Shown: positions 1-8,834 of the stretch, one piece after another | How the letters are laid out: each line of letters begins with the position of its first letter | Position numbering within the stretch: position 1 is the stretch's first letter | IMG/VR virus record: IMGVR_UViG_3300014515_000027 | Length of the DNA: 8,834 bases | Direction: 5' to 3' (one strand) | Source: a virus | Lineage: Duplodnaviria > Heunggongvirae > Uroviricota > Caudoviricetes | Made by a program: the position numbers and the translations under genes | The notes under the pieces: model-generated | What the model was told of the DNA's origin: nothing | The model's input: the letters and a program-made list of their open reading frames with translations, nothing else | The model's database searches: none

Positions 1-356
1 ACCATGACAGCGTTCTGTACTTCAGGGGCCAGCTTGTCAAAAGTGACGTTCATCGGATCGGATTCAGTCTCAACCGGGACAAAGGAAGCAGACTCCTCAT
101 CCCAGCGGTTTTCCTGCATATATTCAGCATCCCAGGAATCGAGGGCAGGGCGGGGTATGCCGGGTTTATCCTCACAGACAATAAATTTATAAGCGCAGTC
201 CTGAGCTGCAGGGAATTGCTCCAGAAATTGCCAATGAAATTTTGCGCGTGCGCGACGCTCATCACCAGCTTCAATGGCAGTGGCCACCGCAACAGCGCTA
301 TCTTCTTTTATGGCCTGTTCATCAGGAATAGCAGCGCAAATAAAGACCTTACTCAT
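1..356 (-). CDS. Hypothetical early-left-operon prophage protein, partial (C-terminus lies beyond the window start)
   Basis: Minus-strand ATG at 356..354 preceded by GAGG (367-370 on the minus strand) with a ~10-nt spacer. Frame is open to the window edge, translating as MSKVFICAAIPDEQAIKEDSAVAVATAIEAGDERRARAKFHWQFLEQFPAAQDCAYKFIVCEDKPG... Absent from the ORF track only because it runs off the window. Function not recognised. Confidence 0.6.
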   Translation of the reverse strand, partial: MSKVFICAAIPDEQAIKEDSAVAVATAIEAGDERRARAKFHWQFLEQFPAAQDCAYKFIVCEDKPGIPRPALDSWDAEYMQENRWDEESASFVPVETESDPMNVTFDKLAPEVQNAVM

Positions 357-451
357 TTTGTTTTAACCTCATTACAGATTTCAGGGTGAACGAATCCCTG
401 CCATTGCTGGCATTTTTAATCCGTTGGTATGGTGTTAATATGGCTGGAGGG

Positions 452-640
452 TTATCCAGCCGGTGTTTCGTTATTCAGGTACAGCGATACTTTTTTTAGC
501 GGGAGGCATTCACCAGAAATTTTTTGCTCGTCTCTTGCCTGGAGGCAGGATTCTTTACTTGCATAAATTCCGGTAATCACATTCTGTGATTCACCCGTTA
601 TAAGAAAAACCGTCATCATCAGTGCAAATGCTGAAGTCAT
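452..640 (-). CDS. Small hypothetical protein (62 aa) with a short hydrophobic N-terminal segment
   Basis: ATG at 640 with GGAG about 7 nt upstream on the minus strand; 4-nt ATGA overlap with the preceding gene. N-terminus MTSAFALMMTVFLITG is hydrophobic. No recognisable family. Confidence 0.4.
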   Translation of the reverse strand: MTSAFALMMTVFLITGESQNVITGIYASKESCLQARDEQKISGECLPLKKVSLYLNNETPAG

Positions 641-825
641 TGACGTTCTCCGAAAATACCAAGTTCAAGAAGAGCAATTCGGGAAAGTATGGAATTATCA
701 TTGAGCAGATAAGGCTCATATTTCCTCATATTAATGGCATCTTCAGTAAACTCCCGGTTACTGAGCAGAACACCAATATCAAAACAACCTTCAGACGTAT
801 TAACGTTTGGTAATAACGTTTCCAT
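637..825 (-). CDS. Small hypothetical protein (62 aa), leftward operon
   Basis: ATG at 825 with GAGGA about 7 nt upstream on the minus strand. Its stop overlaps the start of the next gene as ATGA at 637-640, suggesting translational coupling. No recognisable family. Confidence 0.45.
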   Translation of the reverse strand: METLLPNVNTSEGCFDIGVLLSNREFTEDAINMRKYEPYLLNDNSILSRIALLELGIFGERQ

Positions 826-1396
826 TATCGCGTCCTCAACAATGAATTTTGTGATGCAGTGCCTGGTGCCTCCAGGTGACGTTAACCAGTTAACAATTAA
901 CGCCGGGTTAGTTGATGCTCGTTACGCCCGTAAAATACCGCCTTACTGCTTTAACTGTTCCGCGTGCGCATAGCCGCATTCACCGCATCACAAAATTCAC
1001 TTTAAAAAGGGCGGCAGAGCAGTCACGGAGTAAAACTGATACCGCCAAATGTCACCAGAAAATTGATAACAGAGGGCGTTGTAGCGGGGTTGTCACTTAA
1101 GCGTATGGTCAACCTGACAACCCGGTGCATTTTCTGGAGCAATGGAGGAAACCCCAGCCATACTTACCGCCGCGCCATTTCGCGGAGTGCCACAACCGGA
1201 AGCGCACGGTCGAACTAAATTTAACGACACCGTACAGAGAGACCAATTTCGCCGTGCGCTTTCGCGTTATGCCCTGACTTTTCAGGGACATATCCTTTCA
1301 GTAAGCTGTCAGTGCCGGATGCTCACCCGTGTCCGGCGCACGCACTCCACCTGACCCGTGGAGAACTCCTTAATTACCAACCCTCAGGAGGGTGAA

Positions 1397-1675
1397 ATGG
1401 ATAAAAAGCAAATTGAGGCCCTGCAATCTATTATTGAAGAACAAGATGAAGCTATCAGGATTCTTTCATATCGCACTGATATGATACTAAATATGCTTTC
1501 TGCATTAACGGCTGCGCTTGGTGGTACAAAAACAAACGTATACCGCGAAGTTGTTATTCAACAGATAGATAAATTTGAAAAAACCATACCAGGTATTAAT
1601 GCTCATCTTGCAGAACAAGAGAAAGACCATGCTCTTATGGCAATTTCTTCAGTAGCTCTCCCGAAAGTTGAGTAG
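1397..1675 (+). CDS. Hypothetical protein (92 aa), predicted coiled-coil/helical; rightward-oriented gene embedded in leftward-operon territory
   Basis: ATG at 1397 preceded by AGGAGGG (1386-1392). The track ORF begins at an upstream GTG (1358) that has no ribosome-binding site. AT-rich by eye. Its 3' end overlaps the convergent gene 1635..2036 by about 40 bp. Confidence 0.55.
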   Translation: MDKKQIEALQSIIEEQDEAIRILSYRTDMILNMLSALTAALGGTKTNVYREVVIQQIDKFEKTIPGINAHLAEQEKDHALMAISSVALPKVE

Positions 1676-2036
1676 TTTTAATTGTTGTTTTGAAATAATC
1701 ACTGCTTTCACATTTGAGTGATTTCATGGCAATCCAAATGCGGGCCTCTGTGCCTGCATTTGGTTCCAGTTGCTGTAGACGTTTTGCGTCTTCCAAAAGT
1801 AAGGCGATAATGTGTTTCAGCTTCTCATCATTTGCTTGATTCTTGTTTTCAGGCGAATTCTGTCCGCCGAATAGGCGCTTCTCTTCATACAGACCTATAA
1901 AGGCACGACGCACGTTACCGGATATAGTATCGATGGTTTCCTTTTCTACGGTACTCAGGTCAAGAGTCGCCAGTTGAGAGCGAACCACATTCGATGCCAT
2001 TTCCTGGAATGGTACTGGTAAATCTTTAAATTCCAT
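1635..2036 (-). CDS. Hypothetical protein (~133 aa), AT-rich accessory gene
   Basis: Internal ATG at 2036 has GAGG with a 6-nt spacer upstream (minus strand); the track start at 2048 has no ribosome-binding site. Product begins MEFKDLPVPFQEMASNVVRSQLATLD... with no family motif recognised. Sits 11 nt downstream of the stop of 2048..2281. Confidence 0.6.
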   Translation of the reverse strand: MEFKDLPVPFQEMASNVVRSQLATLDLSTVEKETIDTISGNVRRAFIGLYEEKRLFGGQNSPENKNQANDEKLKHIIALLLEDAKRLQQLEPNAGTEARIWIAMKSLKCESSDYFKTTIKTTQLSGELLKKLP

Positions 2037-2047
2037 CGTCAACCTCA

Positions 2048-2281
2048 TCAGTCAGTGTTTCTGGTTAACCAGCGACGCGCGCCAGCTTCAGTTTTAAACG
2101 TTTTGCTTCTGGTATACGTCATCGCGGTGAACGTACCGTCCTGGTTGGGGAACACGCCACATACCAGAGATTCGCTGTTGCCAAGATCGATAGTATCCAT
2201 GCTGACCTCATTTCCCCTTAACGCCGGGGTAGCGGAACAAAAACCTGCTGCATAGTTATTAAAGTTGAACCCTGCCGTCAT
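2048..2281 (-). CDS. Small hypothetical protein (77 aa from the ATG at 2281, or 50 aa from the ATG at 2200); first gene downstream of the putative left operator
   Basis: Two candidate starts, each with a GAGG ribosome-binding site on the minus strand (9-nt spacer for 2281, 5-nt spacer for 2200). Forms a two-gene leftward unit with 1635..2036. Confidence 0.45.
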   Translation of the reverse strand: MTAGFNFNNYAAGFCSATPALRGNEVSMDTIDLGNSESLVCGVFPNQDGTFTAMTYTRSKTFKTEAGARRWLTRNTD

Positions 2282-2385
2282 GTTCTTACGCCTCGGGCTG
2301 GCTACTTAACCCCTGACCACTGCCTGGTAACTCGAAGTATTGCCCTGCATTCTGTGGGGCGGGGTGGGTTGGTATGAAAAGAAGG

Positions 2386-2424
2386 ATACCCATAGGTATT
2401 TAAAAAGTAAATACCCATGGGTAA
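2386..2424. promoter_or_regulatory. Putative left operator (OL-like): two TACC-N4-GGTA palindromes
   Basis: ATACC-CATA-GGTAT at 2386-2399 and the perfect palindrome TACCCATGGGTA at 2412-2423, centres about 25 bp apart, immediately beyond the 3' end of the repressor gene. Same half-site motif as the sites at 2904-2955. Confidence 0.45.
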
Positions 2425-2464
2425 ATTTTGCGGTGTCTTAACTGGTGACTAGTTGTTTGGTGAG

Positions 2465-2884
2465 CTATGATGCGTTTTGTGCTTTCTTTTTACGGATTTC
2501 TTCGTAGATCATATTGTAATACTGTTTTTTCTCTTCAAGAGTTTTTAATAATTTATCCGCTTCACTTTCTGGCAGTTCGTCTAAGAGATCTAAAAAAATA
2601 CGTTGTCGTGGCGTTAGAACCCTTGTTTCATAACTGGAGGCTGTGTTCGTTGATGATGAAACGATACCATCCATCCATCCCCGGGGTAACCCAAAGGACT
2701 CTTCGATAATCTCCACCATATCATCAGCGATCCGTTTTTTTCCCTTTTTCCCCTCTGGGTACAACATTCTTGATACATAAGAAGGCTCGCGCCCGATCTT
2801 TCTGGCCACGTTAACCGCTTTACCATCGCATTTCTCATCACGAATTTTGATGAGTTGCTGTCGTCTAAATTCATATTTGTCCAT
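2465..2884 (-). CDS. Prophage repressor, HTH DNA-binding protein without a LexA-like S24 peptidase domain (RacR-like)
   Basis: 139-aa ORF. Its N-terminal segment KAVNVARKIGREPSYVSRML looks like a helix-turn-helix; no peptidase-like C-terminal region. Divergent from the ydaS-like gene and flanked by operator palindromes. No Shine-Dalgarno before the ATG, but a TATTAT -10-like hexamer lies about 7 nt upstream, suggesting a leaderless transcript as for lambda cI. Confidence 0.8.
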   Translation of the reverse strand: MDKYEFRRQQLIKIRDEKCDGKAVNVARKIGREPSYVSRMLYPEGKKGKKRIADDMVEIIEESFGLPRGWMDGIVSSSTNTASSYETRVLTPRQRIFLDLLDELPESEADKLLKTLEEKKQYYNMIYEEIRKKKAQNAS

Positions 2885-2903
2885 AGGTAAATAATAGATG
2901 CGA

Positions 2904-2959
2904 TTACCGCAAGGTAAACAACCTGTGGGTATTGGCTTTTGTTTACCTGCGGGTATTCT
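2904..2959. promoter_or_regulatory. Putative right operator/promoter region (OR-like): three TACC-N4-GGTA sites overlapping a candidate rightward promoter
   Basis: TTACC-GCAA-GGTAA (2904-2917), aACC-TGTG-GGTAt (2920-2932) and TACC-TGCG-GGTA (2944-2955). Candidate rightward promoter: -35 TTGGCT (2932-2937), 16-nt spacer, -10 TATTCT (2954-2959), upstream of AAGGAG (2973-2978) and the ATG at 2985. Confidence 0.5.
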
Positions 2960-2984
2960 TTGCTGTGTTTACTAAGGAGTAGCT

Positions 2985-3266
2985 ATGGAAGAATTAAGAA
3001 TATTTCTCAATTCTCTTTCGTCAGATGAACAGCGTATGTTTGCATGCGAGTGTGGTACCAGCATCGGTTATCTAAGAAAGGCATTGAGTAAAGGTCAAGT
3101 GTTAGGGGCATCGTTATGTGTCCTTATTGAGCGAGCCAGTAATGGTGAAGTTACACGTCAGCAACTAAGGCCTTTTGATTGGATGAATATTTGGCCCGAG
3201 CTGGAAGATACCAAAACGTTAACACAACCACTTTCTAGGAGCTTGATTCATGAAAATCAAGCATGA
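2985..3266 (+). CDS. ydaS: YdaS-like Cro-type HTH protein
   Basis: 93 aa with a strong AAGGAG ribosome-binding site. Motifs CGTSIGYLRKALS ... EVTRQQLRPFDW...WPE match my recollection of the YdaS/Cro-like family. First gene of the rightward operon, divergent from the repressor. Confidence 0.7.
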   Translation: MEELRIFLNSLSSDEQRMFACECGTSIGYLRKALSKGQVLGASLCVLIERASNGEVTRQQLRPFDWMNIWPELEDTKTLTQPLSRSLIHENQA

Positions 3267-3675
3267 ACACATCCGCATGGCGATGAATGCCTGGGCGCGT
3301 CCTGATGGCGAAAAAGTTCCAGCAGCTGGAATAACCCAGGCTTATTTTGAGTTGGGTATGACGTTCCCGGAACTGTATGACGACAGCCATCCGGAAGCCC
3401 TGGCTCGCAATACCCAGAAAATTTTCCGCTGGGTAGAGAAAGCCCCCCCTGATGCTGTTGAAAAAATGCAGGCTCTGTTACCGGCGATCGAAAAGGCGAT
3501 GCCGCCTTTGCTGGTGGCCCGTATGCGCAGCCACAGTTCTGAATATTACCGTGAGATCGTCGAACGGAGGGATCGGCTGGTGAAGGATGTCGATGATTTT
3601 GTTGCGTCAGCGGTTGTTTTGTATGACCAGATGAATCGCGGCGGCCCGGCAGGGAATGCTGTGGTGATGCACTAA
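3250..3675 (+). CDS. ydaT: YdaT-like protein (reported CII-equivalent; toxic when derepressed)
   Basis: 141 aa beginning MKIKHEHI..., as I recall for YdaT. Start overlaps the ydaS-like stop by 17 nt; AGGAG at 3237-3241. Confidence 0.7.
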   Translation: MKIKHEHIRMAMNAWARPDGEKVPAAGITQAYFELGMTFPELYDDSHPEALARNTQKIFRWVEKAPPDAVEKMQALLPAIEKAMPPLLVARMRSHSSEYYREIVERRDRLVKDVDDFVASAVVLYDQMNRGGPAGNAVVMH

Positions 3676-3697
3676 AAGCACGGTGTTCGGGGGTTTT

Positions 3698-4660
3698 ATG
3701 AGCAGCAAGCTTCATGGTCTTGTCTGGGAAGGGTGCGCCTTCACCGGCATGATCTTATCCAGGGTGGCGGTTATGGCCCGTCTTGCAGACTACAGCAATG
3801 ACGAGGGCGTGTCATGGCCTGCCATTGAAACTATCCGGCGTCAGATCGGTGCAAGAAGTGAATCCACAGTGAAATCGGCTATTGCAGAACTGGCGAAAGA
3901 GGGCTGGCTGACGAAGGAAGAGCGTAAGGTCGGTGGGCGTAATGTAAGCAATATCTATCGGCTTAATGTGGAAAAACTCGAAGCAGCTGCGGCGGCGGCG
4001 CGTGAGTCATATAAACCGAAAAGAAAAATTAGCCCGGCAAAAAATGACCCGTTAACAGTTGACCCGTCAAATATTGACCCCTCAACGGTTGACCCGTCAA
4101 ATTTTGATGGATCAACTGTTGATAAAAAACTGCCGATTAGGGGGGCGATGATTGACCCCGATCCGTCAGTATTAAAACCTGATCCGTCAGATAAAAGATC
4201 TTCTTGTCCGGACGCTTCGCAACCGGACCCGCAGACGGCTGAACAGGATTTTTTAACCCGACACCCTGACGCGGTTGTGTTCAGTGCGAAAAAACGCCAG
4301 TGGGGAAGTCAGGAAGATTTGGTGTGCGCACAGTGGATCTGGGGACGAATCGTGAGTCTTTACGAGCAGGCGGCCAGCTATGATGGCGAGATCACTAGAC
4401 CGAAAGAACCCAACTGGACAGCATGGGCCAATGACGTTCGCACAATGCGGATGCTGGATGGCAGAACTCACAGACAAATTTGTGAAATGTTTGGGCGTCT
4501 CCAGCGGGATTCGTTCTGGGTAAAAAACATCATGAGTCCGGCAAAACTCCGGGAAAAATGGGATGAACTGGTTATCCGCCTGGGGCGTTCGCCTGCGCAG
4601 CGTTGCGTGAATCACATTTCTGAACCGGACACTGAAATACCGCCGGGATTCAGGGGGTGA
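3698..4660 (+). CDS. Phage replication initiation protein (N-terminal HTH domain; DnaT/O-like role), carrying internal repeats
   Basis: ATG at 3698 after a GGGGG run (3689-3693); the track start at 3683 is a GTG. N-terminal HTH-like segment VSWPAIETIRRQIGARSESTVKSAIAELAKEGWL. Lies immediately upstream of the DnaC-like gene, as O sits before P in lambda. Contains DP(L/S)(T/N)(V/I) peptide repeats encoded by the 15-bp DNA repeats at 4045-4104. Confidence 0.8.
   Translation: MSSKLHGLVWEGCAFTGMILSRVAVMARLADYSNDEGVSWPAIETIRRQIGARSESTVKSAIAELAKEGWLTKEERKVGGRNVSNIYRLNVEKLEAAAAAARESYKPKRKISPAKNDPLTVDPSNIDPSTVDPSNFDGSTVDKKLPIRGAMIDPDPSVLKPDPSDKRSSCPDASQPDPQTAEQDFLTRHPDAVVFSAKKRQWGSQEDLVCAQWIWGRIVSLYEQAASYDGEITRPKEPNWTAWANDVRTMRMLDGRTHRQICEMFGRLQRDSFWVKNIMSPAKLREKWDELVIRLGRSPAQRCVNHISEPDTEIPPGFRG
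4045..4134. repeat. Tandem 15-bp direct repeats (TGACCCGTCAA-N4 consensus) inside the initiator gene; candidate iterons/origin
   Basis: TGACCC at 4045, 4060, 4075 and 4090 with exact 15-bp period; degenerate TGAT units at 4105 and 4120. Followed by two GATCCGTCAG copies (4151-4160, 4172-4181) and A/T-rich runs. Confidence 0.55.
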
Positions 4661-4666
4661 CGTGTC

Positions 4667-5413
4667 ATGAAAAACATTGCGGCAGTTGGGGTTCTTGAAC
4701 GTATTCGCAGACTTGCACCACAGGGGTCGGTTCCACCGTACCGGACGGTGGAGGAGTGGCGGGAATGGCAACTTGCTGAAGGACGAAAACGCAGCGAGGA
4801 GATTAACCGCCAGAATCGCCAGTTGCGGGTGGAAAAAATCCTGAATCGTTCGGGCATCCAGCCTCTGCACAGCAAATGCTCGTTTGCAAATTATCAGGTG
4901 CAGAACGACGGGCAAAAATACGCGCTGAGCCAGGCCAAATCCATAGCTGACGAACTGATGACCGGGTGCACGAATTTTGTGTTCAGCGGTAAAACCGGCA
5001 CCGGGAAAAATCACCTTGCAGCGGCGATGGGCAACCGGCTGATGGTGAAGGGGCGCAGCGTGATTATCGTCACCGTGTCTGACGTCATGAGCGTGTTGCA
5101 TGACAGCTACGACAACGGCAAATCCGGGGAAAAATTTTTACAGGAGCTTTGCGGGGTTGATTTGCTGGTCCTGGATGAAATAGGCGTTCAGCGGGAGACG
5201 AAAAACGAGCAGGTGGTATTGCACCAGATAATTGATCGCCGGACAGCATCACTGTGCAGTGTCGGGATGTTAACAAACCTGAATCATGCCGCAATGAGTA
5301 CGCTTCTTGGTGAGAGGATTATGGACCGCATGACCATGAACGGTGGTCGATGGGTGACGTTTAACTGGGATAGCTGGCGTCCAAATGTCAGCAATATGAG
5401 GGTTGTGAAGTAA
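4667..5413 (+). CDS. DnaC-like helicase loader (AAA+ ATPase, IstB/DnaC family)
   Basis: 248 aa. Walker A GKTGTGKNHLAAAMG and Walker B LLVLDEIG are visible. GGGGG ribosome-binding site at 4653-4657. Start is 7 nt after the initiator stop. Confidence 0.9.
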   Translation: MKNIAAVGVLERIRRLAPQGSVPPYRTVEEWREWQLAEGRKRSEEINRQNRQLRVEKILNRSGIQPLHSKCSFANYQVQNDGQKYALSQAKSIADELMTGCTNFVFSGKTGTGKNHLAAAMGNRLMVKGRSVIIVTVSDVMSVLHDSYDNGKSGEKFLQELCGVDLLVLDEIGVQRETKNEQVVLHQIIDRRTASLCSVGMLTNLNHAAMSTLLGERIMDRMTMNGGRWVTFNWDSWRPNVSNMRVVK

Positions 5414-5434
5414 TTTTGTCCGGAGGAAATTTTA

Positions 5435-6205
5435 ATGGAAACCGTATCTGACGCACTGAAAGCACTGAAAAAAGCCTCTTCACATGTGGTGGCAGCTCGC
5501 CTTGGAATCAGTCGTGAAGAGGCTGTCAACGAGCTGTGGGAACTCAAAAGAAAAGGCGTCGTTGATAAAACTGGTCACACCTGGTTTCTGGCTGGCGAAG
5601 GTGAATCCCGGGTAACCGAAGAGCGGCCAGTAAAATCTGAAGCACAGGATATGCTGACCGGGGAGGTCGAACAAAAAGTTACCGCAGACATGATGATTGA
5701 GTTTATCGGTCAGGATGGGGCTAAAACGTGTGAGGAACTGGCGGGTAAGTTCGGTGTCAGTACTCGCAAGGTTGCTTCCACGCTGGCGGTGGTAACCGCA
5801 ACGGGGCGGCTGGCACGCGTTAATCAGAACGGTAAATTTCGTTACTGCATGCCGGGCGATAATTTACCAGCAGAGTCGAAAGCCGCGCTGGTAACGGAAA
5901 GTGATGGTAAGGCCTTTCCTCAGCCAGCAGGTGCTGCGTTACCAGTCCGGGAAGCCGCAACACAGGAAGAAATTAAAACAGAAACTGTGGCGGACATTGT
6001 GCAGCCGTTGCCATCGTTTACCGAAACGCAAGCAGATGAGCTGATTTTTCCGTCCCTTCGCAGGGCAAACCTGGCGCTGCGCAGGGCGAAAAGTGATGTT
6101 CAGAAGTGGGAGCGAGTCTGCGCCGCGCTGCGGGAGCTGAACAAGCACCGGGATATTGTTCGACAGATTACTGATTCTTCCCGCCGTGTTGTATCGGAAA
6201 AGTGA
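5435..6205 (+). CDS. Hypothetical prophage protein with two winged-helix-like segments
   Basis: 256 aa. GGAGG at 5421-5425 precedes the ATG. Two segments resemble each other: VVAARLGISREEAVNELWELKRKGVV and CEELAGKFGVSTRKVASTLAVVTATGRLARV. Confidence 0.65.
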   Translation: METVSDALKALKKASSHVVAARLGISREEAVNELWELKRKGVVDKTGHTWFLAGEGESRVTEERPVKSEAQDMLTGEVEQKVTADMMIEFIGQDGAKTCEELAGKFGVSTRKVASTLAVVTATGRLARVNQNGKFRYCMPGDNLPAESKAALVTESDGKAFPQPAGAALPVREAATQEEIKTETVADIVQPLPSFTETQADELIFPSLRRANLALRRAKSDVQKWERVCAALRELNKHRDIVRQITDSSRRVVSEK

Positions 6206-6220
6206 TTGCCGGAGGCGCTT

Positions 6221-8834: not shown

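What the first reader, a model, noticed from the sequence alone, without database searches (positions are those of the whole stretch)
826..1396. About 570 bp with no convincing coding sequence, including a GC-richer island and a long-stem hairpin
Between the small leftward genes and the AT-rich cassette, none of the track ORFs has a credible ribosome-binding site or recognisable product. The stretch from about 1100 to 1360 looks GC-richer than its neighbours. A 9-bp stem (GGGTTGTCA at 1087-1095, TGACAACCC at 1115-1123) is followed by a T-containing tract, and a GTTAAC-containing dyad lies at about 880-900. This could be a decayed gene, a regulatory region such as a nut-like antitermination site or terminator, or a non-coding RNA.
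Basis: seen in the sequence. Interest (0 to 1): 0.35.

Follow-up and report, generated by a model that had tools for sequence, protein, structure and literature searches.

The report
DicF small RNA and its leaders
The "empty" 570 bp is the untranslated middle of a well-known prophage operon, read on the opposite strand, that carries the cell-division-inhibiting small RNA DicF, so the finding is ordinary and already explained.

Summary
Window 826-1396 is the long non-coding stretch of a dicBF-type operon in a Rac/Qin-like lambdoid prophage of E. coli. It is about 90% identical to the K-12 Qin locus. Matches occur in 4715 of 5426 complete E. coli genomes.

The parts, on the minus strand:
- **DicF sRNA**, 1061-1009 (Rfam 77 bits, threshold 48), with its own intrinsic terminator.
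- **Upstream leader.** It has a 22-pair stem (1271-1247/1215-1191). Its 3' arm holds the position of the published RNase III cut that makes the roughly 190-nt pre-DicF.
- **The dicB leader** (1001-841), closed by a 21-bp duplex.

No ORF in the stretch is conserved.

Side observations:
- The dicB leader is a structural relative of Rfam STnc100, with strong covariation.
- The same leader precedes kilR, kil and tciA in other phages.
- KilS of Rac shares part of the DicF scaffold.
- A variable opposite-strand cargo gene abuts the leader.

Verdict: already known, low interest.

The parts
1283..1384 (-). Outer leader module ('type A'), shared with K-12 Qin. It is replaced by other modules in other prophages. 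It contains small hairpins at 1358-1339, 1337-1314 and 1312-1274.
   Evidence: Homology with K-12 starts at about 1384. At least three alternative modules occupy this position in 35 relatives. The hairpins keep pairing through compensatory changes (helices 1-4).
1191..1271 (-). Long stem-loop of 22 pairs with a variable apical loop. This is the inferred RNase III substrate that creates the 5' end of the long pre-DicF.
   Evidence: Found as an inverted repeat. Helix 6 is 97.5% paired in 35 sequences, and the variation is wobble-compatible. The Rac-type homologue keeps the stem through an A-U to G-C change. Published work shows RNase III makes the 5' end of the 190-nt species.
1200..1204 (-). 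Inferred RNase III cleavage position, the 5' end of the long pre-DicF. This RNA is 194 nt here and about 190 nt in K-12.
   Evidence: The K-12 position lies 137 nt upstream of the DicF 5' end. It maps to window 1202, inside the 3' arm of the stem. The nominal length comes from the literature, so the position is good to a few nucleotides.
1062..1190 (-). Domain D2 of the pre-DicF leader. Its three hairpins are at 1185-1170, 1156-1136 and 1123-1087. It ends at the RNase E site.
   Evidence: About 70 nt next to DicF are almost invariant in 99 relatives. Homologues precede other terminator-type RNAs in phage cdtI and in the P1/P7 ban leader, where P1 is annotated 'dicF-like region'.
1087..1123 (-). 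It has 9 perfect pairs and extends to 14 pairs with an internal loop.
   Evidence: A compensatory U-A to C-G change occurs in P1 and P7.
1009..1061 (-). dicF gene, the 53-nt DicF sRNA. Its 5' end lies at an AU|UUU RNase E-type site.
   Evidence: Rfam RF00039 scores 77 bits against a gathering score of 48, E = 4e-16, over the full model. The sequence is identical to K-12 DicF except for A in place of G at nucleotide 12. Phage Tritos annotates DicF at the equivalent place.
1004..1046 (-). DicF intrinsic terminator. The stem spans 1046-1010 and the U run spans 1008-1004.
   Evidence: Structure line of the Rfam alignment. Helices 14 and 15 are 99.6-100% paired. The literature assigns the 53-nt 3' end to Rho-independent termination.
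841..1001 (-). Structured dicB leader with an STnc100-like fold. It is closed by a 21-bp duplex (1001-981 with 861-841). This duplex is the inferred RNase III substrate that gives the 72-nt DicF 3' end at about 990.
   Evidence: A 19-nt inverted repeat is 95% complementary, and its 15-bp perfect core was never reached in 200 shuffles. STnc100 scores are sub-threshold: 31.1 bits here and 34-43 bits in relatives. Covariation is strong: 23 of 37 pairs carry compensatory changes and 0 of 500 shuffles reach this.
878..904 (-). It is hairpin 3 of the dicB leader.
   Evidence: Helix 22 is 100% paired. In the wider family, 6 of its 10 pairs show compensatory changes.
862..876 (-). CCUGG-AGGCA-CCAGG hairpin. 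This is the most conserved motif shared with STnc100.
   Evidence: U-A is exchanged for G-C in 6 of 20 sequences.
637..837 (-). dicB. The Shine-Dalgarno GAGGA is at 837-833, the ATG at 825-823, and the stop at 637-639. The Shine-Dalgarno starts 3 nt after the long duplex.
   Evidence: Pfam DicB E = 6.4e-37 over the full length. RefSeq annotates dicB in the identical CE10 locus.
1387..1675 (+). Opposite-strand cargo gene of 92 aa (phrog_18692, about 35% GC). Its GGAGG ribosome-binding site at 1387-1391 lies at the homology break.
   Evidence: The same slot and ribosome-binding context carry at least 11 unrelated small ORFs in 43 of 105 loci.

Best explanation
Window 826-1396 is the long untranslated segment of a dicBF-type operon. 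It is transcribed leftwards (minus strand) from the pL-like promoter of a Rac/Qin-like lambdoid prophage of E. coli.

Gene order on the minus strand:
1. repressor (2884-2465)
2. promoter region
3. ydfA-like DUF1391 gene (2281-2048)
4. a 137-aa ORF
5. leader
6. dicF (1061-1009)
7. dicB leader
8. dicB (825-637)
9. ydfD-like gene (640-452)

How it works, by homology with the K-12 Qin locus:
1. The repressor keeps the operon silent.
2. When it is transcribed, RNase III cuts the 22-pair stem at about 1202. This releases a long pre-DicF, 194 nt here.
3. RNase E cuts at AU|UUU (1062/1061) to give the 53-nt DicF. The DicF 3' end is its own Rho-independent terminator.
4. Read-through transcripts continue into dicB.
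5. RNase III cuts the 21-bp duplex that closes the dicB leader. This gives the alternative 72-nt DicF and separates it from the dicB mRNA.
6. DicF, with Hfq, represses ftsZ and metabolic mRNAs by base pairing. DicB blocks septation through MinC.

Shown here: the identity of DicF, DicB and their neighbours; the homology; the stems and their conservation; and the absence of conserved ORFs. Inferred: that processing happens at the same sites in this copy, and what the D2 hairpins do. My best guess for D2 is that it presents the RNase E site in a loop and stabilises the long precursor.
For: - DicF is detected at 1009-1060(-) with 77 bits against a gathering score of 48. It differs from K-12 DicF by one base.
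- DicB, DUF1482 (YdfD) and DUF1391 (YdfA) are found in the expected order and strand.
- RefSeq annotates dicB and leaves this gap empty in the 100% identical CE10 locus.
- Phage Tritos annotates DicF at the equivalent place.
- K-12 Qin aligns at about 90% identity from 1384 to 826.
- The published processing scheme is summarised. RNase III makes the 5' end of the 190-nt form. RNase E makes the 5' end of the 53-nt form. The 3' end comes from the terminator or from RNase III (72 nt).
- The K-12 190-nt 5' end maps into the 3' arm of the 22-pair stem.
- The 72-nt 3' end, about 990, falls in the 5' arm of the 21-bp duplex.
- The sequence at the 5' end, AU|UUU, fits the RN|WUU RNase E preference (my own knowledge).
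- The minus-strand RNA is strongly structured, z = -4.95.
- 96% of cells are paired in 35 relatives.
- ORFs are not conserved.
- Matches occur in 4715 of 5426 complete E. coli genomes.
Against: - There is no expression or end-mapping data for this particular copy.
- Within E. coli the core is too conserved to give compensatory changes. Support for those two stems therefore rests on wobble-compatible changes and on a few changes in distant relatives.
- The simple terminator scan did not call the DicF terminator, because its loop is longer than the scan allows.
- ydfB and ydfC of K-12 are absent here. They are replaced by a 137-aa ORF and an opposite-strand gene, so the upstream part of the transcript differs from the studied one.
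- The cut positions are transferred from nominal RNA lengths and are only good to a few nucleotides.
Confidence: 0.93

Rival explanations
1. Besides its minus-strand role, the outer part of the stretch (about 1283-1396, perhaps further in) also serves the plus strand. It would act as 5' UTR, and possibly promoter, for the opposite-strand cargo gene at 1397-1675. That would explain why diverse cargo genes share the same junction and ribosome-binding site. This would be an additional function, not an exclusive one.
For: In 43 of 105 DicF loci a small opposite-strand ORF starts 275-337 nt from DicF, behind a conserved ribosome-binding context. At least 11 unrelated proteins occupy the slot. In Rac-type phage 673R7 and in K-12 Rac the slot holds sieB. 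The window's cargo gene is AT-rich and annotated in RefSeq.
Against: No sigma-70-like promoter was found on the plus strand anywhere in 600-2400, and I found none by eye. K-12 Qin keeps the same module without any opposite-strand gene. The cargo proteins have no known families, apart from one borderline GhoS match.
Confidence: 0.25
2. The D2 domain (1062-1190), which includes the reader's hairpin, is a cis-acting antitermination RNA of the nut or put type. It would let RNA polymerase read through the DicF terminator into dicB.
For: D2 always sits just upstream of an intrinsic terminator: DicF here, and other terminator RNAs in phage cdtI and in P1/P7. In cdtI it lies about 300 nt downstream of pL. 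Read-through transcripts into dicB exist in K-12. About 70 nt are almost invariant, more than a simple spacer needs.
Against: BoxA-like matches are at chance level and none is on the right strand inside the stretch. The ORFs between the repressor and DicF that were scanned have no N-family match. Rfam has no match. Rac-type loci lack D2 yet keep the terminator-leader-kilR arrangement. The known role as part of the 190-nt processing intermediate is sufficient.
Confidence: 0.07
3. The stretch holds a real small protein gene, or the decayed remnant of one. An example is the 60-aa minus-strand ORF 1109-1291, which matches phrog_8854.
For: phrog_8854 matches over its full length, E = 4.9e-34. Some phage records annotate hypothetical proteins here.
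Against: Among 99 unique relatives the start codon is kept in 12 and the ORF is intact in 9. K-12 has ATT in place of the ATG. There is no Pfam hit. The ORF lies across the RNase III stem and its product is very basic, as expected from a GC-rich structured RNA read in frame. RefSeq annotates nothing here.
Confidence: 0.03

Closest known systems
dicBF operon of cryptic prophage Qin, E. coli K-12 (ydfABC-dicF-dicB-ydfD)
   Same: Same sRNA, with 52 of 53 bases identical. Same dicB and ydfD-like genes. The untranslated leader on both sides of dicF is about 90% identical. The stems at the published RNase III positions and the RNase E site are the same.
   Different: ydfB and ydfC are missing. In their place are a 137-aa ORF and an AT-rich gene on the opposite strand. 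A 25-nt patch (1127-1150) is a different allele with a 4-nt length difference. The host prophage appears more complete, with integrase, excisionase, exonuclease and replication genes.
KilS sRNA and the kilR leader of prophage Rac (E. coli K-12; Bar et al. 2021)
   Same: The scaffold is the same: an RNase III-type stem, then a terminator-type sRNA beginning UUGGCGG.AUCAG, then the same structured leader, then a small FtsZ-directed division inhibitor. An opposite-strand gene (sieB) sits upstream. The annotated 5' end of KilS lies in the 3' arm of the stem, like that of the long pre-DicF.
   Different: The single-stranded seed region differs, and there is no D2 domain, hence no 9-bp hairpin. The downstream gene is kilR, not dicB. 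The source paper suggests KilS may have its own promoter.
Rfam STnc100 (RF02076), an sRNA of Stx and other lambdoid phages
   Same: The core fold is shared: closing helix, GGUGAAU, hairpin 1, a variable hairpin, hairpin 3, and the CCNGG-AGGCA-CCNGG hairpin. Pairing is kept through many compensatory changes.
   Different: The window scores below the family threshold, 31 against 47 bits. The closing helix is 21 bp here and 8 bp in STnc100. STnc100 ends in its own terminator and lies in the late operon after stxB or after Q. The element here runs into the dicB ribosome-binding site.
'dicF-like region' in the ban-operon leader of phages P1 and P7, and the tciA leader of P7 and D6
   Same: The P1/P7 ban leader has a D2 homologue (78-79% identity) followed by a terminator hairpin. 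P7 and D6 carry the STnc100-like leader directly upstream of tciA/terB.
   Different: The terminator RNA is unrelated in sequence to DicF. tRNA genes separate the two modules. The operon is controlled by the C1 repressor and ends in the ban helicase.

Membership tests
DicF RNA (Rfam RF00039) | Covariance-model score at or above the curated gathering score, over the full model | tested here: met
   77.0 bits against 48, E = 4e-16, model positions 1-52 of 52, at 1009-1060(-).
DicF RNA (Rfam RF00039) | Both published pairing regions keep the K-12 sequence. The 5' region pairs with xylR and the 3' region with ftsZ and pykA. | tested here: met
   52 of 53 bases are identical to K-12. The one difference is A for G at nucleotide 12, a position that also varies (A/G/T) among relatives.
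DicF RNA (Rfam RF00039) | Rho-independent terminator hairpin followed by a U run at the 3' end | tested here: met
   Stem 1046-1010 and UUUUU at 1008-1004.
DicF RNA (Rfam RF00039) | [quoted passage not shown] | not testable with these tools
   Only the substrates could be examined. The stems and the AU|UUU site are conserved at the K-12 positions.
dicBF operon (Qin type) | dicB and ydfD-like genes downstream of dicF on the same strand, and a ydfA-like gene upstream behind a repressor gene | tested here: met
   Pfam DicB 6.4e-37, DUF1482 1.5e-14, DUF1391 6.6e-27. The repressor-type ORF at 2465-2884(-) and the cro-like ORF are, with the CE10 annotation.
dicBF operon (Qin type) | ydfB and ydfC between ydfA and dicF | tested here: not met
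   Homology to K-12 stops at about 1384. The window has a 137-aa ORF and an opposite-strand 92-aa gene instead.
STnc100 (Rfam RF02076) | Score at or above the gathering score of 47 bits | tested here: not met
   31.1 bits, E = 8.6e-4, at 793-1011(-). Bona fide copies score 85-208 bits.
STnc100 (Rfam RF02076) | Shared core secondary structure supported by covariation | tested here: met
   94.9% of cells are paired. 23 of 37 pairs carry compensatory changes. 0 of 500 shuffles reach this, and slid controls give at most 8.
STnc100 (Rfam RF02076) | Own 3' terminator hairpin (model positions about 170-200) | tested here: not met
   In the window this part of the model aligns poorly over the dicB ribosome-binding site and start. 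No terminator-like site was called there.
Lambda-type nut site | boxA (YGCTCTTTA-like) followed by a boxB hairpin on the transcribed strand, with an N protein encoded in the operon | tested here: not met
   The four boxA-like matches in the window are at chance level (95 of 200 shuffles do as well). None lies on the minus strand inside 826-1396. The operon ORFs scanned have no N-family hit.

The most novel reading that the evidence does not exclude
The stretch is one instance of a modular RNA cassette that phages shuffle. The cassette has three parts:
1. An RNase III-type stem, with or without the D2 domain.
2. An exchangeable terminator-type sRNA whose seed differs between phages. Examples are DicF in Qin type, KilS in Rac, and other versions in phage cdtI and in P1/P7.
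3. An STnc100-class structured leader.

This leader is placed directly in front of toxic or late genes: dicB, kilR, kil, tciA, and the gene after stx. Its long closing duplex would gate their expression through RNase III.

On this reading STnc100, the dicB leader and the kilR leader are one RNA family. DicF and KilS would be seed-swapped products of one processing scaffold. The opposite-strand cargo slot next to the cassette (sieB in Rac) would be part of the same mobile unit.
Probability: 0.45. Interest if true: 0.4.

Novelty: already known. Interest (0 to 1): 0.15.

Why it matters
For the finding itself, little. It rediscovers DicF, one of the first bacterial sRNAs described, together with the processing signals mapped in 1990 and confirmed in 2023. 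It also shows that automatic annotation (RefSeq for CE10 and many phage records) still leaves this locus blank or fills it with spurious ORFs.

The side results could matter modestly to people who study prophage RNAs:
- They tie the unexplained Rfam family STnc100 to leaders of division-inhibitor genes that are known or likely RNase III substrates.
- They suggest that KilS and DicF share an origin and a maturation route.
- They point to a variable opposite-strand gene slot, occupied by sieB in Rac, whose other occupants are all uncharacterised.

Tried and rejected
- **Pfam and PHROG scans of all ORFs in the stretch**. Only phrog_8854 matched. I rejected it as a gene because the ORF is intact in only 9 of 99 relatives.
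- **Promoter and terminator consensus scan of 600-2400**. It found nothing on the plus strand. It also missed the DicF terminator because of its long loop, so it was uninformative for the main question.
- **Covariation in an E. coli-only alignment** (A2). The core is too conserved, so distant relatives had to be fetched.
- **boxA search for a nut site**. Matches were at chance level.
- **Pfam and PADLOC scans of ten cargo-slot proteins**. Nothing was found except a borderline GhoS hit.
- **Faubladier and Bouche 1994** (PMC205167), which first described dicF-like sequences in other prophages, is not held. I could not check how much of the modular picture it already contains.
- **Search by eye for a sigma-70 promoter for the cargo gene** on the plus strand of 826-1396. 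None was convincing.
- **Whole-region RNAalifold**. It broke the DicF terminator in favour of long-range pairs, so I folded domain by domain instead.

Full report
**What the window is.**
The ORF list and domain scans show a lambdoid early region. Its parts are:
- A repressor-type ORF at 2465-2884(-), and divergent cro-like and replication genes on the plus strand.
- On the minus strand, a ydfA-like DUF1391 gene (2048-2281) and a 137-aa ORF (1635-2048).
- After the stretch in question, dicB (637-825, Pfam DicB E = 6.4e-37) and a ydfD-like DUF1482 gene (452-640).

The 571-bp stretch is 100% identical in many E. coli chromosomes, for example O7:K1 strain CE10. There RefSeq annotates integrase, excisionase, an exonuclease pseudogene, DUF1482 and dicB to the left, and leaves the stretch blank. 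Matches occur in 4715 of 5426 complete E. coli genomes, with a median of two places per genome.

**Checking the observation.**
- GC is 0.52-0.54 across 1001-1400, against 0.345-0.41 in the flanks.
- The 9-bp inverted repeat at 1087-1095/1115-1123 is exact. Six of 200 dinucleotide shuffles contain an equally long perfect short-range stem, so alone it is only mildly unusual.
- The GTTAAC dyad is an 11-pair hairpin at 904-894/888-878.
- The ORFs have no Pfam match apart from one stray sub-threshold hit.
- They are not maintained among 99 unique homologous loci. The minus ORF 1109-1291 is intact in 9, the plus ORF 1142-1354 in 3, and the plus ORF 912-1100 in 5.
- The match of 1109-1291 to phrog_8854 reflects repeated ORF calling on conserved DNA. 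K-12 has ATT where the window has the ATG.

**What it is.**
An Rfam scan finds DicF on the minus strand at 1009-1060. It scores 77 bits against a gathering score of 48, over the full model. The K-12 annotation gives a 53-nt RNA, which corresponds to 1061-1009. It differs from K-12 DicF at one base.

The K-12 Qin locus (ydfA-ydfB-ydfC-dicF-dicB-ydfD) aligns at about 90% identity from window 1384 to 826. This covers the whole ydfC-dicF and dicF-dicB spacers.

**How it most likely works.**
Published work on K-12 shows the following (Faubladier et al. 1990, as summarised in PMC5069750; Ragunathan et al. 2023, PMC10448788):
- DicF is cut out of the polycistronic transcript from dicBp.
- RNase III generates the 5' end of a 190-nt form.
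- RNase E generates the 5' end of the 53-nt form.
- The 3' end is either the Rho-independent terminator (53 nt) or an RNase III cut (72 nt).

I mapped these onto the window.
- The 190-nt 5' end lies 137 nt upstream of DicF in K-12. It corresponds to window 1202 and gives a 194-nt RNA here. This is inside the 3' arm of a 22-pair stem (1271-1247 with 1215-1191).
- The 72-nt 3' end, about 990, is inside the 5' arm of a 21-bp duplex (1001-981 with 861-841) that closes the whole dicF-dicB spacer. The 15-bp perfect core of this duplex was never reached in 200 shuffles.
- The DicF 5' end lies at AU|UUU. This fits the RN|WUU preference of RNase E (my own knowledge). It is predicted to sit in the loop of a small hairpin.
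- The dicB Shine-Dalgarno (GAGGA, 837-833) begins 3 nt after the duplex.

The identity and position of these elements are shown. That they are cut in this copy is inferred by homology. The minus-strand RNA is much more structured than shuffles, z = -4.95.

It belongs to a roughly 130-nt domain (D2, 1062-1190) of the long pre-DicF. D2 also has hairpins at 1185-1170 and 1156-1136.

Within 35 diverse E. coli-type loci the hairpin is almost invariant. It therefore gives no compensatory changes there. In P1 and P7, one pair changes from U-A to C-G. The neighbouring GGCNGGG hairpin changes G-C to U-A between alleles.

D2 homologues always precede a terminator-type RNA:
- DicF here.
- A different RNA about 300 nt downstream of pL in phage cdtI.
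- The element annotated "dicF-like region" in the P1 ban leader.

Rac-type loci lack D2. I think D2 most likely helps present the RNase E site and stabilises the long intermediate. An antitermination role is possible but has no positive support, since boxA-like matches are at chance.

**The dyad region is part of a wider RNA family.**
Rfam STnc100 gave a sub-threshold, full-length hit over the dicB leader (31 bits against a gathering score of 47). Relatives score progressively higher: K-12 34, a Klebsiella prophage 35, D6 40, P7 43. Genuine STnc100 copies score 85-208 bits.

I aligned 20 such elements and counted pairs.
- 94.9% of cells are paired.
- 23 of 37 pairs carry compensatory changes.
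- 0 of 500 shuffles reach this, and slid-partner controls give at most 8.

The element lies directly upstream of dicB, of kilR in Rac-type phages, of a kil cluster in Klebsiella prophages, and of tciA/terB in P7 and D6. STnc100 proper follows stxB or Q and ends in its own terminator. The dicB leader is thus a structural relative of STnc100, not a member by Rfam's criterion. The papers I could search on STnc100 do not mention DicF or dicB.

**Relation to KilS.**
K-12 Rac carries the annotated 98-nt sRNA KilS between sieB and kilR (PMC8175672). Its 5' end (GUGGGAGUGCGCCUCCGGUUGU) is the 3' arm of the homologue of the RNase III stem. Its 3' end is a DicF-like terminator, and the STnc100-like leader follows. 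KilS therefore looks like the Rac counterpart of the long pre-DicF, with a different seed. The KilS paper does not mention DicF.

**The left edge of homology.**
Homology among prophages breaks at about 1383. Exactly there, a GGAGG ribosome-binding site and an ATG (1397) open a plus-strand, AT-rich, 92-aa gene (phrog_18692).

In 43 of 105 loci a small opposite-strand ORF starts at the same place behind the same ribosome-binding context. At least 11 unrelated proteins occupy the slot. None has a known family apart from one borderline GhoS match. In Rac the slot holds sieB.

No plus-strand promoter was found. Whether the leader also serves this gene stays open.

**Verdict.**
- The feature is already known, being DicF with its processing leaders in one more prophage.
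- The secondary observations are modest leads that would need experiments. They are the STnc100 kinship, the shared DicF/KilS scaffold, and the cargo slot.

Noticed in passing
window 841-1001 (-); loci L125, L126, L127, L131, L133, L134, L128-L130: The dicF-dicB spacer shares a covarying fold with Rfam STnc100. The same element sits directly upstream of kilR, a Klebsiella kil cluster and P7/D6 tciA. All of these score below the STnc100 threshold (31-43 bits against 47).
   Followed up: yes
window 1383-1675 (+); 43 of 105 DicF loci from IMG/VR: A variable opposite-strand 'cargo' gene starts exactly at the homology break next to the DicF leader. It sits behind a conserved ribosome-binding context. 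At least 11 unrelated small proteins occupy the slot, and sieB occupies it in Rac. No promoter was found and no function is known.
   Followed up: partly
L137 (K-12 Rac) 1906-2003 (-); L133 1107-1205: The annotated sRNA KilS occupies the DicF position upstream of kilR. It begins in the 3' arm of the homologue of the RNase III stem. It looks like a seed-swapped, D2-less counterpart of the long pre-DicF. The KilS paper does not mention DicF.
   Followed up: partly
This occurs in the P1/P7 ban leader (annotated 'dicF-like region' in P1) and about 300 nt downstream of pL in phage cdtI.
   Followed up: partly
window 1129-1137 and 1055-1063 (-): A 9-nt segment (CCAGAAAAU) in the variable patch 1127-1150 is perfectly complementary to the RNase E site plus the first 7 nt of DicF (AUUUUCUGG). 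The K-12-type allele of the patch lacks this complementarity. The window-type allele is in a minority of loci, for example L014 and L063. It could sequester the DicF 5' end, or it could be chance.
   Followed up: no
window 7554-7729 (+) and ORF 7667-7882 (+): There is a strong Rfam sok (hok/sok antitoxin RNA) hit, 120 bits against 59. From memory, the overlapping Hok-like ORF starts like Hok/Gef proteins (MKQQKAMLIALIVICLTVIVTALVT) and then diverges. This suggests a frameshifted toxin.
   Followed up: no
window 7854-7935 (+): A sub-threshold isrK-like hit, 27 bits against 50, lies just after the hok/sok locus.
   Followed up: no
window 1635-1675: The minus-strand 137-aa ORF (1635-2048) and the plus-strand cargo gene (1397-1675) converge and overlap by 41 nt. 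Transcription of the dicBF-type operon would therefore be antisense to the whole cargo gene.
   Followed up: no
hits H24/H51 (Aeromonas phage AP1) and H23/H76 (Actinobacillus phage vB_Apl-pPE4): Phage records assigned to Aeromonas and Actinobacillus hosts carry 81-89% identical copies of this E. coli-type dicF/dicB leader. This looks like contamination, chimeric assembly or a mislabelled host.
   Followed up: no

What the first reader, a model, noticed from the sequence alone, without database searches (positions are those of the whole stretch)
1397..2281. AT-rich three-gene cassette between the left operon and the repressor: candidate exclusion, defence or toxin-antitoxin cargo
Three small uncharacterised genes sit between the leftward early genes and the putative left operator. 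In lambdoid phages this is where exclusion systems such as rexAB and sieB are carried. Two of them (1397..1675 on plus, 1635..2036 on minus) are convergent and overlap by about 40 bp at their 3' ends, so their transcripts would be mutually antisense. A small gene (2048..2281) lies 11 nt upstream of the minus-strand gene, making a two-gene unit. I recognise no family for any of the three, and the region looks more AT-rich than the replication module. This is the most plausible site in the window for an undescribed system.
Basis: partly seen in the sequence, partly recalled or inferred. Interest (0 to 1): 0.72.

Follow-up and report, generated by a model that had tools for sequence, protein, structure and literature searches.

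The report
Leader-gated small gene in prophage sieB slot
The three genes are not one system: two are ordinary early-left-operon genes of an E. coli lambdoid prophage, and the third is a small protein of unknown function in the slot where prophage Rac carries sieB, preceded by an unannotated, pseudoknotted RNA leader that fronts at least nine unrelated small genes and occurs in over half of complete E. coli genomes.

Summary
The window is a lambdoid prophage integrated next to ompW in E. coli. All three ORFs exist, but they are not one cassette.

- **2048-2281(-)** is ydfA (DUF1391). Its real start is most likely 2200. It is the first gene of the dicBF-type left operon.
- **1635-2036(-)** is a mosaic early gene. 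It joins an N-module and a C-module that occur separately elsewhere.
- **1397-1675(+)** (ORF92) is a real protein gene (dN/dS 0.08-0.23) from a narrow enterobacterial family. It is predicted to form three helices and matches no known family or fold.

ORF92 lies antisense inside the left operon, between the DicF sRNA and the DUF1391 gene. Rac carries sieB in exactly that place. ORF92's convergent neighbour changes from prophage to prophage, so a cognate toxin-antitoxin pair is unlikely.

ORF92 is preceded by a promoter-like site and an 83-nt leader (1314-1396). The leader has two hairpins, an anti-SD helix and a covarying pseudoknot that together bury the ribosome-binding site. The same leader precedes at least nine unrelated small ORF families. 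It occurs in 3109 of 5426 complete E. coli genomes and has no Rfam match.

The function of ORF92 is untested. The position is right for exclusion cargo, but no homology supports that reading.

The parts
1279..1307 (+). Promoter-like site for the ORF92 unit: -35 TTTTCA (1279-1284), 17-nt spacer, -10 TAAGCT (1302-1307). Predicted start at about 1313-1315.
   Evidence: A -10-like hexamer ends 4-6 nt before hairpin 1 in most independent upstream contexts. The versions seen are TAAACT, TAAGCT, TAAAAT, TATTAT and TAACAT, several with TGn. This is a consensus-level inference only. The stricter scan did not list it.
1314..1396 (+). Structured 5' leader. H1 pairs 1314-1322 with 1329-1337. H2 pairs 1345-1350 with 1358-1363. 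The anti-SD helix H3 pairs 1366-1371 with 1385-1390 (SD AGGAGG at 1386-1391). A pseudoknot pairs the H1 loop 1323-1327 with the SD-AUG spacer 1391-1395.
   Evidence: Covariance model R1 scores the window leader at 98.7 bits and finds 50 copies in 52 loci. In the model alignment 89.7% of cells pair, against at most 47% when partners are slid, and 7 pairs change on both sides. The pseudoknot pairs in 97.3% of cells, with 2 doubly changed pairs. 40 of 44 distinct leaders are perfectly complementary there, in three covarying versions. The + strand folds with z = -2.2 and the - strand with z = -0.16. There is no Rfam match.
1397..1675 (+). ORF92: an acidic (pI 5.1) 92-aa protein predicted to form three helices. 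It is the cargo of the leader cassette and lies antisense to the left operon.
1635..2036 (-). ORF133: the second gene of the left (PL, dicBF-type) operon. It is a mosaic of an N-module (aa 1-~56), a low-complexity linker and a C-module (aa ~68-133). Its last 13 codons plus stop overlap the ORF92 3' end.
   Evidence: The two halves hit different PHROGs. The N-module is fused to other C-modules in P0109-P0123 and stands alone as 52 aa in L083. The C-module stands alone as 71 aa in Salmonella. In the AF2 model the N-module is a helical hairpin at pLDDT about 82 and the rest is below 55. It is unrelated to YdfC.
2048..2200 (-). ydfA homologue (DUF1391), the first gene of the left operon.
   Evidence: Pfam PF07151 scores 93.4 bits on residues 29-75 of the long reading. 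PGAP annotates 50 aa. K-12 ydfA and ydaF occupy the same position.
2387..2423 (.). Left operator pair (TACCCATAGGTA and TACCCATGGGTA) overlapping the inferred PL. The left operon is transcribed leftward from here.
   Evidence: Pattern count is 9 against 1.8 expected, with sites clustered at 2387, 2412, 2905, 2920 and 2944. The two sites form a 16-nt inverted repeat. The placement of PL itself is inferred.
1009..1060 (-). DicF sRNA, downstream in the same left operon, followed by dicB at 637-825(-). It marks the left edge of the slot.
   Evidence: Rfam RF00039 scores 77 bits, E 4e-16. Pfam DicB scores 125 bits.
2465..2884 (-). Prophage repressor (139 aa, no S24 peptidase domain, C-terminus DicA-like). 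It marks the right edge of the region.
   Evidence: It matches phrog_5736, transcriptional regulator, at E 6e-70. NCBIfam gives a partial DicA match.

Best explanation
**Two of the three genes are ordinary operon members.** ydfA (2048-2200) and ORF133 (1635-2036) belong to the repressor-controlled early-left operon. That operon runs PL/OL (about 2387-2423), ydfA, ORF133, a long untranslated stretch, DicF, dicB.

**ORF92 is a separate, rightward accessory unit (a moron) set antisense into that operon.** It sits in the slot where Rac carries sieB. Its parts are a weak sigma-70-type promoter (1279-1307), an 83-nt leader beginning with a 5'-terminal hairpin, and the 92-aa ORF.

**The leader locks the ribosome-binding site twice.** An upstream CUCCU pairs with the SD, and the loop of hairpin 1 pairs with the SD-AUG spacer as a pseudoknot. 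Translation is therefore held low or needs an unlocking event.

**The promoter and leader form a conserved 'socket'.** Recombination has placed at least nine unrelated small ORF families behind it.

**The 41-nt tail-to-tail overlap with ORF133 is a by-product.** The leftward gene simply reads into the conserved antisense of the ORF92 C-terminus until it meets a stop.

**Shown versus inferred.**
- Shown: gene identities, mosaicism, coding constraint, slot equivalence, leader structure with covariation, cargo diversity.
- Inferred: promoter use, independence from the repressor, expression in the lysogen.
- Weakest inference: that the soluble acidic three-helix product benefits the prophage by binding a phage or host protein (superinfection exclusion or host modulation). 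I put the exclusion or defence role itself at about 0.3.
For: **Operon and slot.**
- Rac has the same slot: kilS, then sieB(+), then ydaF (DUF1391), with a 4-nt tail overlap. The upstream flank shares the motif TGCGCYTTCGYGTTRTG.

**ORF92 is coding.**
- dN/dS is 0.08-0.23.
- There are 15 invariant columns across alleles of 26-98% identity.
- The length stays near 90 aa in all distant members.

**ORF92 is autonomous.**
- Homologues in L063 and L064 have their own + strand intrinsic terminator-like hairpins starting about 30 nt after the stop.
- In L064 there is no convergent coding partner and the gene sits beside an S24-type cI.
- The same cargo allele occurs with different repressor types.
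- No operator or LexA box lies near its promoter.

**Leader.** The U.G wobble at H1 pair 7-18 is present in 39 of 42 sequences, which favours the + strand RNA.

**Cargo diversity.**
- Nine families are listed.
- Profile comparison finds them unrelated.
- All are of unknown function.

**Spread.** The leader is in 3109 of 5426 complete E. coli genomes. ORF92 is in 127.
Against: - There are no expression data. The window's -10 (TAAGCT) matches only 3 of 6 consensus positions and was not listed by the stricter promoter scan.
- No + strand terminator follows ORF92 in the window.
- The leader persists without any ORF in Qin-type prophages, including K-12. It may therefore have a role of its own, or it may matter on the complementary left-operon transcript.
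- Most covarying sequences fall into three or four lineages, so the number of independent compensatory events is small.
- ORF92 matches no exclusion or defence protein by sequence or fold.
- ORF92 is absent from 50,697 deposited phage genomes.
- Allele A is always next to the same C-module in E. coli and Salmonella. Linkage is the simpler reading, but a functional tie is not excluded.
Confidence: 0.6

Rival explanations
1. **Cognate two-partner system.** ORF92 and the C-module of ORF133 form a toxin-antitoxin or effector-immunity pair. The convergent 3' overlap provides mutual antisense control.
For: - Allele A of ORF92 is next to the same C-module (LKHIIALLLEDAKRLQQLEPNAGTEARIWIA) in E. coli and, at 72% identity, in Salmonella. 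The 41-nt overlap is kept.
- A locked ribosome-binding site is typical of toxin mRNAs.
Against: - The 45%-identical homologues face an unrelated 171-191-aa HTH protein with the same 41-nt overlap.
- The L064 homologue has no convergent gene.
- The C-module lies next to three other cargo families (MAKFTVRI, MQKETELK and ORF92). The N-module alone lies next to a fourth.
- Alleles B and C share one neighbour module.
- Only the last ~11 residues of the neighbour are conserved, and those are the antisense of the ORF92 C-terminus.
- The genes are convergent, not co-transcribed.
- There are no TA or PADLOC hits.
Confidence: 0.08
2. **The unit works mainly as RNA.** Its promoter and leader produce a transcript antisense to the left operon. 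By transcriptional interference or RNase III-sensitive duplexes, this transcript limits leaky read-through from PL into the toxic dicF and dicB genes in lysogens. The ORFs behind it are passengers.
For: - The leader up to the anti-SD arm is retained with no ORF behind it in K-12 Qin and similar prophages. The covariance model scores these at 48-62 bits.
- It always lies antisense, just upstream of the sRNA and cell-division-inhibitor genes.
- DicF and DicB are toxic when expressed (PMC5069750).
Against: - ORF92 is under clear purifying selection.
- The SD, the spacer and the pseudoknot with it covary, which only makes sense for translation control.
- Several cargo families each keep intact ORFs.
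- The leader also occurs in contexts without DicF or dicB (L014-L016, L066).
Confidence: 0.15
3. **Infection-phase protein.** ORF92 and the other cargo are anti-defence or host-takeover factors, made from a repressor-independent promoter as soon as the phage genome enters. This would resemble variable anti-restriction or anti-CRISPR genes behind a conserved control region.
For: - The products are small, acidic, highly variable and unrelated, and sit behind one conserved regulatory region.
- The promoter carries no operator.
- From my own knowledge, untested here: lambda ral (anti-restriction) lies near sieB in the left operon.
Against: - The orientation opposes the strong early-left transcription that starts at infection, which would collide with it.
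- The doubly locked ribosome-binding site argues against rapid high expression.
- Rac sieB, in the same slot, is named a superinfection exclusion protein in the K-12 annotation.
- No anti-defence family was matched, though no dedicated library was available.
Confidence: 0.15

Closest known systems
sieB of prophage Rac (and of lambda and P22): superinfection exclusion gene embedded antisense in the early-left operon
   Same: The slot and orientation are the same: a rightward gene between the sRNA plus cell-division-inhibitor genes and the DUF1391 gene, tail-to-tail with the leftward neighbour. The upstream flank is partly homologous. PHROGs files SieB under 'moron, auxiliary metabolic gene and host takeover'.
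   Different: ORF92 has no SieB domain and no hydrophobic segments; GRAVY is -0.10. It is 92 aa, against 162. Rac sieB lacks the H1/H2/H3/pseudoknot leader, since model R1 finds nothing in L197.
Morons of lambdoid phages (an autonomous promoter-gene-terminator unit inserted between phage genes; Hendrix and colleagues' concept, cited from my own knowledge)
   Same: The unit has its own promoter-like site and deviant base composition. It shows presence/absence and allelic polymorphism at a fixed site. Homologues have their own terminators.
   Different: Here many unrelated cargo genes share one conserved, structured leader that occludes the ribosome-binding site. No terminator is seen in this window.
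[quoted passage not shown]
   Same: A conserved flank with a fixed position carries highly variable cargo across related prophages.
   Different: The cargo here are single small ORFs of 30-104 aa, and none is recognised by PADLOC. The conserved flank is a translated-gene leader RNA, not neighbouring core genes. No defence phenotype is known.
Translationally locked mRNAs such as hok (fold-back inhibition) and other type I toxin mRNAs
   Same: The SD is buried by long-range pairing within the 5' region, which implies an activation step. A real hok/sok locus is present elsewhere in this window.
   Different: The product is not a small hydrophobic peptide. No dedicated antisense sRNA gene was found. 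No Rfam family matches.
Lambda OOP RNA / cII convergent overlap (from my own knowledge)
   Same: Convergent transcripts overlap at the 3' end of an early gene by a few tens of nucleotides.
   Different: Here the antisense transcript encodes a conserved protein. The overlap length varies from a 0-nt gap to about 49 nt across cargo families, which argues for compaction rather than a tuned antisense device.

Membership tests
YdfA/YdaF, DUF1391 (PF07151), for the gene at 2048-2200 | Profile match above the Pfam gathering score | tested here: met
   93.4 bits against a cut-off of 27.3, profile positions 1-47 of 48.
YdfA/YdaF, DUF1391 (PF07151), for the gene at 2048-2200 | Promoter-proximal position in the repressor-controlled left operon: first gene after the operator (Qin, this window), second after ydaG in Rac | tested here: met
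   K-12 Qin has dicA then ydfA. Rac has racR, ydaG, ydaF. In the window, ydfA follows the OL sites.
SieB superinfection exclusion protein (PF14163), for ORF92 | Sequence membership in the SieB family | tested here: not met
   ORF92 has no Pfam hit at E <= 0.1. Rac SieB scores 109 bits in the same test.
SieB superinfection exclusion protein (PF14163), for ORF92 | Membrane protein of about 160-190 aa | tested here: not met
   ORF92 is 92 aa with GRAVY -0.10 and is predicted as three soluble helices.
SieB superinfection exclusion protein (PF14163), for ORF92 | Rightward gene inside the leftward early operon, next to the DUF1391 gene | tested here: met
   Compare with the window map.
SieB superinfection exclusion protein (PF14163), for ORF92 | Excludes or aborts superinfecting phage | not testable with these tools
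   This needs a plating assay.
Type II toxin-antitoxin pair (ORF92 + ORF133) | Two adjacent co-transcribed genes | tested here: not met
   The genes are convergent, on opposite strands.
Type II toxin-antitoxin pair (ORF92 + ORF133) | Partners co-inherited as a fixed pair | tested here: not met
   The neighbour differs in L014-L016 and L064. The C-module is found with other cargo.
Type II toxin-antitoxin pair (ORF92 + ORF133) | Match to a known toxin or antitoxin family | tested here: not met
   The only hit is a RelB-like match at E 0.014, 15.6 bits against a cut-off of 50. PADLOC and Pfam give none.
Known anti-phage defence systems (PADLOC-DB 2.0) | Any component model matched | tested here: not met
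   There are no significant hits for the three window proteins or for nine cargo proteins.
Moron (autonomous accessory transcription unit) | Own promoter | tested here: inconclusive
   A -10-like hexamer lies at a fixed distance before the leader in many independent contexts. The window version matches 3 of 6 positions, and there are no transcript data.
Moron (autonomous accessory transcription unit) | Own terminator | tested here: inconclusive
   A terminator follows the homologues in L063 and L064. None was found in the window.
Moron (autonomous accessory transcription unit) | Composition differs from flanks; present in some and absent in other related phages | tested here: met
   GC is 0.39-0.43 against 0.50-0.57. 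ORF92 is in 127 genomes and the leader in 3109 of 5426. ORF92 is absent from the Qin-type phage L002.
Any Rfam 15 RNA family (for the leader at 1314-1396) | Covariance-model match | tested here: not met
   There is no hit at E <= 1 in the whole window or at E <= 10 in 1230-1720, apart from an unrelated 14-bit match.

The most novel reading that the evidence does not exclude
The promoter and pseudoknotted leader form an undescribed cis-regulatory RNA 'socket' of enterobacterial prophages. It keeps a polymorphic set of small effector proteins translationally silent until a specific signal opens the ribosome-binding site. Candidate signals are infection by another phage, prophage induction, or a change in RNA turnover. 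ORF92 is one effector. An Edwardsiella version drives a Pro-rich peptide plus a 2-TM protein of about the size of SieB. The slot would then be a widespread and unrecognised hotspot of exclusion or phage-conflict genes, present in more than half of E. coli genomes.
Probability: 0.3. Interest if true: 0.78.

Novelty: new variant of a known kind. Interest (0 to 1): 0.6.

Why it matters
If the reading holds, a short un-annotated RNA element marks a previously unnoticed accessory-gene slot in lambdoid prophages. The element is in about 57% of complete E. coli genomes, in up to five copies, and K-12 Qin carries an empty copy.

The element gives a simple sequence handle, a covariance model, for harvesting small prophage proteins of unknown function that are probably involved in phage-phage or phage-host conflict. 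Its doubly locked ribosome-binding site is a concrete and easily mutated mechanism to test.

For the finding as written, the result is more sober. Two of the three genes are ordinary operon members. The third is a genuine orphan whose function is still unknown.

Tried and rejected
1. **Toxin-antitoxin or cognate-pair reading.** Rejected on neighbour variability.
2. **Antirepressor.** There is no LexA box. The same cargo allele occurs with S24 and non-S24 repressors.
3. **All cargo as one fast-evolving superfamily.** hhalign finds no relation between the ORF92 family, the 64-aa family and the 73-aa family. BLASTP finds none between alleles A and B, but bridging sequences P0152 and P0153 and the profile search do link A, A' and B.
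5. **ORF133.** The model is too poor beyond the N-module to search. PDB sequence search gives nothing. It is unrelated to YdfC.
6. **DicF pairing with the leader.** No better than shuffled sequences.
7. **The Edwardsiella 156-aa cargo as SieB.** There is no sequence similarity.
8. **Literature searches.** I searched for the dicBF operon, sieB and prophage hotspots. No description of this leader or of ORF92 turned up. One search was swamped by unrelated words. The library is incomplete, so absence is weak evidence.
9. **ORFs 1109-1291(-) and 1142-1354(+) in the conserved untranslated stretch.** I treated these as spurious and did not test this further. PGAP does not call them.
Full report
**Context**

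The window is identical to a prophage integrated beside ompW in E. coli SCU-172. Its map follows.

| Feature | Coordinates (strand) | Basis |
|---|---|---|
| DUF1482/ydfD-like gene | 452-640 (-) | |
| dicB | 637-825 (-) | Pfam 125 bits, |
| DicF sRNA | 1009-1060 (-) | Rfam 77 bits, |
| Conserved untranslated stretch | ~1061-1396 | |
| The three ORFs of the finding | 1397-2281 | |
| Operator pair | 2387-2423 | |
| Repressor, 139 aa, no S24 domain | 2465-2884 (-) | |
| Three more operators | 2905-2955 | |
| YdaS-like cro | 2985-3266 (+) | |
| YdaT-like gene | 3250-3675 (+) | |
| Replication genes, queH, hok/sok | beyond 3683 | |

This is the Qin/Rac type of lambdoid early region. [quoted passage not shown] It is repressed by DicA.

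**Checking the observation**

- All three ORFs are present.
- The convergent pair shares 41 nt.
- The small gene's stop lies 11 nt before the ATG at 2036.
- The stretch 1351-1950 has GC 0.39-0.43, against 0.50-0.57 in the replication module.
- One correction: the 2048-2281 ORF is ydfA (DUF1391, 93 bits). The domain starts at residue 29. PGAP aa. In L011 the upstream extension is closed by a stop. The gene is most likely 2048-2200.

**ORF133 (1635-2036, -)**

- Its two halves hit different PHROGs.
- The N-module (MEFKDLP...GLYEEK) is joined to a different C-module in many E. coli prophages. It stands alone as 52 aa in L083.
- The C-module (LKHIIALLLEDAKRLQQLEPNAGTEARIWIA...) is a stand-alone 71-aa gene in Salmonella. 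It is a 48-aa gene next to other cargo.
- AF2 gives a confident helical hairpin for the N-module only.
- It has no known family and is not YdfC.
- It is best described as a mosaic early-left-operon gene of unknown role.

**ORF92 (1397-1675, +)**

- Homologues fall into alleles A (window; Salmonella at 72%), A' (45%) and B (about 26%). More distant members also exist. All are 90-96 aa, with 15 invariant positions.
- Outside the overlap, dN/dS is 0.08-0.23. It is a real protein gene.
- The family is narrow: 21 clusters among 1.84 billion representatives.
- It is absent from 50,697 deposited phage genomes.
- It is present in 127 of 5426 complete E. coli genomes.
- AF2 predicts three helices at pLDDT 81.
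- PADLOC, Pfam and NCBIfam give nothing.

**Is it a pair with ORF133?**

The tail overlap recurs at 41, 32, 23 and 11 nt and other lengths, but the neighbour does not stay the same.
- A' homologues face a 171-191-aa HTH protein.
- The L064 homologue has no convergent gene and lies beside an S24 cI.
- Alleles B and C share one neighbour module.
- The ORF133 C-module lies next to three different cargo families.
- Only the neighbour's last ~11 residues (LSEELLKK..) are conserved. These are the antisense of ORF92's conserved C-terminus.

The overlap therefore looks like compaction, not a device.

**The slot**

In K-12 Rac the order is kilR, kilS sRNA, sieB(+), ydaF (DUF1391, -), ydaG, racR. sieB and ydaF overlap tail-to-tail by 4 nt. 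The window has dicB, DicF, ORF92(+), ORF133, ydfA (DUF1391), repressor. The flank upstream of sieB shares the motif TGCGCYTTCGYGTTRTG with the window. ORF92 thus occupies the sieB slot without being SieB.

**The leader**

The roughly 120 nt upstream of ORF92 are conserved from E. coli to Salmonella, Edwardsiella, Trabulsiella and Pluralibacter. The features are:
- a -10-like hexamer ending 4-6 nt before the first hairpin in many unrelated upstream contexts;
- H1, GCCGGAU...GUCCGGC, conserved in sequence, with a U.G wobble in 39 of 42 sequences;
- H2, with at least seven different compensating stems;
- H3, CUCC(A)U pairing with the SD, with a covarying A-U/U-A pair;
- a pseudoknot between the H1 loop and the SD-AUG spacer.

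The pseudoknot comes in three covarying versions: UUAUC/GAUAA, UUACC/GGUAA and UCACC/GGUGA. It is perfect in 40 of 44 distinct leaders and pairs in 97.3% of cells, with two doubly changed pairs about 72 nt apart.

The + strand folds better than shuffles (z = -2.2), and the - strand does not (z = -0.16). A covariance model finds 50 copies in 52 loci. Rfam has nothing. By megablast the element is in 3109 of 5426 complete E. coli genomes, in up to five places per genome, and the rows listed show no annotation.

**Cargo**

The same leader and start context (GGAGGRTRAAATG) precede at least nine families:
1. the ORF92 family;
2. a 73-aa family;
3. a 63-70-aa family;
4. a 59-61-aa family;
5. a 94-aa family with a sub-threshold GhoS-like match;
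6. a 69-aa family;
7. a 61-80-aa Cys-rich family (CxxC...C motif);
8. a 104-aa family;
9. Pro-rich 30-36-aa peptides.

In Edwardsiella the Pro-rich peptide is followed by a 156-aa protein with hydrophobic, TM-like stretches. All families are of unknown function. Profile comparison finds them unrelated.

In Qin-type prophages, K-12 included, the leader is kept up to the anti-SD arm and then abuts the end of ydfC, with no ORF.

**Interpretation**

The best-supported picture is an autonomous, rightward accessory unit whose translation is gated by a pseudoknotted leader. It sits in the sieB slot of a dicBF-type left operon. ydfA and ORF133 are ordinary members of that operon.

What ORF92 does is unknown. 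I favour a prophage-benefit role through protein binding, either exclusion or host modulation, at about 0.3. This rests on position, polymorphism and the locked ribosome-binding site.

The rivals are a cognate pair with ORF133 (0.08), a mainly RNA-level brake on dicF/dicB (0.15) and an infection-phase anti-defence role (0.15).

No expression or phenotype data exist, and the promoter is only a consensus-level call.

**Verdict**

The finding is real. It is partly mis-assembled, being one cargo gene and not three, and it is partly right about position.

Noticed in passing
window 7554-7729 (+), with hokD CDS at about 7724-7879: There is a complete hok/sok-type type I toxin-antitoxin locus: Rfam sok at 120 bits, E 9e-28, and PGAP annotates HokD in the identical genome.
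   Followed up: partly
window 6800-7486 (+): The prophage carries an epoxyqueuosine reductase gene (queH) between the replication genes and hok. It is a metabolic or tRNA-modification gene as phage cargo (PGAP annotation).
   Followed up: no
window 2387-2423 and 2905-2955: Five TACCN4GGTA operator-like sites flank a 139-aa repressor that has no S24 autocleavage domain. Induction presumably needs an antirepressor or another route. No LexA box is found anywhere in the window.
   Followed up: partly
window 1734-1763: A 12-bp inverted repeat (CCAAATGCGGGC / GCCTGCATTTGG) lies inside the ORF133 coding region, where it encodes the conserved NAGTEARIW motif. By my reading of the L003 sequence, the Salmonella copy keeps the pairing through G.U pairs on the + strand. 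It could be a 3' stem-loop for the ORF92 transcript.
   Followed up: no
L066 2651-2835 (-) and 2181-2651 (-); also L067, L070, L075, L088, L182: In Edwardsiella, Trabulsiella and others the same leader drives a Pro-rich 30-36-aa ORF (MLINQFGDLPKPTPDGQVPYRP...). In L066 this is followed 10 nt later by a 156-aa protein with hydrophobic, TM-like stretches (phrog_6315, unknown). That protein is about the size of SieB but is not similar to it in sequence.
   Followed up: partly
L196 3529-3631 (-) = E. coli K-12 MG1655 Qin, between ydfC and dicF: K-12 carries an 'empty' copy of the leader (promoter-like site, H1, H2, anti-SD arm) that abuts the ydfC stop. It has no annotation. It may give an antisense transcript to ydfC and the dicBF leader.
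   Followed up: partly
window 1255-1290; L197 4050-4075: Two elements overlap the -35-like site and are shared with E. coli and Salmonella relatives: the motif GCGCTTTCGYGTTRTG and a 16-bp palindrome CCCTGActttTCAGGG. The motif also lies upstream of Rac sieB. This is a possible regulator-binding site.
   Followed up: no
L058-L061 (viral contigs): Some copies of ORF92 are frameshifted to a 27-aa product, so the gene is decaying in part of the population.
   Followed up: no
L090, L096, L115 (viral contigs): One cargo family (94 aa, MAKFTVRIELRD...) has a sub-threshold match to the GhoS endoribonuclease/antitoxin fold: 19.2 bits against a cut-off of 21.
   Followed up: no
window 793-1011 (-) and 7854-7935 (+): There are sub-threshold Rfam matches to STnc100 (31 bits, between DicF and dicB) and to isrK (27 bits, downstream of hok).
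   Followed up: no
L014-L016, L063: The leader plus an ORF92 homologue also occurs in a Cox/integrase (P2-like) early region next to cpxP/cpxRA. The cassette therefore crosses phage lineages.
   Followed up: partly

What the first reader, a model, noticed from the sequence alone, without database searches (positions are those of the whole stretch)
2386..2959. Repressor flanked by five TACC-N4-GGTA operator palindromes, in a lambda-like OL/OR arrangement
Five sites share the same inverted half-site motif: two downstream of the repressor gene (2386-2399, 2412-2423) and three between the repressor and the ydaS-like gene (2904-2917, 2920-2932, 2944-2955). The right-hand sites overlap a candidate rightward promoter (-35 TTGGCT, -10 TATTCT). 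The repressor ATG has no Shine-Dalgarno but sits about 7 nt after a TATTAT hexamer, which fits a leaderless maintenance transcript like lambda cI from PRM. Together this predicts a complete genetic switch readable from sequence alone.
Basis: seen in the sequence. Interest (0 to 1): 0.5.

Follow-up and report, generated by a model that had tools for sequence, protein, structure and literature searches.

The report
Prophage repressor operators, lambda-like switch
The five TACC-N4-GGTA palindromes are real and are almost certainly the operator sites of a lambda-style on/off switch in an E. coli O157-type prophage; this is an ordinary kind of system, but this operator specificity was not found described in the papers searched.

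Summary
There are four exact TACC-N4-GGTA sites and one one-mismatch site, against 0.08 exact sites expected, and none lies elsewhere in the window.

The first 72 residues of the repressor are an Xre-like HTH domain. I fetched 42 loci from gamma- and beta-proteobacteria that encode this domain. They carry 116 exact sites against 3.5 expected, and 112 of them fall in two places:
- Upstream of the repressor ATG, at about -73, -48 and -33.
- Downstream of the repressor, as a pair 25-26 bp apart flanking a TTGAC -35 hexamer.

The window and the cultured lambdoid phage mEp043 fit the same template. In mEp043 the downstream pair lies between cI and N.

A -10 hexamer sits 6-7 nt before the ATG in 27 of 42 loci, which supports a leaderless repressor mRNA. 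Loci with a changed recognition helix lack the sites.

The repressor has no S24 autocleavage domain. Its C-terminus resembles that of DicA, so I infer induction by an antirepressor, though none was found. The left promoter drives a ydfA-DicF-dicB operon.

YdaT is about 94% identical to the solved CP-933P protein, and its published binding site is present exactly.

Verdict: a new member of a known kind, of modest interest.

The parts
2387..2398 (.). OL1: operator TACCCATAGGTA. Its outer half-site overlaps the -10 of the leftward promoter PL.
   Evidence: Exact motif. It is the promoter-proximal member of the conserved downstream pair found in 33 of 42 related loci and in mEp043.
2412..2423 (.). 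OL2: operator TACCCATGGGTA, immediately upstream of the PL -35 hexamer.
   Evidence: Exact motif. It lies 25 bp centre to centre from OL1, as in the related loci.
2383..2411 (-). Predicted PL. On the minus strand: -35 TTTACT (2411..2406), a 17-bp spacer, then -10 TATCCT (2388..2383). It drives the ydfA-like / DicF / dicB operon leftward.
   Evidence: Read from the sequence. It occupies the same position as the TTGACn -35 and the TAnnnT -10 in the related loci. It also aligns position for position with Qin dicBp.
2465..2884 (-). Repressor gene, 139 aa. Residues 1-72 form an Xre-like HTH domain, 76-87 a disordered linker, and 92-137 a helical hairpin resembling the DicA C-terminus.
   Evidence: ORF list. 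AF2 model with pLDDT 86. Foldseek hits to phage repressors and C-proteins. PHROG 5736, transcriptional regulator. DicA C-terminus at E 2e-7 and NF007257 at E 1.9e-5.
2891..2918 (-). Predicted PRM. On the minus strand: -35 TTTACC (2918..2913), a 16-bp spacer, then -10 TATTAT (2896..2891). The predicted start is the A of the ATG at 2884, giving a leaderless mRNA.
   Evidence: Promoter scan. No Shine-Dalgarno sequence. A -10 hexamer 6-7 nt before the ATG in 27 of 42 loci.
2905..2916 (.). OR3: operator TACCGCAAGGTA, overlapping the -35 and spacer of PRM. Its centre is -26.5 from the ATG.
   Evidence: Exact motif. It matches the family position near -33, present in 33 of 42 loci.
2920..2931 (.). 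OR2: degenerate operator AACCTGTGGGTA (minus strand TACCCACAGGTT). Its centre is -41.5 from the PRM start, and it abuts the PR -35.
   Evidence: One-mismatch hit. It matches the family position near -48, present in 26 of 42 loci and exact in only one, always weakened on the same half-site.
2944..2955 (.). OR1: operator TACCTGCGGGTA, overlapping the spacer and -10 of PR.
   Evidence: Exact motif. It matches the family position near -73, present in 37 of 42 loci and exact in 34.
2932..2959 (+). Predicted PR: -35 TTGGCT (2932-2937), a 16-bp spacer, then -10 TATTCT (2954-2959). It is followed by the Shine-Dalgarno sequence AAGGAG (2974-2979) and the cro-like ATG at 2985.
   Evidence: Read from the sequence. 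In the family the -35 is TTGAC/TTGnnn directly after OR2, and the -10 is TAAACT/TATATT/TAATAT overlapping OR1.
2985..3266 (+). Cro-like (YdaS-like) gene, 93 aa.
   Evidence: Pfam YdaS_toxin, E 9e-6, below the gathering score. PHROG 35. PDB Cro entries 8c7k and 8co2 at E 1e-10. Orthologues lie divergent to the repressor in most related loci.
3243..3260 (.). YdaT (CII-like) binding site TTGATTCATGAAAATCAA, at the ydaS/ydaT junction. This is the predicted PRE-type control site.
   Evidence: Exact match to the TTGATT-N6-AATCAA site footprinted for CP-933P YdaT (PMC9986795).
3250..3675 (+). YdaT, a CII-like regulator of 141 aa.
   Evidence: About 94% identical to CP-933P YdaT, PDB 8bt1. Pfam YdaT_toxin. 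PHROG 163, CII-like.
2048..2203 (-). ydfA-like (DUF1391) gene, the first gene of the PL operon. The longest ORF runs to 2281; the Pfam match and RefSeq annotation point to a 51-aa product.
   Evidence: Pfam DUF1391, E 7e-27, covering residues 29-75 of the 77-aa ORF. RefSeq annotation of the same gene.
1009..1060 (-). DicF small RNA, inside the leftward operon controlled by PL/OL.
   Evidence: Rfam RF00039, 77 bits against a gathering score of 48. dicB is annotated further left in the same prophage.

Best explanation
The five TACC-N4-GGTA palindromes are the operators of a lambdoid immunity switch in an E. coli O157:H7-type prophage. The extended consensus is tTACC-YRYR-GGTAa.

**Components.** The 139-aa repressor binds through an Xre-like HTH domain whose recognition helix reads SYVSRMLY. 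By analogy, the divergent YdaS-like Cro binds the same sites.

**Maintenance state (inferred).** Repressor dimers occupy OR1 and OR2. OR1 overlaps the PR -10 and OR2 abuts the PR -35, so the cro/ydaT/replication operon is shut off. Dimers on OL1 and OL2 bracket the -35 and -10 of PL. This shuts off the ydfA-DicF-dicB operon, which encodes cell-division inhibitors.

**Autoregulation (inferred).** The repressor's own mRNA starts at its ATG, from PRM (TTTACC-16-TATTAT). OR2 is centred at -41.5 from that start, where a bound dimer could contact RNA polymerase. OR3 overlaps the PRM -35, so its occupancy at high repressor concentration, or by Cro, would turn PRM down.

**Establishment (inferred).** YdaT binds its site at 3243-3260 and provides a CII-like route to establish repression.

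**Induction (inferred).** The repressor has a DicA-like C-terminus in place of an S24 peptidase domain. Induction is therefore expected to go through an antirepressor, or through Cro-driven bistable switching, not through RecA-stimulated self-cleavage.

**What is shown and what is not.** The motif enrichment, the conserved geometry, the promoter elements, the protein homologies and the fold are shown here. Which protein binds which site, the order of occupancy, activation of PRM, and the induction route are inferred.
For: **Enrichment in the window.** 4 exact sites against 0.08 expected.

**Enrichment in relatives.** The 42 loci total 253 kb and carry 116 exact sites against 3.5 expected. Of these, 60 lie in the upstream region and 52 in downstream pairs. 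Only 4 lie elsewhere, and 3 of those have a degenerate partner.

**Fixed offsets from the repressor ATG.** About -73 in 37 of 42 loci, about -48 in 26 of 42 and about -33 in 33 of 42. The window's offsets are -71, -47 and -32.

**Promoter elements.** Family-wide alignments show a PR -35 (TTGAC) directly after OR2 and a PR -10 overlapping OR1. A PRM -10 ends 6-7 nt before the ATG, with a Shine-Dalgarno-like tetramer in only 6 loci. The PL architecture of operator, TTGACn, then operator overlapping the -10 is present in 33 of 42 loci.

**Phage mEp043.** Sites at -72, -47 and -32 of the annotated cI, plus a pair between cI and N.

**Co-inheritance and covariation.** The Cro-like protein is inherited together with the sites. 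The recognition helix is conserved wherever the sites occur. It is altered in the three loci that lack them: L023, L039 and L043.

**Protein fold.** HTH fold with pLDDT 86. The best structural matches are phage repressors and C-proteins.

**Qin comparison.** dicBp aligns position for position with the left pair, but with different half-sites.

**Experimental precedent.** CP-933P has a leaderless repressor, OR and OL operators, and YdaS/YdaT acting as Cro/CII (PMC8630535). YdaT here is about 94% identical to that protein, and its site is present exactly.
Against: - No binding, footprint or transcription-start data exist for this repressor or for any member of its DNA-binding-domain family. None was found in the searched literature.
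- The PR and PL hexamers in the window are weak, 4 of 6 matches each, and fell below the promoter scan's threshold.
- OR2 and OR3 are only 15 bp apart centre to centre. That puts them on roughly opposite faces of the helix, with extended footprints touching, so lambda-style pairwise cooperativity cannot simply be assumed.
- Co-conservation of the repressor domain, Cro and the sites cannot show which protein binds which site.
- No antirepressor was found. There is no Rem homologue in the window or in 40 kb of the same prophage, and no LexA box in the window.
- The left pair also folds into a strong RNA hairpin followed by a U-rich tail. Its role may therefore not be purely that of an operator.
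Confidence: 0.85

Rival explanations
1. The left pair (2387-2423) is mainly the intrinsic terminator of the repressor transcript. The two palindromes would pair with each other in the RNA and be followed by a U-rich tail. They would not be operators.
For: The terminator scan reports a 16-pair stem with a 5-nt loop followed by TCCTTCTTTT on the minus strand, 42 nt after the repressor stop codon. The RNA fold gives -22.2 kcal/mol with a z-score of -6.25.
Against: - Any two copies of a palindrome are complementary to each other, so the hairpin follows automatically from having two operators.
- In most related loci the pair is followed by a -10-like TAnnnT with no T-run. The pair often lies 1-2.5 kb beyond the repressor gene, next to the following operon.
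- In mEp043 the pair sits just upstream of N.
- The -35 hexamer between the two sites is conserved, which an RNA loop does not explain.

A dual role in this particular prophage is not excluded; I put that at about 0.3.
Confidence: 0.07
2. The sites are recognised only by the Cro-like YdaS protein or by some other factor, and the 139-aa protein regulates something else.
For: The Cro-like protein is conserved together with the sites just as the repressor domain is. Co-occurrence alone therefore cannot separate the two proteins.
Against: - The Klebsiella loci L005, L007, L009 and L010 have no divergent Cro-like ORF where it is found in the other loci. They still keep the site at -73 and the downstream pair.
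- The three loci whose repressor recognition helix has changed have lost the sites.
- Site offsets are fixed relative to the repressor ATG. The cro start varies from 82 to 111 nt upstream.
- In all characterised lambdoid switches both proteins share the operators. For CP-933P this is documented in PMC8630535.
Confidence: 0.05
3. The clustering is a chance or compositional effect, or a remnant repeat with no function.
For: None beyond the fact that no experiment has been done.
Against: - None of 200 shuffles reached the observed count.
- Across 253 kb of related loci there is a 33-fold excess of sites. 112 of the 116 lie in two positionally conserved clusters, in loci ranging from Enterobacterales to Neisseria and Xanthomonas.
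Confidence: 0.01

Closest known systems
Phage lambda immunity region (cI, cro, OR1-3, OL1-3, PR, PRM, PL, cII/PRE)
   Same: - Divergent repressor and cro genes about 100 bp apart, with three operators overlapping PR and PRM.
- A second operator cluster on a leftward early promoter.
- A leaderless repressor mRNA, predicted here.
- The middle operator is centred near -42 of PRM and the outer one near -66. The lambda values are from my own recollection.
- A CII-type activator encoded after cro.
   Different: - The operators are 12-16 bp TACC-N4-GGTA palindromes, unrelated to lambda's 17-bp sites.
- OL has two sites, not three.
- OR2 and OR3 are 15 bp apart centre to centre, not 23.
- The repressor is 139 aa with no S24 autocleavage domain.
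- The Cro and CII equivalents are YdaS- and YdaT-family proteins.
- PL drives ydfA-DicF-dicB here. In the relative mEp043 it precedes N.
CP-933P (Sp12) switch of E. coli O157:H7: PaaR2, YdaS, YdaT (Jurenas et al. 2021, PMC8630535; Prolic-Kalinsek et al. 2023, PMC9986795)
   Same: - Same host lineage and same gene order.
- The repressor is leaderless; this was shown by experiment in CP-933P.
- OR and OL operator sets.
- YdaS acts as Cro and YdaT as CII.
- YdaT in the window is about 94% identical to the solved CP-933P protein, and its TTGATT-N6-AATCAA site is present exactly.
   Different: - The CP-933P operators are 18-bp palindromes with a GTTTAGTAA half-site. That sequence is not enriched in the window.
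- The YdaS-like Cro here is only distantly related to the solved Cro chains 8c7k and 8co2 (E 1e-10). I did not confirm which phage those entries come from.
- No paaA2-parE2 toxin-antitoxin genes follow the repressor.
- The two prophages are therefore predicted to be heteroimmune. Homology between this repressor and PaaR2 could not be tested, because no PaaR2 sequence was available.
Qin prophage DicA / DicC / dicBp (Ragunathan and Vanderpool 2023, PMC10448788)
   Same: - A short repressor of about 135 aa that is not cleaved.
- The C-terminal 46 residues are 33% identical to those of DicA (E 2e-7).
- The downstream promoter has the same layout, operator / -35 / operator overlapping the -10, and drives ydfA-ydfB-ydfC-DicF-dicB.
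   Different: [quoted passage not shown]
- The half-sites differ: TTAG..CTAA in Qin, as I read them from the alignment.
- The Cro-like proteins show no significant similarity (E 0.054).
- The Qin antirepressor Rem has no homologue in the window or in 40 kb of the same prophage.
Gifsy-type and SPC32H-type short repressors inactivated by antirepressors (Lemire et al. 2011, PMC3121763; PDB 5d50)
   Same: - A repressor of about 136 aa with no cleavage motif.
- The best Foldseek match of the model is the SPC32H Rep-Ant complex, 5d50.
- Lemire et al. place DicA in the same group of repressors.
   Different: - There is no LexA box and no dinI-antirepressor operon downstream of the replication genes in the window.
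- No antirepressor was identified.
- Sequence similarity to 5d50 is low, 17-24% identity over the structural alignment.
Escherichia phage mEp043 cI (229 aa, S24-type) and other LexA-family repressors sharing this N-terminal domain
   Same: - The DNA-binding domain is 76% identical, with an identical SYVSRMLY recognition helix.
- Sites lie at -72, -47 and -32, with a pair 25 bp apart downstream.
- Cross-immunity with the window's prophage is predicted.
   Different: - mEp043 cI carries an S24 peptidase C-terminal domain.
- mEp043 has lambda-type N and cII genes in place of ydfA/DicF and YdaT.
- Its operators have not been characterised either; no paper was found.

Membership tests
Lambdoid CI/Cro immunity switch | Divergent repressor and cro genes, with several operators in the short intergenic region overlapping two back-to-back promoters | tested here: met
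   A 100-bp intergenic region holds three sites that overlap the predicted PR and PRM. The geometry is conserved in 42 loci and in mEp043.
Lambdoid CI/Cro immunity switch | A second operator cluster overlapping a leftward early promoter (OL/PL) | tested here: met
   The pair at 2387-2423 brackets TTTACT-17-TATCCT. The same arrangement occurs in 33 of 42 loci. In mEp043 it lies between cI and N.
Lambdoid CI/Cro immunity switch | Repressor with a C-terminal S24/LexA-type autocleavage domain (RecA-dependent induction) | tested here: not met
   The protein is 139 aa with no Pfam S24 hit. Its C-terminus is a helical hairpin like that of DicA. Relatives with the same N-terminal domain do carry PF00717.
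Lambdoid CI/Cro immunity switch | Leaderless repressor mRNA from the maintenance promoter | tested here: inconclusive
   The sequence evidence is strong. There is no Shine-Dalgarno sequence, and a -10 hexamer ends 6 nt before the ATG. The same holds in 27 of 42 loci, against at most 6 at control offsets. No transcription-start data were available.
Lambdoid CI/Cro immunity switch | Physical binding of repressor and Cro to the operators, and bistability | not testable with these tools
   This needs EMSA or footprinting and reporter assays.
CP-933P-type PaaR2/YdaS/YdaT switch | YdaT (CII equivalent) with a TTGATT-N6-AATCAA site at the ydaS/ydaT junction | tested here: met
   About 94% identical to PDB 8bt1. 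The site is present exactly at 3243-3260, in the position described in PMC9986795.
CP-933P-type PaaR2/YdaS/YdaT switch | Operators with a GTTTAGTAA half-site consensus | tested here: not met
   Two one-mismatch hits against 1.6 expected, with none forming a palindrome in the operator regions.
CP-933P-type PaaR2/YdaS/YdaT switch | paaA2-parE2 toxin-antitoxin genes co-transcribed with the repressor | tested here: not met
   The repressor stop codon at 2465 is followed directly by the OL pair and the ydfA-like gene.
CP-933P-type PaaR2/YdaS/YdaT switch | Repressor homologous to PaaR2 | not tested
   No PaaR2 sequence was available to compare. No PDB sequence hit was found below E 0.07.
DicA/Gifsy-type short non-cleavable prophage repressors | About 135-aa repressor with no cleavage domain and a DicA-like C-terminal region | tested here: met
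   BLASTP against K-12 DicA aligns residues 89-134 with 84-129 at 33% identity, E 2e-7. NF007257 positions 81-131 match at E 1.9e-5, far below the whole-protein cutoff.
DicA/Gifsy-type short non-cleavable prophage repressors | DicA-type N-terminal DNA-binding domain | tested here: not met
   There is no alignment of the N-terminal 85 residues with DicA and no Pfam HTH_3 hit. The domain is shared instead with S24-type repressors.
DicA/Gifsy-type short non-cleavable prophage repressors | A cognate small antirepressor (Rem, GfoA or GftA type) encoded in the prophage | tested here: inconclusive
   tblastn with K-12 Rem found nothing in the window or in 40 kb of the same O157 prophage. There is no LexA box in the window. 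Only Rem was used as a probe, and antirepressors diverge quickly.
DicA/Gifsy-type short non-cleavable prophage repressors | Repressed leftward operon carrying ydfA, DicF and dicB | tested here: met
   DUF1391. DicF at 77 bits. ydfB, ydfC and dicB are annotated in the same prophage.

The most novel reading that the evidence does not exclude
This locus may belong to a very widespread and uncharacterised phage immunity cassette. The cassette comprises a TACC-specific HTH domain, a YdaS-like Cro, a tripartite OR with fixed geometry and a deliberately weakened middle site, a two-site OL, and a leaderless repressor.

On this reading the cassette has kept a single operator specificity from Enterobacterales to Neisseria, Burkholderiales and Xanthomonas. 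Only the C-terminal induction module has been exchanged, between an S24 autocleaving domain and a DicA-like domain presumed to be an antirepressor target.

If so, prophages of very different hosts would be mutually immune. The induction logic would also be a natural plug-in module. In this prophage the OL operator pair might additionally act as the terminator of the repressor transcript.
Probability: 0.4. Interest if true: 0.5.

Novelty: new member of a known kind. Interest (0 to 1): 0.35.

Why it matters
**Testable operator map.** The work gives a specific map of operators and promoters for an immunity type carried by at least 822 complete E. coli genomes, including many O157:H7 strains. It applies equally to phage mEp043 and to relatives across the proteobacteria.

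**Control of cell-division inhibitors.** In this prophage the switch controls a DicF/dicB operon. Knowing what keeps that operon silent bears on host physiology.

**Domain swap.** The same DNA-binding domain is joined either to an S24 peptidase or to a DicA-like tail. This is a clean natural case for asking how induction logic is exchanged while operator specificity is kept.

**Cross-immunity.** It predicts cross-immunity between mEp043 and these prophages, which can be checked on plates.

**Limits.** None of this changes the general picture of lambdoid switches.

Tried and rejected
- **Terminator reading of the left pair.** The hairpin is real. However, the T-run is not conserved in relatives and the -35 hexamer inside the would-be loop is. 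I kept it only as a possible secondary role.
- **A sixth site over the repressor ATG.** On the minus strand TACCTATGGACA has two mismatches. The GGAC comes from the conserved MDK codons, and the upstream half is absent in other loci. I rejected it as chance.
- **Gifsy-style induction.** No LexA box lies in the window: 2 one-mismatch hits against 2.7 expected. The ORF after hok, 8013-8285, is unrelated to Rem. Rem has no tblastn hit in the window, L001 or L044. A DinI-like gene sits beyond the integrase in L044, but I saw nothing there to link it to this switch.
- **Sequence search of the PDB with the repressor.** Only noise, with a best E-value of 0.08 to Z-alpha domains.
- **Pfam on the repressor.** No hit.
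- **Literature search for the operator sequences and for mEp043 regulation.** Nothing relevant.
- **Search for a PaaR2 sequence in crystallisation papers.** Not found. Homology to PaaR2 is therefore untested.
- **CP-933P operator half-site GTTTAGTAA.** Not enriched in the window.
Full report
**1. What the window is**

The window is the immunity and early region of a lambdoid prophage. The stretch 2280-3270 is 99.8-99.9% identical to many E. coli chromosomes, mostly O157:H7. In all, 822 complete genomes carry at least 80% of it.

Gene order:

| Feature | Coordinates |
|---|---|
| DicF sRNA | 1009-1060(-) |
| ORF of 137 aa | 1635-2048(-) |
| DUF1391/ydfA-like | 2048-2203(-) |
| Repressor, 139 aa | 2465-2884(-) |
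| YdaS-like Cro | 2985-3266(+) |
| YdaT | 3250-3675(+) |
| O-like replication protein | 3683-4660(+) |
| DnaC-like replication protein | 4667-5413(+) |
| DUF1627 | 5435-6205(+) |
| DUF977 | 6206-6646(+) |
| QueH | 6800-7486(+) |
| hok/sok | 7554-7882(+) |

In annotated copies of the same prophage, dicB, an exonuclease, xis and int lie further left.

**2. The observation**

- The pattern TACCNNNNGGTA occurs 4 times exactly, against 0.08 expected. None of 200 shuffles reached 4.
- Allowing one mismatch adds AACCTGTGGGTA at 2920-2931 and four scattered hits. That is 9 in total against 1.8 expected.
- No exact site lies outside the two clusters.

The repressor ATG (2884) has no Shine-Dalgarno sequence. 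On the minus strand, TATTAT ends 6 nt before it. The promoter scan found TTTACC-16-TATTAT there on its own.

**3. The repressor protein**

Pfam finds nothing. PHROG 5736, "transcriptional regulator", matches the full length.

An AlphaFold model with mean pLDDT 86 shows three parts:
- a helical N-terminal domain, residues 3-63;
- a disordered linker, residues 76-87;
- a C-terminal helical hairpin, residues 92-137.

The best Foldseek matches in the PDB are the Salmonella phage SPC32H repressor (5d50, 5d4z), restriction-modification controller C-proteins and other Xre-type HTH regulators.

The database search gave the key lead. The first ~72 residues are 50-80% identical to the N-termini of many 221-242-aa LexA/S24-family repressors in Salmonella, Klebsiella, Edwardsiella, Pantoea and others. 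They also match the N-termini of short 135-139-aa forms in Yersinia and Serratia. The domain is therefore shared, and the C-terminus is exchangeable.

The C-terminal 46 residues here are 33% identical to the C-terminus of Qin DicA (E 2e-7; NF007257 E 1.9e-5). The N-terminus does not align with DicA.

**4. The comparative test**

Using an alignment of the domain, I fetched 42 loci from one-genome-per-species contigs. They come from Enterobacterales, Aeromonas, Arsenophonus, Orbus, Neisseria, Burkholderiales, Nitrosomonas, Ferrovum, Xanthomonas and Stenotrophomonas.

Over 253,255 bp there are 116 exact TACC-N4-GGTA sites, against 3.5 expected from base composition:
- 60 lie between -90 and -28 of the repressor ATG.
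- 52 lie in downstream pairs spaced 24-26 bp.
- 4 lie elsewhere, and 3 of those are pair members whose partner is degenerate.

The upstream sites sit at fixed offsets:

| Site | Family offset | Loci with a site (of 42) | Exact | Window offset |
|---|---|---|---|---|
| OR1 | about -73 | 37 | 34 | -71 |
| OR2 | about -48 | 26 | 1 | -47 |
| OR3 | about -33 | 33 | 24 | -32 |

The site near -48 almost always reads TACC-N4-GGTT, -GGGA or -GGCC. The window's one-mismatch site, TACCCACAGGTT on the repressor strand, is therefore the family norm and not an accident.

**5. Promoters**

The aligned upstream regions show four conserved features.

- **PRM -10.** A -10-like hexamer (TAGAAT, TAAAAT, TATGAT and similar) ends 6-7 nt before the ATG in 27 of 42 loci. 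At any single control offset the count is at most 6. A Shine-Dalgarno-like tetramer is present in only 6 loci. A leaderless repressor mRNA therefore looks like a family trait. It has been shown by experiment for paaR2 of CP-933P (PMC8630535).
- **PRM -35.** The hexamer is the TTTACC of the OR3 half-site.
- **PR -35.** On the other strand, TTGAC/TTGnnn follows OR2 directly.
- **PR -10.** TAAACT, TATATT, TAATAT, or TATTCT in the window, overlaps the outer half of OR1.

The downstream pairs show the same layout. The first site is followed at once by TTGACn (TTTACT in the window). Seven or eight bases later comes the second site, whose outer half runs into TAnnnT (TATCCT in the window).

This is a promoter pointing away from the repressor gene, that is, PL. 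In the window it would start near 2376 and read into ydfA, DicF and dicB.

Taking the ATG as the PRM start, the site centres are -26.5 (OR3), -41.5 (OR2) and -65.5 (OR1). From my own recollection, lambda OR2 and OR1 lie near -42 and -66 of PRM.

**6. Independent anchors**

- **mEp043.** This cultured lambdoid coliphage has annotated cI, Cro, cII and N genes. Its cI shares 76% of the domain and the identical SYVSRMLY helix. It has sites at -72, -47 (GGTT) and -32 of cI. It also has a 25-bp-spaced pair between cI and N.
- **Cro co-inheritance.** A Cro-like protein of the form MEELRxYLNSLS...CGTSIGYLRKALSK... lies divergent to the repressor in most of the 42 loci.
- **Recognition helix.** The three loci that lack the sites (L023, L039, L043) have changed helices: SYVNRIFY, ASISHMLY and ATISHLLL. 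The helix is SYVSRMLY or a close variant in most loci that carry the sites. L039 and L043 instead carry ATACCG...CGGTAT repeats with a wider spacing.
- **Qin.** The dicA-ydfA intergenic region of K-12 Qin aligns with the window's left region. It shows two operators bracketing TTGACC, with the second running into TAATCT, but with TTAG..CTAA half-sites. dicBp is repressed by DicA and drives ydfA-DicF-dicB (PMC10448788).

**7. Right-hand side of the switch**

YdaT is about 94% identical to CP-933P YdaT, PDB 8bt1. The 18-bp site footprinted for that protein, TTGATT-N6-AATCAA at the end of ydaS, is present exactly at 3243-3260 (PMC9986795).

The YdaS-like protein matches solved "Cro" chains 8c7k and 8co2 at E 1e-10.

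The CP-933P operator half-site GTTTAGTAA is not enriched here. This prophage is therefore a heteroimmune relative of CP-933P that shares its CII-type module.

**8. Mechanism**

*Shown.* The sites, their enrichment and conserved geometry, the promoter elements, the fold and the homologies.

*Inferred.*
- Repressor dimers on OR1/OR2 and OL1/OL2 shut PR and PL.
- OR2 is positioned to touch polymerase at PRM.
- OR3 overlaps the PRM -35 and gives negative autoregulation, or Cro-mediated shut-off.
- YdaT establishes repression.

OR2 and OR3 are only 15 bp apart. With 16-bp footprints they would touch, so binding there may be competitive and not cooperative. This is a difference from lambda that needs experiment.

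The protein has no S24 domain and has a DicA-like tail. RecA-stimulated self-cleavage is therefore excluded. An antirepressor, as for DicA/Rem and the Gifsy repressors (PMC10448788, PMC3121763), or Cro-driven spontaneous switching is the likely route. I found no Rem homologue and no LexA box, so this step remains open.

**9. Rivals**

The left pair forms a 16-bp RNA hairpin of -22.2 kcal/mol (z -6.25), followed by UCCUUCUUUU. It could terminate PRM transcripts.

Two copies of a palindrome always pair, so the hairpin follows from having two operators. The U-tail is absent in most relatives, and the -35 hexamer within the would-be loop is conserved. A terminator-only reading is therefore unlikely; a dual role in this prophage is possible.

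A Cro-only reading is weakened by two results. The Klebsiella loci keep sites without a Cro-like ORF in the usual position. The sites also track the repressor's recognition helix.

Chance is excluded.

**10. Novelty and score**

The kind of system is textbook. Two close experimental precedents exist in E. coli prophages: CP-933P and Qin.

Four points appear to be undescribed:
- this operator specificity;
- its fixed tripartite geometry with a built-in weak middle site;
- its spread across gamma- and beta-proteobacteria;
- the pairing of one DNA-binding domain with either an S24 or a DicA-like C-terminus.

The searches found nothing on it. However, the library lacks most subscription journals.

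I rate it a new member of a known kind, with interest 0.35.

Noticed in passing
window 1009-1060 (-): A DicF small RNA (Rfam RF00039, 77 bits) lies in the leftward operon. The predicted PL/OL therefore controls a cell-division inhibitor RNA. dicB lies further left in annotated copies of the prophage.
   Followed up: partly
window 7554-7882 (+): A sok antisense RNA (Rfam RF01794, 120 bits) overlaps a hok-type ORF. The ORF matches Pfam HOK_GEF only over the first 20 of 42 positions. After ...TALVT the sequence departs from what I recall of Hok, so hok may be frameshifted.
   Followed up: partly
window 3243-3260: An exact copy of the YdaT binding site TTGATT-N6-AATCAA footprinted in CP-933P lies at the ydaS/ydaT junction, overlapping the ydaT start codon. 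YdaT is about 94% identical to PDB 8bt1.
   Followed up: yes
window 2614-2874 (-), alternate frame; proteins P0010, P0019: Some E. coli database entries for this repressor begin with the alternate-frame peptide MNLDDSNSSKFVM... and switch into the repressor frame part-way through the N-terminal domain. These look like frameshifted alleles that would have lost the recognition helix.
   Followed up: no
L022, L026, L029, L030, L032, L035, L036, L038, L040-L042, about 82-85 nt upstream of the repressor ATG: In the beta-proteobacterial and Xanthomonas-group relatives, the cro-like ATG lies only about 6 nt after the predicted PR -10 and has no Shine-Dalgarno sequence. In these loci both genes of the switch may be leaderless.
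   Followed up: partly
window 2280-2380: The ~100 bp between the predicted PL start and the ydfA-like gene are 93-98% identical in many lambdoid phages with other immunity types. More than 3,700 E. coli genomes match at least part of the wider 2280-3270 query. This looks like a conserved leader of unknown role; it partly aligns with the Qin dicBp leader.
   Followed up: no
L039 and L043 (Advenella), about -60 to -30 from the repressor ATG: These distant relatives have changed recognition helices (ASISHMLY, ATISHLLL). In place of TACC-N4-GGTA they carry ATACCG...CGGTAT inverted repeats with a wider spacing. This hints at a related but distinct specificity.
   Followed up: no
L005, L007, L009-L011 (Klebsiella), upstream of the repressor: These loci keep the -73 site and the downstream pair. 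They lack the middle site and have no divergent Cro-like ORF in the usual position. The region between the sites reads TTTGCTATATTTT instead.
   Followed up: no
window 6800-7486 (+): An intact epoxyqueuosine reductase QueH gene (Pfam E 1e-65) lies in the prophage's rightward operon. In strain Z1626 the same region also carries a cytosine methyltransferase and an NgoMIV-type restriction enzyme.
   Followed up: no
L044 13548-13790: A DinI-like gene lies just outside the integrase end of the O157 prophage, next to NleG-like DUF1076 genes of a neighbouring prophage. In Gifsy phages dinI heads the antirepressor operon, but I saw no link to this switch here.
   Followed up: partly

What the first reader, a model, noticed from the sequence alone, without database searches (positions are those of the whole stretch)
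2465..3675. Immunity module with a cleavage-domain-free repressor guarding a ydaS/ydaT-like pair
The repressor has an HTH but no LexA-like autocleavage domain. It is divergent from a translationally overlapping ydaS-like/ydaT-like pair. As I recall the literature on Rac and CP-933P, RacR-type repressors are essential because derepressed ydaS/ydaT are toxic, and YdaT has been described as a CII-like regulator. The prophage would then be non-inducible by the classical RecA route and the repressor would behave as an addiction-like element.
Basis: partly seen in the sequence, partly recalled or inferred. Interest (0 to 1): 0.45.

Follow-up and report, generated by a model that had tools for sequence, protein, structure and literature searches.

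The report
Prophage lysis-lysogeny switch, swapped immunity cassette
This is the ordinary lysis/lysogeny control region of a common E. coli lambda-like prophage: a short repressor without a self-cleavage domain faces Cro-like and CII-like regulators, a layout already described for related prophages, and it is not a toxin-guarding addiction module.

Summary
The three ORFs exist as described: repressor 2465-2884(-), Cro/YdaS-like 2985-3266(+) and YdaT 3250-3675(+), with a 17-nt overlap.

- **YdaT** is 94% identical to the crystallised, DNA-binding YdaT of CP-933P/Sp12. Its published operator TTGATTN6AATCAA sits exactly on the ydaT start (3243-3260).
- **The repressor** has an XRE-type HTH fold and no S24 peptidase. 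It is unrelated to RacR and is a distant full-length homologue of PaaR2, the CI analogue of CP-933P.
- **The repressor is a mosaic.** Its N-terminal domain, its operators (TACC-N4-GGTA: three in OR, two in OL) and its Cro match phage mEp043, whose cI carries an S24 domain. Its C-terminal helical domain is the DicA/Sp10 type.
- **Against Sp12**, only 2376-3237 (OL, repressor, OR, cro) is replaced, and the paaA2-parE2 toxin-antitoxin pair is absent.
- **The module** occurs in about 15% of complete E. coli genomes.

Peptidase-free repressors of O157 prophages, and YdaS/YdaT acting as Cro/CII analogues rather than toxins, are already published. The RacR assignment and the toxin-based addiction are not supported. 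Loss of RecA-stimulated self-cleavage is likely, but induction by an antirepressor is not excluded. This is a new member of a known kind, of modest interest.

The parts
2383..2424 (-). OL/PL: two operators TACCCATAGGTA (2387-2398) and TACCCATGGGTA (2412-2423), 25 bp apart. They flank a leftward promoter-like site (-35 TTTACT 2411->2406, -10 TATCCT 2388->2383). Together the two operators also form a 16-bp hairpin followed by a T-run on the minus strand.
   Evidence: The same 25-bp-spaced operator pair lies beside the repressor in phage mEp043 and in a Salmonella S24-repressor prophage. Promoter assignment is inferred from consensus only.
2465..2884 (-). Repressor (CI analogue), 139 aa. It has an N-terminal XRE-type HTH domain (residues 1-75), a disordered linker (76-87) and a C-terminal two-helix DicA/Sp10/PaaR2-type domain (88-139). 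There is no S24 peptidase.
2878..2960 (.). OR with divergent promoters. Operators: OR3 TACCGCAAGGTA (2905-2916), OR2 AACCTGTGGGTA (2920-2931), OR1 TACCTGCGGGTA (2944-2955), plus a weak site at 2878-2889. PR: -35 TTGGCT 2932-2937, -10 TATTCT 2954-2959. PRM: -35 TTTACC 2918->2913, -10 TATTAT 2896->2891. The PRM -10 ends 7 nt before the repressor ATG, which implies a leaderless mRNA.
   Evidence: Layout and spacing are conserved with mEp043 and the Salmonella relative. The motif occurs 9 times in the window against 1.8 expected, and no shuffle of 200 reached 9. Binding is not tested.
2985..3266 (+). Cro analogue ('YdaS-like'), 93 aa, with Shine-Dalgarno AAGGAG at 2974-2979.
   Evidence: 73% identical to mEp043 Cro, 61% to the Cro of the Salmonella S24-type prophage and 36% to CP-933P YdaS. 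PDB 8c7k/8co2 'Cro' match at E 1e-10. Pfam YdaS_toxin scores 25.8 bits, below the cut-off of 30.
3243..3260 (.). YdaT operator OM, TTGATTCATGAAAATCAA, an exact match to the published TTGATTN6AATCAA. It is centred on the ydaT start codon.
   Evidence: and PMC9986795. The site is conserved at the same place in phages Evi and Tritos and in other E. coli copies. Homology with CP-933P-type phages begins exactly here.
3250..3675 (+). YdaT, the CII analogue, 141 aa (POU-like HTH domain plus a tetramerising helix).
   Evidence: 94.3% identical to Sakai Sp12/CP-933P YdaT and to PDB 8bt1 and 30% to Rac YdaT. Pfam YdaT_toxin scores 31 bits against a cut-off of 21. phrog_163 'CII-like activator'.
3698..5413 (+). 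Context, PR operon continues: O-like replication initiator (3698-4660) and DnaC-like helicase loader (4667-5413).
   Evidence: They are 98.8% and 88% identical to Sp12 ECs_2276 and ECs_2275.
637..2200 (-). Context, PL operon: DUF1391 gene (2048-2200), a 137-aa ORF (1635-2048), DicF sRNA (1009-1060) and dicB (637-825). These are the likely source of lethality on derepression.
   Evidence: The gene order matches that downstream of dicA in Qin.

Best explanation
Coordinates 2376-3675 are the lysis/lysogeny switch of a CP-933P/Sp12-like lambdoid prophage that carries a different immunity cassette.

- The 139-aa repressor is the CI analogue. Its XRE-type HTH domain binds 12-bp palindromes TACC-N4-GGTA, three in OR and two in OL.
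- Binding at OR shuts PR, which drives cro, ydaT, O, P and the later genes. Binding at OL shuts PL, which drives DUF1391, DicF, dicB, exo, xis and int.
- The repressor is probably autoregulated from a leaderless PRM.
- Its short C-terminal helical domain (DicA/Sp10/PaaR2 type) provides oligomerisation in place of the S24 peptidase domain, so RecA cannot trigger self-cleavage.
- The 93-aa protein is the Cro analogue for the same operators.
- YdaT is the CII analogue. It binds OM on its own start codon and turns on a leftward PRE-like promoter to establish repressor synthesis.

What is shown here: gene identities, domain architecture, homologies, operator motifs with their conserved layout, and the cassette boundaries. 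What is shown for close homologues in the literature: YdaT DNA binding and PRE activation, and PaaR2/YdaS acting like CI/Cro. What is inferred: which protein binds which site here, the promoter positions, the oligomeric state, and the induction route.
For: - YdaT is 94.3% identical to CP-933P/Sp12 YdaT and has an exact OM operator at its start. PMC9986795 and PMC8630535 show DNA binding and PRE activation.
- Repressor family against PaaR2: hhalign probability 97.4%, E 1e-11, over the full length. The Evi comparator is 98.4% identical to Sp12 PaaR2.
- The repressor's C-terminus is homologous to DicA and about 80% identical to Sp10 ECs_1941 and Tritos CI.
- Its N-terminal 75-86 residues are 64-82% identical to S24-bearing repressors, including mEp043 cI.
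- TACC-N4-GGTA is enriched (9 against 1.8 expected) and clustered on both sides of the repressor gene. The OR/OL layout is the same in mEp043 and in a Salmonella S24 prophage.
- Cro is 73% identical to mEp043 Cro.
- The backbone is 92-97% identical to Sp12 on both sides of a non-homologous cassette at 2376-3237.
- The repressor gene is intact in the RefSeq complete genomes examined: 709 of 821 carry the exact 88-nt segment and none carries the frameshift allele.
Against: - No binding, transcription or induction experiment exists for this repressor or this Cro.
- The promoters are weak consensus matches (8-9 of 12), and the scan found no more promoter-like sites than chance.
- Similarity to PaaR2 is only 23% by BLASTP.
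- The function of the C-terminal domain is inferred from PaaR2 biophysics cited in PMC8630535, not tested.
- Pfam and NCBIfam do not place the repressor in any family.
Confidence: 0.85

Rival explanations
1. A RacR-type repressor is kept essential because it silences a toxic YdaS/YdaT pair, giving a toxin-repressor addiction element.
For: In Rac, racR is essential and ectopic YdaS/YdaT are toxic (PMC5700377, PMC5700373). Rac YdaT causes filamentation through rcsA (PMC11879457). The gene order here is the same, and the YdaT here is 30% identical to Rac YdaT.
Against: - There is no homology to RacR.
- The YdaT here belongs to the CP-933P clade (94%), and that protein was not toxic and acts as a CII-like activator (PMC8630535).
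- The 'YdaS' here is the Cro of the mEp043 immunity type.
- PL here drives DicF and dicB and PR drives replication genes. These are better candidates for any lethality.
Confidence: 0.1
2. The 139-aa ORF is a decayed remnant of an S24-type cI (a truncated pseudogene), and the prophage is no longer regulated by it.
For: Its N-terminal domain is 65-82% identical to that of full-length S24 repressors. Frameshifted copies at an A7 run exist in some GenBank assemblies.
Against: - The C-terminal 50 residues are not S24 debris. They form a conserved helical domain shared with DicA, Sp10, Tritos CI and PaaR2.
- Full-length 135-140-aa homologues at 50-57% identity occur in Serratia and Yersinia.
- Only about 180 nt lie between the stop codon and the next gene, and they contain the OL operators.
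- No RefSeq complete genome has the A8 frameshift (0 of 821) and 709 carry the exact A7 segment. The frameshifts are therefore probably homopolymer sequencing errors.
Confidence: 0.03
3. Same switch, but still SOS-responsive. The non-cleavable repressor is inactivated by a small LexA-controlled antirepressor, encoded elsewhere in this prophage or by a co-resident prophage, as in Gifsy phages.
Against: The window has no LexA box and no recognisable antirepressor or dinI gene. Sakai prophages with peptidase-free repressors (Sp6, Sp9, Sp10) were not mitomycin-inducible (PMC2669165), and PaaR2 is reported as unresponsive to mitomycin C.
Confidence: 0.25

Closest known systems
CP-933P / Sakai Sp12 immunity region (PaaR2 - YdaS - YdaT; Jurenas 2021 PMC8630535, Prolic-Kalinsek 2023 PMC9986795)
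   Same: The backbone is shared: 92-97% DNA identity on both flanks, YdaT 94%, O protein 98.8%. The gene order is the same. The OM operator is identical. The repressor is a distant full-length PaaR2 homologue without a peptidase domain. Cro is a YdaS homologue at 36% identity.
   Different: The cassette 2376-3237 is non-homologous. It has different operators (TACC-N4-GGTA rather than the GTTTAGTAA-type repeats reported for CP-933P), a different DNA-binding specificity, and no paaA2-parE2 toxin-antitoxin pair next to the repressor. cro overlaps ydaT by 17 nt here against 4 nt in Sp12.
Phage mEp043 immunity region (cI with S24 peptidase, Cro) and S24-type relatives in Salmonella, Edwardsiella and Pantoea
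   Same: The repressor N-terminal domain is 65% identical and Cro is 73% identical. The operator motif, number and spacing at OR and OL are the same.
   Different: mEp043 cI is 228 aa with a C-terminal S24 domain (GDSM motif), whereas this repressor has a 50-residue helical domain. mEp043 has a lambda-type cII rather than YdaT, and an N antiterminator.
DicA (Qin), Sp9 ECs_1765, Sp10 ECs_1941 and phage Tritos CI: short peptidase-free lambdoid repressors
   Same: The C-terminal domain is shared (L-T/S-x2-Q-x2-LL-x-LF-x2-LPExE...). It is 33% identical to DicA and about 80% identical to Sp10/Tritos. The PL operon is also the same, with DUF1391, DicF and dicB.
   Different: Their N-terminal domains are Pfam HTH_3 with other specificities. 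The NCBIfam DicA model scores 24.5 bits against a cut-off of 101. Their Cro partners (DicC, ECs_1942) are unrelated.
RacR - YdaS - YdaT of Rac (E. coli K-12) and Sakai Sp6
   Same: The layout is the same: a divergent repressor facing ydaS and ydaT, followed by replication genes. YdaT is 30% identical, and a 28-residue stretch of YdaS is similar.
   Different: The repressor is unrelated in sequence. The toxicity and host rcsA targeting described for Rac YdaT have not been shown for this YdaT clade.
Gifsy-type repressor/antirepressor systems and SPC32H Rep-Ant
   Different: No antirepressor gene or LexA box was found in the window. There is no detectable sequence relationship to any PDB chain.

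Membership tests
RacR family repressors | Sequence homology to RacR (158 aa) | tested here: not met
   BLASTP best E 2.3. hhalign of the repressor family profile against RacR gives probability 0.2%.
PaaR2-type CI analogues | Full-length homology to PaaR2 of CP-933P/Sp12 | tested here: met
   hhalign probability 97.4%, E 1e-11, covering 113 of 123 residues, against the Evi regulator. That regulator is 98.4% identical to Sp12 ECs_2279. Direct BLASTP gives 23% identity over 90 aa, E 8e-9.
PaaR2-type CI analogues | No S24 peptidase domain; position divergent from the cro/ydaS analogue | tested here: met
PaaR2-type CI analogues | Dimer-to-octamer assembly; represses PR and PL and activates PRM | not testable with these tools
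   Known for PaaR2 only (PMC8630535).
paaR2-paaA2-parE2 three-component toxin-antitoxin system | PaaA2 antitoxin and ParE2 toxin genes directly downstream of the regulator | tested here: not met
   The repressor is followed by 180 nt of operator DNA and then a DUF1391 gene. PaaA2/ParE2 are present in Sp12 and PaaA2 in Evi.
LexA/CI S24 self-cleaving repressors | C-terminal Peptidase_S24 domain with the Ser/Lys dyad | tested here: not met
   No Pfam hit at E<=0.1. The C-terminus is two helices. The protein is 139 aa against 221-242 aa for S24 relatives.
LexA/CI S24 self-cleaving repressors | Homologous N-terminal DNA-binding domain | tested here: met
   64-82% identity over residues 1-75/86 to PF00717-bearing proteins.
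DicA (NCBIfam NF007257) | Whole-protein score above the curated cut-off | tested here: not met
   24.5 bits against a cut-off of 101. Only model positions 81-131 match. C-terminal homology is confirmed.
YdaT (Pfam PF06254), CII analogue | Score above the gathering threshold and full-length homology to characterised YdaT | tested here: met
   31 bits against 21. 94% identity to 8bt1 and Sp12 YdaT.
YdaT (Pfam PF06254), CII analogue | Cognate operator TTGATTN6AATCAA at the cro/ydaT junction | tested here: met
   Exact match at 3243-3260, against 0.68 expected per window at <=2 mismatches.
YdaS (Pfam PF15943 / Cro-like) | Score above the gathering threshold | tested here: not met
   25.8 bits against 30. 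Homology is nevertheless clear: 36% identity to CP-933P YdaS at E 5e-17, and that protein passes Pfam at 46 bits.
Type II toxin-antitoxin pair (YdaS/YdaT as labelled in Pfam) | One partner inhibits growth and the other neutralises it by direct binding | not testable with these tools
   The literature on the 94%-identical YdaT reports no toxicity and a regulatory role (PMC8630535).
Lambda-type immunity region | Repressor gene flanked by two sets of repeated palindromic operators that overlap divergent (OR) and leftward (OL) promoters | tested here: met
   Five TACC-N4-GGTA sites lie at 2387-2423 and 2905-2955. The motif is enriched, overlaps promoter-like hexamers and keeps the same layout in relatives. 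Occupancy is not tested.

The most novel reading that the evidence does not exclude
One immunity specificity (DNA-binding domain, TACC-N4-GGTA operators, Cro) exists in nature on two chassis. In mEp043-type phages the domain is fused to an S24 self-cleaving module. Here it is fused to a DicA/Sp10-type helical module. If so, the prophage carried by about 15% of E. coli would be homoimmune to mEp043-like phages yet blind to RecA-stimulated cleavage. That would make it a natural 'ind-' allele produced by domain exchange, acting as a standing, SOS-proof immunity against that phage group. It would also give a clean natural pair for testing how induction pathways are rewired by swapping only the repressor's C-terminal module.
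Probability: 0.4. Interest if true: 0.4.

Novelty: new member of a known kind. Interest (0 to 1): 0.25.

Why it matters
The practical value is mostly in annotation. A protein labelled 'hypothetical' in RefSeq, with no Pfam family, is present in roughly one in seven complete E. coli genomes, including O157:H7. It can now be named as the prophage repressor, with its operators, its Cro partner and its CII analogue identified. The 'toxin YdaT' and 'YdaS toxin' labels are misleading here.

Two further points follow. Lambdoid immunity cassettes recombine at very sharp joints, at PL/OL on one side and at the YdaT operator on the other. Repressors also exchange their DNA-binding and oligomerisation/induction modules independently. 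Nothing here overturns current understanding, because peptidase-free repressors and YdaS/YdaT as Cro/CII analogues are already published.

Tried and rejected
- **RacR homology.** Direct BLASTP and a profile comparison both found none.
- **Hidden peptidase domain.** No Pfam, NCBIfam or PADLOC hit, and the model shows only helices.
- **Solved structure of the repressor family.** Neither the single sequence nor the profile matched any PDB chain significantly.
- **Natural repressor-null alleles as a test of essentiality.** Frameshifted proteins in the database trace to A7->A8 in an otherwise identical gene. No RefSeq complete genome has A8 (0 of 821) and 709 have the exact A7 segment. I treat the frameshifts as homopolymer sequencing errors, so they say nothing about essentiality.
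- **LexA box or cis-encoded antirepressor.** No CTGT-N8-ACAG above chance in the window and no antirepressor or dinI family hit.
- **Identity with a named Sakai prophage.** Sp6 has a RacR-size (158-aa) repressor with an annotated ydaS gene, Sp9 a DicA-like repressor at the same ompW site, and Sp10 a Tritos-type repressor. None carries this cassette. Sp12 shares the backbone only. Sp4 was not checked.
- **Mapping PRE.** A weak leftward promoter-like site at 3214->3186 lies in cassette-specific DNA. The literature places the CP-933P PRE start at OM. I could not assign PRE here.
- **Isolated phages with this exact repressor.** None at the DNA level in the phage collection. Only domain-level relatives were found.
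Full report
**Observation.** The window contains the three ORFs exactly as described: 2465-2884(-) 139 aa, 2985-3266(+) 93 aa and 3250-3675(+) 141 aa. The last two overlap by 17 nt, and a 100-nt intergenic region separates the divergent genes. All three have strong phage-family matches: phrog_5736 'transcriptional regulator' E 6e-70, phrog_35 E 5e-23 and phrog_163 'CII-like transcriptional activator' E 2e-45. The 1.5-kb module is found at >=80% coverage in 813 of 5426 complete E. coli genomes. An 88-nt piece of the repressor gene is found in 821.

**The rightward genes.** The 141-aa protein passes the Pfam YdaT model (31 bits against a cut-off of 21). It is 94% identical to PDB 8bt1, the crystallised YdaT of CP-933P, and to Sakai Sp12 ECs_2277. 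It is 30% identical to Rac YdaT over its full length.

Prolic-Kalinsek et al. (PMC9986795) showed that this protein is a tetrameric POU-like HTH regulator. Its primary site OM is TTGATTN6AATCAA, at the end of ydaS. That sequence occurs once, exactly, at 3243-3260, centred on the ydaT ATG. It is at the same position in phages Evi and Tritos and in other E. coli copies.

The 93-aa protein falls just below the Pfam YdaS threshold (25.8 against 30 bits) but is a clear homologue of CP-933P YdaS (36% identity, E 5e-17). It also matches two PDB 'Cro' entries (E 1e-10). Its closest relatives are the Cro of coliphage mEp043 (73%) and the Cro of a Salmonella prophage (61%).

**The repressor.** It matches no Pfam family, neither HTH nor Peptidase_S24. 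RefSeq calls it 'hypothetical protein'. It has no similarity to RacR (BLASTP E 2.3; hhalign probability 0.2%).

A database search gave two kinds of relative:
- full-length 135-140-aa proteins at 50-57% identity in Serratia and Yersinia;
- many 221-242-aa LexA-family/S24 repressors that share only residues 1 to about 75-86, at 64-82% identity. These include mEp043 cI (65%).

The C-terminal 50 residues resemble instead the C-terminus of DicA (33% identity; NCBIfam NF007257 positions 81-131; hhalign 97%). They are about 80% identical to the C-terminus of Sakai Sp10 ECs_1941 and phage Tritos CI, whose N-terminal domains are ordinary Pfam HTH_3.

The family profile aligns over its full length with PaaR2 (hhalign 97.4%, E 1e-11). 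The comparator is 98.4% identical to Sp12 PaaR2.

The repressor is therefore a PaaR2-family CI analogue and a mosaic. It combines an mEp043-type DNA-binding domain with a DicA/Sp10-type C-terminal module, and it has no cleavage domain.

**Operators and promoters.** The palindrome TACC-N4-GGTA occurs 9 times in the window at <=1 mismatch, against 1.8 expected, and no shuffle of 200 reached 9. Five of the sites flank the repressor gene:
- 2387 and 2412, 25 bp apart, on the OL side;
- 2905, 2920 and 2944 on the OR side.

The same motif, number and spacing are found beside the S24-type repressors of mEp043 and of the Salmonella prophage.

Promoter-like hexamers overlap these sites:
- PR: TTGGCT-16-TATTCT at 2932-2959;
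- PRM: TTTACC-16-TATTAT at 2918->2891, whose -10 ends 7 nt before the repressor ATG, implying a leaderless transcript as for lambda cI;
- PL: TTTACT-17-TATCCT at 2411->2383.

These promoter calls are consensus-level inferences. The scan as a whole found no more sites than chance.

**Cassette boundaries.** Against Sakai Sp12 (= CP-933P), window 2211-2375 is 97% identical and 3238-6256 is 92% identical. Nothing between 2376 and 3237 aligns. The right-hand joint falls exactly at the OM operator.

In Sp12 the equivalent cassette holds parE2-paaA2-paaR2-OR-ydaS. Here it holds OL-repressor-OR-cro with no toxin-antitoxin pair. The O-like initiator is 98.8% identical and the DnaC-like loader 88% identical.

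To the left, PL leads into a Qin-like operon: a DUF1391 gene, DicF sRNA (1009-1060, Rfam 77 bits) and dicB (637-825).

**Mechanism.** The best-supported reading is a lambda-style bistable switch.
- The repressor occupies OR and OL. This silences PR (cro, ydaT, O, P, then Q and lysis) and PL (DicF, dicB, exo, xis, int).
- Cro competes for the same operators.
- YdaT binds OM and activates a leftward PRE-like promoter to establish repressor synthesis.

These activities were demonstrated for the CP-933P homologues PaaR2, YdaS and YdaT (PMC8630535). Here they are inferred from homology, which is 94% for YdaT but remote for the other two, and from the operator layout.

The anatomy and the CP-933P link are right. 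'RacR-type' is wrong at the sequence level.

The toxin-based addiction is not supported. The near-identical CP-933P YdaT was not toxic. YdaS/YdaT are regarded as Cro/CII analogues (PMC5917428). The addictive element of CP-933P, paaA2-parE2, is absent here.

Conditional essentiality of the repressor remains plausible, as Jobling's letter notes for RacR and the putative repressors of Qin and e14. The likely cause would be DicF/dicB, in-situ replication and lysis genes.

Loss of RecA-stimulated self-cleavage is well supported. Asadulghani et al. reported that O157 prophage repressors lacking the peptidase motif (Sp6, Sp9, Sp10) are not mitomycin-inducible (PMC2669165). However, Lemire et al. showed that equally short Gifsy repressors are SOS-induced through LexA-controlled antirepressors that can act in trans, and they named DicA and RacR as members of that group (PMC3121763). 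I found no LexA box or antirepressor in the window. A trans-acting factor cannot be excluded.

**Dead ends.** Frameshifted versions of the repressor in the protein database looked like natural null alleles. They differ only by A7->A8 in a homopolymer. They are absent from all 821 RefSeq complete genomes that carry the gene, so they are probably sequencing errors. No solved structure is related by sequence. None of Sakai Sp6, Sp9 or Sp10 carries this cassette.

**Verdict.** This is a well-formed and very common lambdoid immunity region of an already described type, and a new member of a known kind. The only mildly new points are three:
- the identification of an unannotated repressor as a PaaR2-family mosaic;
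- its operator set;
- the fact that the same immunity specificity exists with and without an S24 domain.

Interest is low to moderate.

Noticed in passing
window 7554-7882: A hok/sok type I toxin-antitoxin locus. The sok RNA matches Rfam strongly (7554-7729, 120 bits). The hok ORF carries a 34-nt deletion relative to the otherwise 99.96%-identical SCU-172 prophage. This frameshifts the Hok C-terminus (...ALVT|ARRRSLSS... instead of ...ALVTRKDLCEVR...), so the toxin is probably inactivated while the antisense RNA is intact.
   Followed up: partly
window 637-1060 (-): DicF sRNA (1009-1060, Rfam 77 bits) and dicB (637-825) lie downstream of the putative PL, as in Qin. Both are cell-division inhibitors and would be released on derepression, which makes them a more likely source of repressor essentiality than ydaS/ydaT.
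   Followed up: partly
window 2737-2743 (T7 on + strand; A7 in the repressor coding strand, codons KKGKKR): This homopolymer is the site of +1/-1 frameshift variants seen in several GenBank and Logan assemblies, which give 135-136-aa 'proteins' in the database. The A8 allele is absent from all 821 RefSeq complete genomes that carry the gene. It is most likely a long-read homopolymer error rather than phase variation.
   Followed up: yes
window 2387-2423 (-): The two OL operators together form a 16-bp hairpin followed by TCCTTCTTTT on the minus strand. This terminator-like structure lies just downstream of the repressor gene. It could end PRM transcripts (like lambda t_imm) as well as bind repressor.
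   Followed up: no
window 2376 and 3238 (cassette joints): Homology to Sakai Sp12/CP-933P stops and restarts abruptly: 97% up to 2375, and 92% from 3238. The right-hand joint is exactly at the YdaT operator. As a result, the last ~17 codons of this Cro read through DNA that belongs to the ydaT module, which explains the unusual 17-nt overlap.
   Followed up: yes
window 6800-7486 (+): An epoxyqueuosine reductase (QueH) gene sits as a cargo gene between the replication/DUF977 genes and hok/sok. It is conserved in the O157 and SCU-172 copies of the prophage.
   Followed up: no
L006 5733-6298; L019 8052-8523: ParE-family toxin genes lie next to the repressor both in the Salmonella S24-type relative (opposite strand) and in Sp12 (same operon). 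The slot immediately downstream of the repressor appears to be a recurrent landing site for ParE-type toxin-antitoxin cargo. It is empty in this window.
   Followed up: no
window 1358-2048: Two convergent ORFs overlap by about 40 nt inside the PL operon: 1358-1675(+) 105 aa (phrog_18692) and 1635-2048(-) 137 aa (phrog_1363). Both are of unknown function. The plus-strand gene is oriented against PL transcription.
   Followed up: no
L014 9924-10778: In some copies of this prophage (for example CP041550.1), a 284-aa Phage_ASH/Phage_pRha-domain protein is inserted between the DUF1391 cluster and dicB. Rha/Ash-family proteins are sometimes antirepressor-like regulators. The gene is absent from the window.
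   Followed up: no

What the first reader, a model, noticed from the sequence alone, without database searches (positions are those of the whole stretch)
4040..4200. 15-bp periodic TGACCCGTCAA repeats inside the initiator gene: candidate origin iterons that also encode a peptide repeat
Four near-identical units sit at exact 15-bp spacing (TGACCC at 4045, 4060, 4075, 4090), with two degenerate units after them, then two GATCCGTCAG copies and A/T-rich stretches. In lambda the origin iterons lie inside the O gene and are followed by an AT-rich unwinding region, so an intragenic origin is the natural reading. The same DNA encodes the repeat DPLTV-DPSNI-DPSTV-DPSNF in the initiator. The 15-bp period is shorter than classical iterons, so the peptide repeat could be the primary feature instead.
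Basis: partly seen in the sequence, partly recalled or inferred. Interest (0 to 1): 0.55.

Follow-up and report, generated by a model that had tools for sequence, protein, structure and literature searches.

The report
Prophage replication origin inside initiator gene
The 15-bp repeats inside this E. coli prophage's replication-initiator gene are conserved as DNA rather than as protein, so they are very probably the initiator's binding sites at a lambda-style replication origin, which is a familiar arrangement seen here in a family whose origin has not been described.

Summary
Five 12-bp units of the form TTGAC-NN-GTCAA sit at exact 15-bp spacing (4044-4115). Two GATCCGTCAG copies follow at 4160 and 4181. 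All of this lies in the middle of a 320-aa initiator gene (3698-4660).

- Across 58 non-redundant loci, the folded N-terminal domain is 73% identical in protein but uses the same codon for the same residue only 40% of the time.
- The repeat and linker region is only 53% identical in protein but 83% identical in codon choice. For example, the repeat Ser is TCA in 89% of units, against 11% in the N-domain.
- In one relative the same conserved 19-mer is read in a different frame.

The encoded peptide is predicted to be disordered. The repeat sequence differs between N-terminal domain types. The C-terminal domain is homologous to that of lambda O, and the repeats occupy the same position as lambda's iterons. 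A phage with the same C-terminal domain but an unrelated N-terminal domain carries different repeats at that spot.

Verdict: an uncharacterised but conceptually ordinary lambda-type intragenic origin. No binding or replication experiment exists. The 15-bp packing and a family-wide GATC-bearing core are the unusual details.

The parts
3698..4660 (+). Replication initiator gene (320 aa). It has an N-terminal winged-helix domain (aa 1-105), a disordered linker (aa ~109-180) and a lambda-O-like C-terminal domain (aa 182-300).
   Evidence: Translation. Pfam HTH_36 on aa 25-71. PHROG 391 'replication initiation O-like', E=2e-115. AF2 gives pLDDT 72-88 for aa 1-105 and <50 for aa 109-180. BLASTP to lambda O residues 171-277 gives 39% identity, E=5e-26.
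3995..4228 (.). The stretch of the gene whose synonymous sites are constrained across the family. This marks the extent of the DNA-level element, i.e. the candidate origin.
   Evidence: In the codon-aligned set of 58 non-redundant loci, major-codon frequency is 0.8-1.0 for window residues ~100-177, against 0.3-0.6 in the N-domain. Codon identity for the same amino acid is 0.83 against 0.40; Mann-Whitney p=6e-8.
4003..4043 (.). A-rich, low-stability tract just upstream of the array (CATATAAACCGAAAAGAAAAATTAGCCCGGCAAAAA).
   Evidence: The least stable 30-mer of the gene starts at 4003, with dG -33.2 against a window mean of -40.9 +/- 3.5. AT skew is +0.5.
4044..4055 (.). Iteron 1, degenerate (ATGACCCGTTAA).
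4059..4070 (.). Iteron 2 (TTGACCCGTCAA), a dyad TTGAC/GTCAA.
4074..4085 (.). Iteron 3 (TTGACCCCTCAA).
4089..4100 (.). Iteron 4 (TTGACCCGTCAA).
4104..4115 (.). Iteron 5 (TTGATGGATCAA). It is still a dyad (TTGAT/ATCAA), its centre is inverted (GG), and it contains a GATC.
4119..4129 (.). Terminal half-site TTGAT followed by an A6 tract. The second least stable 30-mer of the gene starts at 4099.
4150..4205 (.). Conserved core. It contains a TTGAC half-site (4152-4156), GATCCGTCAG (4160-4169), the AT-rich spacer TATTAAAACC, the iteron-like CTGATCCGTCAGA (4179-4191) and ATAAAAGATCTTC. There are three GATC sites (4160, 4181, 4197). This is the likely unwinding region.
   Evidence: The equivalent ~60-bp core GAATCTGGCGGGGATCCGTCAGTAAATTCAAAACAWGATCCATCAGATAAAAAACC is kept almost base for base in most of the 80 loci, from Providencia, Yersinia, Erwinia, Enterobacter and other Enterobacterales. 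The codons GAT CCG TCA GTA have frequencies 1.00/0.93/1.00/0.98. The third least stable 30-mer starts at 4170. The mosaic junction with other phages falls at ~4160-4205.
4667..5413 (+). DnaC/IstB-like helicase-loader ATPase gene. Its product is the presumed partner recruited by the initiator's C-terminal domain.
   Evidence: Pfam IstB_IS21, E=7e-19. PHROG 50 'DnaC-like helicase loader', E=8e-82.

Best explanation
The array is the iteron part of the prophage's replication origin, which lies inside the initiator gene as in lambda.

Shown:
- The DNA sequence of 3995-4228 is under strong purifying selection independent of the protein it encodes.
- It consists of short dyad-symmetric sites (core TGA-N4-TCA; here TTGAC-NN-GTCAA) packed every 15 bp.
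- A conserved, GATC-bearing, relatively AT-rich core follows the array.
- It encodes a predicted disordered linker between a winged-helix DNA-binding domain and a lambda-O-like C-terminal domain.

Inferred:
- Dimers of the N-terminal winged-helix domain bind the dyads.
- Several bound dimers build an O-some-like complex that stresses the flanking low-stability DNA, most likely 4168-4200 and possibly 4003-4043.
- The C-terminal domain brings in the DnaC-like loader encoded next door, together with host DnaB.
- The DPSxV peptide repeat is a by-product of coding through the binding sites, tolerated because the linker needs no defined structure.
For: (1) Synonymous sites are frozen only here. In 58 non-redundant loci the N-domain has aa identity 0.73 but same-residue codon identity 0.40. 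The linker has aa identity 0.53 but codon identity 0.83. Median major-codon frequency is 0.97 against 0.41, p=6e-8.

(2) Unit Ser is TCA in 396 of 445 units, against 11% in the N-domain. First-position Ser is TCT in 85% against 9%. Lys is AAA in 92% against 58%. The middle residue of each unit varies freely (P, A, T, G, R, S, V, H).

(3) In L083 two 1-nt indels put the conserved TTTCACCCGTCAGAATCTG in another frame. It reads VFTRQNLT instead of GFHPSESG, yet the DNA is kept.

(4) Residues 109-180 have pLDDT <50 and no secondary structure. The N-domain is a winged helix.

(5) Repeat type follows N-domain type. The window cluster has nTTGACccnTCAAnn. The main cluster has TcTGAcnCnTCAaAA. The half-site inside the core changes in step: GTTGAC against TCTGGC.

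(6) The C-domain is homologous to lambda O's (E=5e-26). Lambda's annotated iterons lie at codons 117-145, just upstream of that domain, as here. Providencia and Proteus members carry a lambda-like TTCGTCnnAGAATTCTGnCGAATCC right after the core.

(7) There is a natural swap. mEp460 has the same C-domain (86% nt identity) but an unrelated N-domain and different repeats in the same place.

(8) Unit number varies in steps of 15 bp, from 3 to 10 per locus. E. coli alleles lacking one unit exist. Lambda-type origins likewise have 4 or 6 iterons (PMC7466680).

(9) The motif occurs nowhere else in the window.
Against: No binding, unwinding or replication data exist for this family.

The 15-bp centre-to-centre spacing (about 1.4 helical turns) is tighter than lambda's 20-24 bp. 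It would put neighbouring dimers on nearly opposite faces, so the binding geometry is unclear.

The AT-rich element is weak, only ~2 SD below mean stability and far from the least stable DNA in the window.

The symmetric positions 6 and 9 of the unit show no excess of complementary pairs beyond chance (42% observed, 39% expected). Dyad symmetry is therefore secure only for the TGA/TCA core and the flanking T/A.

Many carriers are probably defective prophages: the neighbourhood has dicB, DicF and hokD. This particular copy may never fire.
Confidence: 0.78

Rival explanations
1. The DNA element is real but is not the origin. It might be an array of operator-like sites through which the initiator, or another phage or host protein, regulates transcription through its own gene by roadblock or autoregulation. 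It might instead handcuff copies for copy control.
For: DNA-level constraint and dyad symmetry show only that something reads the duplex. Winged-helix proteins of this fold are mostly transcription regulators. Iterons in plasmids serve both initiation and negative control (established knowledge; PMC4980987).
Against: The position matches lambda's mapped ori relative to the shared C-domain. The conserved low-stability GATC core is adjacent. There is no promoter-like site in or near the array. Repeats are swapped together with the initiator's N-domain in mEp460.
Confidence: 0.1
2. The functional form is a single strand. The self-complementary array folds into a long hairpin in the mRNA, affecting translation or stability. 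Or it folds in unwound DNA as a cruciform or a priming/assembly signal, with no sequence-specific duplex recognition.
For: Region 4054-4120 folds into a ~30-bp imperfect hairpin, with z=-4.3 as RNA and -4.9 as DNA. Arrays across the family are similarly self-complementary, with median z -4.9 and 85% below -3.
Against: Self-complementarity is an automatic consequence of tandem dyads. What is conserved is a specific sequence (TGA...TCA), not pairing. The main cluster mostly has C opposite A at unit positions 2/13 (235 CA against 45 CG), which would break the stem. Positions 6/9 show no excess complementarity. There is no Rfam match. A hairpin could still act in addition to protein binding.
Confidence: 0.05
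3. The peptide repeat (DPSxV)n is the selected feature, acting as a flexible acidic spacer or interaction motif, and the DNA periodicity only reflects recent duplication.
For: The repeat is in frame. It has a recognisable D-x-S pattern in all homologues. Unit number changes by slippage.
Against: Codon choice is fixed across genera while the amino acids vary. The same DNA is read in another frame in L083. The region is predicted to be disordered. Protein identity is lower here than in the N-domain, although DNA constraint is higher.
Confidence: 0.03
4. The low synonymous divergence reflects recent horizontal spread of this segment, as a mosaic 'joint' between modules, rather than selection on the DNA.
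For: Mosaic junctions fall at the 3' edge of the region. Lambdoid phages recombine at conserved joints (established knowledge).
Against: A recent sweep would also make the protein more similar, but aa identity is lowest here (0.53, and 0.33 in distant pairs). Variation is concentrated at particular unit positions (7-9) and in unit number, while other positions are ~90-100% fixed in hosts from Providencia to Escherichia.
Confidence: 0.04

Closest known systems
ori-lambda inside gene O of phage lambda and lambda-like Stx phages (iterons, then an AT-rich region, bound by the O protein)
   Same: The origin-like element lies inside the initiator ORF, between the DNA-binding N-domain and the C-domain. 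The repeated sites have dyad symmetry. A low-stability A-rich segment is adjacent. The region encodes a flexible linker. Repeat number is variable (4 against 6 iterons in lambda and Stx phages, PMC7466680; 3-10 here). The C-terminal domain is homologous (39% identity, E=5e-26). The module follows a cro/cII-like pair and precedes the helicase-loader gene.
   Different: The N-terminal domain belongs to a different Pfam family (HTH_36, PF13730, against Phage_rep_O, PF04492). The sites are 12-14 bp at 15-bp spacing, not 18 bp at 20-24 bp. The sequence is unrelated (TTGAC-NN-GTCAA against ATCCCTCAAAACGAGGGA). The partner is a DnaC/IstB-type ATPase, not lambda P. The AT-rich part is shorter and carries conserved GATC sites.
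Non-lambdoid 'Eru' replication regions of Stx phages with HTH_36 proteins (Eru5, 6, 8, 11, 13; PMC8951638)
   Same: These have an HTH_36 initiator-like protein. In Eru8 and Eru11 there is a YdaT-like gene next to it. The module sits in the same place relative to the repressor. Relatives of the window protein occur in phiP27, SfII, SfIV, phiNP and YeP1.
   Different: That work classifies gene content only. It states that nothing is known about how these phages replicate, and it describes no origin or iterons.
Origins inside initiator genes of Gram-positive phages, such as SPP1 oriL in gene 38 and lactococcal TP901-1 or Tuc2009 repeats inside rep (from general knowledge, not checked here)
   Same: Short direct repeats within the initiator ORF are bound by the initiator's N-terminal domain. 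The initiator is of the DnaD/replisome-organiser type. There is a weak DnaD_N hit here and PHROG 'DnaD-like helicase loader' hits to the C-domain.
   Different: The hosts, sequences and partner proteins differ. No sequence-level relationship was tested.
Plasmid iteron origins (pPS10, R6K, RK2, P1 oriR)
   Same: They have tandem initiator-binding repeats beside an AT-rich unwinding element. Their Rep proteins are winged-helix proteins. GATC sites are important in P1 oriR and oriC (general knowledge).
   Different: Plasmid iterons are 17-22 bp, spaced about two turns apart, usually intergenic, and bound by monomers. Here the sites are shorter, dyad-symmetric, at 15-bp spacing and coding. DnaA boxes are not enriched.

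Membership tests
Lambda-type intragenic phage origin (iterons plus an unwinding element inside the initiator gene) | Tandem repeated sites located within the initiator ORF, between the DNA-binding domain and the C-terminal domain | tested here: met
   Five units at 4044-4115 and a core at 4150-4205 lie between the wHTH domain (aa 1-105) and the C-domain (aa 182-300). This is the same relative place as lambda's annotated iterons.
Lambda-type intragenic phage origin (iterons plus an unwinding element inside the initiator gene) | The repeats are selected as DNA, not as protein | tested here: met
   Same-residue codon identity is 0.83 against 0.40. Ser is TCA in 89% against 11%. There is a frame-shifted reading of the conserved DNA in L083.
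Lambda-type intragenic phage origin (iterons plus an unwinding element inside the initiator gene) | Each site has internal dyad symmetry, suitable for a dimer | tested here: met
   TTGAC-NN-GTCAA in the window. The family core is TGA-N4-TCA with flanking T/A. Outer and inner positions are less symmetric.
Lambda-type intragenic phage origin (iterons plus an unwinding element inside the initiator gene) | Site sequence co-varies with the initiator's DNA-binding domain | tested here: met
   TTGAC in the window's N-domain cluster, against CTGAC in the main cluster. The half-site in the core changes in step. An unrelated N-domain (mEp460) has unrelated repeats. Only a few independent groups are available.
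Lambda-type intragenic phage origin (iterons plus an unwinding element inside the initiator gene) | An adjacent AT-rich, easily unwound segment | tested here: inconclusive
   The three least stable 30-mers of the gene flank or lie in the element (4003, 4099, 4170). They are only ~2 SD below the mean and shorter than lambda's 39-bp tract.
Lambda-type intragenic phage origin (iterons plus an unwinding element inside the initiator gene) | The initiator binds the repeats, and the fragment supports initiator-dependent replication | not testable with these tools
   This needs EMSA or footprinting and an origin-cloning assay. No published data were found.
Lambda O protein family (Pfam PF04492, Phage_rep_O N-terminal domain) | The N-terminal domain matches PF04492 | tested here: not met
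   The window protein matches HTH_36 (PF13730) and weakly DnaD_N, not PF04492. Lambda O matches PF04492 at 5.7e-36. BLASTP finds no N-terminal similarity.
Lambda O protein family (Pfam PF04492, Phage_rep_O N-terminal domain) | The C-terminal (P-interaction) domain is homologous to lambda O's | tested here: met
   Residues 182-300 against lambda O 171-277: 39% identity, E=5e-26.
Plasmid-type iterons | Direct repeats of 17-22 bp spaced about 22 bp apart, intergenic | tested here: not met
   The units are 12-14 bp with a 15-bp period, and they are coding.
Protein tandem repeat under protein-level selection | The amino-acid repeat is conserved while synonymous sites drift | tested here: not met
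   The reverse pattern is seen. The region is predicted to be disordered.
oriC/P1-type origin elements (DnaA boxes, GATC-rich 13-mers) | Clustered DnaA boxes | tested here: not met
   There are 30 matches with up to 2 mismatches against 25 expected. Only single 1-mismatch boxes occur, at 3967 and 4117.
oriC/P1-type origin elements (DnaA boxes, GATC-rich 13-mers) | Clustered, conserved GATC (Dam) sites | tested here: inconclusive
   Four of the window's 24 GATC sites lie in 4110-4200. Two are nearly invariant across the family (GAT 1.00 followed by CC). Any role in methylation control is untested.

The most novel reading that the evidence does not exclude
This may be a distinct origin architecture shared by a very large family of Enterobacterales prophages. 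Winged-helix (HTH_36) initiators would read half-sites that alternate in orientation every 7-8 bp (dyads every 15 bp, about 1.4 turns), so that the bound proteins spiral around the DNA or extrude the self-complementary array as a hairpin or cruciform. A nearly invariant ~60-bp GATC-bearing core would then act as a universal, possibly Dam/SeqA-controlled, unwinding and loading site. That core is compatible with at least four different helicase-recruitment modules: DnaC-like, IstB plus DnaB, Toprim-helicase and PF09524-type C-domains.
Probability: 0.3. Interest if true: 0.55.

Novelty: new member of a known kind. Interest (0 to 1): 0.4.

Why it matters
This initiator allele is present at 99% identity or more in about a quarter of complete E. 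coli genomes: 1374 of the 5426 genomes in the collection. Relatives occur in Shigella serotype-converting phages, in Stx phage phiP27 and in the 'Eru' Stx phages, whose replication is said to be unknown.

A sequence-level definition of the origin has several uses:
- It gives a concrete target for testing how these non-lambda-type prophages replicate.
- It helps predict which prophages are still replication-competent.
- It helps explain the modular swapping of the origin-specificity and helicase-recruitment halves of the initiator.

It is also a clean natural example of dual coding. A protein-binding DNA array dictates the sequence of a disordered protein linker, and the synonymous-site test used here can be reused to find such origins elsewhere.

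Tried and rejected
- Rfam scan of the window: nothing in the gene (only DicF and sok elsewhere).
- Promoter and terminator scan of 3600-4700: zero sites, so the TTGAC units are not -35 boxes of internal promoters.
- DnaA boxes: not enriched.
- Test for compensatory change at symmetric unit positions 6/9: no excess over chance (42% against 39%), apart from a small GAA...CGT subgroup. I did not use this as evidence.
- Resemblance of GTATTAAAA (4168-4176) to the AT cluster at the left end of oriC: a shared 9-mer only, not conserved in the family, so treated as chance.
- Rac prophage YdaU as a possible characterised homologue (oriJ): it is a DUF1376 protein, a different family.
- Foldseek of the AF2 model against the PDB: only generic MarR/PadR-type winged helices (E >= 5e-3), no initiator structure.
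- Profile comparison of the mosaic alignment A1 with lambda O was muddied by the mixed C-domains (probability 8%). The pairwise BLASTP was clear.
- GC-skew profile over 1 kb: uninformative at this scale.
- Six literature searches found no description of an origin for HTH_36 initiators.
Full report
**Context**

The window is the early-right region of a lambdoid (Rac/Qin-like) E. coli prophage. It contains, in order:
- a repressor gene (2465-2884, minus strand);
- a YdaS/cro-like gene (2985-3266);
- a YdaT/cII-like gene (3250-3675);
- a 320-aa 'helix-turn-helix domain-containing protein' (3698-4660);
- a DnaC/IstB-like ATPase (4667-5413);
- then DUF1627, DUF977, QueH and hokD.

The 963-bp gene is 100% identical in many E. 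coli chromosomes. Matches at 99% identity or more to its 5' half occur in 1374 of 5426 complete genomes. PHROGs calls the protein 'replication initiation O-like' (phrog_391, E=2e-115) and its neighbour a 'DnaC-like helicase loader'.

**Observation**

- TGACCC begins at 4045, 4060, 4075 and 4090.
- TRF finds period 15 with 5 copies.
- The 12-mer TTGACCCGTCAA, with up to 2 mismatches, occurs at 4044, 4059, 4074, 4089 and 4104 and nowhere else in 8.8 kb. That is 7 strand-matches against 0.81 expected, and 0 of 200 shuffles reach this.
- GATCCGTCAG is at 4160 and 4181.
- The frame encodes NDPLTVDPSNIDPSTVDPSNFDGSTVDKK.

The fifth unit, TTGATGGATCAA, is also a dyad. As a result the array as a whole is self-complementary.

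**DNA or peptide?**

I collected homologues of the N-terminal 170 residues (117 proteins). I then fetched DNA for 80 loci from species-representative genomes, mostly Enterobacterales plus Gilliamella, and three more loci.

All of them have a conserved N-terminal domain, then a 5-residue periodic stretch (x-D/E-x-S-x), then one of at least four unrelated C-terminal domains.

At the DNA level the units are TCTGAC-N-C-R-TCAAAA in most loci and (A/G)TTGAC-CC-N-TCAA in the window's subgroup.

Codon usage shows that the DNA is what is kept:
- Ser at unit position 4 is TCA in 396 of 445 units (89%). Ser at position 1 is TCT in 85%. In the N-domains of the same genes these codons account for 11% and 9% of Ser.
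- Lys is AAA in 92% against 58%.
- The middle residue of the unit is free (P, A, T, G, R, S, V, H).

I then made a codon alignment of 58 loci that are less than 90% identical in nucleotide sequence.
- Residues conserved in the N-domain use their commonest codon only 30-60% of the time, so synonymous sites there are saturated.
- From window residue ~100 to ~177 (nt 3995-4228) the commonest codon reaches 80-100%. For example GAT CCG TCA GTA score 1.00/0.93/1.00/0.98.
- Over all pairs, the N-domain has aa identity 0.73 and same-residue codon identity 0.40. The linker has aa identity 0.53 and codon identity 0.83. For pairs below 60% N-domain identity the figures are 0.56/0.36 against 0.33/0.79. 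Mann-Whitney p=6e-8.

Finally, in an Enterobacter relative (L083) two single-base indels put the conserved 19-mer TTTCACCCGTCAGAATCTG into another frame. It reads V-F-T-R-Q-N-L-T instead of G-F-H-P-S-E-S-G, and the DNA is retained.

A recent recombinational sweep cannot explain the pattern, because protein identity is lowest where DNA constraint is highest and variation is confined to particular unit positions.

**The protein**

AlphaFold2 on the 23-sequence alignment gives three regions:
- a winged-helix N-domain (aa 1-105, pLDDT 72-88);
- no structure for aa 109-180 (pLDDT below 50);
- a helical C-domain.

The N-domain resembles generic MarR/PadR-type winged helices, which typically bind dyads as dimers (the binding mode is inferred).

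**Link to lambda**

The N-domain is HTH_36 (PF13730), not lambda's Phage_rep_O (PF04492). But residues 182-300 are homologous to lambda O residues 171-277, the C-terminal domain (39% identity, E=5e-26).

Lambda's annotated iterons lie at codons 117-145, directly upstream of that domain. The window's units lie at codons 116-140, in the same position.

Providencia, Proteus and Symbiopectobacterium members of the family carry, right after their conserved core, a sequence similar to the stretch just right of lambda's AT-rich tract (TTCGTCnnAGAATTCTGnCGAATCC, 78-81% identity over 36-41 bp).

For lambda it is established that:
- ori lies in the middle of O;
- O binds each iteron as a dimer through its N-terminal part;
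- the domains are joined by a flexible linker;
- Stx-phage relatives have 6 iterons instead of 4;
- small in-frame deletions in the AT-rich part still give a functional O protein (PMC7466680, PMC6022878).

**Modularity**

Nucleotide similarity to other phages begins only at window ~4160-4193.
- Phage mEp460 has the same C-domain (86% nt identity) joined to an unrelated N-domain. In the same linker position it carries different repeats: CATYGGKTYAAAAYG three times and ACAGAGAATACA 2.8 times.
- Within the HTH_36 family the repeat half-site differs between N-domain clusters (TTGAC against CTGAC). The half-site embedded in the conserved core changes in step: GTTGACCCCGATCC against TCTGGCGGGGATCC.
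- The downstream partners differ between loci: DnaC-like here, IstB plus DnaB in L083, Toprim-AAA_25 in L085.

So the N-domain plus repeats behave as one specificity module. The C-domain plus loader behave as another.

**Anatomy of the candidate origin in the window**

- An A-rich, low-stability tract (4003-4043).
- Five dyads at 15-bp spacing (4044-4115).
- A terminal half-site plus an A6 tract (4119-4129).
- A degenerate unit (~4134-4147).
- A core (4150-4205) with a TTGAC half-site, two GATCCGTCAG elements 21 bp apart separated by TATTAAAACC, and ATAAAAGATCTTC.

Four of the window's 24 GATC sites lie in 4110-4200. The three least stable 30-mers of the gene start at 4003, 4099 and 4170. The family-wide counterpart of the core is conserved almost base for base across genera.

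**Mechanism (inferred)**

N-domain dimers occupy the dyads. The resulting multi-protein complex distorts the DNA and opens the adjacent low-stability core. The lambda-O-like C-domain recruits the DnaC-like loader with host DnaB. The DPSxV repeat is simply what the binding sites spell in this frame.

**Open points**

- The 15-bp spacing means half-sites alternate every 7-8 bp and neighbouring dyads face nearly opposite sides of the helix. This differs from lambda's 20-24 bp.
- The array can fold into a long hairpin (z about -4.3 to -4.9, and similar across the family). This is expected from tandem dyads but could have a role of its own.
- The AT-rich element is modest.
- No experimental data exist.

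**Literature**

I found no description of an origin for this family. One paper on Stx-phage replication regions lists HTH_36 proteins in several 'Eru' types and states that nothing is known about their replication (PMC8951638).

**Verdict**

It is a new, uncharacterised member of a well-known kind, with some unusual architectural details.

Noticed in passing
L083:3400-3470 (Enterobacter relative) compared with L006 and L024: Two compensating 1-nt indels shift the reading frame across the conserved TTTCACCCGTCAGAATCTG segment. The same DNA therefore encodes VFTRQNLT instead of GFHPSESG. This is a natural demonstration that the linker peptide is dispensable.
   Followed up: yes
window 4160-4205 and the equivalent stretch in L006-L081: A ~60-bp core (GGGGATCCGTCAGTAAATTCAAAACAWGATCCATCAGATAAAAAACC) is conserved nearly base for base across genera and across N-domain subtypes. 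It has two almost invariant GATC (Dam) sites 21-24 bp apart. What reads it (the initiator, SeqA/Dam or the loader) is unknown.
   Followed up: partly
window 4667-4684, and 4600-4658: The DnaC-like protein starts with MKNIAA, the same six residues as lambda P. The last ~60 bp of the initiator gene are 95% identical to the 3' ends of O-like genes of Stx phages that are otherwise dissimilar (H26-H30). This looks like a conserved mosaic joint at the gene boundary.
   Followed up: no
L088:1300-1500 (phage mEp460): The initiator has the same C-domain but an unrelated N-domain with no Pfam hit. Its linker has its own repeats (CATYGGKTYAAAAYG three times; ACAGAGAATACA 2.8 times). This is probably that family's origin.
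   Followed up: partly
L009, L011, L014, L046, L010 (gene positions ~453-580): Providencia, Proteus and Symbiopectobacterium relatives carry TTCGTCnnAGAATTCTGnCGAATCC right after their core. It is similar to the stretch just right of lambda's AT-rich tract, which includes lambda's EcoRI site.
   Followed up: partly
window 1009-1060 (-) and 637-825 (-): There is a DicF sRNA (Rfam RF00039, 77 bits) and a dicB cell-division inhibitor gene, as in the Qin prophage of K-12.
   Followed up: no
window 7554-7729 (+) and ~7724-7879 (+): A hok/sok-type toxin-antitoxin locus: sok RNA (RF01794, 120 bits) overlapping the start of hokD.
   Followed up: no
window 6800-7486 (+): A prophage-borne QueH (epoxyqueuosine reductase) homologue, Pfam E=1e-65. 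This is an unusual cargo gene next to the replication module.
   Followed up: no
window 4168-4176: GTATTAAAA is identical to a 9-mer in the AT cluster at the left end of E. coli oriC (GGGTATTAAAAAGAAGATCT), and both are flanked by GATC sites. It is not conserved in the family, so it is probably chance.
   Followed up: yes
window 3967-3975 (-) and 4117-4125 (-): Two single DnaA-box-like 9-mers (TTTTCCACA and TTATCAACA, one mismatch each) lie near the array: the first ~70 bp upstream of it, the second just past its last full unit. The window shows no overall enrichment, and the first lies in codons that are not conserved at synonymous sites.
   Followed up: partly
E. coli alleles H92-H94 and P0003/P0020: Close E. 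coli variants of the gene are exactly 15 bp (one unit, LTVDP) shorter. Other relatives have 3 to 10 units, and one (P0084/L085) has 33-bp repeats (NNHFDPSDSGK three times).
   Followed up: partly
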